From positions 236 to 64,235 of the forward strand of contig CAZFYD010000002.1 in NCBI GenBank assembly GCA_964523315.1: DNA of 64,000 bases, given 5' to 3'. Both the position numbers and the translations under genes were made by a program. The notes under the pieces were generated by a model. It did not search any database. It saw nothing but the letters and a program-made list of their open reading frames with translations, and was not told the DNA's origin. The DNA comes from an uncultured Acetatifactor sp. Lineage in GTDB: Bacteria > Bacillota > Clostridia > Lachnospirales > Lachnospiraceae. Positions 1-64,000 of the stretch are shown here, piece by piece (position 1 is the first letter of the stretch; each line of letters begins with the position of its first letter).

Positions 1-1861
1 CGTAGTAAAGGAGCTGGTGGAGAATGCCATTGATGCGGGGGCGGATTCCGTTACCGTGGAAATCAGAGAGGGCGGGATCAGCTTTATCCGCATTACCGAT
101 AACGGTTCGGGAATTGAGAGAGAGCAGCTTCGCACCGCCTTTTTGCGTCATGCCACCAGCAAGATTGAAAATGCAGAGGATCTGTCCTGCATTGCCAGCC
201 TGGGCTTTCGGGGTGAGGCCCTGTCCAGTATTGCTGCGGTGGCCATGGTGGAGGTCATCACCAAGACGGCTGATGCCCTGACCGGTACCCGCATGGTGCT
301 GGAAGGCCCTAAAGAGATCGCCTTTGAGGAGGTGGGAGCTCCCTGCGGCACCACCTTTCTGATCCGTAATCTGTTTTTCAACACCCCGGTGCGGCGAAAA
401 TTTTTAAAAAGCCCCGCCACAGAGGCAGGCTATATCATTGATCTGATGGAGCATATGGCTCTGTCACGGCCGGATATTTCCTTTAAATTCATTGTGGGCA
501 GCCAGACCCGGTTCTATACCTCAGGCAACGGGGAGCTCCGGGAGGTAATCTACCGCATTTACGGCAGGGAGTTGATTCAGAATCTGATTCCCTTTAACCT
601 GGAGACGGAGGAATTGATTTTGGACGGATATCTGGGGACGCCGGCAGTAGTCCGTTCCAACCGCAATTATGAGATCTATTATTTAAACGGCAGGTATATC
701 CACAGCACCCTGCTGAGCAAGGCTATTGAGGAGGGCTACCGGGAGTATCTGATGCAGCACAAATTTCCCTTATGCGTGCTGCATATCACGATGAAGGATA
801 TTTCCAAGGTGGATGTGAATGTGCATCCCTCCAAGATGGAGGTACGCTTTTTGGACGAACCGGGGATTTTTGAGGCGGTATCCGCAGGTATCCGGGAACG
901 TCTGCGCAGCCGGGAGATGATTCCCGATGTGGAGCTTGAGGGAAAACAGCCCGCCGGCCAGACGATAGAGCTGCTTCGGGAGATGATAAAGCCAGGGCAG
1001 ACCGCCGGGAATACGTCCGGGCCTGCAACGGGTCCCATGGTTCATACGATCCATGATCCCGCAAAAGCCAGGGAGGAGCTGCTGCAGAAGTCGGAAAGCG
1101 GTGGGATATCGGAGCTGCCGCTGGCGGAGAAAAAGGAGAAGCCCCCGGCGGCGCCGGAGCCCTTTGAGGAGAGCCGCAGCAGACAGTACCGGGTCATGGA
1201 AGAGATGCGGTACGAGGCGGATCGCCGGCAGATGCAGGATTACCGGCAGGGAGAATTGTTTGAGGATAAGGTGCTGACGCCCGAGAAGCGGGTATACTTT
1301 AAACTGATCGGTCAGGTATTTGACACTTACTGGCTGATCGAATATGAAGACAAACTGTTCATCATCGATCAGCATGCCGCCCATGAGAAGGTAAAATATG
1401 AGCGTTTTATGAAGCAGTACCATGAGAAAAAGCTGGTGACCCAGAACCTGATGCCGCCGATTATCGTCAGCCTTTCCGGGCAGGAGGAGACCGTGTACCG
1501 GGAATATGCGGAGGTTTTTGCCCAGCTGGGCTTTGAGGTGGAGCCCTTCGGCGGCAGCGAGTATGCCCTCCGCAGCGTGCCCGTGGATCTCTACGGCTGC
1601 CAGGAGAAGGAACTGTTTCTGTCGGTACTGGATGAGCTTTTGGAAGGAGGCATCCGGGGCGATCTGACCGCCGTGCGGGAGAAGATCGCCTCCATGTCCT
1701 GCAAGGCGGCGGTGAAGGGCAACAACCGGCTCAGCACCCAGGAGGCCCATAAGCTGATCGACGAGCTGCTGACCCTGGAGAATCCCTATAACTGTCCTCA
1801 TGGAAGACCCACCATCATATCCATGAGCAAATATGAAATGGAGAAAAAATTCAAGCGATGA
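1..1861 (+). CDS. mutL: DNA mismatch repair endonuclease MutL (5' end outside the window)
   Basis: Frame reads VVKELVENAIDAG from position 2; GHKL ATPase motifs DNGSG and GFRGEAL; C-terminal DQHAAHE and CPHGRP motifs. Confidence 0.98.
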   Translation, partial: VVKELVENAIDAGADSVTVEIREGGISFIRITDNGSGIEREQLRTAFLRHATSKIENAEDLSCIASLGFRGEALSSIAAVAMVEVITKTADALTGTRMVLEGPKEIAFEEVGAPCGTTFLIRNLFFNTPVRRKFLKSPATEAGYIIDLMEHMALSRPDISFKFIVGSQTRFYTSGNGELREVIYRIYGRELIQNLIPFNLETEELILDGYLGTPAVVRSNRNYEIYYLNGRYIHSTLLSKAIEEGYREYLMQHKFPLCVLHITMKDISKVDVNVHPSKMEVRFLDEPGIFEAVSAGIRERLRSREMIPDVELEGKQPAGQTIELLREMIKPGQTAGNTSGPATGPMVHTIHDPAKAREELLQKSESGGISELPLAEKKEKPPAAPEPFEESRSRQYRVMEEMRYEADRRQMQDYRQGELFEDKVLTPEKRVYFKLIGQVFDTYWLIEYEDKLFIIDQHAAHEKVKYERFMKQYHEKKLVTQNLMPPIIVSLSGQEETVYREYAEVFAQLGFEVEPFGGSEYALRSVPVDLYGCQEKELFLSVLDELLEGGIRGDLTAVREKIASMSCKAAVKGNNRLSTQEAHKLIDELLTLENPYNCPHGRPTIISMSKYEMEKKFKR

Positions 1862-2799
1862 GACCCTTGATCGTACTGACAGGCCCCACGGCAGTGGGCA
1901 AGACGGCCTTGTCCATACGGCTGGCCAAGGCGGTGGACGGCGAAATCCTCTCCGCAGATTCCATGCAGGTCTACCGGGGCATGGATATCGGTTCCGCTAA
2001 GATCCGGCCCCGGGAGATGGAGGGCGTTCCCCATCATCTGATCGATATTTTGGATCCGGCAGAGGAATTTAATGTAGTGGTGTTTCAGCATCTCTGCAAA
2101 CAGGCCATGGAGGACATCTATGAACGGGGACATATTCCCATCCTCACCGGCGGCACAGGCTTTTATATTCAGGCAGTGCTGAAGGATGTGGATTTTACGG
2201 AAAATCAGGAAAATACAGAGTACCGGCGGCAGCTGGAGGCACTGGCCGGGGAGGAGGGTCCCCAGGCGCTGCACCGGATGCTGGCCGCCGTGGATCCCGC
2301 TTCGGCCCGGGCTATCCATGCCAACAATGTCAAGCGGGTGATCCGGGCGCTGGAATTCTATCAGATGACTGGTCAGCCGATCTCGGCCCACAATGCGCAG
2401 GAGGCGGAAAAGGAATCCGCTTACCGCAGCTGTTATTTCGTCTTAAACGACAACCGGGAAAGGCTCTATCAGCGCATTGAACAGCGGGTGGATCAGATGC
2501 TGGCAGAGGGATTGGTGGAGGAGGTGCAGCGCCTGATGGATCAGGGCTGCCGCCGGAATATGGTATCCATGCAGGGCCTGGGATATAAGGAGATTCTGGA
2601 CTATCTGTCCGGAGAAACCACGCTGGAGGAGGCCGTCTGCCGCATCAAGCGGGATACCCGGCATTTTGCCAAGCGGCAGCTGACCTGGTTTCGCCGGGAG
2701 CGGGAAGTGATCTGGCTGAATAAGCCGGATTACGGCTATGATGACGACAAAATCCTGGAGGCCATGCAGCGACATCTGCAGGCGGCAGGAATATTATGA
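1858..2799 (+). CDS. miaA: tRNA dimethylallyltransferase
   Basis: GPTAVGKT P-loop, DSMQVYRGMDIGSAK, AKRQLTWF; ATGA overlap with mutL. Confidence 0.98.
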   Translation: MRPLIVLTGPTAVGKTALSIRLAKAVDGEILSADSMQVYRGMDIGSAKIRPREMEGVPHHLIDILDPAEEFNVVVFQHLCKQAMEDIYERGHIPILTGGTGFYIQAVLKDVDFTENQENTEYRRQLEALAGEEGPQALHRMLAAVDPASARAIHANNVKRVIRALEFYQMTGQPISAHNAQEAEKESAYRSCYFVLNDNRERLYQRIEQRVDQMLAEGLVEEVQRLMDQGCRRNMVSMQGLGYKEILDYLSGETTLEEAVCRIKRDTRHFAKRQLTWFRREREVIWLNKPDYGYDDDKILEAMQRHLQAAGIL

Positions 2800-2837
2800 T
2801 AAGCTGCTTGCATCAGGCGGGGAATATTATGATAAGC
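2788..2837 (+). repeat. 17-bp direct repeat GGAATATTATGATAAGC x2 (33-bp period)
   Basis: Exact copies at 2788-2804 and 2821-2837, each preceded by CAGGCGG. Confidence 0.85.
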
Positions 2838-2856
2838 ACGAGAGGAAAAGAAAAAG

Positions 2857-4179
2857 ATGGGATATGATATGTATGAGGCTCTGGGGATTTCCAGGGAAGT
2901 ATATGAATACGGAGAGGCGGTGATCGACAGGCTCCGGGAGCGCTTTGAACGGATCGACGCCACTGCGGAATACAACCAGCTGAAGGTGCTGAAGGGCATG
3001 CAGGAGCATCAGGTCAGCGAGGCCTGCCTGCTGGGCACCACCGGCTACGGCTACAACGATCTGGGCAGGGACACCTTAGAGCAGGTCTATGCGTCGGTAT
3101 TTCATACGGAGGACGCCCTGGTGCGGCCCCAGATCACCTGCGGTACCCATGCGCTGGCGCTGGCTCTGATGAGCAATCTGCGGCCGGGGGATGAGCTGCT
3201 GTCCCCGGTGGGAAAGCCCTACGACACGCTGGAGGAGGTCATCGGGATTCGGCCCTCCAAGGGTTCCCTGGCGGAGTACGGGGTGACCTATGCCCAGGTG
3301 GATCTGCTGCCGGACGGCAGCTTTGACTATGAGGGGATCCACCGCAGCATCAACCAGCGCACCCGCCTGGTGACGATCCAACGCTCCAAGGGCTACCAGA
3401 CTCGGCCCACCCTGTCCGTGGCAAGAATCGGGGAGCTGATCGCTTTTATCAAGGGGATTAAGCCCGATGTGCTCTGCATGGTGGACAACTGCTATGGAGA
3501 ATTTGTGGAGACCGTGGAGCCCAGCGATGCGGGAGCGGATATGGTGGTGGGCTCCCTGATTAAGAATCCCGGCGGCGGCCTTGCCCCCATCGGCGGCTAT
3601 ATCGCCGGGAAAAGGGAGTGCGTGGAAAATGCCGCATACCGCCTGACTTCCCCGGGACTGGGTAAGGAGGTGGGTGCTTCTCTGGGAGCGCTGAGCACTT
3701 TCTATCAGGGCTTTTTTCTGGCACCCATCGTTACCGCCGGGGCTCTGAAGGGCGCCATATTTGCAGCCAATATCTATGAACAGCTGGGCTATCCGGTAGT
3801 ACCCGACGGCAGGGAGTCCCGACATGACATTATTCAGGCAGTGACCTTCGGCTGCCCGGAGGGCGTGATCGCTTTCTGTGAGGGCATTCAGGCAGCGGCT
3901 CCTGTGGACAGCCATGTGACCCCTGAGCCCTGGAATATGCCGGGCTATGATGCGCAGGTAATCATGGCGGCAGGCGCCTTTGTGTCCGGCTCCTCCATCG
4001 AGCTGTCGGCGGACGGCCCAATAAAGCCCCCCTATGCGGTATATTTTCAAGGCGGACTTACCTGGCAGCACGCCAAATTCGGCATCTTAAAGTCCCTGCA
4101 GTCTCTTGTCGACAAAGGACTGGTAACAGCAAAGAATGTCACAAAAGCGGGAGAAAAAGTGAAAAATTCCGGGTTATAA
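2857..4179 (+). CDS. Methionine gamma-lyase family PLP protein (YnbB / aluminium-resistance family)
   Basis: TGYGYNDLGRD, GTHAL, DNCYGEF and GSLIKNPGGG motifs; usual position after miaA. Confidence 0.9.
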   Translation: MGYDMYEALGISREVYEYGEAVIDRLRERFERIDATAEYNQLKVLKGMQEHQVSEACLLGTTGYGYNDLGRDTLEQVYASVFHTEDALVRPQITCGTHALALALMSNLRPGDELLSPVGKPYDTLEEVIGIRPSKGSLAEYGVTYAQVDLLPDGSFDYEGIHRSINQRTRLVTIQRSKGYQTRPTLSVARIGELIAFIKGIKPDVLCMVDNCYGEFVETVEPSDAGADMVVGSLIKNPGGGLAPIGGYIAGKRECVENAAYRLTSPGLGKEVGASLGALSTFYQGFFLAPIVTAGALKGAIFAANIYEQLGYPVVPDGRESRHDIIQAVTFGCPEGVIAFCEGIQAAAPVDSHVTPEPWNMPGYDAQVIMAAGAFVSGSSIELSADGPIKPPYAVYFQGGLTWQHAKFGILKSLQSLVDKGLVTAKNVTKAGEKVKNSGL

Positions 4180-4303
4180 ATCACGGATTAGGTGTATACA
4201 GATTCGCAAAAATATGATAAGATAAATAAGACGCTTTGCAGAGCGTATAAAATCAAAGATGTATGAAATTCAGAGTAATACAAAAGAAAGTTGAGGGAAT
4301 ACT

Positions 4304-4543
4304 TTGAAGAGGATCAACTGGGTATTTATCGTGCTGGTATTGATCGGATTTGTGATCGGCCGTTTTATCGGAACCTATTTCAGCGGAAGTTTTCTGAATT
4401 ACGGTCAGACCTTCGGTCTGAGCAATCCCATTGTACTGGATCTGGGCTTTATCGTCCTGACATTCGGACTGCAGATCCAGATCACCATTGCCAGCGTCAT
4501 CGGTGTAGCCATTGCACTGATTGTATATCGGTTCATCAGGTAG
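4304..4543 (+). CDS. Small membrane protein (DUF4321-like)
   Basis: 79-aa hydrophobic ORF with LNYGQTFGL..P..LDLG pattern; GAGG RBS before TTG. Confidence 0.75.
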   Translation: MKRINWVFIVLVLIGFVIGRFIGTYFSGSFLNYGQTFGLSNPIVLDLGFIVLTFGLQIQITIASVIGVAIALIVYRFIR

Positions 4544-4586
4544 TCCTGCCGGAAGCCGCATATGGGAGAGGGCGGACAGGAGGACT

Positions 4587-5279
4587 ATGAATCAATTAGA
4601 AAAAGTAAAACAGGAGGATCTGCCTTACGAGAAATTTCTTCGCTTCGGGCCGGAAAGCCTGACAGAGAGCGAACTGGTAGCCATTATTCTGCGGACGGGT
4701 ACCAGGGATAAAAGCGCTCTGGAGCTGGCCCAGGAGGTGTTGGCTCTGGCGGATCCCTCCAGAGAAGGACTGCTGGGCCTGTATGACATTCCGTTGGAAC
4801 GTCTGATGGAGATCAACGGCATCGGCCAGGTTAAGGCGGTGAAGCTCAAATGCATCACCGAGCTGTCCAAGCGCATTGCCTCAGCCTCCGCCGGGGAACG
4901 GATCTGTCTGCAGAAGCCGGAGACGGTGGCTGCTTACTATATGGAACAGCTGCGGCACCGTCGGACGGAGTGCGTGGTACTGGTCTCGGCGGATGCCAGA
5001 GGGCATCTGCTTCGCGATGCGGTGATGAGCAGCGGCAGCGCCACCATGGCGCTGATCTCTCCCAGGGAGATTTTCCTGGAGGCCCTGAAGCATCAGGCGG
5101 TCAACATTATCCTGATCCACAATCATCCCAGCGGAGACCCTTCTCCCAGCAAAGCGGATACGGAACTCACCGGACAGATCGCCGGGATGGGGCAGATGCT
5201 GGGGATCCCGCTGCTGGACCACATCATTATCGGAGACAATAAGTATATGAGTTATCGGGAATCAGGGCTTTTACCATAG
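4587..5279 (+). CDS. radC: RadC family JAB/MPN domain protein
   Basis: HhH (GIGQVKA) and HNHPSGDPSPSKAD...LLDHIIIG motifs; start placed at ATG after AGGAGG. Confidence 0.95.
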   Translation: MNQLEKVKQEDLPYEKFLRFGPESLTESELVAIILRTGTRDKSALELAQEVLALADPSREGLLGLYDIPLERLMEINGIGQVKAVKLKCITELSKRIASASAGERICLQKPETVAAYYMEQLRHRRTECVVLVSADARGHLLRDAVMSSGSATMALISPREIFLEALKHQAVNIILIHNHPSGDPSPSKADTELTGQIAGMGQMLGIPLLDHIIIGDNKYMSYRESGLLP

Positions 5280-5316
5280 ATGAAATATTACGAAAATCCA
5301 GAAAGGGGCCTGTATT

Positions 5317-6327
5317 ATGGCAAATAACGCATTCGGTATCGACCTTGGTACCAACAATATCAAGATTTACAGCAAAAATGATGATAAGATTTTTGTAGAA
5401 AAGAACATGATTGCCATAGAAAATAAAAGCACTCTGTTTGCTTATGGAGATTCCGCTTTTGAAATGTATGAGAAAGCTCCGGGAAATATTCACATTTCCT
5501 ATCCTCTGTCCAACGGCGTGATTGCGGATATCAAGAACATGGAGACGCTGGTGCGGTATTTTATCGGGGATATCCAGAAAGGCAAGAGCCTGCCGGCGGA
5601 ATACTTTATTGCAGTCCCTACAGATGTGACGGAGGTGGAAAAGAGAGCCTTCTATGATCTGATCAAGGACGCCAATGTGAAGGCCCGCAAGATCATGGTG
5701 GTGGAAAAGGCGGTGGCAGACGGCCTGGGAATGGATATTGATGTGAAGAATTCGCAGGGAGTCATCGTTGTCAATGCGGGCTTTGAGACCACGGAGATCT
5801 CCATTTTATCTCTGGGCGGTATCGTGCTGAGCCGTCTGATCAAAGTGGGCGGTGCAAAATTTGATGAGGCCATCCGTGCAGCCGTGCGCCGTGAGTTCAG
5901 CCTGATTATCGGCGGCAAGACTGCCGAAACAGTGAAAATGTCTCTGTCCGAGCTGGAAGAGGGGAATCAGGGCGCTGTGGTCTACGGCAGGGATATTGTG
6001 ACCGGACTTCCGGTGGAGCGTGAGATTCCCACCAAGCTGGTAGTTGATTCCTTAGAAGAGCATTTTAACACGATCGTGGATAATGTAAAGGTGATTCTGG
6101 AGAGGACTCCGCCCGAGCTGGCGGCCGATATTTATCGCAACGGTATCTATCTGACCGGCGGCGCATCCCAGGTAAGTCATCTGGCGGATCGCATCAGCCA
6201 AGGGACGGGGTTGAAGGTCAATATCTCAGAGAGCCCGCTGACGAGCGTTGCTGTGGGATTATCCAGAATTATCAACGAGGACAACTATAAAACAGTAGCC
6301 TATGCGATTGAAGGGATGAGTAAATGA
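5317..6327 (+). CDS. mreB: Rod shape-determining protein MreB
   Basis: GIDLGT, actin-like fold motifs, LERTPPELAADI; operon context. Confidence 0.93.
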   Translation: MANNAFGIDLGTNNIKIYSKNDDKIFVEKNMIAIENKSTLFAYGDSAFEMYEKAPGNIHISYPLSNGVIADIKNMETLVRYFIGDIQKGKSLPAEYFIAVPTDVTEVEKRAFYDLIKDANVKARKIMVVEKAVADGLGMDIDVKNSQGVIVVNAGFETTEISILSLGGIVLSRLIKVGGAKFDEAIRAAVRREFSLIIGGKTAETVKMSLSELEEGNQGAVVYGRDIVTGLPVEREIPTKLVVDSLEEHFNTIVDNVKVILERTPPELAADIYRNGIYLTGGASQVSHLADRISQGTGLKVNISESPLTSVAVGLSRIINEDNYKTVAYAIEGMSK

Positions 6328-7196
6328 GCCCAGTTATAAAGAAAAAGGGGGGGAAATTTACGATACCCAGTAAATATCTCCTTTTTATTTTGACATGCCT
6401 GTGTACCGTACTGATGGGATTGACTTTCGGTACGGATATCTTTAATAAACCGCTGAATACGGCTGTGGGCTATGTGGTGGTGCCCTTTCAGCAGGGGATC
6501 AGCAAGGTGGGCAGCTGGCTTTCCGGACGGAAGGATGAGCTGAGCCAGATCCGTCAGCTTTTGGAGGAGAATGTGCAGCTCCGACAGCAGGTGGATGACC
6601 TGTTGGTGGAAAATACCCTGCTCCAGCAGGAAAAAGCGGAGCTCAGCCGCCTTCGGGATCTGTATCTGCTGGATAATCAGTATGATGAATATCACAAGGT
6701 AGGGGCCCGGATCATTGCCCGGGACAGCGGTAACTGGTATTCCGCCTTTGTGATCGACAAGGGAGAGAATGACGGTCTGGAGATCGACATGAATGTGATC
6801 GCCAGCGGCGGCCTGGTGGGGCGTATCAGCGAGATCGGTCCCAACTGGGCCAGAGTCACCTCCATCATTGCCGACAATTCCAATGTATCTGCCAAGACGC
6901 TGAATTCCTCGGATACGATGATTGTGTCCGGAGATCTGCAGACCATGCAGGACGGTGTGATCCGGTTCAGCCAGCTGATCGACAGTCAGGACAACGTGGC
7001 GGTGGGAGATAAGATAGTGACTTCCCATATCAGCGACAAATACCTTCCCAATATTCTGATTGGTACGATACATACCATCAATAAGGATTCCAACAACCTG
7101 ACCAAATCCGGTTATCTGACGCCTGCTGTGGATTTTGAGCATCTGGAGGAGGTACTGGTCATTACGGATATGAAATGGGAGATGGAAGATGCTTAG
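6324..7196 (+). CDS. mreC: Rod shape-determining protein MreC
   Basis: N-terminal TM segment, coiled coil, GLVGRI, P.VDF..LEEVLVI. Confidence 0.95.
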   Translation: MSPVIKKKGGKFTIPSKYLLFILTCLCTVLMGLTFGTDIFNKPLNTAVGYVVVPFQQGISKVGSWLSGRKDELSQIRQLLEENVQLRQQVDDLLVENTLLQQEKAELSRLRDLYLLDNQYDEYHKVGARIIARDSGNWYSAFVIDKGENDGLEIDMNVIASGGLVGRISEIGPNWARVTSIIADNSNVSAKTLNSSDTMIVSGDLQTMQDGVIRFSQLIDSQDNVAVGDKIVTSHISDKYLPNILIGTIHTINKDSNNLTKSGYLTPAVDFEHLEEVLVITDMKWEMEDA

Positions 7197-7707
7197 AAAG
7201 ATAACTCTGGCTGTGATGATCCTGTTCTGTTTCCTGCTGCAGACCACTGTTTTTCGCAGTCTGGCCTTTGCGGGGATCGTACCCGATCTGCTGATCGTGC
7301 TGACCTCTGCCTTCGGTTTCATGCGGGGAGAGAAGGAGGGGCTCTGGGTGGGCTTTTTTGCCGGGCTGCTCTGCGATATTTTTTTCGGGGATATTCTGGG
7401 CTTTCATGCGCTGATATATATGTATATCGGCTTTTTAAACGGCAAGTTCTGCAAGATCTTCTATCCGGAGGATATCAAGCTGCCCATTGCGCTGATTACG
7501 GTCAGTGATCTGTCCTACGGCATGATCTGCTATGTGCTGCTGTTTCTGCTGAGGGGCAGACTGGATTTCCTGTTTTATCTGAAAGCAGTGATCCTGCCGG
7601 AGACGGTATATACCATAGTTGTTACCTGTCTGCTCTATCCGCTGGCGCTGTTTGTCAACAACCGGCTGGAAGGCTTTGAGAGAAAGAGAGCGAAGAAATT
7701 TGTTTGA
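7189..7707 (+). CDS. mreD: Rod shape-determining protein MreD
   Basis: Hydrophobic 172-aa ORF with PDLLIV and GF..GLL.DI; follows mreC. Confidence 0.95.
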   Translation: MLRKITLAVMILFCFLLQTTVFRSLAFAGIVPDLLIVLTSAFGFMRGEKEGLWVGFFAGLLCDIFFGDILGFHALIYMYIGFLNGKFCKIFYPEDIKLPIALITVSDLSYGMICYVLLFLLRGRLDFLFYLKAVILPETVYTIVVTCLLYPLALFVNNRLEGFERKRAKKFV

Positions 7708-10576
7708 TAAGCTGAAAGAAAATATGATTAATTTTTTCACCAGCAGGCTGACGCTCCTGACGGTTGTTTTCTGTCTGCTGGGGGGCGTGCTGGTCTATCG
7801 GTGCTTTGTGCTGCAGATCGTACATGGTCAGGAATATCTGGACGATTTCATCCTGGAGACAGAAAAAACCAGGGACATTGCCAGCTCCAGAGGCAGTATC
7901 CGGGACCGCGACGGCAATATTCTGGCTTATGATGAACTGGCCTATTCCGTCAAAATAGAGGATGTGTATGAGAACAGTTCCAATAAGAACAAGGAACTGA
8001 ATGAGACGATCTACAAGCTGATTCATATGATTGAGAAAAACGGCGACCATATCATCGCCGATTTCAATATTGTGCTGGATGAAAACGGAAATTATACATA
8101 CAATGTGTCCGGCACCAGGCTGCTCCGTTTTCTGGCGGATGTTTACGGATACACCACCATTGACCTGCTGAAGGAGGAAGAGCAGGCGGCCTCCCCCGAA
8201 GAGGTGCTAGGCTATCTGGGCAGGAAATTTGCCATCGGTCAATATGCCGTGGAGGGGGACAGCAAGAGTGAATTTCTGGCGGGAGAAGGCTATACTCCGG
8301 AGGAATTTCTGAAGATGGTCACGATCCGGTATGCTATGAATCTCACCAGCTACCGCAAATATATCGGCACTACGGTGGCTAAGGATGTCAGCGAAGAAAC
8401 CGTGGCGGTGCTGATGGAGAACGAGTATCAGTTGGATGGTGTCTCCATCGTGGAGGATACGGTGCGTCGGTACAATGACAGTGAGTATTTTGCCCATATT
8501 CTGGGTTATACCGGCAAGATCGACTCCGAGGAGCTGACGGAGCTCAATGACGCCGATCTGGAAAGCGGCGGTTTGGGGGAGCGGTACAACAGCAATGATG
8601 TGGTGGGCAAAAGCGGAATTGAAAAGTCCATGGAGACCATACTGCAGGGCACCAAGGGCTATGAGACTGTATGTGTGGATAACATGGGAAAGGTGATCAG
8701 TATCCTGGACCGTCAGGAGGCACTGGCGGGAAATGATGTGTACCTGACTATAGACAGAAATCTGCAGATTGCCTGCTATCATATTCTGGAACAGCATATG
8801 GCCGGTATTCTGGTAGATAAAATCATCAATGCCAAGGAAGCGCCCTCTACAAGCAGCAGCGATATCAAAATCCCCATATATGATGTGTATTATGCCACGA
8901 TCAACAACAGTGTCATTGATATCACCCGTTTTACGGAGGAAAACGCAGGGGAGACGGAGATTGCCGTTCATGAGAAATATCTGGAATATCAGGAGCAGGT
9001 ATATGCCCGCCTGCGGGAGGAACTGCGGGAAAAGAAGACTCCTTATGATAAACTGACCCTGGAATATCAGATGTACCAGCTCCATATTGTAAATACGATC
9101 CTGCGGGGCAGCGGTATTCTGAATGCTGAGCTGATTGATGCGGATGACCCGGTACAGATCGCCTGGTCTGTAGATGAGACGATCAGTCTGTATGAATATC
9201 TGGACCACTGCATTGCACAGAACTGGATCGATGTGGACAAGCTGGAGCTGAAGCAGCAGTATGCCGATTCCGCCGAGATCTACGACAGGATCTGCGACTA
9301 TATTTTGGATGCTCTGGACCGGAATCTGGAATTTCAGAAGCTTATATACCGCTTTATGATTGAAAATGATGTGATCAGCGGCAAACAGATCTGTATGATC
9401 CTCTGTGAACAGAATGCCATTGAGATTCCCGAGGAAGAGGAACAGATGCTCTACGACGGTTCACTGTCGGCATTCCAGTTCATGATCAACCGGATTACCA
9501 ACCTGGATATCACCCCTGCGCAGCTGGCACTGTATCCCTGCAACGGCACGGTGGTGGTGACGGATGTGAACACCGGCGAGGTGCTGGCCCTGGTATCCTA
9601 TCCGGGCTATGACAACAATAAAATGGCTAATTCCGTGGATCCGGAATATTACAGCAAACTGCTAACGGACAAAACCAGCCCCATGCTGAATTATGCCACC
9701 CAGTATGCGGCGGCTCCCGGTTCCACCTTCAAGATGGTGTCCGCCACGGCGGCGCTGATGGAGGGGGTAATCACCTTAACCGATAAGATTACCTGTACCG
9801 GAACCTATACCCAGGTAACGCCGTCCCCCAGATGCTGGCTGCGTTCAGGACACGGTTCGCTGAGTGTGACCGGAGCTATCCAGAATTCCTGCAACTTCTT
9901 TTTCTATGAGATCGGTTATCGTTTAGCTACTGTAAACGGCAGCTACAATGCTCAGGACGGTCTGGATATTCTGGCAGAATATGCCCAGATGTACGGCCTG
10001 ACGGAAAAGTCGGGAGTGGAGATTGAGGAATCCCTGCCCTCCGTATCGGATGAGCTGCCCATTCCTTCCGCCATCGGACAGGGTTCCCACAGCTTCACTG
10101 CCGTGGGTCTGACCCGCTATGTAGCGGCCGTGGCAAATGGGGGCAGCGTTTATGATCTGACTTTGCTTGATCATGTGCAGGATACGGAAGGAAATATCCT
10201 GATGGAAAACGAACCGGTGCTGCATAACACCGTGGAGATGCCCGCAGAGTACTGGGATGCCATACGTCTGGGCATGCGCCGGGTGGTGGAGGGAAAGAGC
10301 TATTTTAACGGGCTGTCGATTCGGGTTGCCGGCAAAACTGGTACGGCGCAGCAGGTTGCTTCCCGTCCCAACCACGCATTGTTTGTGGGATATGCACCCT
10401 ATGATGATCCGGAGATTGCCATTACCGTACGGATTCCTTTCGGTTATTCCTCCGACTATGCCGCTCAGACCGCTAAGGATATAATTTCATATTATTACGG
10501 CCTGGAGGAAGAAGAGGATATTGTCAACGGCGTTGCGGATACGCCGGAGGCAGGCGTTTCCAATAATGAAATATAA
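7700..10576 (+). CDS. mrdA: Class B penicillin-binding protein (PBP2/MrdA-like) with large insertions
   Basis: N-terminal TM, dimerisation domain, STFK (SxxK), SCN (SxN) and KTG motifs; start estimated at TTG 7700. Confidence 0.9.
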   Translation: MFDKLKENMINFFTSRLTLLTVVFCLLGGVLVYRCFVLQIVHGQEYLDDFILETEKTRDIASSRGSIRDRDGNILAYDELAYSVKIEDVYENSSNKNKELNETIYKLIHMIEKNGDHIIADFNIVLDENGNYTYNVSGTRLLRFLADVYGYTTIDLLKEEEQAASPEEVLGYLGRKFAIGQYAVEGDSKSEFLAGEGYTPEEFLKMVTIRYAMNLTSYRKYIGTTVAKDVSEETVAVLMENEYQLDGVSIVEDTVRRYNDSEYFAHILGYTGKIDSEELTELNDADLESGGLGERYNSNDVVGKSGIEKSMETILQGTKGYETVCVDNMGKVISILDRQEALAGNDVYLTIDRNLQIACYHILEQHMAGILVDKIINAKEAPSTSSSDIKIPIYDVYYATINNSVIDITRFTEENAGETEIAVHEKYLEYQEQVYARLREELREKKTPYDKLTLEYQMYQLHIVNTILRGSGILNAELIDADDPVQIAWSVDETISLYEYLDHCIAQNWIDVDKLELKQQYADSAEIYDRICDYILDALDRNLEFQKLIYRFMIENDVISGKQICMILCEQNAIEIPEEEEQMLYDGSLSAFQFMINRITNLDITPAQLALYPCNGTVVVTDVNTGEVLALVSYPGYDNNKMANSVDPEYYSKLLTDKTSPMLNYATQYAAAPGSTFKMVSATAALMEGVITLTDKITCTGTYTQVTPSPRCWLRSGHGSLSVTGAIQNSCNFFFYEIGYRLATVNGSYNAQDGLDILAEYAQMYGLTEKSGVEIEESLPSVSDELPIPSAIGQGSHSFTAVGLTRYVAAVANGGSVYDLTLLDHVQDTEGNILMENEPVLHNTVEMPAEYWDAIRLGMRRVVEGKSYFNGLSIRVAGKTGTAQQVASRPNHALFVGYAPYDDPEIAITVRIPFGYSSDYAAQTAKDIISYYYGLEEEEDIVNGVADTPEAGVSNNEI

Positions 10577-10612
10577 GCCGAAGCAATCTTGCAAAACGGA
10601 AAACAGGAGATT

Positions 10613-11293
10613 ATGACAGTGAAAGATGCAGTGATAATTAAGAGCTATCAAAACGGTATTAATCTGATCCTCAGGGAGGATACTCCCTTTGAGGAAATTC
10701 TCAGTGAATTGTCTGCAAAGCTCAGCAGCTCCCGCAGCTTTTTCGGCAATGTGGATGTGGCCCTTTCCTACGAGGGGCGCCTGCTGGATCATGACCAGGA
10801 GGTAGCGCTGGTGGAGGCTATCCGCCAGTCCAGCGATCTGCATCTGATCTGTATTGTGGGCAAGGACGAGGAGACCAACAAACGCTATATCAAGGCGATA
10901 CAGAAGGTGCAGGAGAAGTTCCCTGCCGGCAGCGAGGGACAGCTGCACAAGGGATCTCTGAAAAACAGCGAGGTGCTGGAGACGGAGAACAGCATTGTCA
11001 TACTGGGGGATGTCTATCCGGGCAGTGCAGTCATGTCTTCCAAAAATATTATTATACTGGGGGGCCTCTACGGGGAGGCCTATGCGGGCACTGACAGCAG
11101 TGAGAAAGGGGCCTATATCGCAGCGCTTGAAATGGAGCCGGAAAGATTACTTATCGGCGATTTCAAATATAAAAGCAACAGCAAACAGACAAAATGGGGA
11201 ATCCACGCTAAGGTACAGCCGAAAATTGCATATGTAAAGAACAATAAGATTGTTATGGAACCGCTTACCAAGGAGATACTGGACTCCTTTTAA
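10613..11293 (+). CDS. minC: Septum site-determining protein MinC
   Basis: C-terminal beta-helix pattern IVILGDVYPGSAV...GEAYAG; precedes minD. Confidence 0.9.
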   Translation: MTVKDAVIIKSYQNGINLILREDTPFEEILSELSAKLSSSRSFFGNVDVALSYEGRLLDHDQEVALVEAIRQSSDLHLICIVGKDEETNKRYIKAIQKVQEKFPAGSEGQLHKGSLKNSEVLETENSIVILGDVYPGSAVMSSKNIIILGGLYGEAYAGTDSSEKGAYIAALEMEPERLLIGDFKYKSNSKQTKWGIHAKVQPKIAYVKNNKIVMEPLTKEILDSF

Positions 11294-11359
11294 AATGAAT
11301 TGAAATGGATCCGGGCGACGATTATGAGTGCTGTCATGCGGCGGCAGAATGGAGGAAAT

Positions 11360-12151
11360 ATGAGTGAAGTAATTGTCGTCACATCAGGTAAAGGCGGTGT
11401 GGGTAAGACCACCACATCTGCAAACGTTGGAACCGGTCTTGCAAAGGCAGGAAAGAAAGTATGTCTGATCGACACGGACATCGGCCTGCGCAATCTGGAC
11501 GTGGTTATGGGACTGGAGAACCGGATTGTCTACAATCTGGTGGATGTTGTGGAGGGAAGCTGCCGGGTGAAACAGGCGCTGATCCGGGACAAGCGCAATC
11601 CCGGGCTATATCTGATGCCCTCCGCCCAGACCAGGGATAAAAGCGCAGTGACTCCCGGTCAGATGATCAAAGTCATCGAGCACCTGAAAGAACAGTTTGA
11701 TTATATCATTTTGGACTGTCCGGCAGGCATTGAACAGGGCTTCCAGAACGCCATCGCAGGCGCAGACCGGGCGCTGGTGGTCACAACTCCGGAGGTGTCA
11801 GCCATCCGGGATGCAGACCGGATCATCGGGCTGCTGGAAGCAAATGGGTTCCAGAAGATGGATCTTATCATCAACCGGCTGCGTACGGATATGGTAAGAA
11901 AGGGGGATATGATGTCTGCCGCAGATGTGGTGGATATTCTGGCTATACCGCTGATCGGTATTATCCCCGATGATGAGAATGTGGTGATCAGCACCAATCA
12001 GGGTGAGCCCCTGGTTGGCAGCAGTACGCCGGCAGGGGCGGCATATTACAATGTATGCCAGCGAGTGCTCGGCAAGGAGATCCCTTTTCTGAATTTGGAA
12101 AAAAGCATATCCTTCTGGACACGGGTAAGCGGTATTTTCCATAAGATTTGA
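11360..12151 (+). CDS. minD: Septum site-determining ATPase MinD
   Basis: SGKGGVGKTT, DIGLRNLD, C-terminal amphipathic helix; GGAGG RBS. Confidence 0.98.
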   Translation: MSEVIVVTSGKGGVGKTTTSANVGTGLAKAGKKVCLIDTDIGLRNLDVVMGLENRIVYNLVDVVEGSCRVKQALIRDKRNPGLYLMPSAQTRDKSAVTPGQMIKVIEHLKEQFDYIILDCPAGIEQGFQNAIAGADRALVVTTPEVSAIRDADRIIGLLEANGFQKMDLIINRLRTDMVRKGDMMSAADVVDILAIPLIGIIPDDENVVISTNQGEPLVGSSTPAGAAYYNVCQRVLGKEIPFLNLEKSISFWTRVSGIFHKI

Positions 12152-12168
12152 GAGGGGGCGCTTAGGTC

Positions 12169-12438
12169 ATGAGACATTTGTTCAGAAAAAAGAGCTCCTG
12201 CGAAATCGCCAGGGACCGGCTGAAGATCCTGCTGATTTCCGACCGGGTTAACTGTTCCCCGGAGATGATGGAGTTGATTAAGACAGATATTGCCAGGGTG
12301 ATATCCAAGTACATGAAGATAGATACCGGAAATATGGATATTCAGATCAGCAAGACGGGCAGCCTGGGCAAGCGGGGGACAAGGACCCCGGTGCTCAGCG
12401 CCAGCATTCCCATACTGGATCTGAACAAGCACTCATAA
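12169..12438 (+). CDS. minE: Cell division topological specificity factor MinE
   Basis: S..IARDRLKILLISDR and I..VISKY motifs. Confidence 0.95.
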   Translation: MRHLFRKKSSCEIARDRLKILLISDRVNCSPEMMELIKTDIARVISKYMKIDTGNMDIQISKTGSLGKRGTRTPVLSASIPILDLNKHS

Positions 12439-12450
12439 AAGAGGAGTACG

Positions 12451-13560
12451 ATGTTTAACAAAGGCTATCACATCAGAAATTATGATTTTAAATTGGTTCT
12501 GCTGATTTTGGCAATTTCCGCCATCGGTGTTTTTGCGGTGGGAAGCGCCCAGCAGTCAGTGCAGCAGAAGCAGCTGCTGGGAATGATTGCAGGCGCCTTT
12601 CTCATGGTGGTCATTTCCCTGCTGGATTACAAGGTGCTGCTGAAGCTGTACTGGCTGATGTACCTTGGGAATTTAGTACTACTTTTACTGGTGAAGTTTA
12701 AGGGGGAAGAGACAAAGGGCGCACAGCGCTGGCTTCGCTTCCCCGGAGGTTTCCGTTTCCAGCCTTCAGAAACTGCAAAAATTTTGTTGATTTTATTCTT
12801 TGCACAGTTTATTATGAAACATATAGAGAAATTGAATACCTTCCGGATCATTGCACTGTGTGTGCTGCTGTTTGCCGCACCCTGGTATCTGATCTATGAC
12901 CAGCCTGACCTGTCCACCAGTATTATGATGATTGTGCTGTTCTGCATCATCATGTTTTCCGGGGGACTGAGCTTCAAGGTCATTGCGGGGGTGCTGGCAG
13001 TCGCCATACCGGCGGCGGCTCTGCTGGTGGCCCTGGCGCTGCAGCCGGACAGCAAGGTACTGGATGAGTATCAGAGAGGACGTATCCTTGCCTTTATTTA
13101 CCCGGAGCAGTATGCTACAACCACAGCCTATCAGCAGCTCAATTCCGTGACGGCTATCGCCTCGGGGATGCTGGACGGCAAGGGGTATAAAAACAATGAG
13201 ATCACCTCGGTAAAAAACGGCAATTTTATCTCCGAACCCCAGACAGACTTTATCTTTTCCGTGATCGGAGAGGAGTTTGGCTTCAAGGGAAGCTTTGCGG
13301 TGATCGTACTGGAGATGCTGATCGCTTTGGAATGTATTCATGTTGCCAGAAAGGCCCGGGATCCGGCGGGTACGATCATTGCCGCCAGTATGGGGGGATT
13401 GGTTGGGTTCCAGTCCTTCGTCAATATCGGTGTGGCAACCTTCATCCTGCCTACCACCGGTCTGACGCTGCCCTTTGTCAGTTACGGGCTGACATCTCTG
13501 ATAAGTCTGTTCATCGGTATGGGTTTTGTGCTAAATGTACGGCTGCAGGCGAGAAGATAA
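12451..13560 (+). CDS. rodA: SEDS family glycosyltransferase RodA
   Basis: [37 protein letters not shown] motifs. Confidence 0.92.
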
Positions 13561-13591
13561 GAGCTATAAATTATGGGAGAGGTATTTTACA

Positions 13592-13987
13592 ATGAATATT
13601 GCGCTGATTGCACATGATGCAAAAAAGAAATTGATGCAGAATTTTTGCATTGCTTATCGGGGGATACTGAACAAAAACGATTTGTATGCTACGGGCACCA
13701 CCGGACGTCTGATTGAGGAGGTGACCAATTTAAATATCCATAAGTTTCTGGCCGGTCATCTGGGAGGGGAACAGCAGATCGGCGCACAGATTGAACATAA
13801 TCAGATGGATCTGGTGATTTTTCTGCGGGATCCGCTGACGCCAAAGTCCCACGAACCGGATGTCAACAATGTGGTGAAATTGTGCGATATGCACAATATC
13901 CCTCTGGCAACCAATCTGGCTACTGCTGAACTGTTGATTAAGTCCTTAGACAGAGGAGATCTTGAGTGGCGTGAAATGTACAAATAA
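13592..13987 (+). CDS. mgsA: Methylglyoxal synthase
   Basis: [31 protein letters not shown]. Confidence 0.93.
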
Positions 13988-14963
13988 CCATTGGATAAAA
14001 AGGATCTGTGTACTTCTGGCAGGGGTAATGCTCCTTGCCTGCACGGGCTGCGGACAGAGCGCCTATGAAATGCCCTATGATGTCGACTCCGTGATCAGCG
14101 GTTTCAATGTGATCAGCCGTCAGAACAGTAAGGCGGCCCACACCTTTGCTGAGGAGCTGTGCGTCGTAACGAAGGATGTGACTGATGATGAAAATCTGGA
14201 CATGACCCAGGCGGAAGCAGCGATCCTGTTTGGTCTCAATGACTGTGAGGTGCTGTATGCAAAAAATGCCCATGAACGGCTGCATCCGGCCAGCCTGACC
14301 AAGGTGATGACAGCGCTGGTTGCCTTGAAATACGGCAGCATCGACCAGGTGCTGACGGCTACGGATGCCGTGACCATCACAGAGAGCGGCGCCCAGCTTA
14401 TCGGCCTAAAGCCGGGAGATTCCATGACACTGAATCAGGCGCTGCATGTAATGCTGCTGTACAGTGCCAATGATGTTGCCATGCTGATTGCCGAAGGTGT
14501 GGGCGGCAGTACCGAGCACTTTGTGGAGCTTATGAACCAGGAGGCTCAGGAACTGGGAGCTACCAATACCCATTTTATGAATCCACACGGACTGACTCAG
14601 GAGGATCATTATACCACGGCATATGACCTCTATCTGATCTTTAATGAAGCATTGAAATATGAGAAATTTAATGAGATCATTCAGATGAGCAGTTATGAGA
14701 CTACATACAGTGATGCTGAGGGAACGGTCAAGAGTTTAAGCATAATGAGCTCCAATCTGTTCCTGCGAGGGGATTATAAGCCCCCGGAAAATATTACGGT
14801 AATCGGCGGTAAGACCGGCACTACCAATGCAGCCAGGAGCTGTCTGATGCTGCTTTCCAGGGATGCCCAGGGTTCCCCCTATATCTCGATTATTCTGAAG
14901 GCGGAGACACGGGATGTGGTTTATGAAAAAATGATTGAATTATTAGAGGAAATACAGAATTAA
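13962..14963 (+). CDS. D-alanyl-D-alanine carboxypeptidase (peptidase S11), probable lipoprotein
   Basis: PASLTK (SxxK), SAN, NPHGL and KTG motifs; signal peptide with Cys; exact start uncertain. Confidence 0.92.
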
Positions 14964-15035
14964 AGGTTGTTTTTTGGCCTGAGATAAACTATAATAGTAA
15001 TAGTTCCAAAACAATTTACTTTAGGAGGGTTACCA

Positions 15036-15455
15036 ATGGTTCAGTTAATCGTAGGCAATAAAGGTAAAGGAAAGACAAAACAGTTACTGGATAAAGTAAA
15101 TAGTGAAGTGAAGAATATCACAGGTAACATTGCATATCTGGATAAGAGCGCCAAGCATATGTACGAGCTTAACAATAAGGTGAGACTGATCGATGTATCA
15201 CAGTTCATGATTGAGAATGCCAGTGAATTCCTTGGCTTTATCTGCGGCGTTCTTTCTCAGGATCATGATCTGCAGCAGATGTATTTTGACAGCTTTCTGA
15301 AGATTTCCTGCCTGGAAGGTGCAGATATTACCGACACCGTAGCCAAGCTGGAGAAGATCAGTGGGGCCATGGACGTGGACTTTATTCTCAGCGTTTCCAG
15401 GGATGAGAGCGAGTTGCCCGAAACGTTAAAGAAGAATATTATCATTTCTCTGTAA
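15036..15455 (+). CDS. Conserved small P-loop-like protein (often labelled PilT-like in Clostridia)
   Basis: N-terminal GNKGKGKT; AGGAGG RBS. Confidence 0.75.
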   Translation: MVQLIVGNKGKGKTKQLLDKVNSEVKNITGNIAYLDKSAKHMYELNNKVRLIDVSQFMIENASEFLGFICGVLSQDHDLQQMYFDSFLKISCLEGADITDTVAKLEKISGAMDVDFILSVSRDESELPETLKKNIIISL

Positions 15456-15491
15456 GCAGAGCATATACACGCAATAACAATTGTACGGATA

Positions 15492-15520
15492 AAAGCCTCG
15501 GATGAAAAACGGGGCTTTTT
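15492..15520 (+). terminator. Probable intrinsic terminator
   Basis: AAAGCCTCG-loop-CGGGGCTTTT hairpin with U tract. Confidence 0.65.
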
Positions 15521-15591
15521 CTGAGTATATTCCCAGTTACGGCTTTGCGAATGGAGCAAGCCAAACTGTACTAATCTTAAGGAGGCAATCG

Positions 15592-16995
15592 GTGGCGAAG
15601 AGACAGCAGACTCCCACAAATATCAGGAAATACCGAAAACCCCTGAATCTGAATATCGGCATGATTATTTTTGCAGCCATCCTGATCTATGTGGTGTACT
15701 GCGTGATTGCGTCCCTGAAAACGGAACATATCACCCCCTATGAGGTCAAAGAGGGCTCTCTGGCCATGAATTATACCTTTCGGGGGCTGGCCATCCGTGA
15801 AGAAACAGTGGTCACTGCGCAGAAGGCAGGCTACATCAATTATTATGCCCGGGAGGGGGAGAGAGTGGCAAGCGGAGACCTGATCTATACGGTGGATGAG
15901 ACTGGACGGCTCAATGATTACCTGCAGAGTACGGAAATGGAAGACAATGCTCTCAGCGAGCGGGAACTGGCGGAGCTGCGCAATGAAGTAGTCAGCTTTA
16001 TCCATAATTTTAACGCTTCGGATTTTGACAGTGTATACAGCTTTAAGTATAGCTTAAAGGGTACGGTTATGAAGCTGGCTAATACAGGAGTGATGCAGAA
16101 CATCAGCGATATTAACAACAGCAGTCTTACCGATATGGTGGACTTCTGCCGCAGCAGCGCCTCCGGGATCGTGACCTACTGGACGGACGGCTACGAGAGC
16201 CTGACACCTGAGATGGTTAATGCCGATATGTTTGAAGAAAAGAACTATGAGAAGACCCAGCTTCTGGAAAATGAACTGATTACCCAGGATGATGCGGTGT
16301 ACAAGCTTTCCACAGACGAGAACTGGTCCCTGATCATACCGGTGGAGGAAGAGCAGAGCATCATGCTGCAGGACGAAGAATACATTAAGGTTCGATTCCT
16401 GAAGAATCAATATGAATCCTGGGCTGGTGTGCATCTGATCCAAGGCAGTGACGGGGAGTCTTATCTCCAGCTGGATTTCAATAACTCCATGGTGACCTTT
16501 GCCACCGAACGATTTGTGGATATTGAGCTGATTCTGAATGATGAGGTCGGTCTTAAGATCCCCAATTCTTCCATTGTCCAGAAGGATTTTTATCTGGTAC
16601 CCAGGGATTATATGACCAAAGGAGAGGACGGGGCAGACGGCGTTATCTTAGAGCGCTATAATGAGGAGGGAACAATTTACAGCGAGTTTCTGGAGACTTC
16701 CATCTACAGCTATGATGCGGAGACCGGGGAATATTATCTGGACAGTGCGGCCTTAGAGATCGGTTCCAATATCCTGATGCCGGACAGCCAGGAAAAATAT
16801 ACCATAAGCCGCAGGGCTTCCCTGACAGGCGTATATAATATGAATAAAGGATATGCCGATTTCAGGCAAATCAATATTCTGTATCAAAATGAGGAATATG
16901 CGATTGTAAAGTCCAATACCCAGTATGGGCTGAATGTATATGACTATATCGTGCTGAATGCAGCGGCGGTAAACGATGACCAGTTTATTTATTAA
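15592..16995 (+). CDS. HlyD-like membrane-anchored adaptor protein
   Basis: Single TM, lipoyl-like half motif (EGERVASGDLIYTVD), coiled coil; GGAGG RBS before GTG. Confidence 0.75.
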   Translation: MAKRQQTPTNIRKYRKPLNLNIGMIIFAAILIYVVYCVIASLKTEHITPYEVKEGSLAMNYTFRGLAIREETVVTAQKAGYINYYAREGERVASGDLIYTVDETGRLNDYLQSTEMEDNALSERELAELRNEVVSFIHNFNASDFDSVYSFKYSLKGTVMKLANTGVMQNISDINNSSLTDMVDFCRSSASGIVTYWTDGYESLTPEMVNADMFEEKNYEKTQLLENELITQDDAVYKLSTDENWSLIIPVEEEQSIMLQDEEYIKVRFLKNQYESWAGVHLIQGSDGESYLQLDFNNSMVTFATERFVDIELILNDEVGLKIPNSSIVQKDFYLVPRDYMTKGEDGADGVILERYNEEGTIYSEFLETSIYSYDAETGEYYLDSAALEIGSNILMPDSQEKYTISRRASLTGVYNMNKGYADFRQINILYQNEEYAIVKSNTQYGLNVYDYIVLNAAAVNDDQFIY

Positions 16996-17009
16996 AAGCA
17001 GGTGAATGT

Positions 17010-17708
17010 ATGATTCGTGAAAATCTGGAGCAGACCCGGAAAAATATAGAGGAAGCATGTCGGAAGGCCCGGCGTGATACCGGAGAGGTACAGTTGATTG
17101 CTGTCAGCAAGACAAAACCTGTATCCATGCTGCAGGAAGCCTATGCTGCAGGCGTTCGGGATTTCGGGGAGAATAAGGTGCAGGAGCTGCTGGAAAAGCA
17201 GGAAATCCTCCCGAAGGATATCCGCTGGCATATGATCGGCCACCTGCAGCGCAATAAGGTAAAATATCTGGTGGATAAAGTATATCTGATCCATAGTGTG
17301 GATTCCCTGCGTCTGGCTCAGGAGATCCAGAAGGAGGCGGAGAAAAAACAGGTGGAGGTCAATATTCTGGTGGAGGTCAATGTAGCCGGGGAGGATAGCA
17401 AGTTCGGCGCCGCCTCTGAGGAGACCCTGCAGCTGGTCCGGGAGATTGCTTTGCTGCCCGCCGTTCATATCCAAGGGCTTATGACAGTGGCCCCCTATGT
17501 GGACGAGCCGGAAGAAAATCGCAGGATTTTTGCTGACTTGAAACAATTAGCTGTTGACATTATGCGAAAAAACATTGATAATGTGAATATGAATGTGTTA
17601 TCCATGGGAATGACCGGGGATTATCAGATAGCAGTAGAAGAAGGTGCCACCTGTGTACGGGTTGGAACCGGTATTTTCGGTGAGAGGAATTATGGGAACA
17701 ATCATTAA
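17010..17708 (+). CDS. yggS: Pyridoxal phosphate homeostasis protein YggS
   Basis: LIAVSKT, FGENKVQE, WHMIGHLQRNKV, LSMGMTGDY. Confidence 0.96.
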   Translation: MIRENLEQTRKNIEEACRKARRDTGEVQLIAVSKTKPVSMLQEAYAAGVRDFGENKVQELLEKQEILPKDIRWHMIGHLQRNKVKYLVDKVYLIHSVDSLRLAQEIQKEAEKKQVEVNILVEVNVAGEDSKFGAASEETLQLVREIALLPAVHIQGLMTVAPYVDEPEENRRIFADLKQLAVDIMRKNIDNVNMNVLSMGMTGDYQIAVEEGATCVRVGTGIFGERNYGNNH

Positions 17709-17723
17709 AGGAGAGACAATATA

Positions 17724-18245
17724 ATGGGCGTAATGGACAAGTTTCTGAATTACATGAAGCTGAATGAGGATGAAGACGGCTACTACGATGGCGATTACTA
17801 TGATGAGGAGGACGATATAGAGGAAAATCCTGCGCCGAAGAAGCTCAGCTCGGTGAAAGAGAACAATGACATCGAGGACAAGCCGATGAAGAGGTCTGCA
17901 CCCGGCAAGGTGACGCAGATACGTCAGCCTGCGACCCGCAAGCTTCCCGGAGGCAGCGGAATGGAAGTATGTGTGATCAAACCCACCTCCATTGAGGATG
18001 CCCGGGAGATTACGGAGACACTGCTGTCCAACCGGACTGTAGTGCTGAATCTGGAGGGGATTGATGTGGATATTGCCCAGCGGATCATTGATTTTACTTC
18101 CGGCTCCTGTTTTGCCATCTCCGGCAATTTACAGAAGATCTCACACTACATATTCATCATTACTCCGGCCAGCGTGGACGTATCCGGAGATTTTCAGGAC
18201 ATTTTCGGCGGATCCTTTGATTCGCCGCTGAATACGGATTTATAG
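17724..18245 (+). CDS. sepF: Cell division protein SepF
   Basis: N-terminal amphipathic helix, acidic linker, VVLNLE...AQRIIDF. Confidence 0.95.
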   Translation: MGVMDKFLNYMKLNEDEDGYYDGDYYDEEDDIEENPAPKKLSSVKENNDIEDKPMKRSAPGKVTQIRQPATRKLPGGSGMEVCVIKPTSIEDAREITETLLSNRTVVLNLEGIDVDIAQRIIDFTSGSCFAISGNLQKISHYIFIITPASVDVSGDFQDIFGGSFDSPLNTDL

Positions 18246-18287
18246 GAAGTGCATAACAGGAGATTTATGAAAGCGAGGATCACATAT

Positions 18288-19397
18288 ATGGCGCAGAGAC
18301 TGCCCATACTATACCGGGACAAGCCCTGTTATGATATCTATATTACCAGAAATTTCACAGATGCTGCGCAGGAGTTTGCTCCCTTTATTACCCGGGACAA
18401 AAAGGTTTGCATCATTACGGATTCCAATGTCAGGGGCCTGTATGCGGATGCATTGAAAACGGAGCTTTACAGGCTTTCCGATAAGGTGGATATTTACACA
18501 GTGCCTGCGGGGGAAGAGCATAAGACGCTGGACAGCATTCGCAAGATCTATGCCTTCCTGATTCAAGAGGGCTATGGGCGCAGAGATTTGCTGGTAGCCT
18601 TGGGAGGCGGCGTGATTGGGGATATGACCGGCTATACGGCAGCTACCTACTTAAGAGGTGTGGACTATATTCAGGTGCCCACCACCCTGCTTTCCCAGTG
18701 TGACAGCAGCATCGGCGGCAAGACAGGTGTGGACTTTGACGGGTACAAGAACATGGTTGGCGCCTTTAAGATGCCCCGGCTGGTATATATGAATATGGAT
18801 ACCCTGCATACCCTGGAGGACCGCCAGTATTTTTCCGGCTTCGCAGAGGTGATGAAGCATGGTCTGATCAAGGATGTCAGATTCTATACCTGGCTGATCG
18901 ATCAGATGTATGAAATCTGTGAAAAGGATCCGGATGTGCTGGAGGAGATGATCCTGCGAAGCTGTACGATCAAAAAACAGGTGGTGGAAAAGGATCCCAC
19001 GGAGCAGGGGGACAGAGCTCTGCTGAACTACGGCCATACCATCGGCCATGCTGTTGAAAAGGCACGGAATTTCGAACTGCTGCACGGAGAATGCGTAGCG
19101 TTGGGGGCTGTGGCCGCCGCCTATATCTCCTGGAAGCGGGATATGATCTCCATGGAGGATTATTATGAGATCCGGGATATGTTTGTCCCCTTTAATCTGC
19201 CGATAACTGTGGAAAATATTGATCCCCGTGAAGTGCTGAAGCTGACACAGTCAGATAAAAAAGCTCAGGCCGGTACTATCAGGTTTATTCTGCTGGAGCG
19301 GATTGGCAAGGCCGTGATTGATACTACGGTATCGGAGGACGAGATCCTGGCTGCCATCCGGGAAATCTATTATCATGAAGGTGATACGTGTGAATAA
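18288..19397 (+). CDS. aroB: 3-dehydroquinate synthase
   Basis: GGGVIGD, PTTLLSQCDSSIGGKT, LNYGHTIGHA. Confidence 0.97.
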   Translation: MAQRLPILYRDKPCYDIYITRNFTDAAQEFAPFITRDKKVCIITDSNVRGLYADALKTELYRLSDKVDIYTVPAGEEHKTLDSIRKIYAFLIQEGYGRRDLLVALGGGVIGDMTGYTAATYLRGVDYIQVPTTLLSQCDSSIGGKTGVDFDGYKNMVGAFKMPRLVYMNMDTLHTLEDRQYFSGFAEVMKHGLIKDVRFYTWLIDQMYEICEKDPDVLEEMILRSCTIKKQVVEKDPTEQGDRALLNYGHTIGHAVEKARNFELLHGECVALGAVAAAYISWKRDMISMEDYYEIRDMFVPFNLPITVENIDPREVLKLTQSDKKAQAGTIRFILLERIGKAVIDTTVSEDEILAAIREIYYHEGDTCE

Positions 19398-19914
19398 GAA
19401 AAAAGCAATTCTGTTGGGAGCGGATCTGGTACTGGGGATCCTGCTGGTATGGTTTGACCAGTTTACCAAAAACCTGGCTATCGTGCATTTAAAGGGAAAG
19501 GAAGCCTATTCCCTGATTGATGGGGTGCTGGAACTGCAGTATCTGGAAAACAGCGGAGCCGCTTTCGGCATGCTGCAGAACCAAAAGATATTTATTTTAT
19601 TTGTGGGTATTATTTTTATGCTGGTACTGCTGTTCTTTTTATTGAAAATGCCGGTTAATGCGAAGTTTGCGGTCGTACATGTGCTGATGGTCTGCATTAT
19701 TTCGGGCGGGCTGGGCAATATGCTGGACCGTCTGCGCCTGGACTATGTGGTGGATTTTATTTCCTTTGTCCTGATTAACTATCCGATCTTTAATGTGGCG
19801 GATATCTATGTGGTCTGTGCCACCATCGGATTATTTATCATGTTTTTGTTTGTTCTCAGGGAAAAGGATCTGGAGTTCCTGAATTTCAAGCAGAATCGGT
19901 ACAGGGAGATGTAA
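19390..19914 (+). CDS. lspA: Lipoprotein signal peptidase II
   Basis: DQFTK, NSGAAFG, GNMLDR, VVDF, FNVADI. Confidence 0.96.
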   Translation: MNKKKAILLGADLVLGILLVWFDQFTKNLAIVHLKGKEAYSLIDGVLELQYLENSGAAFGMLQNQKIFILFVGIIFMLVLLFFLLKMPVNAKFAVVHVLMVCIISGGLGNMLDRLRLDYVVDFISFVLINYPIFNVADIYVVCATIGLFIMFLFVLREKDLEFLNFKQNRYREM

Positions 19915-20826
19915 ATGGATGATTTGTTTTTTTTAATGACAGAAGAATATGAGGGAGAGAGAATTGATAAATGCATGGCCATGCTGGTCGATTCCCTCTC
20001 CCGCAATTATATCCAGAAGCTGATCCGGGACGGTCAGGTTCTGGTAAACGGCAGTCCCGTACAGGTGAGTTATCTGGTCCAGACCGATGATGAGGTGTCT
20101 TTCACGCTGCCGCCGTCCCGTGAGCCAAATATCCGGCCCGAGAATATTCCTCTGGATATTCTGTACGAGGATGAGGATCTGTTGGTAGTAAACAAGCCCA
20201 AGGGGATGGTGGTTCATCCTGCCGCCGGGCATTACAGCGGCACCCTGGTCAATGGTGTCATGTATCACTGCGCAGGGAATTTATCCGGCATAAACGGGGT
20301 AATGCGTCCGGGGATTGTGCACCGGATCGACAGGGATACCACCGGTTCCCTGATTATCTGTAAAAGCAACAGGGCCCACAAGTATATTGCAGCCCAGCTG
20401 AAGGAACACTCCATCACCCGGCGTTACCGGGCGATCTGCTATGGAGTATTGAAAGAGGAGGAGGGCACTGTCGACAAGCCCATTGGCCGTCACCCTGTGG
20501 ACCGCAAGAAGATGACAGTCAGAGCCGACGGAAAGCGTGCCGTAACCCATTACCGGGTGCTGCAGCATTTTCAGAAGTACACCTATATCGAATGCGAGCT
20601 GGAGACCGGGCGCACCCACCAGATCCGGGTACACATGGCCAGCATCGGTCATCCGCTGCTGGGGGACGTGACCTATGCTCCGGGCAGGAAATGTCCCTTT
20701 TCTCTGCAGGGCCAGACCCTGCATGCGATGACCATTGGATTTATTCATCCGTCCACCGGAGCTTATCTGGAGGTGGAGGCTCCGCTGCCGGAATATTTCA
20801 CACATTTGCTTTCCATTTTGCAATAA
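19915..20826 (+). CDS. RluA/RluD family pseudouridine synthase
   Basis: S4 domain, NKPKGMVVHP, HRIDRDTTG, LETGRTHQIR. Confidence 0.95.
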   Translation: MDDLFFLMTEEYEGERIDKCMAMLVDSLSRNYIQKLIRDGQVLVNGSPVQVSYLVQTDDEVSFTLPPSREPNIRPENIPLDILYEDEDLLVVNKPKGMVVHPAAGHYSGTLVNGVMYHCAGNLSGINGVMRPGIVHRIDRDTTGSLIICKSNRAHKYIAAQLKEHSITRRYRAICYGVLKEEEGTVDKPIGRHPVDRKKMTVRADGKRAVTHYRVLQHFQKYTYIECELETGRTHQIRVHMASIGHPLLGDVTYAPGRKCPFSLQGQTLHAMTIGFIHPSTGAYLEVEAPLPEYFTHLLSILQ

Positions 20827-20913
20827 TTTATTGTCTTGCTGCAAAATTTGGTGTATAATAAAAACAGATAGATGATATTTCATTTATACTTTAAAAGGAA
20901 AGAGGGTTACTGT

Positions 20914-21543
20914 ATGAATACTGTGATTACGATCGGACGTCAGTTCGGCTCTGCAGGACGGGAAATCGGAGAAAAGGTAGCGGAATATTTCGGCATCAAA
21001 TGCTATGACAAGGAGCTGCTCACCAGGGCAGCGAAAGAGAGCGGCTTCTGCGAGGAAATGATCCAGAATCATGATGAACGCCCCACCAATTCTTTTTTGT
21101 ATAACCTGGTGATGGATACCTATTCTTTCGGCTATAACGCCTCCTCCTTTTTGGATATGCCCATCAGCCATAAGGTTTTTCTGGCACAGTTTGATACCAT
21201 AAAAAAGATCGCCGACGAGGGCAGCTGCGTGATCGTGGGCCGCTGTGCAGACTATGCCTTGGCAGATTATGAAAACTGCATTCATCTCTTTATCTATGCG
21301 GATGAAAGAACCAAGGTAAAACGGATTATGGAAAAATATGATCTGTCCGAGGATAAAGCCCGGGATATGATCGTCAAGAAGGATAAGCAGAGACAGAGCT
21401 ATTATAATTACTATTCCTCCAAGAAGTGGGGCCGTGCCGACAGCTATGACCTGTGCATCAACAGCAGCGTGCTGGGGGTGGAGGGAACTGTCAAGCTTAT
21501 CATCCAATATATAGAGGATTTTGAAGCAAAGAACCGGAAGTAA
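20914..21543 (+). CDS. Cytidylate kinase-like family protein
   Basis: ITIGRQFGSAGREIG, CVIVGRCADY, YDLCINSS. Confidence 0.9.
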   Translation: MNTVITIGRQFGSAGREIGEKVAEYFGIKCYDKELLTRAAKESGFCEEMIQNHDERPTNSFLYNLVMDTYSFGYNASSFLDMPISHKVFLAQFDTIKKIADEGSCVIVGRCADYALADYENCIHLFIYADERTKVKRIMEKYDLSEDKARDMIVKKDKQRQSYYNYYSSKKWGRADSYDLCINSSVLGVEGTVKLIIQYIEDFEAKNRK

Positions 21544-21574
21544 TATACAGTTCAGCTCTGATTGAAAAATTTTG

Positions 21575-21603
21575 TTGACAAATAAGGCACCTCATGCTAT
21601 GAT
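21575..21603 (+). promoter_or_regulatory. Sigma-A promoter of the rplU operon
   Basis: TTGACA-17 bp-TATGAT with extended TG. Confidence 0.85.
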
Positions 21604-21607
21604 ATTT

Positions 21608-21715
21608 CAGTATGCCGCATAACGAGGTAGAAGTGTGTCGTTTTATCAGGATGATACCACCAAAGTTAGCGAGTAAGAACGAAAGTATTTTTTGCTGGAG
21701 TTCGTGAATAGGAGG
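21608..21715 (+). ncRNA. Putative L21 ribosomal protein leader
   Basis: About 110-nt 5' UTR between a consensus promoter and rplU, starting TATGCCGCA and containing GCGAG; position matches the Firmicutes L21 leader; boundaries approximate. Confidence 0.55.
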
Positions 21716-21721
21716 TGCCTT

Positions 21722-22027
21722 ATGTACGCAATTATTGCAACAGGTGGAAAGCAGTACAAAGTTTCTGAGGGAGATGTAATCAAAGTTGAAAAGATCGACG
21801 CAGAGGCCGGTGCTACTGTTACTTTTGACCAGGTGATCGCAGTAAGTGACAATACCCTCAAGGTGGGTGCAGATGTAGCAGGTGCTACTGTAGCGGCTAC
21901 CGTTATGGAGCAGGGTAGAGGTAAGAAGGTTATTGTATACAAGTACAAGAGAAAAACCGGTTACCACAAGAAGAACGGTCATAGACAAGCATACACTCAG
22001 GTTAAGATTGATAAGATTAATGCTTAA
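21722..22027 (+). CDS. rplU: 50S ribosomal protein L21
   Basis: [14 protein letters not shown]...GHRQAYT. Confidence 0.99.
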
Positions 22028-22041
22028 TTAAGTGAACGATT

Positions 22042-22374
22042 ATGACGACAGTAGTGATTCGCAGGACGAAAGCACAGAGTTATAAAGGTTTTATCTGTAT
22101 GGGACACGCAGGCTATGCCAAGCCCGGCAAGCCGGATATTCTGTGTGCTTCCATTTCTGTATTAGTTATCAATACAATCAACTCGTTAGAGGAGCTGGCC
22201 GGTGAACCGGTACAGGTCTCGACTGATGAGGAAACCGGATTTATCCAGTGCATATTTGAAGACGGCCTGCAGGAGAAATCCATCTTTCTGATGGATTCCA
22301 TGGTTTTCGGTCTGCAGCAGCTTTCCGATCATTATGGGAAAAAGTATCTTACAGTAAAGTTTGAGGAGGTGTAA
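22042..22374 (+). CDS. prp: Ribosomal-processing cysteine protease Prp (YsxB)
   Basis: GHAGY...DILCASIS catalytic motif, between rplU and rpmA. Confidence 0.93.
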   Translation: MTTVVIRRTKAQSYKGFICMGHAGYAKPGKPDILCASISVLVINTINSLEELAGEPVQVSTDEETGFIQCIFEDGLQEKSIFLMDSMVFGLQQLSDHYGKKYLTVKFEEV

Positions 22375-22377
22375 CCT

Positions 22378-22662
22378 ATGTTGAATATGAACCTTCAATT
22401 CTTCGCTCATAAAAAGGGTGTTGGTTCTACCAAGAACGGCAGAGATTCCGAGTCTAAAAGACTGGGTGCGAAGAGAGCTGACGGACAGTTCGTTAAGGCT
22501 GGTAACATTCTGTACAGACAGCGTGGTACCAAGATTCATCCCGGCGTAAATGTAGGCATCGGCGGCGATGATACATTATTTGCATTGGTGGATGGTGTTC
22601 TGAGATTCGAGAGAAAAGGCAGAGACAGGAAGCAGGCTTCTGTATATCCTGTTGAGCAGTAA
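22378..22662 (+). CDS. rpmA: 50S ribosomal protein L27 with Prp-cleaved N-terminal extension
   Basis: [24 protein letters not shown]. Confidence 0.99.
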
Positions 22663-22688
22663 TGCCGATTATCGAACATAGTCACGAG

Positions 22689-22723
22689 AGGCTTCAAACA
22701 TATTATTTTGTTTGAAGCCTTTT
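22689..22723 (+). terminator. Intrinsic terminator after rpmA
   Basis: 12-bp perfect stem AGGCTTCAAACA/TGTTTGAAGCCT followed by T residues. Confidence 0.85.
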
Positions 22724-22763
22724 ATTCACCACATGAACATTTAGGGAAAGAGGAGTAAACCGG

Positions 22764-24059
22764 ATGTTTGCAGACAGAGCAACGATCTATGTAAGAAGCG
22801 GAAAGGGCGGTGACGGCCATGTCTCCTTCCGCAGGGAAAAATATGTGCCAAACGGCGGCCCCGACGGCGGTGACGGCGGTCATGGCGGGGATGTGATCTT
22901 TCAGGTTGACGAAGGATTGAACACTCTGGCGGACTTTCGCCATATCCGCAAATATCAGGCCCAGGACGGTGAACAGGGCGGCAAGAAGAACTGTCACGGA
23001 AAAAACGGACAGGATATTCTAATCAAGGTTCCGGCAGGAACAGTGATAAAAGAAGCGGAGAGCGGCAAGGTCATTACCGACATGTCCGGCAACAATAAAA
23101 GAGTGGTTTTGCTGAAGGGAGGCAGAGGAGGCAACGGCAATCAGCATTATGCGACCAGCACAATGCAGGCGCCCAAATATGCCCAGCCCGGCCAGCCGGC
23201 CCAGGAGCTGACACTGCTTCTGGAGCTGAAGGTGATTGCGGATGTGGGACTGGTGGGATTCCCCAATGTGGGAAAATCCACATTGCTGTCCCGGGTGACC
23301 AATGCCCAGCCCAAGATCGCCAATTACCATTTTACCACTTTAATCCCTAACCTGGGCGTGGTGGATCTGGAGGATTCCAGGGGCTTTGTCATCGCAGATA
23401 TTCCCGGTCTGATCGAAGGCGCTTTTGAGGGAGCCGGTCTGGGACATGAATTCCTGCGGCATATCGAGCGCACCAAGGTGATCATCCATGTTGTGGATGC
23501 AGCAGGCACGGAGGGCCGGGATCCGGTAGCGGATATTTACACCATCAATAAGGAGTTAGAAAGCTACAATGCCGATATTTCCAAACGTCCCCAGGTCATT
23601 GCGGCCAACAAGATGGATGCGGTCTATAATGAAGGCCGAAATGACCCTCTGGCTGCACTGAAGGCCGAATTTGAGCCGAAAGGGATCCCTGTGTATCCCA
23701 TATCTGCAATCAGCGGACAGGGGCTGAATGAGCTTTTGTATCACGTCAGGGAGATGCTGGATCAGATTGATGAGGAGCCAACTGTTTTCGCTCAGGAGTA
23801 TTTTCCTGAGAAAGAGAGGATTTCTGACAGCGATATGCCTTATACCGTGGAATACGATGCCGAGGCGGATGAGTATGTGATAGAGGGGCCCCGCATTGAA
23901 AAGATGCTGGGCTATACCAATCTGGAAAGCGAGAAGGGATTTACCTTCTTCCAAAATTTTCTGAAGGATACAGGGATTCTGGATCAGCTGGAGGAACTGG
24001 GCATTCAGGAGGGAGATACCGTCAGAATGTACGGTTTATCCTTTGATTATTATAAATAA
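22764..24059 (+). CDS. obgE: GTPase ObgE/CgtA
   Basis: Gly-rich Obg fold, GFPNVGKS, DIPG, NKMD, C-terminal OCT domain. Confidence 0.98.
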   Translation: MFADRATIYVRSGKGGDGHVSFRREKYVPNGGPDGGDGGHGGDVIFQVDEGLNTLADFRHIRKYQAQDGEQGGKKNCHGKNGQDILIKVPAGTVIKEAESGKVITDMSGNNKRVVLLKGGRGGNGNQHYATSTMQAPKYAQPGQPAQELTLLLELKVIADVGLVGFPNVGKSTLLSRVTNAQPKIANYHFTTLIPNLGVVDLEDSRGFVIADIPGLIEGAFEGAGLGHEFLRHIERTKVIIHVVDAAGTEGRDPVADIYTINKELESYNADISKRPQVIAANKMDAVYNEGRNDPLAALKAEFEPKGIPVYPISAISGQGLNELLYHVREMLDQIDEEPTVFAQEYFPEKERISDSDMPYTVEYDAEADEYVIEGPRIEKMLGYTNLESEKGFTFFQNFLKDTGILDQLEELGIQEGDTVRMYGLSFDYYK

Positions 24060-24075
24060 TGTGAGGTGGTTACGG

Positions 24076-24363
24076 ATGACAAGTAAACAGAGAGCGTATT
24101 TAAAAAGCCTGGCAGGCAGTCTGGATCCCATTTTTCAGGTCGGTAAATCCAGTCTGACCCCCCAGGTGACGGAAGCCATCGGCGAGGCATTCAACACCCG
24201 GGAGCTGATTAAGATTGCAGTGCTGAAAAGCTGTCTGGATGATCCCCGGGAGATCGCTGGGATGGTGGCGGAACGCACCCATTCCCAGGTGGTGCAGGTG
24301 ATCGGCAAAAAGATCATATTGTATAAACCTGACCGGGACAACCCTAGGATACAGCTGCCATGA
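24076..24363 (+). CDS. yhbY: Ribosome assembly RNA-binding protein YhbY
   Basis: MTSKQRAYLKSLA, QVGK, ELIKI, VQVIGK. Confidence 0.95.
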   Translation: MTSKQRAYLKSLAGSLDPIFQVGKSSLTPQVTEAIGEAFNTRELIKIAVLKSCLDDPREIAGMVAERTHSQVVQVIGKKIILYKPDRDNPRIQLP

Positions 24364-24995
24364 ACAGTGGGATTGATGCTGTTGCAAACTGGAAAAAAAC
24401 GGGGATTATGGGAGGCACTTTCAATCCTATTCATCACGGACATCTGTTGTTGGCCCAGTGGGCCATGGAGGAGGCTTCCCTGGATGGGGTGCTGTTCCTC
24501 CCTACGGGAAATTCCTACATGAAGGCAGGCAGGGAGGTCCTCTCCGGCCAGGAGCGGCTGGCCATGACGGAGGCTGCCGTTGCGGACAGGGATTGTTTTG
24601 TCTGTTCCGATCTGGAAATCGGACGCAGCGGGAACACCTATACCTATGAAACGCTGGAAGGGCTGAATCGGCGCTGCCCTGGCACCGAGCTGTATTTTAT
24701 CATTGGGGCGGACTGCCTGTTTTCCATGGAAAAGTGGCGTTGTCCGGAACGGATCTTCCGCAGCTGTACCATCCTTGCCGCATCCCGCAGCGGGATACCC
24801 ATGGAAAATCTGGAACAAAAACGCTGTGAACTGCAGAAACGGTATGACGCCAGAATCCGTCTGATTGAATTCCCTCATATGGAGATATCCTCCACAGATA
24901 TCCGCCGCCGGTGCAGACAGGGACTGAGCATCCGGTATCTGGTGCCGGAAAGCGTACGGAAAGTAATTGAAACCAAAAATTATTACCGAGGATGA
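24360..24995 (+). CDS. nadD: Nicotinate-nucleotide adenylyltransferase
   Basis: GGTFNPIHHGH, FIIGAD, ISSTDIR. Confidence 0.96.
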   Translation: MNSGIDAVANWKKTGIMGGTFNPIHHGHLLLAQWAMEEASLDGVLFLPTGNSYMKAGREVLSGQERLAMTEAAVADRDCFVCSDLEIGRSGNTYTYETLEGLNRRCPGTELYFIIGADCLFSMEKWRCPERIFRSCTILAASRSGIPMENLEQKRCELQKRYDARIRLIEFPHMEISSTDIRRRCRQGLSIRYLVPESVRKVIETKNYYRG

Positions 24996-24999
24996 AGCA

Positions 25000-25578
25000 T
25001 TGAAACCAATTGAACTGAGCAAATTAAGAAAAGAGATGGCAAAGATTCAGGACGGCAAACGCTATGAACATACGCTGAGTGTGGCCTATACAGCGGCGAA
25101 TCTTGCCGCCTGCTATGGAGAGGATATTGATCAGGCCCTGACAGCCGGGCTGCTGCATGACTGCGCAAAATGCCTGTCCGATAAAAAGCTTCTGTCGATC
25201 TGTGAAAAGCAGAAGCTGCCGGTCAGTCCGCAGGAGGAAAGGAAGCCTTCCCTGCTGCATGCCAAAGTCGGCAGTTACCTGGCCCGTAAGGAGTATCATA
25301 TTGCGGATCCGGATATCCTCAATGCCATTCATAATCATACTACGGGACGTCCCGGCATGTCCCTTCTGGAAAAGATTATTTTTGTGGCCGACTATATGGA
25401 ACCGGGCCGCAAGCAGGCACCCCGTCTGGGACAGATCCGAAAAGCTGCCTTCACGGATCTGGATGGCGCCATGCTGATGATTCTGGAGGATACTCTGGTC
25501 TATCTGCAGGAATCCGGTTCCGTGATTGATCAGACCACCCGGGAAACCTATGAATATTATAAAAACGGAGGGAAATAG
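25000..25578 (+). CDS. yqeK: HD-domain Ap4A hydrolase YqeK
   Basis: RYEHT, LLHDCAK, LLHAKVG, HTTG, ADYMEPGR; start approximate. Confidence 0.92.
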   Translation: MKPIELSKLRKEMAKIQDGKRYEHTLSVAYTAANLAACYGEDIDQALTAGLLHDCAKCLSDKKLLSICEKQKLPVSPQEERKPSLLHAKVGSYLARKEYHIADPDILNAIHNHTTGRPGMSLLEKIIFVADYMEPGRKQAPRLGQIRKAAFTDLDGAMLMILEDTLVYLQESGSVIDQTTRETYEYYKNGGK

Positions 25579-25579
25579 G

Positions 25580-25930
25580 ATGAACACTTCTAAGACGGTA
25601 GCAAAGCTGGCTATTGAAGCACTGGAGGACAAAAAAGCCGAGGATATCCGGATCATCGATATCAGCAAGGTTTCTGTCATTGCCGATTATTTTATCATTG
25701 CCGGAGGCAGCAATCGCAGCCAGATCCAGACTCTCTGCGATAATGTGGAAGAGAAGCTGGGACGCGCCGGATATCATATCCGTCAGGTGGAGGGATATGA
25801 TACGGCAAATTGGATCCTGATGGATTTCGGTGATGTAATCGTACATGTATTTGACAAAGAGAACCGCCTGCTTTACGATCTGGAGCGCATCTGGGGAGAC
25901 GGCAGACAGGTGAAAAAGGAAGATCTGTAA
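25580..25930 (+). CDS. rsfS: Ribosome silencing factor RsfS
   Basis: DKKAEDI, WILMDFGDVIVHVF, YDLERIW. Confidence 0.97.
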   Translation: MNTSKTVAKLAIEALEDKKAEDIRIIDISKVSVIADYFIIAGGSNRSQIQTLCDNVEEKLGRAGYHIRQVEGYDTANWILMDFGDVIVHVFDKENRLLYDLERIWGDGRQVKKEDL

Positions 25931-25951
25931 TTGTGATACACAGGGAATCAT

Positions 25952-25999
25952 AAAAAACAGTGGCTATTCTCCAGTTCGGGCAGAACAGCCACTGTTTTC
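25952..25999. terminator. Bidirectional terminator between rsfS and the DUF378 gene
   Basis: AAAACAGTGGCT...AGCCACTGTTTT inverted repeat between convergent genes. Confidence 0.8.
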
Positions 26000-26019
26000 T
26001 CAATCAGGGACAGAGCATA

Positions 26020-26238
26020 CTATGATGCGTCTCCACGGCCGTTTCCCAGATGCATATAAAAAGTAATCAGATACAGACCGCAGAGTCCCACCAGAACATA
26101 AATAATTCTGGACAGCCAGGACATATCCCCGAAAATAAAGGCTACCAGGTCAAATCTGAACAAGCCGATCAATCCCCAGTTAAGAGCACCGATAATCGCA
26201 ATGGTCAGAGCGGTGCCGTCTAAATATTTGTTTCCCAT
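26020..26238 (-). CDS. DUF378 small membrane protein
   Basis: IIGALNWGLIGLFRFDLVAFIFG...SRIIYVLVG. Confidence 0.9.
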   Translation of the reverse strand: MGNKYLDGTALTIAIIGALNWGLIGLFRFDLVAFIFGDMSWLSRIIYVLVGLCGLYLITFYMHLGNGRGDAS

Positions 26239-26351
26239 ATGAGCTTCCTCCATTCCATATAGTCACAATCATAGGATGAACGTATCCGATATCTATTGTG
26301 TCCAGAGAAACAGAGAACTATACCTTCACACTCATAAAGTGTAACAATATA

Positions 26352-26969
26352 TCAGCGATAAAAACGGAAAACGCCGAATACCTTGCCGAGAATCCGGCAA
26401 TCCTCTACAATGATAGGATCCATAGCGTCATTTTCCGGCTGCAGGCGAATATGTCCGTTTTCTTTATAAAAAGTCTTAACAGTGGCAGAATCATCGATCA
26501 GGGCTACCACCATATCCCCATTGGAAGCAGTACTGCAGCAGTTTACGAAGATCCGATCTCCGCTGAAAATACCGGCATTAATCATGGAATCCCCTTTTAC
26601 CTTTAAAATAAAGGAATCTCCTTTCGGAACCACATCCGCAGGCACCGGGAAATAGTCCTCGATGTTCTCCTGGGCCAGAATCGGCGTGCCGGCAGCCACC
26701 TGTCCAACAACAGGGATGCTGACCATCTCCGTGCGGACAATCTGAAAACTGTCGTCACAAATCTCAATAGCTCTGGGCTTGGTTGGATCTCTCCGGATAT
26801 AACCGTTTTTCTCCAGTGTTTCCAGATGGGAATGAACGGAAGAGGTGGACTTCAAATGTACCGTTTCACAGATCTCACGAACCGTGGGCGGATATCCCTT
26901 TTTCAGGATTTCCTCCTTGATATAATCTAAAATTTCCTGTTGCTTCGCAGTAATCTTACCATAACCCAT
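26352..26969 (-). CDS. lexA: SOS repressor LexA
   Basis: w[12 protein letters not shown], Ala-Gly cleavage site (VAAG), Ser (GDSM) and Lys (ATVK) dyad. Confidence 0.98.
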
Positions 26970-27021
26970 GATAGGTCCTCCATTTCTCAGGGAAAATCAA
27001 TAGTAACTTTAATTTATGTTA

Positions 27022-27050
27022 ATTATAGCACAGCAAATCAAAAAAAGCAA
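27022..27050 (-). promoter_or_regulatory. Sigma-A promoter of lexA
   Basis: Minus strand TTGCTT-17 bp-TATAAT with extended TG. Confidence 0.7.
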
Positions 27051-27135
27051 ACATATATTCCAAAAATATGTTCGATTTTTTCTTGACAGCAGAAAATATG
27101 TTCGCTATAATACAATCAGAAAGAACAAATGTTCC
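27048..27135. promoter_or_regulatory. Cluster of LexA (Cheo) boxes overlapping the yneA promoter
   Basis: GAAC-AAAT-GTTC at 27123-27134, near-matches at 27091-27104, 27061-27074 and 27048-27061; + strand TTGACA(27083)-17-TATAAT(27106). Confidence 0.88.
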
Positions 27136-27173
27136 GAACGGAGATTCGAATTTCTATACGGAGGTTGTGTCAC

Positions 27174-27557
27174 ATGAGAGAAACTGTATATGGTTTTGAC
27201 AGAGAGCAGAGGAATTATTACAGGAAACTTAGAAGGCAGAGGGAAATCAGGCGAAAGTTTATTCTGGCCGCCATTGCTGTTGTGCCAGTGCTGATTTTTA
27301 CCCTTTCCTATCATGCGCTGATTTCCCACGCCAATACGGGAATGGAAGATGTTTCCTACAAATACTTTACCAGTATTCAGATCAAAGCAGGTGATACGCT
27401 GTGGAGTCTGGCTGACAGATATGCGGATGAGCTGCATTATGCCAGCCAGGATCAGTATATTGCGGAAGTGATGGAAATCAACCACATGAAGGATGAGAAT
27501 ATCTATGCGGGAAATTATCTGATCGTGCCCTATTACAGTGCAGAGTTTGTCAAATAA
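27174..27557 (+). CDS. yneA: LysM-domain SOS cell-division inhibitor (YneA-like)
   Basis: TM segment plus LysM (IKAGDTLWSLA...NH..I.AG.YLIVP); divergent from lexA. Confidence 0.85.
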   Translation: MRETVYGFDREQRNYYRKLRRQREIRRKFILAAIAVVPVLIFTLSYHALISHANTGMEDVSYKYFTSIQIKAGDTLWSLADRYADELHYASQDQYIAEVMEINHMKDENIYAGNYLIVPYYSAEFVK

Positions 27558-27569
27558 GCCTTTTTACGG

Positions 27570-28640
27570 CTATTTTTCCCGCAGCCGGACAGCATTGGCA
27601 GCCCGGCGTCTGCGCTCATCCTCCTGCGCAGCGTAGTGCTTTCTGGTGGTGTTTACGTCACTGTGGCCCAGCACATCTGCCACCAGATAAATATCTCCGG
27701 TCTCCTGATACAGGGAGGTGCCGTAGGTACTGCGCAGCTTATGGGGAGTGATTTTTTTCAGTGTGGTTACCCGGGATGCATATTTCTTTACCAGATTTTC
27801 CACCGAACGCACGGCCATGCGGCGGTTCTGCAGGGAGAGAAAGAGGGCATTCTCATGGCCCTCTGCCGGGATTATATGCTCACGCTGCTCCAGATAGTCT
27901 AAAAGAGCAGTTCCCACCTCATCACCAAAATAGATCACAGCCTCTTTTCCGCCCTTGCGCAGGATCCGAATCCCATAGGCATCAAAATCCACATCCTGCA
28001 TGTCAAGTCCCACACATTCCGATACACGTATCCCCGTCCCCAGCAGCAGTGTGAGGATTGCTACATCCCGCAGCTTCGTTTTCCTGTGATATTCCTGCTC
28101 TTTTTTGGTCAGCTTGGTTCCGTCCTCCACCTGATCCAGCAGGATCGCCACCTCGTTGGGCTCCAGACGGATAATCTCCTTATCATGGCGCTTTGGCAGG
28201 GGCACCAGAGCTGCAGGATTCTTCTCGATTTTCTCCGTCTCATAAAAGTAATTATAGAAGCTCCGAAGAGAAGCCAGTTTTCGACATTTTCCCCGTTCAT
28301 CATTGGTAATGCTTTTCCCGTCCTTCTGGTACAGGGAAATATACTCCAGATATTCCTCAATATCCTGGCGGGTGATCTGATTCAGATAATCCAGCGGGAT
28401 CTCCGGGATATCCAGCTTTGCGCAGGCCCTGTTTTCTTCGTGCAGATATTCAAAAAACATCCGCAGATCATAGGCATAGGCCAGTCTGGTGCGGGCGGAA
28501 GTATAGGGTTCGATGCCCCGGAAAAATTCCTTGCAGAAGGGCGGCAGCTCCTCCAGTACAGCACGCATTTTCAGGATATTCTGCATTTTCTGTTCATCAT
28601 GGTAACTGGCACCGTTAATATGATTTGCCAAAATATTCAC
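27570..28640 (-). CDS. Tyrosine recombinase, Xer-like
   Basis: Intact catalytic set: GIRVSE (R), KGGK (K), HKLR, LGH, HY; no adjacent mobile-element genes. Confidence 0.93.
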   Translation of the reverse strand: MNILANHINGASYHDEQKMQNILKMRAVLEELPPFCKEFFRGIEPYTSARTRLAYAYDLRMFFEYLHEENRACAKLDIPEIPLDYLNQITRQDIEEYLEYISLYQKDGKSITNDERGKCRKLASLRSFYNYFYETEKIEKNPAALVPLPKRHDKEIIRLEPNEVAILLDQVEDGTKLTKKEQEYHRKTKLRDVAILTLLLGTGIRVSECVGLDMQDVDFDAYGIRILRKGGKEAVIYFGDEVGTALLDYLEQREHIIPAEGHENALFLSLQNRRMAVRSVENLVKKYASRVTTLKKITPHKLRSTYGTSLYQETGDIYLVADVLGHSDVNTTRKHYAAQEDERRRRAANAVRLREK

Positions 28641-28774
28641 TCCATCCTTTCAGGTTTCCGGTTCAAATGGCCGTAAACATACGATCCTTTACGCCGGGAT
28701 TCCCCAGATTTTAGCTGCCGGATGACGGTCAGCCCGGTACGATCAGATAGGTTACCGGTCCCTTGCCACAATCC

Positions 28775-28803
28775 ATTTTACCTTTTTTTGCGTCAGGAAA
28801 CAA
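28775..28803 (-). promoter_or_regulatory. Putative sigma-A promoter of the recombinase
   Basis: Minus strand TTGTTT-17 bp-TAAAAT. Confidence 0.5.
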
Positions 28804-28833
28804 TAGATTCCGGCATTTTTTTAAGGAAATAGC

Positions 28834-28864
28834 TCTTGTTATATGAACAAGATCAGTGTATGAT
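28834..28864 (+). promoter_or_regulatory. Putative promoter of the AI-2E gene with a palindrome over the -35
   Basis: TTGTTA(28836)-17-TATGAT(28859); TCTTGTT-ATATG-AACAAGA palindrome at 28834-28852. Confidence 0.55.
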
Positions 28865-28931
28865 GAATAAAGATGGACATTAGTGCGGTTATGAGATTGG
28901 CTTTCAGACTGCATGGGGTAGGAAAGGATAA

Positions 28932-30458
28932 TTGGAAAATATGAGAATCAGATGGAATAATCGATATGTGCGATGGGGATTGACTGCTCTGCTTGTCATT
29001 GTGGGCAGCATTATGTTTTATTATCTGCTGTTTCACGGCTCAAATATCAAAACCGCATTTCAAATTATTATTGGCATTATGATGCCGGTGGTATTTGGAT
29101 TTATATTGGCTTATCTGCTGACGCCTGTTCTGAACTTTATCGAACAGCGGATTCTGTACCCCCTCAGAAAGCGTCTAAAGTTAAAGGAGGGGGCTAAGAC
29201 CCGAAAAAGAACCAGGGGACTGAGTATCCTGATCACAGCTTGTTTATTCTATCTTGTGATCCACACCCTGATCGGTATGCTGGTATCTCAGATCGTCCCC
29301 AGTATTGAGAGTATCATTTCCAAGTATGACACATATGTGAACAACTTTACCATTTGGCTGAATCAGCTGTTGGCTGATAATCCTGAGATCAAGAACTATG
29401 TCACGAATCTTGTGAACCGTTATTCCGCAGAGTTGGAGCGTTTCCTGAATGAAACTGTGCTGGTCAAATCCAGTGAACTCATTAAGACTGTATCGCTGAG
29501 TGTACTCGGTTTTCTTAAGGTATTGTGGAACTTTGTTATCGGATTTATTATTTCAATTTATATTCTGGGCAGCAAAGAGAAATTTGCCATACAGGCGAAG
29601 AAACTGGTTTATGCCTGCTTTGATTCGGATTCCGGCAATGTAATCATCAATAATTTCCGCTTTGCCCACAATACCTTTATCGGCTTTATCAGCGGCAAGA
29701 TCCTGGATTCCCTGATTATCGGCCTGCTCTGCTTTATCGGAACCACAATCATGCAGACGCCCTATGCAGCCCTGGTCAGCGTGATTATCGGTGTGACGAA
29801 TATTATTCCCTTTTTCGGGCCGTTCCTGGGCGCCATTCCCAGTGCCGTGCTGATTCTTGTAGTGGATCCCCTGCATCCGCTGAACTGTGTCTATTTTGTA
29901 ATATTTATTCTGGTTCTGCAGCAGGTGGACGGCAACCTGATCGGACCGAAGATCCTGGGGAACTCCACCGGCTTATCCGGCTTCTGGGTGATTTTCGCCA
30001 TAACGTTGTTCGGTGGGCTGTTTGGCGTATTGGGAATGATTGTAGGTGTGCCGATCTTTGCAATCATCTATACCGCAGTAAAGTCCGTTGTAAACTCCGC
30101 ATTGATTAAAAAGAATATGCCCATCGAAAGCGATGTCTATAAAGACCTTGAGTGCGTGGATGAGGCCGGCATCCATTCCATCAATAATCAGGAGCGCCAC
30201 CGGATCATCAAGGCCAAAAATGCTGCAGGGAAAGCCAAAACGACAGAAAAAGAGGAAAACAGTCACAATGAGCTGGTTTCCGGGATGAAGTTTATCAGCA
30301 GCACGGAAGAGTGGAAGAGAAGAATCCCTGTGTACTGGAACGATACAGATGCGCTTCCCAGAAATAGCACCGGCTTTACTGCTGCTTCTGCCAAGAAAGA
30401 AGAAGCAGCGGAAGAGGAGCAGACATCTGCTCAGGAATCCGACCAGAATAAGGAGTAA
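28932..30458 (+). CDS. AI-2E family (PerM/UPF0118) transporter with hydrophilic C-terminal tail
   Basis: AYLLTP, NIIPFFGPFLG, QQVDGNLIGPKILG, GMIVGVP. Confidence 0.93.
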   Translation: MENMRIRWNNRYVRWGLTALLVIVGSIMFYYLLFHGSNIKTAFQIIIGIMMPVVFGFILAYLLTPVLNFIEQRILYPLRKRLKLKEGAKTRKRTRGLSILITACLFYLVIHTLIGMLVSQIVPSIESIISKYDTYVNNFTIWLNQLLADNPEIKNYVTNLVNRYSAELERFLNETVLVKSSELIKTVSLSVLGFLKVLWNFVIGFIISIYILGSKEKFAIQAKKLVYACFDSDSGNVIINNFRFAHNTFIGFISGKILDSLIIGLLCFIGTTIMQTPYAALVSVIIGVTNIIPFFGPFLGAIPSAVLILVVDPLHPLNCVYFVIFILVLQQVDGNLIGPKILGNSTGLSGFWVIFAITLFGGLFGVLGMIVGVPIFAIIYTAVKSVVNSALIKKNMPIESDVYKDLECVDEAGIHSINNQERHRIIKAKNAAGKAKTTEKEENSHNELVSGMKFISSTEEWKRRIPVYWNDTDALPRNSTGFTAASAKKEEAAEEEQTSAQESDQNKE

Positions 30459-30467
30459 AAATATCTT

Positions 30468-30929
30468 ATGAGAATTTTAATTCAAAGAGTTTCTGAAGCC
30501 AGTGTATCTGTGGACCATCAGGTTATTGGCTCCATAGGAAAAGGTTTTCTGGCGTTGATCGGCATCAGTCAGACCGATACCAGGTGCATTGCCGATAAAA
30601 TGATTCGAAAAATGCTGGGACTGCGGATATTTGAAGACGCTAATGGCAAGACTAATCTGTCCCTGCAGGATGTAAACGGCAGCCTGCTTTTAGTGTCACA
30701 GTTCACTCTGTATGCAGACTGCCGCAAAGGGAATCGTCCTTCCTTTATCCATGCCGGGGCCCCGGATATGGCCAATGCCTTATATGAATATATTCTGGAG
30801 GAATGCCGCAGGCAAATGCCGGAACCGACTGAAAAGGTCCAGCATGGCAGCTTCGGCGCAGATATGAAGATTTTCTTGCTGAATGACGGACCATTCACCA
30901 TATGGCTGGACTCCGAAGAAATAGGTTAG
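30468..30929 (+). CDS. dtd: D-aminoacyl-tRNA deacylase
   Basis: [19 protein letters not shown]. Confidence 0.97.
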
Positions 30930-30997
30930 AAAAACCCATAACTATTCGTTAAACTTGTGTTTTGCGCATAGTTGCTGGTCTTTCTATTCTGCTCTTT

Positions 30998-31231
30998 CTA
31001 CATCTCCTGACGCAGCTTTTTTAGCTTTTCCAGCAGCTCCAGATCATCGGCCGTGACTTTGATATTCGCCTGGAGCTCCTTGCCGTCCGGGGTTATGACC
31101 TTGCATTCCATAACCGTACCTTCCTGCAGACCGGCCTTTGTAAATGCCTTCGTAAACTGTATAAACTTCGGATGATTTTTCTTGAACTTTTCAAAATCAT
31201 TCTTTAATCCCAGTAATGCCATAGGATTCAT
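30998..31231 (-). CDS. Small conserved hypothetical protein
   Basis: MNPMALL...FKKNHPKF...QANIKVTADDLEL; GAGGT RBS. Confidence 0.75.
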   Translation of the reverse strand: MNPMALLGLKNDFEKFKKNHPKFIQFTKAFTKAGLQEGTVMECKVITPDGKELQANIKVTADDLELLEKLKKLRQEM

Positions 31232-31271
31232 ATCTCTGTACCTCATTAAATATCCTGTAAACGTTTGCCCT

Positions 31272-31874
31272 TTATTCCATGGCTTTTTTTATGGCAGCCA
31301 TCAGTTCCTCATAGGTTTCGTATGCAGGCAGCTCCGGATTATCTGCTTTAATCTGCTCCGTGCTTTTAAATAAAAAGCCTGCCTTGCTGGCCCTGATCAT
31401 GCCCAGATCATTATAGCTGTCACCGCTGGCAATGGTCTCATAACCAATGGACTGCAGCGCTTTTACGGTGGCGAGCTTGGAACTTTCAATACGCATTTTA
31501 AAGCCGGCGATCTCCCCATTTTCAGCCACCACCAGGGAATTGCAGAATATGGTAGGCCATCCCAGCTTCTGCATTAACGGGCTGGCAAACTGTGTGAAGG
31601 TATCACTGATAATGATGACCTGTGAAAAGGAACGCAGTTCATCCAGAAACTCCTTTGCGCCGGGCATGGGATCGATTCCGGCAATGGTTTCCTGGATCTC
31701 TTTCAGTCCCAGGCCATGCTCCTTTAAGATTCCCAAGCGCCACCGCATCAATTTGTCATAATCCGGTTCATCACGAGTGGTTCTTTTTAATTCAGGAATA
31801 CCGCTGGCTTCCGCAAATGCAATCCAGATTTCCGGTACCAATACACCTTCTAAGTCCAAACAAGTAATATACAT
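31272..31874 (-). CDS. thrH: Bifunctional phosphoserine phosphatase / homoserine phosphotransferase
   Basis: HAD motif CLDLEGVLVPEIW, IISDTF, GDSYND. Confidence 0.93.
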   Translation of the reverse strand: MYITCLDLEGVLVPEIWIAFAEASGIPELKRTTRDEPDYDKLMRWRLGILKEHGLGLKEIQETIAGIDPMPGAKEFLDELRSFSQVIIISDTFTQFASPLMQKLGWPTIFCNSLVVAENGEIAGFKMRIESSKLATVKALQSIGYETIASGDSYNDLGMIRASKAGFLFKSTEQIKADNPELPAYETYEELMAAIKKAME

Positions 31875-31946
31875 ATCATTTTCTCCTCCTATATAACAGG
31901 ATTATTGTACCACGTTCGCCATTCTTTCACAACAAAAATAAGCTCC

Positions 31947-32543
31947 TTAACAGTAATTCTTAACCTGTCTGATGGTAGTTGCTTTCTCTTTCAGAACCTG
32001 CATCAGACTGTCAAAGTTCTCATAGCTGTTCTTTAAAAGAAAAGTCATGAAGCCTTTATAGGGATAAGGAACCAGTTCATAGCTGACTGACAATCTGTAA
32101 AGGTCTTTATTATTCTTTATTAACAACGTGTTCACTGTGGAAATACGGCAGATTACGGAGTGCTCTGCCATACTCATCAAAAATGCATTGGGCAGCATGG
32201 ACGGATCTGCCGATTCCCGCTTCTCTGGTGACTCCTGCAGATAAGCACGCAGTCTTTCATCCTCTCTTGCCAGGGAAATCAGATAAAGCTCATCCCTGTC
32301 CAAATAGAAATATCCATTTTCCACTGTGATTTTCTTCTGCAGCTTATAATGAACTCCTAAAGCTGCAATGGCCATGACCAGGGCTGACGCTATGGCCCAT
32401 TTCACCCCCCATAATATGCAGACTCCCAGAAGGATCACGATTCCTGCTGCAGCCAGGCCGACCATCAGCTCTTTATGATCCTTCGGAATCGGTCTCCAAA
32501 CGGTAATCGGTCGTTCTTCCTGTAAAAAATCTCTTTCTACCAT
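31947..32543 (-). CDS. Hypothetical protein with two N-terminal TM helices
   Basis: 198-aa ORF with AGGAG RBS and two hydrophobic segments; no recognised family. Confidence 0.75.
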   Translation of the reverse strand: MVERDFLQEERPITVWRPIPKDHKELMVGLAAAGIVILLGVCILWGVKWAIASALVMAIAALGVHYKLQKKITVENGYFYLDRDELYLISLAREDERLRAYLQESPEKRESADPSMLPNAFLMSMAEHSVICRISTVNTLLIKNNKDLYRLSVSYELVPYPYKGFMTFLLKNSYENFDSLMQVLKEKATTIRQVKNYC

Positions 32544-32631
32544 CTTTACATCTCTCCTTGTACATATAGTTATAATTTATAAAAGGAAGACTATTCTTCC
32601 TTTCATTTAGTCCTTCTAAACTATTATATAC

Positions 32632-32673
32632 AAAAAAAAGGAGGAATGCAACCCCTAAAGATCACATTCCTCC
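32632..32673 (-). terminator. Intrinsic terminator after the lipoprotein gene
   Basis: GGAGGAATG/CATTCCTCC stem followed by a long T run on the minus strand. Confidence 0.7.
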
Positions 32674-32693
32674 ATAATATTATTGCTTTTTAC

Positions 32694-33227
32694 TTACTTA
32701 TTGAAATAAGCAAAGAATACATCTCCCTCTGTGTTATCAGAGAAGAACTCCAGGTAAGATACGGAGAACTCTTTTGCCTCTGCAGGTACTTCATAGATCA
32801 CATGATAGGTAACAGTATCCTTGTTTGCCAGACCATATTCGGAAGGCATAACGGTGCTGGAATCATCCATTTCGATGCCATAGTCGTAATCATCCTCTCC
32901 ATTGCCAAGGTCATGCCACTGAATCTGGAAATCACTGTTGAACATAGGCAGTTCCTCACCAAAGGTATTCTTTACGGTGATTACACAATCCAGCAGCTGA
33001 TATCCGTCAGCAGGTACATAGCCCTCATACTCGGAGGGGTAAGATACGGAATCCACACTCCAATCAAAGAAGACAGTTCTGAAGGTATCACCCACACCGC
33101 CCTCTGCATAGCCGTCTTCTGCGGATATCACGCTTTTTACTAAATTACCGCAGGCGGTAAACATCATGCATACCATCATCATCATTGCAACACAAACTAC
33201 TACTAATCTCTTACTGGTTTTCATCAT
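32694..33227 (-). CDS. DUF4352-like lipoprotein
   Basis: Lipobox FTAC; Ig-like pattern (ITVKNT..E.LPMF.SDFQ, YEVP); GGAGGAG RBS. Confidence 0.8.
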   Translation of the reverse strand: MMKTSKRLVVVCVAMMMMVCMMFTACGNLVKSVISAEDGYAEGGVGDTFRTVFFDWSVDSVSYPSEYEGYVPADGYQLLDCVITVKNTFGEELPMFNSDFQIQWHDLGNGEDDYDYGIEMDDSSTVMPSEYGLANKDTVTYHVIYEVPAEAKEFSVSYLEFFSDNTEGDVFFAYFNK

Positions 33228-33387
33228 CTTTCTCCTCCACATAAGTTTATGTATTTTTGTTTCTTGTTTCTGAAAATCAGAAGCCAAAAAAAATTATAGT
33301 ACGGTTTCCTCTTTTTGTCTACATCTTTTAGAACTTTTTATCCTTTTTATCCTTCCCCGTAACAAGGCTTCCCCGTAACAGTTCAGC

Positions 33388-33450
33388 CATAAGAGAATCT
33401 TCTCTGTGCATAGGTGCTTGCACACAATGCACAGGGATGATTCTCTTATG
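33388..33450. repeat. 63-bp palindrome with 24-bp arms
   Basis: CATAAGAGAATCTTCTCTGTGCAT...ATGCACAGGGATGATTCTCTTATG, 22 of 24 positions complementary, inner GTGC-TT-GCAC. Confidence 0.85.
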
Positions 33451-33486
33451 AGCAGAGCGCCCTCATAACCTCCATGCATTTGCAAA

Positions 33487-34065
33487 CTATTCCTGCGATT
33501 TTTCCTCCAGACAGCCCTGGACAAAAAAGTAAGCCGCCAGCTGTGCCCTGGAGCTGAATTCTTCCCTCTGCAGAAGCCCACTAACCTCTTCCCGGGTATA
33601 AAACCGTGCTTCAATCTGTTCATTTTCCGAGGTATGGTCGGCCATCTCTCCTTCCGCATCCACTATGGCAATATAGGTGGTGGTATCGGAGATGGCTACC
33701 GCCGCATAGGAGGGCGGCAGGATCGCCCGAATCCGCCGGACGGAGAGCCCGGTCTCCTCATACAGCTCTCTCTGGACGCATTCCTCGATGGTTTCCCCCT
33801 CCTCCAGCATACCGGCGCACAGATTATAAATCGTTTTATTGATGCCCATCCGGAATTCCTGCAGCAGAAGCAGCCTGCCCCGGCAGATCGCAATGATGGA
33901 TACCCCGCTGGGTTTAGCTCCCAGATCCTCCGGGGAGGAGAGCTCTCTGCGGCTGACGATCTCATATTTTTTCTCCTTGCCGGCTTTATTTAAATAAGTC
34001 AGTTCATAATTTTTCAGATATTTCCCGTCCCTGACCTTTTCCATTTTCAGAAGCTTCATATCCAC
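33487..34065 (-). CDS. Nudix hydrolase (ADP-ribose pyrophosphatase-like)
   Basis: Nudix box GMLEEGETIEECVQRELYEETGL. Confidence 0.93.
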   Translation of the reverse strand: MDMKLLKMEKVRDGKYLKNYELTYLNKAGKEKKYEIVSRRELSSPEDLGAKPSGVSIIAICRGRLLLLQEFRMGINKTIYNLCAGMLEEGETIEECVQRELYEETGLSVRRIRAILPPSYAAVAISDTTTYIAIVDAEGEMADHTSENEQIEARFYTREEVSGLLQREEFSSRAQLAAYFFVQGCLEEKSQE

Positions 34066-34084
34066 TCATACCTTTCTGATCGTT

Positions 34085-35536
34085 CTACTGTCCCCCCTGC
34101 GCCCTGCGGCGGCCGAACTGCTCCAGCAGAGAAGGGCTCACCTTTTTCCGGGTGATCTCCACCAGGCCAAGAGGTGTCATGTCCACTACCCGCACAGTTA
34201 CCGGATCCTCTCTGACCAGCTCCCGCAGATACGCCATCAGCTCCTCTTTCTGATCCGACGAGGCCATATTAATAAAATCCACAATGATAATGCCGGAAAG
34301 GTTCCGCAGCCGCAGCTGACGGGCCACCTCCCGGGCGGCTTCCAGATTCACCCGGCATATGGTCTCCTCCGCAGATTTCCTGCTGAGTCCGGCAATACTT
34401 TTTCCCGTATTCACGTCAATGGCAGTCAGGCTCTCCGTCTGTTCGATCACCAGATTTGCGCCGGATTTCATCCACACGGTTCTGCCCAGGGCCTCCTCCA
34501 GTCTGGCGGACAGGCTGTAAAGCTGATTTAGGGACAAACGCTCATCCTGATAAAACCGGAGCTTCTTATCCTCCGGAAATGCATTCTGCTCCTGCAGCAG
34601 TTTAAGCTCGTCATGGATCCCTGCCAGATCCGTTACCACTTCCTCGTATTCACCGGTCGGAAACGGTCTCAGCGCCTCCTCCAGGGCCGATCCGGCCTCC
34701 TGCAGACAGGTAAAGCAGGTACGGTGCCTTCCCTGCCGGAACAGGGCTGAAAAACGGCTGTACAGCTCTTCGTATTCCCGGTGCAAAAATTCTGCCGCTG
34801 CCGTTGCTTTCTCCGTTTCTTCCTGATCTTCCTCCGAGGCCTGCCGCAGCAGCTGCCCGGCCTGAGTGCGCACCACCAGACCGAAAGGCGGGATCCCCTC
34901 CTGCTGTACCGGCACGCCGTTTGGAGTTGTCACCTGCCATTCTGTCAGAAGTCCACGGATTTCTTTTCGCTGCTTATCCCCCAGCTTTTTAGATATCCCG
35001 ACCCGCATTTCTCCGGTGGAAAGCACAAAATACTCTCCCCGCAGGCTGATCCTGGTGGTCACTACCGCCTGTTTGGTCTTGATAGCATCATACTCCAGCT
35101 GCACCAGCAGTTCATCCCCCTCCAAGATCCTGCCGTCATAGGCTCTGTTGGTCAAAAAAGGGGGATCCGTTATGCGATCCAGGGACAGAAAACACTGCTC
35201 TCGGTCTGCAATCTCCACAAAGCAGGCATTGAGATTTTTAACCAGCTTTTTTACCTTGCCCAGATAAATGGCTCCTATACGGCTTTTTCGGCTGAGAGAA
35301 AAGGTCTGCACTGCTGTCAGGCGATCCTGCTTAAGAAGCACGGCCATCAGAAGCTCCGGAATTGTCTCATTGCTCTGCATTCTGTTCCCGGGGACTCCCT
35401 GCTCGTTCGCATCGTCTCTCTGCTGTTTCCCAGGATCGAAAGGAACAGCGGTGATCAGTACCTTGCCCCGCTGCCGGTTCTTTCGCTGCTCTTCCCAATC
35501 CGAGCGATCCGTGAACTGCATGATTCCCCTGCTCAT
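34085..35536 (-). CDS. Ribonuclease E/G family protein
   Basis: S1 domain (IYLGKVK), IDVNTG, QLRLRNLSGIIIVDFI, GLVEITRK. Confidence 0.93.
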   Translation of the reverse strand: MSRGIMQFTDRSDWEEQRKNRQRGKVLITAVPFDPGKQQRDDANEQGVPGNRMQSNETIPELLMAVLLKQDRLTAVQTFSLSRKSRIGAIYLGKVKKLVKNLNACFVEIADREQCFLSLDRITDPPFLTNRAYDGRILEGDELLVQLEYDAIKTKQAVVTTRISLRGEYFVLSTGEMRVGISKKLGDKQRKEIRGLLTEWQVTTPNGVPVQQEGIPPFGLVVRTQAGQLLRQASEEDQEETEKATAAAEFLHREYEELYSRFSALFRQGRHRTCFTCLQEAGSALEEALRPFPTGEYEEVVTDLAGIHDELKLLQEQNAFPEDKKLRFYQDERLSLNQLYSLSARLEEALGRTVWMKSGANLVIEQTESLTAIDVNTGKSIAGLSRKSAEETICRVNLEAAREVARQLRLRNLSGIIIVDFINMASSDQKEELMAYLRELVREDPVTVRVVDMTPLGLVEITRKKVSPSLLEQFGRRRAQGGQ

Positions 35537-36435
35537 GGCTGCGTACCTGCTTCCCGAACCGCCTGTTTTTCCTCATAGCGGCGGGACTGCATCCATTCCT
35601 GCAGCTCCGCTTCTTTGGCGGCCATGGCCTCCTGACGGATGCGCTCCGCCTCTCTGACCGTCTCTTCCTTGCGCTGCTGCGCCTCCCGGGCAATCTGCAG
35701 CCGTTTCTCATCCACCATGGGTTCCAGAATCTGACTGCCGATGGCATCCATGGGCACCAGCTGTCGGGGCTCGCCCTCCGCTGCCAGATTCAGGTAGGTA
35801 TCGTTGCGGTGCACGGTAAAAGCGTTTTCCGCCAGCGTTTCCCCGTGCAGAGCCGTATAAGCCTCCAGAATCTGCGACGGCTTGATATTGCCGCTGCTGG
35901 AAGCATCCACCAGCATATGGATGGTGCGGCTCTCCGGATCCGCCTGCAGCGCATAGATCCCCGGCCGGATATCCAGTGTCAGAGTATTTTTCTTGGTCTC
36001 CTTGGTAATCAGAATTTCGGGCCGGGCATAAAAATCCGCAAGCTGACCCAGATAGTCAAAGGAAGGTTCCCGGTTCTCCCGGAATTTCACCGTATAGGAC
36101 GCTGCAGCCACACTGGCCATGGCATTGCCAGAATGCTCCGGCAGCAGCACCACGCTGACAATCTCAATTCCCGGTACACTGGCCCGGTTAAGGCGTTCCA
36201 TCATATCTGCAGAGGTGGTGACGCTGTTGCATTCAATATCCATATATTCGCCGTCACTGGTCAGTCCCACGCCCAGGGGCGCTGCAAAGGTCATGATCTG
36301 GTGGGGGCTGTAGCCGGTAGTATAGGCCACATCAATTTCCGCCCGCCGGATGCATTTCTGGAAAAAACGCATCACATCCAGATGGCCGATAAAGCGCACA
36401 GGGCCGTATTTGCGAAATTTTACTCGTACCTTCAT
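35533..36435 (-). CDS. Radical SAM-linked protein (TIGR03936 family) with C-terminal coiled-coil extension
   Basis: RVKFRKYG..FIGHLD, G.SPH, PLGVG..S.GEY; follows the radical SAM gene. Confidence 0.9.
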   Translation of the reverse strand: MKVRVKFRKYGPVRFIGHLDVMRFFQKCIRRAEIDVAYTTGYSPHQIMTFAAPLGVGLTSDGEYMDIECNSVTTSADMMERLNRASVPGIEIVSVVLLPEHSGNAMASVAAASYTVKFRENREPSFDYLGQLADFYARPEILITKETKKNTLTLDIRPGIYALQADPESRTIHMLVDASSSGNIKPSQILEAYTALHGETLAENAFTVHRNDTYLNLAAEGEPRQLVPMDAIGSQILEPMVDEKRLQIAREAQQRKEETVREAERIRQEAMAAKEAELQEWMQSRRYEEKQAVREAGTQP

Positions 36436-36460
36436 GTCATATTCTCCATTCTGATCCGAA

Positions 36461-38359
36461 TCAGCATCCTCCGTAATTGCCCACTTCTCTGGGTTCAAAG
36501 CAGATGCCGCCGCCAAACCGGGTCACGCCGCAGCCCTGACACCGGACCTTGCAGTTCTCCGAGATCTGCTCCTTCTGCGCCTTCAGCCATTCCCGCTTCA
36601 GGAATTCCTTGGTTACGCCGCAGTCGATAAAGTCCCAGGGCAGGATCTCGTCCAGAGGCCTCTCCCTGTGGGAGTAAAATTCCGTGGTCAGGCCGTATTC
36701 CGCCAGCGTCTCCTCCCACACTTCATTTTTAAAATATTCGCTCCAGGCATCGTAAAAACAGCCCTTTTGGTAAACCCCAAGGATCACCTGGGCCAGACGC
36801 CTGTCACCCCGGGCCAGAACGCCCTCCCAGACACTGGCGTCAGCCTCGTGATAATTGTACTTAATGCTCTTCTGGTTCAGCTGCTCGGAGATACATTTCC
36901 GGGTGAAATAGGCTTTTTCAATGAACTCCTCCTTGGTACACTGGCTGGCCCACTGAAAGGGTGTAAAGGGCTTGGGCACAAAGAAAGAGGTACTGGTGAC
37001 AATCTGCACCCTGCCGTTGATCCGGGCCTCCTTGGGCACCTCCTCAAAGAAGGTGGCGGCGATCTTGTTGGACAGCTCTGCAATCCCCCGCATATCGTCT
37101 TTAGTCTCCGTAGGCAGTCCCAGCATGAAATACAGCTTGACTCTGGTCCAGCCTCCCCGGAAGGCCAGGGTGGAGCCGTGGATAATATCCTCCTCGGTCA
37201 GCCCCTTGTTGATCACATTGCGCAGCCTCTGGCTGCCCGCCTCCGGGGCAAAGGTCAGGGAGGATTTGCGGATATCCTGCACCTTGCTCATGACATCCAG
37301 GGAAAAGGCGTCGATCCGCAGGGAGGGCAGGGAAATATTGATCTTTTTCTCCTTGCATTCCTCGATCAGGAAATCAATCAGCTCCGGAAGCCTGCTGTAA
37401 TCGCTGGAACTTAAAGAGCTCAGGGAAATCTCCTCGTGGCCGGTGTTTTTCAGCATTTCCAGGGTGTAGCTTTTCAGGACTTCCACATCCCGCTCCCGCA
37501 CAGGACGGTACAGCTGCCCGGCCTGGCAGAACCGGCAGCCCCGGATACAGCCCCGCTGGATCTCCAGCACCACTCTGTCCTGGGTCACCTTGATATAAGG
37601 CACCACCGGCTTCATGGGATAATAGGTATCGGACACCTGCATTTCCACTTCTTTCAGAATGGTACGGGGGATGCCCTCCTCCGTGGGCTCAAAGCTTTTG
37701 ATGGTGCCGTCCTCATGATAGGACACCTGATAGAACCGGGGAGCATACATTCCCGGAAGCTTTGCCGCACGGCGCAGGAATTCCACCCTGCCGCAGCCCT
37801 CCTTTTTGCATGCCTTATACAGATCCAGCAGGTTACGGTACTGGGTCTCGCCCTCCCCGATATAAAACAAATCAAAGAAATCCGCAATCGGCTCCGGGTT
37901 GTAGGTACAGGGACCGCCGCCGATGACGATGGGGCAGTCCTCTCCCCGCTCAGACGCCAGCAGCGGGATCCGGGAGAGATCCAGCACCTGCAGGATATTG
38001 GTGTAACACATTTCATACTGTATTGTAATGCCCAGAAAATCCATGTCCTTGATGGGTTCCTGGGATTCCAGCCCAAACAGGGGGATCTGCTGCTCCCGCA
38101 TGATGCGGTCTAAGTCCACCCAGGGGGAATAGACCCGCTCGCACCATACATCCTCCCAGCTGTTGAACATATCATAAAGGATCTGGATTCCCAGATGGGA
38201 CATGCCAATCTCATATACATCCGGGAAACACATGACAAATCTTACATCCACCCGGGACTTGTCCTTTACTACAGCATTTACTTCATTGCCGATATACCGT
38301 GCAGGCTTTTCTATCTTCATCAGAATATCGTCTGACAGCGCCAGCTTTTCTGTCATCAT
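36461..38359 (-). CDS. B12-binding radical SAM protein (TIGR03960 family)
   Basis: KPARYIGNE, FPDVYEIGMSHLG, CIRGCRFC (CxxxCxxC), C-terminal Cys cluster. Confidence 0.93.
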   Translation of the reverse strand: MMTEKLALSDDILMKIEKPARYIGNEVNAVVKDKSRVDVRFVMCFPDVYEIGMSHLGIQILYDMFNSWEDVWCERVYSPWVDLDRIMREQQIPLFGLESQEPIKDMDFLGITIQYEMCYTNILQVLDLSRIPLLASERGEDCPIVIGGGPCTYNPEPIADFFDLFYIGEGETQYRNLLDLYKACKKEGCGRVEFLRRAAKLPGMYAPRFYQVSYHEDGTIKSFEPTEEGIPRTILKEVEMQVSDTYYPMKPVVPYIKVTQDRVVLEIQRGCIRGCRFCQAGQLYRPVRERDVEVLKSYTLEMLKNTGHEEISLSSLSSSDYSRLPELIDFLIEECKEKKINISLPSLRIDAFSLDVMSKVQDIRKSSLTFAPEAGSQRLRNVINKGLTEEDIIHGSTLAFRGGWTRVKLYFMLGLPTETKDDMRGIAELSNKIAATFFEEVPKEARINGRVQIVTSTSFFVPKPFTPFQWASQCTKEEFIEKAYFTRKCISEQLNQKSIKYNYHEADASVWEGVLARGDRRLAQVILGVYQKGCFYDAWSEYFKNEVWEETLAEYGLTTEFYSHRERPLDEILPWDFIDCGVTKEFLKREWLKAQKEQISENCKVRCQGCGVTRFGGGICFEPREVGNYGGC

Positions 38360-38411
38360 CTGTTTGATTCCTTTCCGCCTTGAATTTCTGTCGTGATTGC
38401 TTTGCCCTATT

Positions 38412-38440
38412 AGTATACGTCATCGGGACGGTAAAAGCAA
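38412..38440 (-). promoter_or_regulatory. Sigma-A promoter of the radical SAM operon
   Basis: Minus strand TTGCTT-17 bp-TATACT. Confidence 0.65.
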
Positions 38441-38442
38441 GT

Positions 38443-38474
38443 GAAATACCCCGCAGCGAGCCGCAGGGTATTTC
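38443..38474 (-). terminator. Hairpin terminator after the solute-binding protein pseudogene
   Basis: GAAATACCCTGCGGC-TC-GCTGCGGGGTATTTC; its two mismatches are G.U pairs only on the minus strand. Confidence 0.65.
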
Positions 38475-38487
38475 CGCTTTTTATTGA

Positions 38488-40066
38488 TTAATATTGTTCA
38501 TCCAGATATAGCTGGACACGGTTCTGGAGAATGCGGGCCACTTCCCAGGGATCTTTGTCTTCCTGACAGTATACAGCCATCTCTTCTTCCAGAATATAAA
38601 AGATATCATCTATCTATCTGTCTGTCTGTCCATCGCCCTGCTATGCAGAATGACCTGGAGAAACTGCTCCGCTTCCTGTGGATCATAGGCTCTGGCTCCG
38701 TATGCGTTTTCCTCTTTCTCTGCCAAAGCCTTTGCCTGCGCAGTCAGCGCCGCCTGAAGCGCCTGCGTATTCACCGGAAGGCCGCTGCCCTCTTCTGCCA
38801 TCTCCATCTGCTGCACCGGATCCAGAAGATATTCCAGAAAAGCTATCGCTCCTTCCTTACAGGAAGATGCTTGATTCACGGCGAAGCCGCTTCCAACCAC
38901 ATAACTGCCATTACCGTTTTCCATAGGATAACCGATTAAAACACAATCCTCACCCAGAATATTTAAATCATTATAGTAGCTTTCCAGAGTTACGCCGACA
39001 AGAGGCGCACTGATCAGAATATCATTGGCTGCAAACGCTTTGCTGAGGTCCGAAGAATAATATGAGGAAGCTGAAGAAGCTTCCATTGCCCTTGCAAATT
39101 TCAGCAGTTCTACAAATTCTTCCGTCTCAAAATGGCAGCATTTATTTTCCCAGTCGATATATGCAGGATTTTCTTCATCCTGCAGCAGATAAGCCAGAAC
39201 CTGAGCAGCAGAAGCTCCCTGAAATAAAGTAGTTGTTTCACGGCTGCGTGCAGTCTCCAGCATCTCTTCCAACGTCCATCGGCTGCGTCCGCCTGCAATA
39301 TCGCCCGTAGTAACCACTGTACATAATTCAACTCCAAAAGGGGCAATGTAATAATGTTCTCCCGCCCGGCTGTATTCCAACGCCTGCGGGAGTATATTTT
39401 TCTGATCCTGCAGCCAATCATCCAGCGGCTCCAGATAGCCTCTGCGGGCATAGGCGTCGATATCCAGCAGCAAACTGTCCACCAGGTCCGGAGCATTGCC
39501 GGCAGCAAACTCCATTTGCAGGCTCTCCCTGGCTTCCAATCCGGATTCCTGACTGAGCTCTCTTACGACAATCTCTTTTCCTGTTCCGGCAACGCATCTG
39601 CTTCTGCCCAGGTATTTTCCTGCCTGATCACGAGATGCATGTTCTCCGGCCTGTCCCCTTCTTCCACATAATAATAGGTGACATATATCTCTCCTGAGTC
39701 TGTCAGTCCCCAGCCGTTTATCGCCTTACCTTCCCTGCCCGGCAGAGCCGTAAAATCTATTTTCTCGGCAGACCAGACTTCGTAAGGAGCGGCTAAGATC
39801 TGCAGATAAATTTGCATTTGGTCATCTTCTCCCGTAACGGACACCAGACGATACAGGACATCCCACGCAAGCCGGTAATCAAGCTCCCGCAGATCCGATC
39901 CGGAATCTGCAAGTCCCGCATCCGGATCGGGGAGCTTCTGCATATGCACGGTATAGTGAAGCACAGAAGTCTGCTCCTCAGTATCTTTATCGAAAACTTC
40001 TGTCCCACAGCCTGCTATGCTGACCACAAAAATTATGATACATAAAAAAATTCGAAACCCTTTCAT
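38488..40066 (-). pseudogene. Extracellular solute-binding lipoprotein gene broken into three frames
   Basis: Signal peptide and lipobox (IAGC) in 39563-40066; SBP core (AGNAPDL, LEPLD, EGAIAFLEYLL) in 38610-39539; family-typical C-terminus ILEEEMAVY...VARILQNRVQLYLDE in a third frame at 38488-38610. Confidence 0.85.
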
Positions 40067-40164
40067 AGCTTCTCCTACACAGTTTATACCGCAACACTTG
40101 TAAAATAGCAGAGGCATTTTTGTGAAATAAAGCAGTTTCCCTTCTCATTCTAAAATAATATTAA

Positions 40165-40494
40165 TTACGGCAAACAGTCGCAGCGGATATATTCCATGAT
40201 CTGGCTGCCGGTCAGGCCGAACAGGGTGTCGCCACGGCGGTCGATCAGCACCAGCAGACATACCAATACCAGAGCCAGCAAAAGCCGCAGTCCCAGCGTG
40301 CCGCTGCGTCCGGCGGTTCCTGTGCCTCCATAGCTGTCTTCATAATCTCCTGCTCGGTCATCCTCCTCAAAATAGCTGAGAGGCCTGCCATAGAGCACCT
40401 GCTCCCGCTGTCCCAGATCCTGTCTGTCCTGACGATAGCGTTCCCTGACCTGTCTGGTTAACTGCAGCTTCTGCTCCGAGGAAATATCGCCCAT
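40165..40494 (-). CDS. Small hypothetical membrane protein
   Basis: 109-aa ORF, AAAGGT RBS, one C-terminal hydrophobic helix. Confidence 0.7.
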   Translation of the reverse strand: MGDISSEQKLQLTRQVRERYRQDRQDLGQREQVLYGRPLSYFEEDDRAGDYEDSYGGTGTAGRSGTLGLRLLLALVLVCLLVLIDRRGDTLFGLTGSQIMEYIRCDCLP

Positions 40495-40582
40495 TGTGTT
40501 CCCAACCTTTCACCGTTCTGCTATTTCATTGTATGAAATGCTTATCCTGCTTAGAACACACTGACATAGGTTCAAGCTTTGG

Positions 40583-40957
40583 TTACTGTTCCACAATCTT
40601 CTGAAAAAAGCAGCTGCGGGAGCCGGTATGGCAGGCCGCTCCCACCTGGTCGATCTTTGCCAGCAGGGTATCCCTGTCACAGTCCGCTGTCAGGGACTTC
40701 ACATACTGATAATGTCCGCTGGTCTCTCCCTTCAGCCACTGCTCCCTGCGGCTGCGGCTGTAATAGTGCATCAGACCGGTTCGCAGGGTATCCGTATAGG
40801 CCTGCTCATTCATATAGGCCATCATCAGCACTTCGCCGTTTTCCGCATCCTGAATAATTACCGGCACCAGCCCCTGGGGATCCTTCTTCAAATCCTCCCA
40901 GGCAAGAGCCGCTGTCCAGGTGGGCAGCCCCTTGGGATTATCATATTTCATATTCAT
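40583..40957 (-). CDS. hisI: Phosphoribosyl-AMP cyclohydrolase (monofunctional)
   Basis: [38 protein letters not shown]; stops right after the HisI domain. Confidence 0.95.
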
Positions 40958-41059
40958 ACCTATTACCCAGACCTAATGCAAACAGGGGTTACCAGTTCCT
41001 TTGCAGTATGTTTGCAATCGTTCCTTTCTTCCATTTTCTCTTGTTGCTGCACCCGGCAT

Positions 41060-41647
41060 CTACAGACTTCCCTTGGTGCTCAGTACATCCGTGCTCCGGG
41101 GATCCAGGCTGGTGGCCTCGTCCAGTGCCTTGGCAAAGGCCTTGAACATGGCTTCGATCATATGGTGGTTGTTGCCGGTCTGCAGCATCCGCAGATGCAG
41201 ATTCATTCCTGCGCTGTAGGATACCGCATAGAAAAATTCCTTTACCAGCTCCGTATCCAGCTCTCCCACCCGTTCCGCCGTAAAATCACAGTCAAACTGC
41301 AGATAGGGTCTGCCGCACAGATCCACAGCGCACAGCGCCAGGGATTCATCCATGGGCAGAATGAAGAAGCCGTACCGGCGGATGCCCTTCTTATCCCCCG
41401 CCGCCTCTCTGATGGCCTGACCCAGCACGATACCGGTATCCTCCACGGTATGATGTCCGTCCACCTGCAGATCGCCCGTCACCTGACATTTCAGGTCAAA
41501 AAAACCGTGTCTGGCAAAGCCCTCCAGCATATGATCCAGAAAGCCGATGCCGGTATTCACTTCCGCCTTGCCGCCGCCGTCCAGATTGAGCGTTATGGCA
41601 ATCTCCGTTTCTCTGGTCTTACGATTCACTGTACTGATGCGTGCCAT
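41060..41647 (-). CDS. hisB: Imidazoleglycerol-phosphate dehydratase
   Basis: RKTRET, DGHHTVED, NHHMIE, STKG. Confidence 0.98.
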   Translation of the reverse strand: MARISTVNRKTRETEIAITLNLDGGGKAEVNTGIGFLDHMLEGFARHGFFDLKCQVTGDLQVDGHHTVEDTGIVLGQAIREAAGDKKGIRRYGFFILPMDESLALCAVDLCGRPYLQFDCDFTAERVGELDTELVKEFFYAVSYSAGMNLHLRMLQTGNNHHMIEAMFKAFAKALDEATSLDPRSTDVLSTKGSL

Positions 41648-41662
41648 AGTAATCCTCCTTCG

Positions 41663-42955
41663 TTATTCTTCAAAACGAACCTTAATGCTGTTGGCATGGG
41701 CGGTCAGTCCCTCGCTCTCTGCAAAACACTCAATGTCCTTATGTACAGCCTGCAGCGCTTCCCGGGAATAGGAAATGATGCTGGTCTTCTTCAGAAAATC
41801 ATCCACATTTACCGGGGAGAAAAATTTCGCCGTGCCGTTGGTGGGCAGAATGTGATTGGGGCCTGCAAAATAGTCTCCCAGAGGCTCGGAGCTGTACTCT
41901 CCCAGGAAAATCGCTCCCGCATTTCTGATCCGTGTCATGGTATCAAAGGGATTTTTGGTCAGAATCTCCAGGTGCTCCGACGCAATCTCATTGACCGCTT
42001 CAATGGCGGCCTCCATATCCTCAGCCAGCAGGATGTAGCCATAGTTCTCCAGAGACTTGCCGATAATCTCCTTACGGGACAGCTGTGCCGTAAAAACGTC
42101 CACCTCTGCAGACACCTGCTCTGCCAGCTCCCTGGAGGTGGTGATCAGGATGGCGCTGGCCAGCTCGTCATGCTCCGCCTGGCTGAGCAGATCCGCCGCT
42201 ACATACCGGGGATTGGCCGTCTCATCCGCCAAAACCAGGATCTCGCTGGGACCGGCGATGGAGTCAATGCTCACATAGCCGTATACTGCCTTTTTGGCCA
42301 GAGCCACAAAGATATTGCCGGGGCCGGTGATCTTATCCACCTTGGGGATGGACTGTGTCCCGTAGGCCATGGCCGCAATGGCTTGGGCACCGCCTGCCTT
42401 ATAGATGGTGCTGACGCCTGCAATATCCGCCGCCACCAGGGTGCCGGGATTTATCCTTCCGTCCGCACCGGGAGGCGTGGTCATAATGATATCCGTCACT
42501 CCTGCAACTTTGGCAGGCACCACATTCATCAGCACGCTGGAGGGATAGGCCGCCTTGCCGCCGGGAACATAAACGCCCACACGGCCGATGGGGGTGATCT
42601 TCATCCCCAGTATGGTACCGTCCTCCCTGGCGTCAAACCAGCTGCTGCGCAGCTGCTTCTCGTGAAAGGCACGAATATTGGCTGCGGATTTTCTGATGAC
42701 CTCCACCAGCTGAGGATCCATCTGGGCGTAGGCCTCGTCGATCTCCTCCCGGGTCACCCGGATATTCTCCGCAGACAGCGGGAATTTATCAAATTTCAGG
42801 GTATAGGCAAACAGCGCCTTGTCGCCCTCTGCCTTCACCTGGGCCAAAATCTCATTTACGGTCTCCTCATAGCCGGAGTAATTGTTGGGGCTTCTCTTCA
42901 ATAAATCGTTTAAAACATTTTTACGGGTACTTTCCGTCAATGCTACAATTCTCAT
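41663..42955 (-). CDS. hisD: Histidinol dehydrogenase
   Basis: YVPGGKAAYPSS, GPGN, AGPSE, QAEHD, EHLE, EGLTAHA; start placed at ATG after GAGG. Confidence 0.98.
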   Translation of the reverse strand: MRIVALTESTRKNVLNDLLKRSPNNYSGYEETVNEILAQVKAEGDKALFAYTLKFDKFPLSAENIRVTREEIDEAYAQMDPQLVEVIRKSAANIRAFHEKQLRSSWFDAREDGTILGMKITPIGRVGVYVPGGKAAYPSSVLMNVVPAKVAGVTDIIMTTPPGADGRINPGTLVAADIAGVSTIYKAGGAQAIAAMAYGTQSIPKVDKITGPGNIFVALAKKAVYGYVSIDSIAGPSEILVLADETANPRYVAADLLSQAEHDELASAILITTSRELAEQVSAEVDVFTAQLSRKEIIGKSLENYGYILLAEDMEAAIEAVNEIASEHLEILTKNPFDTMTRIRNAGAIFLGEYSSEPLGDYFAGPNHILPTNGTAKFFSPVNVDDFLKKTSIISYSREALQAVHKDIECFAESEGLTAHANSIKVRFEE

Positions 42956-43049
42956 TTTTACCTCTTTTCCGCATATCCGGCGTTTGGACAGCCAAACTTC
43001 CGGAACGTCTGCCATATTGTATGAATCCTTTCCTACACTTTAAAGCGTC

Positions 43050-43709
43050 CTACGTTTCCTGCTGCGCCAGCTGTTCCCGCAGTCGGTGAATCAACTGCTT
43101 GATCCGTTCCGTTTCCATCTGCATGCTCACGGGATTGACGATCATCCGGGCGGACAGGGGACAGATCTCCTCCAGCACCTCCAGACCGTTTTCCCGCAGG
43201 GTGCCCCCGGTCTCCACAATATCCACAATCACATCCGACAGCTCCACCAGCGGCCCTAGTTCCACGGAGCCATTGAGCTTGATGATATCCACGGTCTGCT
43301 GTTTTTTGTTATAAAAATATTCCCTGGCGATATTGGGATATTTGCTGGCTACCCGGATCCGCTCATGATGCTGCAGCAGTTCCTGCGCACAGTGGGGACC
43401 ACAAACGCACATCCGGCATTTTCCAAAGCCCAAATCCAGCACCTCATAGACATTCCGGTTCTCCTCCATGATGGTATCTCTGCCCACCACGCCGATATCT
43501 GCGGCGCCGTACTCCACATAGGTGGGCACATCCGGCCCCTTGGCCAGGAAAAACCGGAGCTTGAGCTCCTCATTGACAAAGATCAGCTTTCGGGAGCTTT
43601 TATCCTTCATCTCCTCGCAGGTAATGCCGATCTGTTCAAACAATTCCAGGGTTTTGCTGGCCAGACGGCCCTTCCCCAGTGCAAATGTCAAATATCTCTC
43701 GTCACTCAT
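43050..43709 (-). CDS. hisG: ATP phosphoribosyltransferase, short catalytic subunit
   Basis: [34 protein letters not shown]. Confidence 0.97.
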
Positions 43710-43806
43710 ATTCCGCTCCCTGTCTTAAGCATTTCTTCTCTGCCAACGAATAGATTCTCTATGCAATAATGCATTGGCTCCGTATCCGGCGCATTCCTGC
43801 GCCTTG

Positions 43807-44919
43807 TCATGTTTCCCGAACCAGCAGGGTAGGAATCCCCTGCCTGCGGCTCTCCCTGGCCTCCTGCAGCTTCTCGGCGTAATTCTGATCCGTGTAGGTC
43901 AGTATTTTCCGCTCCGTACCTCCGGGCAGCTCCGCCTTCTGATACTGCACTGCTTCCAGCACATCATCAATGACCATGGCAAATCCGATGGCCGGCGCAT
44001 CCTTGCCGAACTGCTGCAGCAGCTTATCGTAGCGGCCCCCCTTGACAATGGGCGCTCCCACTCCATAGGTAAAGGCCTTGAAAATGATCCCGGTGTAATA
44101 ATGGTATTTGCTGAGCATGCCCAGATCAAAGGACACATACTCCTCCACCCCATAGAGCTTCAGCACCTCATAGATGGCCTCCAGACGGTCGATGGCCGCC
44201 AGGGATCGGCTGTTATGGACGGATTGTCTGGCCTCCTTCAGGGAATCAATGGAGCCGAACAGATCCGCCGCCTTCAGCAGGGTGCTGCAGTAAGGCTCCG
44301 GCACCTCCTTCTGGGACAGCAACTCCTCTGCGGCAAAATAATTCTTGCCGGAGATATACTCTCGCAGCTGCTCCTCCGTCTCCCCGTCCAGCCCGGCCTC
44401 CTGACAGATTCCCTTGAAGTATTCCACCTGACCCACGCTGACCTGAAACTGCTTCAGCCCGGTGCTCTTCAGCGCCTCAATGACCAGACTGATCATCTCC
44501 GCATCCGCTTCCACGCTCTCCTCATTGATCAGCTCCGCACCGATCTGGGTCACCTCCTTTAATTTCCCCTGGAGATTGGAGGTATTGGTAAAGGTATTGC
44601 CCAGATAGCAGAACCGGATGGGCTCCTGAGCCTCCATAAAATACTTGGCCGCGCAGCGGGCTATGGAGGGGGTAAAATCCGGCCGCAGCGCCAGCGTATT
44701 TCCCTCCTTGTCAAAGAACTTATACAGTTCCCTGGAGGGCGTAGTGCCGATTTCTCTGGAAAATACGTCAAAATATTCGAAGGTGGGTGTCTGGATATCC
44801 TCATATCCATAGCTGATAACGGTATCGTGAAGCTTCTGCTCCACATACAGCTTTCCTGCATATTCTCTGCCATAAATATCTCTTACGCCCTCGGGCGTAT
44901 GCAACAGCTTCTTGCTCAT
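43807..44919 (-). CDS. hisZ: ATP phosphoribosyltransferase regulatory subunit
   Basis: TPEGVRD, LRPDFTPSIAR, YYTGIIF, GGRYD. Confidence 0.96.
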   Translation of the reverse strand: MSKKLLHTPEGVRDIYGREYAGKLYVEQKLHDTVISYGYEDIQTPTFEYFDVFSREIGTTPSRELYKFFDKEGNTLALRPDFTPSIARCAAKYFMEAQEPIRFCYLGNTFTNTSNLQGKLKEVTQIGAELINEESVEADAEMISLVIEALKSTGLKQFQVSVGQVEYFKGICQEAGLDGETEEQLREYISGKNYFAAEELLSQKEVPEPYCSTLLKAADLFGSIDSLKEARQSVHNSRSLAAIDRLEAIYEVLKLYGVEEYVSFDLGMLSKYHYYTGIIFKAFTYGVGAPIVKGGRYDKLLQQFGKDAPAIGFAMVIDDVLEAVQYQKAELPGGTERKILTYTDQNYAEKLQEARESRRQGIPTLLVRET

Positions 44920-44953
44920 ATCCATAAACCTTTCTGTCAAGCTCATTATATGA

Positions 44954-45038
44954 ACTTCATCACTGTAAAGTGCTAATTGGGTAGCATGTGAAAGAATCAA
45001 ACTTCTTGTAGTATAACGAAAACCGGTCTGTCTGTCAA
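44954..45038 (-). promoter_or_regulatory. his operon promoter with tandem HisR-like operators
   Basis: Minus strand TTGACA-17-TATACT (45038-45010); palindromes ACTTCA-N6-TAAAGT (44954-44971) and TGCTA-N6-TAGCA (44971-44986). Confidence 0.7.
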
Positions 45039-45041
45039 CCC

Positions 45042-45578
45042 CTAACTTTCCCGCCGCTCCAGATCCAACTGCAGCATATCCAGATAGGGCACCAGGATCC
45101 CATGTTTTTTCGGCAAAACAAACCTAGGATCCAGCTCTTCATGGCGGAAGCTTTTGCGTCCGCCATCCCTGGCCCGTTTCCAGAACTTAAGCAGATCGGC
45201 AAAAGGCAAATAATACAGCTGATCCCTGTGGGTATAATAAATCAGGAAAAAAGCCACGCCCCCCTGCCGTTCAAAGCGCTCCATAAACTGTACCTGATGC
45301 TCATGGATATTATGCAGGGAAAAGGTGTCCACGGCACATTCCTTAGCATCAAAACACACTGGAATCCCCTGGACCGCACCGATATAGTCCACTGTACTCT
45401 TCTGCTCAAAATACGCCAGAGTAATATGCCGGGTCGCCTGATCCATCTTAATAGGGGTGATGGGGGTGGGAATCTTCTGGATCAGAGCCAGTCCACCCTC
45501 CGCATACCGTTCATTGGTGCGGTTGACCATATCCTCCAGTGTGGAACCTCTGAGGCCCCGGGAATTCCATGTTGCCAT
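45042..45578 (-). CDS. recU: Holliday junction resolvase RecU
   Basis: KIPTP, STVDY.G, FDAKE, IHEHQ. Confidence 0.95.
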   Translation of the reverse strand: MATWNSRGLRGSTLEDMVNRTNERYAEGGLALIQKIPTPITPIKMDQATRHITLAYFEQKSTVDYIGAVQGIPVCFDAKECAVDTFSLHNIHEHQVQFMERFERQGGVAFFLIYYTHRDQLYYLPFADLLKFWKRARDGGRKSFRHEELDPRFVLPKKHGILVPYLDMLQLDLERRES

Positions 45579-45599
45579 TGCTTTCCTCCTGCGCGTTTG

Positions 45600-46715
45600 T
45601 TAATTTCCATTTTCCACGGCCTGCATTCCTGCCAGAATCCTCTCATAGAGCCCGGGCAGCGGGGCCTGGATCTGTCGGCCGCTCAGGGCAGCCAGAGACC
45701 CTTCCAGGGGCGGGAATTCCAGGCGCTGGGCATGAAGCAGCTGCCAGGACAATCCGAATTGCTGCCGAAACAGCTGATTCGTCCGCTGATCTCCATATTT
45801 GCCGTCCCCGATCAGGGGATGGCCTACGGATGCCAGATGGGCACGGATCTGGTGGGTCTTGCCCGTGATCAGCTCTACCTCCAGCTCCGTAAAGCACAGA
45901 GAGCGGTCAAAGCCCTGCACGCCCTTGCGCAGGCTCTCCGGCAGCAGTCTATAGCAGCCCAGCGGCAGATAAGCCGTGTCAATCCGCTCTCCTGGGCCAT
46001 GCTCACGGACCGTTACCTGATTTGTTTTTGCATCCTTCTGCAGATAGGCATGGAGCTGTACAGGACCCTGATCCCGCAGATCACCGAAGCTCTCTAAAGG
46101 CATCTTAGAGGCTGCAGGGTAAAATTCCCCCACACAGACGGTCCGGTAGAATTTGCGTACCGACCGGCTGCGGATCAGCTCACTGAGAGCCTGGCTTCCG
46201 GCCAGGGATCTGCCGCAGAGCACCAGTCCGCTGGTATTGCGGTCCAGCCGGTTGCAGACCGAGGGACGGAACAGCCGCAGCTCCTCCGGCTGCAGAATAC
46301 CATTCTCTAACAGATAGCCGATCATCCACTCATTAAGACTGAGATCCCCCTCCTTAGCCTGCTGGGTCAGCACCCCGGCAGGCTTATTCAGGATCAGTAC
46401 ATGGGGATCCTCATAGAGTACCTCGATGCCCTGAAGCCGCCTAAAGGCCCGCTGATATAATGATGTATCCACGCCGCCATTGCAGTCCGGCAGATAGCCG
46501 CCGAATTTCCGGATGGTTTCCTCAGACAGATACAATGTCACATGATCCCGCAGTCGCAGGATCTCCCGGCCCTCCGCCTTTTTGCCGTTCAGCGTGATAT
46601 TTTTTCTGCGCAGCATCTTATAAAAGAAACTGACAGGCGCCCCCGGCAGATATTTCCCCAGAAATTTGTCCAGCCGCTGCCCTGCATGATTGTCTGCAAT
46701 TTCCAATGTTACCAT
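45600..46715 (-). CDS. RluA family pseudouridine synthase
   Basis: S4 domain (GQRLDKFL), NKPAG, NRLDRNTSG, LITGKTHQIR. Confidence 0.93.
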   Translation of the reverse strand: MVTLEIADNHAGQRLDKFLGKYLPGAPVSFFYKMLRRKNITLNGKKAEGREILRLRDHVTLYLSEETIRKFGGYLPDCNGGVDTSLYQRAFRRLQGIEVLYEDPHVLILNKPAGVLTQQAKEGDLSLNEWMIGYLLENGILQPEELRLFRPSVCNRLDRNTSGLVLCGRSLAGSQALSELIRSRSVRKFYRTVCVGEFYPAASKMPLESFGDLRDQGPVQLHAYLQKDAKTNQVTVREHGPGERIDTAYLPLGCYRLLPESLRKGVQGFDRSLCFTELEVELITGKTHQIRAHLASVGHPLIGDGKYGDQRTNQLFRQQFGLSWQLLHAQRLEFPPLEGSLAALSGRQIQAPLPGLYERILAGMQAVENGN

Positions 46716-46795
46716 GGATAATCCCCCTGCCTGTAAACTCCGTGCCGGTCACCCCGGGCTGTGCCGCCGCAGGTTCGGCGGTCTTCCTTTTCTTC

Positions 46796-47392
46796 TTACA
46801 GCACCACCGATTTCAGCGTATGGGCAATGCCCGCCGTATTGCCCTCCCCTGTTTCCAGCCCCTGCAGCTGTTTCAGCCGCTCCTTATATTTGTCCAGATC
46901 CGTAAAGATCTTCACCGACACGTTTTTGTGATTGTCCGCCTTTAATATAGGCCCTAAATGGGCCTGAAAGTCCTTTTCCGGGAAATCCTTCTTCTCACTG
47001 TAGCCGCAGACGGTATTGCCCTTCACCGCCATATGTCCCACTACAAAAGTATAAGAATAGGAAGTAAACACCATGTCGTACAGGCAGGTCAGCTCTCCCT
47101 CGAAGGGAGCAATCCGCGCCGCCGCTTCCTGACTGAGACCTTTATACCGCAGAAACATAATCATATTTACTGCACTTTTGCTGGCCGGCAGACAGCCCAG
47201 CACAGCCACGATGGTCAGCAGATTCAGCTTATCCCCGGTGGCAAAATAGCCTGCGGCAAACAGACTCAGAGAGATTCCGAAATACAGCACCGTCCGAAGG
47301 ATCTCATACCTTCTCTGAATCCGCAGATAGTCCCGGCTTCCCTTATATGCTCCGGAAGAGAATATCCTGCCGATCTTTTTTATCCCTTGCAT
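46796..47392 (-). CDS. Conserved hypothetical membrane protein
   Basis: Two TM helices, NLLTIVAVLGCLPASKS motif; AAAGGA RBS. Confidence 0.8.
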   Translation of the reverse strand: MQGIKKIGRIFSSGAYKGSRDYLRIQRRYEILRTVLYFGISLSLFAAGYFATGDKLNLLTIVAVLGCLPASKSAVNMIMFLRYKGLSQEAAARIAPFEGELTCLYDMVFTSYSYTFVVGHMAVKGNTVCGYSEKKDFPEKDFQAHLGPILKADNHKNVSVKIFTDLDKYKERLKQLQGLETGEGNTAGIAHTLKSVVL

Positions 47393-47427
47393 ACATCGAT
47401 TCCTTTCGTCCTTTTATCCTTATCTAC

Positions 47428-47494
47428 ATGCATATCGCCGGTTTTACCTGCGATACTGCACAAATCCGTATATGAAACGTCAGTTTCATACTTT
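47428..47494. repeat. 67-bp two-hairpin dispersed repeat, copy 1
   Basis: 11 bp and 43 bp identical to 55306-55372, flanking a 13-bp variable hairpin tip. Confidence 0.92.
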
Positions 47495-48256
47495 CAGCAT
47501 CCGTATCACAGCGGTAAGCATCGTATGAGGAAGCACCTTGCATGCGCCCTCAAATGCCTGTATGGGAAGGCTGCAGACCGAACGGGCACGCCTATGGCAG
47601 GCATCCCGCAGCGCTTTTTGCACCACCTGCTTTGCAGGAACCATTGTCAGCTTCTTGACGGACAGGGTGGAGCCATGCTTCTCCGCCGTATCAAAGAAAG
47701 GGGTATCCACCGGACCCGGACATACGCTGGTCACATAGATCTCCCGCTCCTTCAGCTCTTCCCGCAAAGCCAGGGAAAAGCTGTCCACATATGCCTTACT
47801 GGCAGCATAGACCGCAAAACCCGGCTGGGCCACAAAGGCGGCGCTGGAGGCCATCTGAATGATCCGGGAGTTTCTGGTCATATAGGGCAGGCAGCACCTC
47901 GTCACTGCGGTAAGCGCTTCACAGTTCACCTGAACCATGCCCAGCTGTTCCCGGAGCGTCAGCTTCGCCACATCCCCGATGATACCGTATCCGGCGCTGT
48001 TTACCAGCATTCTGATCCGGCAGTGTTCCTCCTCCAGCATATCCCGAAGCCTGTCAACCTGTGCACCCACGGTGATATCCATGGCAAGGACCCGCACATT
48101 GTTGCGCAGCTGTGACGCTAAGGTTTTCAGTTTCTGTCTGTTTCTGGCGATCAGCCAGATCTCATTCGTCTTGCGCAGATGGGCATCGATCTGCAAGGCA
48201 AATTCCATGCCTATGCCGGAGGATGCTCCTGTAATAATCACAATACTCTTTGTCAT
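47486..48256 (-). CDS. SDR family NAD(P)-dependent oxidoreductase
   Basis: TGASSGIG, NSAG, YAASK, CPGPVDT. Confidence 0.95.
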   Translation of the reverse strand: MTKSIVIITGASSGIGMEFALQIDAHLRKTNEIWLIARNRQKLKTLASQLRNNVRVLAMDITVGAQVDRLRDMLEEEHCRIRMLVNSAGYGIIGDVAKLTLREQLGMVQVNCEALTAVTRCCLPYMTRNSRIIQMASSAAFVAQPGFAVYAASKAYVDSFSLALREELKEREIYVTSVCPGPVDTPFFDTAEKHGSTLSVKKLTMVPAKQVVQKALRDACHRRARSVCSLPIQAFEGACKVLPHTMLTAVIRMLKV

Positions 48257-48339
48257 AGTCTGCTTTTCCTTTCCTGCTGAGAATTATCTGTCTTTTTCTT
48301 ATGGATATTTCCTCATGACTTTCTGTTTATCCGAATATA

Positions 48340-49311
48340 TTGAGACAAAGCCTCTTTTTCTGCGGTGCCTCCATGCTGTATACTCTGTGTTTTTTGCTGC
48401 TTTTTATACTGATTCTGGTTCAATCCCAGGAGGCGGCGGCTTTTGCCGCCCAGGGCTTTCTGCTCTGGTACTCCAAAATGATCCCCTCCCTGCTTCCCTT
48501 TATGATCCTGTCCGGGCTCATGATCCGTATGGGACTGTCTGAAAGGCTGGGAAACTGGTTTAAGCCGGTTCTCGGGCCATTGCTGCGCTGCAGATCCGAG
48601 GTAAGCTACGGGGTTCTCATGGGCTTTCTCTGCGGATTTCCCATGGGCGCCCGGGTGGCGGCACAGCTGTATCAGTCCGGAAGGATCAGCCGCAAGGAGG
48701 CCCGCTTCCTGCTGGCCTTCTGCAACAATATCGGTCCGGTGTATTTCTGCAGCTTTGTACTGCCCCTCTTAGGGCGCAGGCTGATCCTGCCATATATCCT
48801 GGGCATGTACGGAACGGCTCTGCTCTACGGCATTCTCCTGCGCCGGACGCTGTTTCGAAGCCTGCCGGAACCTGTTTCTGATAAGAGGACCTTACAAATG
48901 CCGACCTCTGTTCCCGTCCCGAAGTCCTCCGGTTCCAGTGGCCTGCTGGCCCATCTTGACGCTGCGGTACAGGCCGGGCTGCAGAGCATTATCAGCCTCT
49001 GCGGCTATATGATCCTCTTTAATCTGCTGAATCTGATTCCCCATCTTTTTCTGCCCCGGATCAGCTGCTGGATCTCTCCGCTGCTGGAGATCACGAGCGG
49101 ATTAAGCCAGCTGGGACAGCGCTGTCCCCTGTACGCCCTGATGATCCTGCCTTTCGGAGGACTCTCCTGCATCGCCCAGACCTACAGCATGATCCGTGAC
49201 ACCGATCTGCCTCTGGAGGAATATGTGATCCATAAGCTCATTCTTACCGCCGTTACCGGCTTGTACTATCTGGCCTGGCGCTGTCTTTTTCCTCATCTTT
49301 TCCTGTTATGA
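48340..49311 (+). CDS. YlbJ-like sporulation integral membrane protein
   Basis: IPSLLPFMILS, GFLCGFPMGA, FCNN.GP, LEITSG, FGGLSCIAQ; start uncertain. Confidence 0.8.
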   Translation: MRQSLFFCGASMLYTLCFLLLFILILVQSQEAAAFAAQGFLLWYSKMIPSLLPFMILSGLMIRMGLSERLGNWFKPVLGPLLRCRSEVSYGVLMGFLCGFPMGARVAAQLYQSGRISRKEARFLLAFCNNIGPVYFCSFVLPLLGRRLILPYILGMYGTALLYGILLRRTLFRSLPEPVSDKRTLQMPTSVPVPKSSGSSGLLAHLDAAVQAGLQSIISLCGYMILFNLLNLIPHLFLPRISCWISPLLEITSGLSQLGQRCPLYALMILPFGGLSCIAQTYSMIRDTDLPLEEYVIHKLILTAVTGLYYLAWRCLFPHLFLL

Positions 49312-50708
49312 CGGCGGCGGGATCTTTTCACCGCCTGCAGGATCTGCAGCGCCATGATCAGCAGCAGAAATACCAGCGCTGCCAACAGGCTCACCAGAAT
49401 AAAGTCCTGTATACTGATCCCCCGGGGCTCCCCATTCTCCTGCTGCGTCTCCTCCCGGACGCCCAGCCAGCCTCCGGCAGAGGCCTGCAGGCTTTCTTCG
49501 GCAGGCTCCTGCGATCCTCTGACCGTCTCCCCAGAAGCAGCCGGGCTCTCTTGCTGCGCCTCCTCCCGGGGCTTCTGAAAGACCGAATAGCCCTCCAGCA
49601 CATTGCTGTCGGTATAGGCCTCATACTGGTTATAGGCCCTGATGCAGATCCGGGGTATGATGCCTTCAGGGATTTCCAGCGTCACCCGGAACACATCCTG
49701 ATATTCTCCGGTCAGCGTATTACAGCCGGGCCAGGGCTGTCTGGAGGAATAGGTAAGTCCGCCGTCCAGACTATAGGCATAGTACATCAGGGGACTGTCA
49801 TAGTCTGCAGCCGTCACCTGGATCTCCGCCTCCAGTCCCTCATAATCTTCACGTAATCGTTCAATGCTGCAGATCTCCGGCGGCGTAGTATCCGGCAATG
49901 TGGACTGCACTACCTTGTCGGGATCCAGGGCATATATCTTCTGCAAAAAAGGATCCTCCGGCTCCCCACTGTAGTCCGTTCCCAGGCTCTCGCTGGATAA
50001 TCCCAGAAACATGGCAATAGCCTCCGCATCCTCGCAGCCGAAATCTTCCCACTCTTCCCGGCTGTCACAGTAAGGAGAATCCCGTACCTCGTCCACATGA
50101 CAGTGTTCAATGAGCACCGCCGGGATATCCAGAGCCACTGCCTCCCGGAGAATCCCATAGTAATCCCCGTTGTCGCCCCGGCGGGTTTTGATCCCCCGGA
50201 TAAACAGGCCCATATTCTGGAATCTGGTCAGCAGGGTACTGCCGAACTGGTAGCCATAGGCGTTATAGGGAGCTTCCAGCGGCACCCATACCTCCGAACC
50301 GAACAGCTCATGATTCTCCGACGCATTATAGTGGATGCTGAACAGGAAATCCGCTCCCACTGATTTCGCATACTCCGCCCGCTCTTTCAGAGAAAGTTTT
50401 GTATCATCGGTGCGGGTCATATACACCTGTACCCCGTCATAGCGGGACAGCACCTCATAGATTGCCTGGGCGGTCACCAAAGTCATCTCCTTTTCACAGA
50501 ATCCGTTTTCTTTAGTGCCCTCATTATTCCCGCCGTGTCCCGGATCGATCACCACCACAATATCCCGATCCTGCTGACGGAATGCATATGCCGCTTCTAC
50601 AGGCAATATCCGGGAGACTGTCAGAAGCACAGTCAGCAGAAATACCATGAATGCAGAAAAACCGGTTTCAAGGGGAAACCGGTTTTGTTTTCTTCTAAAG
50701 TTCCGCAT
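49293..50708 (-). CDS. N-acetylmuramoyl-L-alanine amidase (Amidase_3) with C-terminal membrane anchor
   Basis: IDPGHGG, EK, TR..D, SIHYNA, AVLIE; C-terminal TM plus basic tail. Confidence 0.9.
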   Translation of the reverse strand: MRNFRRKQNRFPLETGFSAFMVFLLTVLLTVSRILPVEAAYAFRQQDRDIVVVIDPGHGGNNEGTKENGFCEKEMTLVTAQAIYEVLSRYDGVQVYMTRTDDTKLSLKERAEYAKSVGADFLFSIHYNASENHELFGSEVWVPLEAPYNAYGYQFGSTLLTRFQNMGLFIRGIKTRRGDNGDYYGILREAVALDIPAVLIEHCHVDEVRDSPYCDSREEWEDFGCEDAEAIAMFLGLSSESLGTDYSGEPEDPFLQKIYALDPDKVVQSTLPDTTPPEICSIERLREDYEGLEAEIQVTAADYDSPLMYYAYSLDGGLTYSSRQPWPGCNTLTGEYQDVFRVTLEIPEGIIPRICIRAYNQYEAYTDSNVLEGYSVFQKPREEAQQESPAASGETVRGSQEPAEESLQASAGGWLGVREETQQENGEPRGISIQDFILVSLLAALVFLLLIMALQILQAVKRSRRRHNRKR

Positions 50709-51291
50709 CTGTATCCTCAACCTTCTCCGACAACACCACATCCTCATAATCGTCTGCGGGATGCAATTCATTTCTGTTGGATTGGATAATATCCCGGTAC
50801 TGATTCATGGATCCGATCAGGTTCTCATAATTGGACGCAGCTGATTGGGTAGCAGAAAGGATAATGTTCTCCAGATGCGCCAGCATATCATCCATGTACT
50901 GCATTGCTGCGGCCCTCACATTGTTGGCCTCTATCGTGGCATTGTCCAGAATCTCCTGAGCCTGCTGGGTAGCCATAGTCACCACCTCATTGGCCTGGGC
51001 ATAGGCCTGCTGCATAATCTCATGTTCATTAATCAGTTCATTGGTATGTATGGTTGCCTCATTGATCAGAGCCTCCGCCTTGGCCCGGGCATCGTTGAGT
51101 ATCGCCTCCTTGTTGCTGATAATCTTCTGATAGCGCTTGATCTCATCCGGCGTCTTCATCCGCAGATCCCGCAGCAGTTCATCGATCTGCTCCTTATTTA
51201 CAATGATCTTGGTACTGGATAAAGGCTGGTACTTACAGCTGTCAATATACTCCTCAATTTCATCGATTAATTGTTCTATTCTGCTACTCAT
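50695..51291 (-). CDS. Conserved coiled-coil protein downstream of coaD
   Basis: Helical protein (I..AR..AE..I, A..QA.E) in the usual rsmD-coaD context; GAGG RBS. Confidence 0.75.
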   Translation of the reverse strand: MSSRIEQLIDEIEEYIDSCKYQPLSSTKIIVNKEQIDELLRDLRMKTPDEIKRYQKIISNKEAILNDARAKAEALINEATIHTNELINEHEIMQQAYAQANEVVTMATQQAQEILDNATIEANNVRAAAMQYMDDMLAHLENIILSATQSAASNYENLIGSMNQYRDIIQSNRNELHPADDYEDVVLSEKVEDTDAEL

Positions 51292-51350
51292 GTAATCCTC
51301 CAAACCCATCCGGCTTTTTTTTAGGCCGGACACCTGATTTCACCGTCCTG

Positions 51351-51836
51351 TCAGCGGTAACCATATTTCCGATAGATCAGCTCTGCCTCCCACTCAGGAA
51401 CACACTGAGAGATGTCTCCGTTAAAGCTTGCAAATTCCTTCACGCTGGTGGAACTCAAGTAAGCATACTGCAGACTGGTGGTCAGGAATATGGTATCCAG
51501 CGCATCATTGGACATCATGCGGTTCGCCTGGGCAATCTGCAGCTCGTACTCAAAGTCCGTGATTGCGCGAAGACCTCTGACGGCAATTTGGAACCCTTTT
51601 TCCCGGCAATAATCGATCAGCAGCCCGCTGAAGCTGTCGACTTTCACATTCGGCAGATCTTTGGTTGCCTCCTCTAATATCTTAACACGTTCTTTTACAG
51701 AAAACAACGGTGTCTTTTGTGTATTATCCAAAACTGCCACAGTCATCTCATCAAACATGTATGCCGCCCGCCGGATAATATCCAGATGTCCAAAGGTCAT
51801 AGGATCAAAGCTTCCCGGATATACTGCCTTCTTCAT
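51351..51836 (-). CDS. coaD: Phosphopantetheine adenylyltransferase
   Basis: [28 protein letters not shown]. Confidence 0.98.
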
Positions 51837-51838
51837 AA

Positions 51839-52402
51839 TTACCTCTTTCCCGCAGCTGCTCTGCGCAGAAATATATGTTTATTGGTCTTATAGATTTTTT
51901 CCCGAACCACACAGAAGCCAAGCTCCTGCGCATAATCCATATGGGTTGCCAGGGAAGCCTCCACAATAATCAGGGTATCTCCCGTCACATAGCGCGTGTC
52001 CTGCAGTGCTTCCAGTACCCGCCTCTCCTGCTCCTGATCATAGGGGGGATCCATAAAAAGGATATCCACTTCTTTTTCCGATATGCCGGATAATGCTGCC
52101 ACGGCATCCTGCCGCAGGATTACGGCCCGATCCTCAAAGTGGGTAAATTTCAGATTTTCTGTGATGCAGGCCAGGGGATCCCGGGCATTTTCGATAAAAT
52201 AAGCCCTTTTGGCTCCCCGGCTCAGGGCCTCAATCCCGATTCCGCCGCTGCCGCTGAACACATCCACAAATACACTGCCCGGAATATCATTCTGCAGGAT
52301 ATTAAACAAAGTCTCCTTGATTCTGTCCGTGGTGGGGCGGGTTCCCTCCCCCAGGGGAGTCTTTAATGGCAGACTCCTTGCCGTACCTGCGATCACTCTC
52401 AT
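51839..52402 (-). CDS. rsmD: 16S rRNA m2G966 methyltransferase
   Basis: [38 protein letters not shown]. Confidence 0.96.
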
Positions 52403-52422
52403 TTAGTCTCTCCTATGCTTCT

Positions 52423-54666
52423 TCAGGCTCTCACTTTGACTCCCTTGGTGTCCCGTTTGCCGAGCTTTAAGCTGTTCAGCACCAGGTTCTTACTCTTATA
52501 GGGAATGGAAGCCTCCACTGCATTCTGGGTATAGTATACACCCTCTATCCTGTCCTTGTCATCTAATTTCATACCACGGACGCCCAAGGCGCCCTTTTTC
52601 TTCTCTGGTATCTCCTCCAGCGCAAACCGCAGGAAGTATCCCCCCCTGGACTGCAGCACGATATGCTTCTGATCATGGAGACAGACGATGCTTACCACCT
52701 TATCCCCCTCCAGCAGCTTTGTGGCAGCCACCGTGCGCTTGCTCACATCAAACTCTCCGCCGTCCACCACCTTCATCATGGACTGAGCTGTGACAAACAG
52801 CACCCTGCAGAGATTCAGCTCCGTCTGGCTGGTCAGGAAAACGATCTCTTCCCTGTCCGAGCTGTAATTGCTCACATTGTCGATGGGCGTACCCTTATCC
52901 CGGAATTTTCCGAAGGGCAGATCCATGACCTTTATGGTGTACAGCTGCCCGGTGTCTGTAAACAGACAGACCTTACCCGTGTTTTTACACCGGAAAACAT
53001 ACTTATTCTCGGCATCCGCCGCATCCCGGTTGCGCTCGTAGGTGGTCAGATCGATGGTCTTGGCATAGCCAAAGCGGTCCATCAGGAACATAATTTCCAT
53101 CTCTTCGATTTCTTTTTCCTTATAGACAGCCTCCTGGGCATTCTCGATGACGGTGCGGCGCTTGCGGCCGTATTCTCTCTTGATCTCCTCCAGCTCGTTG
53201 ATAATGACCTGAGCCATGGAATCCCTGCGGGCCAGAATGTCCTCATAGCGGTAGATATTGGCCATGGTCTCCTCGTGCTCATGAATCAATGCTTCGATCT
53301 CCAGACCGATCAGCTTATACAGACGCATCTCCAGAATGGCGTTGGCCTGTTTCTCGGTGAACATCAGCTGAGCCGCCATGATTTTAGATTCCCTGGACTT
53401 GAATTTGATGCCGTCCACCACGCCGTGTACCAGACATTCCTTGGCCATGTTCCGATCCTTGGAGCCCCGCAGAATCTCAATGATCAGATCGATCACATTG
53501 CAGGCTTTGATCAGACCCTCCTGAATCTCCCTGCGCTCCGTCTCCTTGGCCAGCAAATTGGTGTACTTGCGGGTAGCAACCTCATACTGGAAATCCACTG
53601 TCGCTTTCAGCACCGCTTTCAGGCCCATGATCTCCGGCCTGCCGTTATAGATGGCAAGCATATTGACGCCGAAGGTATCCTCCAGCCGGGTCTTTTTATA
53701 CAGGAGATTCACAAAGTTTTCCGGATCCGCATCCCTGCGCAGTTCGATCACAATGCGAATGCCCTCCTTGGAGGACTGGTTGGAAATATCCACAATATCC
53801 TGGGTCTTCCTGCTCTCCGCCAGGGCCGCTACGTCCTGAAGAAATTTGGAAATATTGCTGCCGATCATCGGATAGGGAATCTCCGTTATAACCACATTGG
53901 TTTTGCCGCCCTTGGATTTTTCAAATTCCACCTTTCCCCGGATCTTGATCTTGCCCGTGCCGGTCTCGTAGATCTCCAGCAGGTCGTCCTTGTTGGTGAC
54001 AATGCCTCCTGTGGGGAAATCCGGGCCTTTGATATGGCGCATCAGCTCCCGGGTCGTAATATTTTCATCCAGCATATAGGCTTTCATGGCGTCGATGACT
54101 TCTCCCAGATTATGAGGAGGCGTACTGGTAGCCATACCCACCGCAATGCCCTCGGAACCGTTAATCAGGAAATTGGGAATCTTTACCGGCAGAACGGTGG
54201 GCTCCTTCTCCGTCTCGTCAAAGTTGGGCATGAAGTCCACCACGTCCTTGTCCAGATCCGCCAGAAACGCTTCCTGCGTGATCTTCTGCAGTCTGGCCTC
54301 CGTGTATCGCATGGCAGCCGCTCCGTCCCCCTCGATATTGCCAAAGTTGCCGTGGCCGTCGACCAGGGGCAGCCCCTTTTTGAAATCCTGACTCATCACC
54401 ACCAGGGAGTCGTAGATAGAGCTGTCGCCGTGGGGATGATATTTACCCATGGTATCGCCCACTATACGGGCGCTCTTCCGGTAGGGCTTATCGTATCGGA
54501 TCCCCAGCTCATGCATATCGTACAGGGTTCTGCGCTGCACGGGCTTTAAGCCGTCCCGCACATCCGGCAGCGCCCTGGCGATAATGACGCTCATGGCATA
54601 GTCGATAAAGGACTTCTGCATCTCCTCCGAATATTCTGTTCTGATGATTCTGCTGTTGTCTTCCAT
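52423..54666 (-). CDS. parC: Type IIA topoisomerase subunit A (probable topoisomerase IV ParC)
   Basis: [30 protein letters not shown]; short C-terminal domain with no visible GyrA box. Confidence 0.82.
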
Positions 54667-54719
54667 ATTTCCCTCTCCGTATTCCCAAATTATATCAAAA
54701 TGAAACATAAAATCAACAC

Positions 54720-54844
54720 TTATCTTCCCACAATGATGCTGTCCACTGCATTGCAGGTCATCTGAAAAATAATTCCCAATACCAGCGGTATCGTAAAACT
54801 GATCAGTATGGGGGAATTTGCCCTTCCCTCAGATCCTTGGTCAT
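54720..54844 (-). pseudogene. N-terminal remnant of a MATE family efflux transporter
   Basis: AAGAGG RBS, then MTKDLREGQIP, a 1-nt frameshift, then ILISFTIPLVLGIIFQMTCNAVDSIIVGR-stop. Confidence 0.8.
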
Positions 54845-54927
54845 TAACAGTACCTCTTGAAGGCTTTATTCCTAAAATTCGGGCAGCTCCGTAAAGACCA
54901 CCTTTTCACCGTCGGCGATTCCCTCCT

Positions 54928-55536
54928 TCAGATCGGCGAAATTTCCTGCTCCTCCAGCGTAATCCAGTATCTCTGTTCGGTCACGCCGTCCTCTGTGATT
55001 TCATTTTCCAGGATACCGCCGTTACGGATGATGCTTTTGGCGGAACCGATATTCTCCTTATCACAAACCATCAGGACTTTGCTGATGCCCAGTTCCCAGC
55101 ATTTCTGCAGTGCCAGTCCGATCATCTCCGTGGCAATCCCTTTTCGCCGTTCGGAAGGTCTGACGCCGTCGCCTATGTGCCCGCCGTTTCGCAGCAGGGC
55201 GTCATTCAGTTCATGCCGGATATTTACGGCGCCCACCATCCTGTTTCTCTCTTCATCCAGACAGAAATAGGTGGAATCCGGCACCAGTCCCAAACTTTCC
55301 TCTGAATGCATATCGCAAGCCGTGCTTGTGATACTGCACAAATCCGTATATGAAACGTCAGTTTCATACTTTGTATCGGTAATATCCAGGTTCCGGCAAT
55401 AATAATCAAAATCATGATAATCCAGACGCCGGATCGCATAGGGAATGATCTTCTCCCCGGAGGCATACCACTCTTCCAGCATCTCGGTGATCTGGGGCCG
55501 ATATTCCTCTGCGGCCCTCACTAATTTCAGTTTCAT
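54928..55536 (-). CDS. GNAT family N-acetyltransferase carrying an in-frame repeat insertion
   Basis: VGAVNIRH, GGHIGDGVRPSERRKG, N.GS.K.I..NGG, RYWI. Confidence 0.92.
   Translation of the reverse strand: MKLKLVRAAEEYRPQITEMLEEWYASGEKIIPYAIRRLDYHDFDYYCRNLDITDTKYETDVSYTDLCSITSTACDMHSEESLGLVPDSTYFCLDEERNRMVGAVNIRHELNDALLRNGGHIGDGVRPSERRKGIATEMIGLALQKCWELGISKVLMVCDKENIGSAKSIIRNGGILENEITEDGVTEQRYWITLEEQEISPI
55306..55372. repeat. 67-bp two-hairpin dispersed repeat, copy 2 (intragenic)
   Basis: Matches 47428-47494; lies within the GNAT ORF. Confidence 0.92.
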
Positions 55537-55672
55537 AAATATATACCTCGTTTCGGCTTATCCCTTATAATCAATATGCAAAAAGCTATATTTGCTCTTA
55601 CCAGTGCATTTCTGAAATACCAGGAGGTTTCTTTTCTGTTACAGGGCATTACCGGCGATGCTGTGAATCGTT

Positions 55673-57601
55673 CTATGCATTATAATCCAGCTCCGCATCC
55701 GTGGCGTGGTCGTAAATAAAGGCTTTGCGGGGCGGGACTTCGGTTCCCATCAGGGTACTGGTAATATCGGAGGCCAGGCGGGCATCCTCGATCTCCACCC
55801 GCTTCATGATCCGGGTAGCAGGATCCAGCGTGGTCTCCCACAGCTGCTGGGCGTCCATCTCTCCCAAGCCCTTATAACGCTGCAGCGTAAAGGGGCCCTT
55901 GTGGGTCTTGCGGTACTTTTCCAGCGCCTTGTCGTCGTAGAGATACTCCTCCTTGCCCTTGGACGGCATGGCCTTGTACAGCGGCGGCATGGCAATATAT
56001 ACATGTCCCTCAAAGATCAGCTCCGGCATGAAACGGTAGAACAGCGTCAGCAGCAGATTTGAAATATGCGCACCGTCCACATCCGCATCCGCCATGATAA
56101 TGATCTTATCGTAGCGCAGCTTGGTGATATCGAAATCATTGCCGTACCCTTCGGAAAAACCGCACCCAAAGGCATTGATCATGGTCTTGATCTCCGCATT
56201 GGCCAGCACCTTGTCTATGCTGGCCTTCTCCACGTTCAGAATCTTGCCTCGGATGGGCAGAATCGCCTGAAAGCTCCGGTCCCGGGCTGTCTTGGCGCTG
56301 CCCCCTGCGGAATCGCCCTCCACAATAAAGATCTCACATTTGGAAGCGTCCTTGGACTCGCAGTTCGCCAGCTTTCCGTTGGAATCAAAGGAGAATTTCT
56401 GCTTGGTCAGCATATTGGTCTTGGCTTTCTCCTCCGTCTTGCGGATCTTGGCCGCTTTTTCCGCACAGGCAATAATATTTTTCAGGGTCTCCAGATTTCG
56501 GTCAAAATACCGGACGATCTCCTCGCCGGTCACCTTTGCCACCACCTTGGCAGCGTCCTGGTTGTCCAGCTTGGTCTTGGTCTGTCCCTCAAAACGGGGA
56601 TCCGGATGCTTGATGGACACCACCGCCGTCATGCCGTTTCGCACATCCGCTCCCGTAAAATTCACATCCTTTTCCTTCAAAACTCCCAGCTCCCGGGCAT
56701 AGGTATTGATTACATTGGTAAACTGGGTCTTGAAGCCGGTCAGGTGGGCACCGCCCTCGGAATTGTAGATATTGTTGCAGAAGCCCAGCACATTCTCATG
56801 AAACTCATTCACATACTGAAAAGCCACCTCAACCACGATGCCTTCAGATTCCCCCTTAAAGTAAATACAGTCATGAACCGGCTCGGCGCCTTTATTCATA
56901 TCCTTGATAAAGCCCGTTATCCCTTCCGGTTCATGGAAGGTCACCTGCTCCGGCTCCTCCTTGCGCTTGTCCTCGAAAATAATGGTCAGATCCGGATTCA
57001 GATAAGCAGTCTCATGCAGGCGGCTCTTCACCTCGTCCTCTTTAAAACGGGTCTTATCAAAAATCGTATCATCCGGCAGGAAATTAATCGTTGTCCCGCT
57101 CTCCCGGGTCTTGCCGATGATCGGAAGCAGACCGTTTTCCAGCTCCACCACCGGCAGGCCCTTCTCATACTGATCCTGATAAATGCACCCTCCCAATTTG
57201 ACTGTAACAGTCAATCGATTGGAAAGTGCATTCACCACGGAGGAGCCCACGCCGTGAAGGCCGCCGCTGGTCTTATAGGCATTATTATCGAATTTGCCCC
57301 CTGCGTGCAGCGTGGTAAACACCAGGCGCTCCGCACTGATTCCTTTTTCATGCATCCCCACCGGGATACCTCTGCCGTTATCGCTTACCGTAGCCGATCC
57401 GTCCGCCTCCAGAGTCACCCGGATCGTGTCACAATAACCGGCCAGATGCTCGTCCACGGAATTGTCTACAATCTCATAGATCAGATGATTCAGTCCCTTG
57501 GTGGACACACTGCCGATATACATGCCCGGGCGTTTCCGTACCGCCTCCAGACCCTCCAGCACGGTTATGCTGGATGCATCATAATTACTTGCTTTAGCCA
57601 T
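55673..57601 (-). CDS. parE: Type IIA topoisomerase subunit B (probable topoisomerase IV ParE)
   Basis: LEAVRKRPGMYIG, EIVDNSVDE, GGLHGVG, EGDSA, DADVDG, YKGLGEM. Confidence 0.82.
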   Translation of the reverse strand: MAKASNYDASSITVLEGLEAVRKRPGMYIGSVSTKGLNHLIYEIVDNSVDEHLAGYCDTIRVTLEADGSATVSDNGRGIPVGMHEKGISAERLVFTTLHAGGKFDNNAYKTSGGLHGVGSSVVNALSNRLTVTVKLGGCIYQDQYEKGLPVVELENGLLPIIGKTRESGTTINFLPDDTIFDKTRFKEDEVKSRLHETAYLNPDLTIIFEDKRKEEPEQVTFHEPEGITGFIKDMNKGAEPVHDCIYFKGESEGIVVEVAFQYVNEFHENVLGFCNNIYNSEGGAHLTGFKTQFTNVINTYARELGVLKEKDVNFTGADVRNGMTAVVSIKHPDPRFEGQTKTKLDNQDAAKVVAKVTGEEIVRYFDRNLETLKNIIACAEKAAKIRKTEEKAKTNMLTKQKFSFDSNGKLANCESKDASKCEIFIVEGDSAGGSAKTARDRSFQAILPIRGKILNVEKASIDKVLANAEIKTMINAFGCGFSEGYGNDFDITKLRYDKIIIMADADVDGAHISNLLLTLFYRFMPELIFEGHVYIAMPPLYKAMPSKGKEEYLYDDKALEKYRKTHKGPFTLQRYKGLGEMDAQQLWETTLDPATRIMKRVEIEDARLASDITSTLMGTEVPPRKAFIYDHATDAELDYNA

Positions 57602-57682
57602 AAATTACCTCTTTTTTAAACATATATAATTAATTATACCATATATTTTGTGGTCAGGAAAGGAAAAAGTACCATATTTATG

Positions 57683-57714
57683 AAAAAATCCTGCATACCT
57701 GACGGTATGCAGGA
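57683..57714 (-). terminator. Intrinsic terminator after the DegV gene
   Basis: 11-bp perfect stem TCCTGCATACC/GGTATGCAGGA, 4-nt loop, T run on the minus strand. Confidence 0.85.
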
Positions 57715-57754
57715 CTGCAAAACAACCATTGCTGCGAGCAGTTAGAAGCTCTTC

Positions 57755-58624
57755 TCACACATCGATCTTCCGACAGCAGGCAAAGGCCAGTGCGCCGGGG
57801 CCGATATGGCAGGCTACGCTCAGGGAAAGGGGATCTATATGGATATCGTAGCCGGGGAACTGCTCCAGAATCTCTTTTTTATAGAGCTCCGCCGCTTCCG
57901 CATTGGCAGTGTGCGCAATCTGCAGCCAGATATGCTTATCCTCGGTCATGCCGCCGAAGCGGGTCTCGATATCCTTTTTAATGGCATTGATCATAATGGA
58001 TTTGCCCTGATTGATCGTACGGGCCTTTGCAAAGGCGTCCAGCTTTTCTCCCTGAATCTGCAGCACGGGCTTGAGCTTCAGCAAAGTCCCCAGCGCTGCC
58101 GCAGCCGGGGTAATGCGCCCGCCCTTTTTCAGATAATACAGGGTGTCCAGCATAATATAGATACTGCTGTTGAACTTATCCTTTTCCAAAAACTCCTTGA
58201 TCTCTGCGGCATTCATGCCCTTTGCCGCCAGCAGCTTTGCGTCCAGGGCGGACTGTCTCTGGGTTACCGAGATCCGCTGGTTGTTCACCACCTGCACCTT
58301 TCCGTCATAGTCCTGGGCCAGCATAATAGCGCTCTCACAGGAACTGGACAACCCGCTGCTCATCGGGATATGCACAATCTCATCATATTCCTTCAGCACA
58401 TCGTCCCATAGCCGCATCACCGAATCCGGTGCGGGCTGACTGGTATGGATATCTGCACCGTCCTGCAGCTTCTCGTAAAATTGCTCCTGCGTCAGATTAA
58501 TATCCTCAAAATAAGACTCTTCATTGATAAAAAACGGCATCGGCAAAACAATGATTCCCATTTCCCTTGCCTGTGACTGGGTAATTCCACTATTGCTATC
58601 TGTAATAACGGCAACCTTCGGCAT
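57755..58624 (-). CDS. DegV family fatty acid-binding protein (FakB-like)
   Basis: VITDS, TSQP, SSGLSSS, L.YLKKGGRI, HIGPG. Confidence 0.94.
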   Translation of the reverse strand: MPKVAVITDSNSGITQSQAREMGIIVLPMPFFINEESYFEDINLTQEQFYEKLQDGADIHTSQPAPDSVMRLWDDVLKEYDEIVHIPMSSGLSSSCESAIMLAQDYDGKVQVVNNQRISVTQRQSALDAKLLAAKGMNAAEIKEFLEKDKFNSSIYIMLDTLYYLKKGGRITPAAAALGTLLKLKPVLQIQGEKLDAFAKARTINQGKSIMINAIKKDIETRFGGMTEDKHIWLQIAHTANAEAAELYKKEILEQFPGYDIHIDPLSLSVACHIGPGALAFACCRKIDV

Positions 58625-58673
58625 CGTCTTTTCATCCTCCCTGATCCATTAAACTAATAGTCAAATTATACAT

Positions 58674-60719
58674 TTAAATCGTCCTAAAGTCAACCTGACT
58701 GTCCGCATCGGCATGCAAATACGCAACCAGTTCCCGATATTCTTCATTCTGGGCAGCAAGGACCTCTTCCACCGCCTGACTGGCTTCCTTCAACAGTTCC
58801 GCATCGGTATAGATATCCCCCATCCGAAAGGCAAAATCGCCGCTCTGACGAATGCCAAACAAATCTCCCGGCCCCCGGAGCTTCAGATCCTCCGAGGCGA
58901 TATAGAAACCGTCGTTGGACTGGTTCAGGATCTCCAGACGCTCCATGGTCTCCTTATTGTCCTGGGTGCTGATGAAAATACAGTAGCTCTGGTATTTTCC
59001 GCGCCCCACACGTCCCCGGAGCTGATGCAGCTGCGCCAGACCGAAGCGCTCTGCATTTTCCACCATCATTACCGTGGCATTGGGCACATTGATTCCCACC
59101 TCGATGACGGTGGTGGAAACCAGTACGTCAATATTATGCGCCGCATACTCCTCCATGATACGGTTCTTATCCGCCGCCTTCATTCTGCCGTGCAGCGTGG
59201 CCACCTGGATATCCGCAGGCAGCGCCGCCTTCAGCTTCCGGGCGTAATCGGAGACATTTTCCAGGTCGTCCATCTCCCCCTCCTCCACCATGGGGCAGAT
59301 CACATAGGCCTGGCGGCCGCTGCGCACCTCCTTCTCAATAAACTGATAGGCCTTGGGCCGATAGGATGTATTGACCACGCAGTTTTTTATAGGCAGACGA
59401 TTGGCAGGCAGCTCGTCGATAACAGATACCTGCAGATCCCCATACAGAATGATCGCCAGCGTGCGGGGAATCGGGGTGGCACTCATCACCAGCACGTGGG
59501 GATTGTGTCCCTTTTCCGCCAGAGTCTCCCTCTGCCGGACGCCGAAGCGGTGCTGCTCATCCGTAACCACCAGCGCCAGCTTCTGAAACTTCACCTTCTT
59601 CTGAATCACCGCATGGGTGCCGATTACCAGATTTGCCTCACCGGAAGCGATCTGCGCATAGGCCTTTTTCTTTTCTCCCGCCGTCATACTTCCCACCAGA
59701 AGCACCGGCTTCAGGGCCACATGGTATTTTTCCACATACTCGCAGATACCTTCATAATGCTGCGCCGCCAGAACCTCCGTGGGGGCCATCAGCGCCCCCT
59801 GATAGCCGTTTGCCGCACACATCAGCAGCGCCAGCACTGCAATAATGGTCTTGCCGGAGCCCACATCGCCCTGCACCAGCCGGTTCATGCACCAGAGGGA
59901 GGACAGATCCGTGCGAATCTCCTGCCAGGCCCTCATCTGCGCCCCGGTCAGCCGGTAGGGGAGCTGTTCCAGCAGCCTGCCGGTGTCCGCCGTCTCGATC
60001 ATCCGGTATTCGTTTTCCAACAGCCTGCTGTGCTCCTTATTTTCCCGCAGGAAATACAGGAAGGTAAAAAATTCCTCAAACACCACCCGTCTGCGTGCCT
60101 TTACCAGTTCCTCATAGTTTAACGGAAAATGCATATTGTTTATGGCTTCCTGCCGGTCCATCAGTTCATATCTGCGCCGCAGCTGCTCCGGGTAGGGATC
60201 TTCACCGAAAGAATAAGCGCTAAGCGCCTGTCGGACCGCCTTCTGCACCGCCTGATTGGTGAGCCCTTTGGTCAGCGCATAGTGCGGCTGGATGGAGGTC
60301 AGATATCTGCCGTATTCCTCCTGCCCGTAGAATCGGGGCTGCTCCATAATCAGCGCCGCTCCCCGGGACTGTACTCTGCCCCGGAAAATAAAACGGCTGC
60401 CGGGCTTCATCACATTTTTCAGAAAAGTCATATTGAAAAAGGTCAGCTGCATTCCCCCGGAGGCATCCTTTATCAGGATCTGCAGGATGGTCAGACTGCG
60501 TACCTTCTTCACATTTACCGTACTGCAGACCGTCCCCTGCACAGCGCAGATATCCCCCACCTTTGCCTGAGCAATGGGCACGGGCTCCTGAAAGGTCTCA
60601 TAATCCCTGGGATAATAACGGAGCAGATCCCCCACTGTACGGATATTGACCCTGGCAAAGAGCTTCTGGGTCTTCTCTCCGATTCCCTTCAGTTCCAAAA
60701 TGGAAGTAGCGTCATCCAT
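58674..60719 (-). CDS. recG: ATP-dependent DNA helicase RecG
   Basis: GDVGSGKT, DEQHRFG, SATPIPRT, QLRGRVGR, DL.LRGPG. Confidence 0.98.
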   Translation of the reverse strand: MDDATSILELKGIGEKTQKLFARVNIRTVGDLLRYYPRDYETFQEPVPIAQAKVGDICAVQGTVCSTVNVKKVRSLTILQILIKDASGGMQLTFFNMTFLKNVMKPGSRFIFRGRVQSRGAALIMEQPRFYGQEEYGRYLTSIQPHYALTKGLTNQAVQKAVRQALSAYSFGEDPYPEQLRRRYELMDRQEAINNMHFPLNYEELVKARRRVVFEEFFTFLYFLRENKEHSRLLENEYRMIETADTGRLLEQLPYRLTGAQMRAWQEIRTDLSSLWCMNRLVQGDVGSGKTIIAVLALLMCAANGYQGALMAPTEVLAAQHYEGICEYVEKYHVALKPVLLVGSMTAGEKKKAYAQIASGEANLVIGTHAVIQKKVKFQKLALVVTDEQHRFGVRQRETLAEKGHNPHVLVMSATPIPRTLAIILYGDLQVSVIDELPANRLPIKNCVVNTSYRPKAYQFIEKEVRSGRQAYVICPMVEEGEMDDLENVSDYARKLKAALPADIQVATLHGRMKAADKNRIMEEYAAHNIDVLVSTTVIEVGINVPNATVMMVENAERFGLAQLHQLRGRVGRGKYQSYCIFISTQDNKETMERLEILNQSNDGFYIASEDLKLRGPGDLFGIRQSGDFAFRMGDIYTDAELLKEASQAVEEVLAAQNEEYRELVAYLHADADSQVDFRTI

Positions 60720-60797
60720 AGCGTTTCTCCTTAAAAGCGGTTGTAAAAAGGGCAGGCAGCTCCTTTTCCGGCAGCTCCCGCCCTCTCTCAGCTTTTT

Positions 60798-62486
60798 TTA
60801 TTCCACGGAAATCACATAATAGTAGATGGGCTGGCCGCCGTACTGCAGTTCAATATCGCAGCCAGCATATGTCTCCTCCAGTTCCTGACGAAGCCGCTCT
60901 GCCGCTTCCTCCTGAACATCGCTGCCGTAATAGATACTGATCAGCTCGCTGTCCTCATCCACCATGGCCTCCACCATTTCCTTGGTGATCTGCAGCATAT
61001 CCCGACCCACGGACAGGATTCCCTTATCACCGATGCCCATGTAATCTCCCTGTTTGATCTCCTTATCGTCGATCGTGGTATCCCGCACGGCATAGGTCAC
61101 CTGACCGGTCTTTACATTGCCGATCTCCTGCATCATGGCAGCTTCGTTATTTTCCACAGACAGCTCCGGCACATAGTTGATAACCGCCGTAATGCCCTGG
61201 GGAATGGTCTTTGTGGGGATGACCAGCAGATTCTTATCCGTCATCAATTCCGCCGCCTGATTGGCTGCCAAAATGATATTTTTGTTATTGGGCAGGATGA
61301 AGATGGTCTCTGCATTCACCTGATCCACCGCATCCAGAATGTCCGCCGTGCTGGGATTCATGGTCTGTCCGCCCTCAATAATGTAATCCACGCCCAGACT
61401 CTTAAAAATCTCGTTCACACCGTCCCCTACGGAAACTGCCAGAAATCCTACGGGCTTCATGGGCTCCTGCGGGGCCGGCGTCTGAGCCGCCTGCTCCTGC
61501 CTTTCACTCATTTTAAACAGCTTTTCCTGATGCTCCAGGCGCATATTGTCAATTTTCAGATTGGACAGCTGGCCGTATTGCAGCGCTTTCTGAATGGCCA
61601 GACCGGGATCGTTGGTGTGCACATGTACCTTTACCACATCCTCATCTGCCACGCAGACGATGGAGTCACCGATGGACTCCAGATATGCCTTGAAGTCCAT
61701 TTCATTTTTAATGTTAAAATTTCTGCTCAGCATAATAATAAACTCTGTGCAGTATCCGAATTTAATCTCCGCCTCGGCCTGCGCCTGATAGCCGGAGGAT
61801 TTGCCTGCAGCTGCGCCGCTGCTGTTTCCCTTAGGTGCCTCGGCAATCGTATAATCAATCTCCTTGCCCATAAAGGAATCATAAGCGCCCTTCAGCACCT
61901 CTACCAGACCCTGTCCGCCGGAATCCACCACACCGGCCTGCTTTAATACAGGCAGCAGCTCCGGGGTCTGACTTAAGACATATTCCGAATGCTCAATCAC
62001 CTGGGAGAGGAACTGCTCCATATCCTCCATCCCGCCTTTGGCCAATTCTCTTCCCTTTTCCGCACCGCCCCTGGCCACAGTCAGGATCGTGCCTTCCTTA
62101 GGCTTCATTACCGCCTTGTAGGCAGTCTCCACAGCCTTGTCAAAAGCATCGGTCAGATCGGAAATACCCAACTCCGCCTTGCTGCTTATGCTCTTGGTAA
62201 AGCCTCTGAGCAGCTGTGACAGGATTACGCCGGAATTTCCCCGGGCGCCTCTTAAGGAACCGCTGGAGATGGCTTTGCACAAAGCTGGCATATCTGCATT
62301 TTCTCCCAGTGCAGATACTTCTCTGGCCGCAGACATGATGGTCATCGTCATATTGGTGCCGGTATCCCCGTCAGGTACGGGAAATACATTCAGTTCATTA
62401 ATCCATTCTTTCTTGCTTTCCAGGTTTTTTGCGCCGGCTAAGAACATCTTTGACAGCATCTTAGCGTCGATTGCATTTGAAGTCAC
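60798..62486 (-). CDS. fakA: DAK2-domain fatty acid kinase subunit A (FakA/YloV)
   Basis: LNVFPVPDGDTGTNM, GARGNSG, GVVDSGG, KVHVHT, GGQTMNPS, GGQPIY. Confidence 0.92.
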   Translation of the reverse strand: MTSNAIDAKMLSKMFLAGAKNLESKKEWINELNVFPVPDGDTGTNMTMTIMSAAREVSALGENADMPALCKAISSGSLRGARGNSGVILSQLLRGFTKSISSKAELGISDLTDAFDKAVETAYKAVMKPKEGTILTVARGGAEKGRELAKGGMEDMEQFLSQVIEHSEYVLSQTPELLPVLKQAGVVDSGGQGLVEVLKGAYDSFMGKEIDYTIAEAPKGNSSGAAAGKSSGYQAQAEAEIKFGYCTEFIIMLSRNFNIKNEMDFKAYLESIGDSIVCVADEDVVKVHVHTNDPGLAIQKALQYGQLSNLKIDNMRLEHQEKLFKMSERQEQAAQTPAPQEPMKPVGFLAVSVGDGVNEIFKSLGVDYIIEGGQTMNPSTADILDAVDQVNAETIFILPNNKNIILAANQAAELMTDKNLLVIPTKTIPQGITAVINYVPELSVENNEAAMMQEIGNVKTGQVTYAVRDTTIDDKEIKQGDYMGIGDKGILSVGRDMLQITKEMVEAMVDEDSELISIYYGSDVQEEAAERLRQELEETYAGCDIELQYGGQPIYYYVISVE

Positions 62487-62499
62487 AGATCTTTCCTCC

Positions 62500-62859
62500 T
62501 TAATCAATCACTCTAACACCTTCTACAAAGATGTTGATTTTTTCAATCTGAATTCCGGTAAACTCTTCCACCTTATATTTAACACTGCTGATCAGGTTGT
62601 CGGACACGGCGATGATGCTGACACCGTAGGCTACGATCACATGGAAATCCAGCGTCAGTTTATTATGGTTCAGACTGACATTGATCCCCCGGGTCAGGCT
62701 GTCCTTTTTGAGCAGCTTTGCCATACCGTCTTTCATGCTGACGCCCGCCATCCCGACAATCCCAAAGCACTCTACCGCTACGCTGCCGGCATACTGAGCG
62801 ATAACTTCGTTATCTATCACAATATTGCCCATATGTGTATTCATAGAAGAACCTTTCAT
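62500..62859 (-). CDS. Asp23/Gls24 family protein (YloU-like)
   Basis: VIAQYAG..A.ECFGIVGM, V.YKVE.FTG; between rpmB and fakA. Confidence 0.92.
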   Translation of the reverse strand: MKGSSMNTHMGNIVIDNEVIAQYAGSVAVECFGIVGMAGVSMKDGMAKLLKKDSLTRGINVSLNHNKLTLDFHVIVAYGVSIIAVSDNLISSVKYKVEEFTGIQIEKINIFVEGVRVID

Positions 62860-63054
62860 ATAGTACCTCCTTGCTATACAAACTAATTAATCATCATTAT
62901 ACATGCTTTTAGAAAAAAATGGAACACCCAAAACAAAAATTTAAAAAAATCATTTTTTTACTTGCTTTTCCTGGTTTTTTCTGTTAATATATCAATGTTG
63001 CTAATTTTTATGCAATGACATGAGGAAAACAACAAATGCTGAGGAGGTGTCAAG

Positions 63055-63240
63055 ATGGCTAAATGTGATGTATGTGGTAAGGGCGTTCATTTCGGTAATA
63101 ACGTAAGCCATTCTCATAGAAGAAGTAATGCAATGTGGAATTCCAACGTTAAGAATGTGAAGTGCATGGTAAATGGCGCTGCTAAGAGATTACATGTCTG
63201 CACCAGATGCTTAAGGTCCGGCAAGGTTGAGAGAGCCTGA
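63055..63240 (+). CDS. rpmB: 50S ribosomal protein L28 (zinc-binding form)
   Basis: MAKCDVCGK..FGNNVSHSHR...VCTRCLRS; GAGGAGG RBS. Confidence 0.98.
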   Translation: MAKCDVCGKGVHFGNNVSHSHRRSNAMWNSNVKNVKCMVNGAAKRLHVCTRCLRSGKVERA

Positions 63241-63293
63241 GAACTGATTCATCATGTATCATGTTTTCAGAGGATTGCTGTTTAATGCAAATG

Positions 63294-63321
63294 AAAACCG
63301 GTTCGTATGAGCCGGTTTTTT
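63294..63321. terminator. Bidirectional terminator after rpmB
   Basis: AAAACCGGTTC-GTAT-GAGCCGGTTTTTT. Confidence 0.8.
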
Positions 63322-63330
63322 GTTGTGCCT

Positions 63331-63864
63331 CTATTCTTCTCTGCGCCGTTGGAATTCCCTGTTGATATACTGCATCAGCTCTGCATCTCCGCAGAAATTA
63401 TCGGGATGAAAAATTTTCAGGAGATCCCGGTAGCGCTTTCGCAGAGCCAGAGGATTACCCGCACTGCGAAACAGTACACTGGCGATATCCTCTCCCTGAC
63501 GCAGGTTCTCCGTCCTCTCCCTCTGGTTTCTGCCGGTCTGTTCCAGCCTGCGTTTTTCCGTTTCCAGGAACTGCCTGTCCTCCTCAAGCTTACGGAAACC
63601 GTCCTGCAGGATAGCCAGTTTCTTGTCAAAGAAAAGATTCTCCTCCCGCAGGCGCTTCTGCTCCAATACCATACGGTGATTCAGAGTATCCATTTCATCA
63701 CGAAAACGAACCTTCTCCTGAATAAACTTGTCCCGCATATTTTCCAACTCGCTGCGTTCATTCTGAAGACGGATATTTTCCTGAAACAGCCACAGCTTCA
63801 TTTTTCGCAGCTCTTCCTCACTCTGTGCCCTATCCACTTCGTCCCAGTTCATCTTGTCTTCCAT
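63331..63864 (-). CDS. Coiled-coil protein with C-terminal J-domain-like module
   Basis: Long charged coiled coil, then LRKRYRDLLKIFHPDN...MQYINREF. Confidence 0.75.
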   Translation of the reverse strand: MEDKMNWDEVDRAQSEEELRKMKLWLFQENIRLQNERSELENMRDKFIQEKVRFRDEMDTLNHRMVLEQKRLREENLFFDKKLAILQDGFRKLEEDRQFLETEKRRLEQTGRNQRERTENLRQGEDIASVLFRSAGNPLALRKRYRDLLKIFHPDNFCGDAELMQYINREFQRRREE

Positions 63865-63928
63865 CTTTGCTTATCATTCACCATACTTCCATGCGTCCTG
63901 CCCATGCCAAGGCTCCGAAGGCAGAGTC

Positions 63929-64000
63929 TTACAGATCACAGCACAGGCAGCAATAACCCAGTAAAAGCAGAATGGCAATAAGAAAAAGTCCCATCAGCCT
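63929..64000 (-). CDS. 3' end of a small hydrophobic protein (5' end outside the window)
   Basis: Open frame RLMGLFLIAILLLLGYCCLCCDL-stop. Confidence 0.55.
   Translation of the reverse strand, partial: RLMGLFLIAILLLLGYCCLCCDL

Follow-up and report, generated by a model that had tools for sequence, protein, structure and literature searches.

Two similar stretches in the window (the 64,000 nucleotides of Lachnospiraceae DNA analysed) are, with a probability of about 0.7, copies of a non-autonomous two-hairpin repeat of ~74 nt that is found in the Lachnospiraceae and has recently multiplied in this species. Units are inserted into the chromosome as DNA, and they can land beside an existing unit, which produces 74-nt tandem arrays as well as composites of its two subfamilies, A and B. 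A first-pass annotation had described the two stretches as a mobile palindromic element or structured RNA motif, comparable to REP/RAYT substrates or Rickettsia palindromic elements; a mobile element with a conserved fold is supported, the likeness to REP/RAYT is not. The observation was correct, but its scope was far too narrow.

Both window copies belong to subfamily A. They share every letter of a 43-nt core (47452-47494 and 55330-55372), which matches nowhere else in the window at up to three mismatches; in 100 shuffles two core matches never occurred. The copies had been placed correctly, and the first description also holds for their common ATGCATATCGC and for the variable 13-nt hairpin 1 tip. 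Hairpin 2 is indeed invariant, with the same letters in both. Between copy 1 and copy 2 two pairs of the hairpin 1 tip are changed on both sides and one G-C becomes G.T; one position of the copy 1 tip is a C.T mismatch. The copy 1 tip is unusual within subfamily A, where the majority tip is of the copy 2 type. The two copies do have equal orientation, with the flanking genes on the minus strand in both cases, and the sense strand of the element is the reverse complement of the orientation in which it was originally given.

How large is the family? In the 2.5-Mb draft genome (81.5 % complete, 200 contigs) the core has not two but 46 copies at up to three mismatches, and a reversed control pattern searched in the same genome gave 0. 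A profile search finds 109 non-overlapping matches, and a covariance model finds 132 family members, among them those of a sister subfamily, B, and single units that have diverged. Copies are >95 % identical, and their flanks are unrelated. The family is present in 19 of 60 congeners and in 8 of 150 other Lachnospiraceae genera; copy number ranges from 0 to 132 among congeners. Rfam gave no match to the whole window at the gathering score, nor, at E up to 1, to three loci with A units, B units, and G262 and G072 units. The first-pass annotation had named two findings that would count against it, a total of just two copies or membership in a catalogued family, and neither holds. Its description did not include the fixed orientation to genes, the Shine-Dalgarno (SD) sequence at the 3' end, subfamily B, the A-B composites or the spread across the Lachnospiraceae.

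Insertion can be seen at copy 1 (47419..47494, minus strand; covariance-model match at contig C2:47656-47705). On its minus (sense) strand it consists of AAGT, hairpin 2, a linker, hairpin 1 and a degenerate SD-like end. Hairpin 2 is predicted at 47471..47490 (minus) as an 8-bp stem with a 4-nt loop, and hairpin 1 at 47430..47459 (minus) as an outer stem, one bulged G and an inner stem with the variant tip. The gene upstream, a short-chain dehydrogenase (SDR) gene at 47486..48256 (minus; adh_short, E 2.9e-39), has its TGA stop codon within hairpin 2; compared with the empty allele in a relative, its last codon and its stop codon both come from copy 1. The gene downstream (46796..47392, minus) has its own SD-like stretch ~28 nt past copy 1, and a Pfam search of its 198-aa product gave no match. 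The empty allele comes from a relative that is ~90 % identical, on a contig of 7 kb in run X2. This contig passes directly from window position 47418 to 47491, and the relative therefore lacks the 72 nt at 47419-47490. AAG (CTT on the plus strand) flanks both sides of the missing 72 nt, and because CTT is repeated the boundary of copy 1 is movable by 3 nt. As the one empty site at the nucleotide level, known from alignment coordinates, it is compatible with a 3-nt target duplication or with none. No transposase lies nearby and no clear target duplication is visible, as the first-pass annotation had noted.

Of interest also is copy 2 (55294..55371, minus; core and covariance-model match), which has AAGT at both ends, hairpin 2 at 55349..55368 and hairpin 1, with the majority-type tip and one G.T pair, at 55308..55337 (both minus). 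It lies inside a GNAT acetyltransferase gene (54928..55536, minus), whose neighbours are gyrB/parE-like on one side and gyrA/parC-like on the other, and there it forms a 25-codon in-frame, translated insert, probably in a linker of the protein. Four congeneric GNAT orthologues are without exactly these 25 codons, the locus is 75 nt shorter in the X3 and X4 contigs, and the product has 202 aa here vs 169-174 aa in nearly all of the best 120 homologues. Among the 109 units this is the sole clear intragenic case; the family is otherwise intergenic. Rickettsia palindromic elements are inserted in frame within protein-coding genes, and copy 2 is like them in being in frame in a coding gene and leaving the frame open. 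At a further locus, the spacer between an ABC permease gene and its ATPase gene measures 176 nt here, where it holds an A unit and a B unit, vs 22-25 nt in three relatives. These empty sites bear out the mobility first proposed. The insertion sizes seen, 72, 74 and 75 nt, differ, which indicates that the ends of the unit are not sharply defined.

The 5' junction reads AAG(T) in all A copies; most 3' ends have these letters too, which allows a new copy to settle behind an old one. Five pairs of units occur in tandem with a 74-nt period, another unit follows directly after 12 of the 52 A units, and A-B composites occur. There are no terminal inverted repeats, a feature of MITEs; the consensus ends in direct repeats, with AAGT at both ends. 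Could a Y1/HUH transposase have carried the element in single-stranded form into the template of the lagging strand, as a REP/REPIN or IS200/IS605-derived element? Hairpins, a lack of terminal inverted repeats, a fixed short junction and a strand bias characterize REP/REPIN and IS200/IS605 palindrome-associated elements, and those derived from IS200/IS605 insert 3' of a fixed tetra- or pentanucleotide with no target duplication. The two subterminal hairpins, the constant AAG(T) junction, the tandem arrays and the presence of 59 of 62 units on the G-rich strand all fit such an origin. However, the Y1 transposase domain PF01797 has 0 matches in this 81.5 %-complete genome and was absent from each of the seven congeneric genomes with at least five copies, among them G262, G255, G261, G270, G201 and G205 with 5-32 copies. 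Overall it occurs in 22 of 60 congeners, but among the five highest-copy genomes just two have it and one has TnpB. No mobilizing enzyme was found: the presence of the Y1, IS110-type or TnpB families does not vary with copy number, and none is a consistent partner. REPs are also short (~20-40 nt), single imperfect palindromes that are strictly extragenic, and the RAYT gene is typically flanked by them, whereas this element is longer (~74 nt), has two different hairpins, a conserved linker and a ribosome-binding site, and has one intragenic copy. A Y1/HUH origin is thus unlikely.

Where do the units lie relative to genes? Of 97 downstream genes, 89 have the orientation of the unit, as do 82 of 89 upstream genes; 67 of the 109 units are flanked by two co-directional genes and point the same way as these. 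Units and genes both favour the G-rich strand, which also holds 1058 of 1189 genes, and orientation to genes is therefore confounded with replication direction. In the opposite-skew context two of three units still follow the direction of the downstream gene. The 3' end of the unit is an SD sequence. Among B or diverged units, 38 of 52 have a coding start 2-9 nt past their end, whereas only 5 of 52 A units lie immediately at a start codon; no gene receives its ribosome-binding site from either window copy. The order of hairpin, SD and start was seen in 17/17 congeneric loci and 8/8 loci of other genera. A search 5' of solitary units for a ribosome-binding site that predates them showed no excess (28 of 77, vs 22 of 77 control windows), nor did one limited to B units (9 of 15 vs 6 of 15). 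In a consensus scan for promoters, the scanned A and B units had no internal sigma-70-like match, with counts at the level of shuffles; one 9-of-12 match was noted that runs into a gene start.

A conserved fold 5' of genes, with no internal terminator or promoter, might suggest a gene-specific regulatory leader (a riboswitch, protein operator or attenuator) common to a regulon. The downstream genes, however, are functionally unrelated (gyrB/parE-like, dnaG, dnaJ, recX, HPr, sortase, ABC ATPase, TPR proteins and others), and the family is therefore not a regulon. Near-identical copies amid unrelated flanks, tandem copies, empty sites in relatives and the lack of an Rfam match contradict such a leader as well, and it is highly improbable.

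The units also have open reading frames. An A unit has an ATG-started frame of ~25 codons whose TGA overlaps the next ATG where an A unit or gene directly follows, as read from tandem copies and the loci C27 and C15. In a B unit 75 nt, in frame and stop-free, lead from a TTG to the ATG of the gene. Do these represent translated mini-ORFs that overlap the start and stop codons of the neighbours and pass ribosomes between cistrons, in the manner of MIRUs? The overlapping TGA, the open B frame and the many units between co-directional genes agree with this, but upstream genes mostly end 3-150 nt ahead of the unit, the 74-nt period of A is not a multiple of 3, and we estimate that chance alone gives a 25-codon open frame about one time in three. 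Coupling of this kind is quite unlikely.

Both stems covary. At the level of the family this bears out the first-pass annotation, which saw a dispersed element, apparently non-autonomous, whose fold is conserved by real compensatory changes. Hairpin 1 is 95.9 % paired, vs 52 % at most in slid controls, and 8 of its 14 pairs are changed on both sides. In a cross-species comparison the pairing is 94 % for hairpin 1, where 12 of 14 pairs have changes on both sides, and 81.5 % for hairpin 2, where 3 of 7 do. Within subfamily A, substitutions are ~10-fold rarer in stems than in loops and linkers. What maintains the stems? One possibility, which we consider with reserve, is that the units are mRNA modules kept by selection (a 5' stabilizer, a processing site or a ribosome-binding-site insulator), with usefulness and not selfish mobility driving the spread. 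In subfamily A, singleton substitutions are depleted in stems (5 over 48 stem sites vs 11 over 25 other sites, p = 0.006). The layout of hairpin, SD and ATG is conserved across genera despite very different stems, the ribosome-binding site is unpaired in predicted folds, and the units in opposite-skew context mostly keep to the direction of the gene. But subfamily B stems show no such depletion (10 singletons over 50 stem sites vs 3 over 23 others), and among hairpin 1 mismatches G.U (20) and A.C (17) are equally common, so there is no RNA-strand signature. Further, the window copies are at a stop codon and within a coding sequence, where no such function is expected, and copy number varies widely between congeners. 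An mRNA role is compatible with a mobile repeat, and both can coexist.

In the favoured reading, that of a mobile non-autonomous repeat, the two hairpins would be a requirement of the propagation machinery, and the most likely substrate would be folded single-stranded DNA handled by some enzyme. As the unit carries its own ribosome-binding site, it could sit in operons at a start codon with the next gene left on; such operon copies would survive because the next gene is not shut off, and copies that land elsewhere would persist only where harmless. In a transcript the hairpins might in addition protect the ribosome-binding site or the end of the mRNA. A bolder proposal is that the units are mobile translation-initiation cassettes throughout the Lachnospiraceae, which prefer the junction of ribosome-binding site and start codon, replace the native ribosome-binding site and spread by a hairpin-recognizing activity other than Y1/RAYT, IS110-type or TnpB, the hairpins then insulating downstream translation from the upstream context. 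This is rather doubtful.

The closest described analogues are the Neisseria REP2 repeats and the mycobacterial MIRUs. REP2 is treated together with the Borrelia IR-A/IR-B repeats by Delihas (2011; PMC3184786), where it is described as 120-150 nt in length, with ~25 copies, a promoter and an ATG. As outlined there, REP2 is like the present element in having two internal stem-loops without terminal inverted repeats and a 3'-end ribosome-binding site, in its location immediately 5' of ORFs, and in being readable as open frames. The present element differs from REP2 so described in its length (~74 nt), its >100 copies, the lack of a promoter-like match inside, its location mostly within operons, its modular and tandem arrangement, and its different phylum. 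Compared by description, it would be an analogue of REP2 and not a member. MIRUs (Supply et al., 1997, as summarized in PMC3184786) are 40-100 nt in length, with ~40-50 copies in Mycobacterium. According to this summary they share with the present element co-transcribed units in intergenic regions of operons, tandem copies, sites that are filled in one relative and empty in another, junctions with short direct repeats, and open frames that touch neighbouring genes. They are said there to differ in having imperfect terminal inverted repeats and are not described as suppliers of ribosome-binding sites; the overlap of the MIRU mini-ORF with both flanking genes is not general in the present element, where overlap of this type is found with the stop codon at copy 1 and with the start at C27 and C15. 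The BOX elements of Streptococcus pneumoniae, in the account of Croucher et al. (2011; PMC3049150), are likewise modular small hairpin repeats in transcribed intergenic regions that create or extend ORFs. As portrayed in that account, however, BOX elements have IS-like terminal inverted repeats, are enriched between convergent genes and encode frames without good SD sequences, whereas the present element runs in the direction of the genes and has an SD sequence at its 3' end.

The repeats sit before, and sometimes within, housekeeping genes of abundant gut bacteria. They affect gene annotation, as the in-frame, stop-free 25-codon stretch of the B unit alters start calls and ORF callers extend genes into the unit, and they break metagenome assemblies: of 400 contig ends, 21 have a unit no more than 200 nt away. 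Units differ between close relatives and thus could serve as strain markers like the MIRU-VNTR loci. They also contribute to protein evolution by the addition of peptide segments, e.g. in the GNAT gene. If it is true that a hairpin plus SD sequence insulates translation, the units would be a natural counterpart of engineered ribosome-binding-site insulators and could be put to use in Clostridia that are difficult to modify genetically.

The two stretches of the window lie where the first-pass annotation had placed them, with an identical 43-nt core at 47452-47494 and 55330-55372. Hairpin 1 also varies as was then described (its length and 3-nt loop are kept, two pairs differ in both bases and one G-C pair becomes G.T), and hairpin 2 has the same sequence in both copies. 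With up to 3 mismatches allowed, the core has no third match in the window, and two matches were obtained in 0/100 shuffles. Are there only two copies? The window represents positions 236-64235 of contig C2 in a draft genome of 2.51 Mb (200 contigs, 81.5% complete, 51.7% G+C), and a search of this genome shows 46 copies of the core at ≤3 mismatches and 48 at ≤6, with zero matches to a reversed control pattern at ≤3 mismatches. The observation as a whole is confirmed, and the interpretation first offered, a mobile structured element, is supported in part. The window copies are best described as members of a subfamily, amplified recently, of a two-hairpin repeat that carries a Shine-Dalgarno sequence and is Lachnospiraceae-wide.

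Conservation falls off sharply beyond a unit of ~74-80 nt, and five tandem pairs of units have a period of 74 nt. A profile made from 45 units yields 109 non-overlapping matches (E ≤1e-3). About half are of the type first noticed (subfamily A), most of the others constitute a sister subfamily, B, with the layout of A and different stem sequences, and the remainder are diverged singletons, which have in common the 3' tail and the hairpin 1 outer stem. The covariance model R1, which was built from alignment A2 and covers the conserved 50-nt 3' half of the unit, finds 132 matches in the genome (E ≤0.01). Of the 400 contig ends, 21 have a unit no more than 200 nt away, so the repeat is a main cause of breaks in this assembly. 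At its very start, contig C2 itself has an A unit and then a B unit (C2:5-153), before the first gene and just ahead of the window start. In a repeat-rich patch elsewhere (G000:C87:1800-2810), three A units, two of them in tandem, are found in 1 kb, and the ORFs they flank score very low for coding. The 74-nt tandems might bring to mind a CRISPR array or an integron attC array, but the units are dispersed on many contigs between ordinary genes, and both candidates were rejected.

Evidence for insertion comes from several loci. Copy 1 (window 47419..47494, minus strand) is at the end of an SDR gene. A 7 kb contig from a public run (X2) is ~90% identical to the window, and 46762-47418 and 47491-48297 align at adjacent positions on it; the contig therefore lacks exactly 72 nt (47419-47490). 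The boundary can be shifted by 3 nt, as CTT is present on either side, and the insert can be written with the canonical AAGT start. With copy 1 present, the SDR gene terminates within hairpin 2; in the empty allele its stop must fall a few bases beyond this point, in native sequence. Nucleotide-level empty sites were not found among GTDB congeners, the nearest of which are 70-81% identical and without synteny at copy 1. The unusual hairpin 1 tip of copy 1 (47430-47459) is almost identical to that of a unit before a TPR-protein gene in two other congeners (loci L089/L090 in G270 and G255), so the sub-lineage behind copy 1 may be older than, or distinct from, that of the remaining A units. On the plus strand, an ORF of 385 aa (46958-48115) covers copy 1 and both minus-strand genes; its codon score marks it as a spurious antisense frame.

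Copy 2 (55294..55371, minus strand) is inside a GNAT gene. The ORF (54928-55536, minus strand) has exactly 25 in-frame codons that are absent from four congeneric orthologues, and these codons are the A unit. The protein is 202 aa in length, compared with 169-174 aa for nearly all of the 120 best homologues, and at this site contigs from two further runs (X3 and X4) are shorter by 75 nt. A public protein of 174 aa (P0002), with 172/174 residues identical to the window GNAT, could be taken for the ancestral state without the insert. The first four residues encoded by the element are still there, however, which rules this out; the 28 residues it lacks are the rest of the element and five native residues, GLVPD, and it represents a secondary in-frame deletion in another sample. 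One window copy rewrites the stop codon of a gene, and the other is predicted to be translated inside the GNAT gene. The latter gene is situated between gyrB/parE-like and gyrA/parC-like genes (52423-57601, minus strand), i.e. inside a type II topoisomerase pair.

An operon on contig C3 (HlyD-like protein, MacB-type permease, ABC ATPase) offers a further comparison. The permease-ATPase spacer is 176 nt here and is made up of an SD-like stretch plus one A and one B unit; in three close relatives it measures 22-25 nt and holds a native ribosome-binding site, and in four other relatives it is 70-90 nt. A hairpin of distinct type, GTGTGAAA...TTTCACAC, fills this spacer in some relatives (L118-L120), and one of the same type is upstream of a unit in another genus (L157, genome G148). 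This hairpin may represent a third module of the repeat system. Insertion lengths are 72 nt, 75 nt and, from the tandem period, 74 nt; because these differ, either the element lacks sharp ends or it underwent small changes once inserted.

In sense orientation, which is the reverse complement of the strand first described, the unit consists of AAGT, hairpin 2, a conserved linker, hairpin 1 (an outer stem, one bulged G, a variable inner stem and a 3-nt loop) and a purine-rich tail. The tail reads GGAGAGG in B, and AGAGG or TAAGG, then AAAGT, in A. With genes called by a codon-usage score trained on the longest ORFs of the genome (plain longest-ORF rules were too noisy), nearly all units are found between co-directional genes and point in the direction of those genes: of the 109 units, 97 have a call for the downstream gene, which is co-oriented in 89, and the upstream gene is co-oriented in 82/89. 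Does this reflect transcription or replication? The G-rich strand holds 59 of the 62 units with enough context and likewise 1058/1189 genes, and as both favour this strand, orientation cannot separate the two. Three units are in a context of opposite skew; two follow the downstream gene and one does not.

In B and diverged units, the start codon of a coding-scored ORF is 2-9 nt after the unit in 38/52, usually at exactly 5 nt, and by its position the tail is a putative Shine-Dalgarno sequence. Only 5/52 A units have a start codon at this distance. Another 12 of the 52 directly precede another unit, typically A then B, and in 16 the start is 10-60 nt away with a native-looking ribosome-binding site ahead of it. 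The 75 nt from the TTG of a B unit to the ATG of the gene are in frame and contain no stop codon, so the ORF lister extends genes into the unit. Some loci show an older ribosome-binding site upstream of the unit, but overall these are not above control (28/77 vs 22/77; for B units alone, 9/15 vs 6/15). Both hairpins are predicted to fold on either strand (z-scores -3.1 to -5.4), with the tail unpaired. An intrinsic terminator was considered and rejected: no U tract follows the hairpins in the predicted folds, and consensus scans of the units show no promoter-like or terminator-like sites above shuffle level.

The stems are conserved as pairs. In 59 units of this genome, 95.9% of hairpin 1 cells are paired (slid controls ≤52%) and 8 of 14 pairs are changed on both sides; the covariation score observed in this alignment was reached in 0/500 shuffles. 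A 31-unit alignment, drawn from this genome, G262 (a congener), other congeners and two other genera, gives 94% paired cells and 12/14 double-changed pairs for hairpin 1, and 81.5% and 3/7 for hairpin 2, a paired figure lowered by four rows mis-registered there (slid controls ≤44% for both hairpins). All these covariation counts are of sequences rather than of independent events. Within the two young subfamilies, substitution rates in stems, loops and linkers are 0.85%, 10.4% and 7.8% in subfamily A (44 copies), and 2.6%, 13.3% and 11.3% in B (25 copies). Since much of the variation within a subfamily is common to several copies, it reflects sub-lineages of whatever is copied, and singleton variants are a better proxy for post-insertion change than total variation. 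Singletons are depleted in the stems of A (5 over 48 sites vs 11 over 25, p = 0.006) and show no such depletion in B (10 over 50 sites vs 3 over 23). Is the structure maintained at the RNA level? G.U and A.C mismatches are equally frequent (20 vs 17), so there is no sign of an action of the structure specific to the sense RNA.

How far does the family extend? The exact A core was not found in 200 other genera of the Lachnospiraceae (one genome each), in 18 congeners or in 12 other families of the order. Across 185,579 species, just two further records contain it, ‘Lachnospiraceae bacterium’ and ‘uncultured Acetatifactor sp.’, one of which has a neighbouring unit with both stems changed on both sides. 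As exact-pattern searches found almost no relatives, the covariance model was required to detect them. R1 is positive in 19 of 60 other congeners, mostly with 1-8 copies and with 32 in G262, and in 8 of 150 other genera (at least 27, 24, 11, 9, 5, 2, 1 and 1 copies). The 21 units inspected in G262 are more diverged among themselves and include one 75-nt tandem triple. The order hairpin, G-rich tail, start codon is seen at 17/17 congeneric loci and 8/8 loci of other genera. The genes behind the motif in relatives encode DUF7768, gyrB/parE-like, BspA-type LRR, ABC ATPase, RecX, TPR, sortase, HPr, DnaJ and DnaG proteins. A regulon leader or riboswitch was rejected as an explanation, since these downstream genes are functionally unrelated and empty sites are present in relatives.

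Does the unit belong to a described class? The Rfam comparison proposed at the outset gave no family in the window at gathering score and no match even at E ≤1 for three loci that hold units, and in the literature searched no paper reports an element of this kind from Lachnospiraceae or Clostridia. Of the kinds that have been described, the closest are Neisseria REP2 and Borrelia IR-A/B, and the MIRUs. The former are said to have two internal stem-loops and a ribosome-binding site, to lack terminal inverted repeats and to be immediately upstream of genes, their way of spreading being unknown; MIRUs are described as intergenic units of operons with filled and empty sites, tandem copies and open frames that touch their neighbours (Delihas 2011, PMC3184786). 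The present family differs from REP2, as so described, in size, copy number, operon-internal location and modular tandem build, and a promoter match is missing from it in the consensus scan; because of these differences it is treated here as an analogue of REP2 and not as a member. BOX elements (PMC3049150) resemble the family in modularity and transcription with operons, but they are bounded by inverted terminal repeats, and good Shine-Dalgarno sequences are missing from them.

The first-pass annotation likened the two copies to REP/RAYT substrates and proposed a test for co-occurrence with a Y1/HUH transposase. That the unit is dispersed, non-autonomous and conserved in fold has held up, but as a REP/RAYT substrate it finds no support, as the transposase does not track copy number. 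Its domain (PF01797) was not found in this 81.5%-complete genome, is present in only 2/5 of the highest-copy genomes, and is absent from all 6 other congeners with 5-32 copies, yet occurs in 22/60 congeners. An IS110-type DEDD domain is above cut-off in 3/5 of the highest-copy genomes, one of these being a fragment with stops, and TnpB is present in 1/5; neither tracks copy number, and they too were rejected as mobilisers. Nor do the profile matches restricted to the 5' half point to a longer master element; they comprise one unit cut off at a contig end, one degenerate copy and an isolated hairpin 2. The unit has no terminal inverted repeats, its ends being direct AAGT repeats. A single-strand, hairpin-guided mechanism would suit the constant 5' AAG(T) junction and the arrays that have it in common. 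The hairpins may serve propagation, and a role of some sort in the mRNA is conceivable. The ribosome-binding site that the unit carries would make insertions into operons tolerable.
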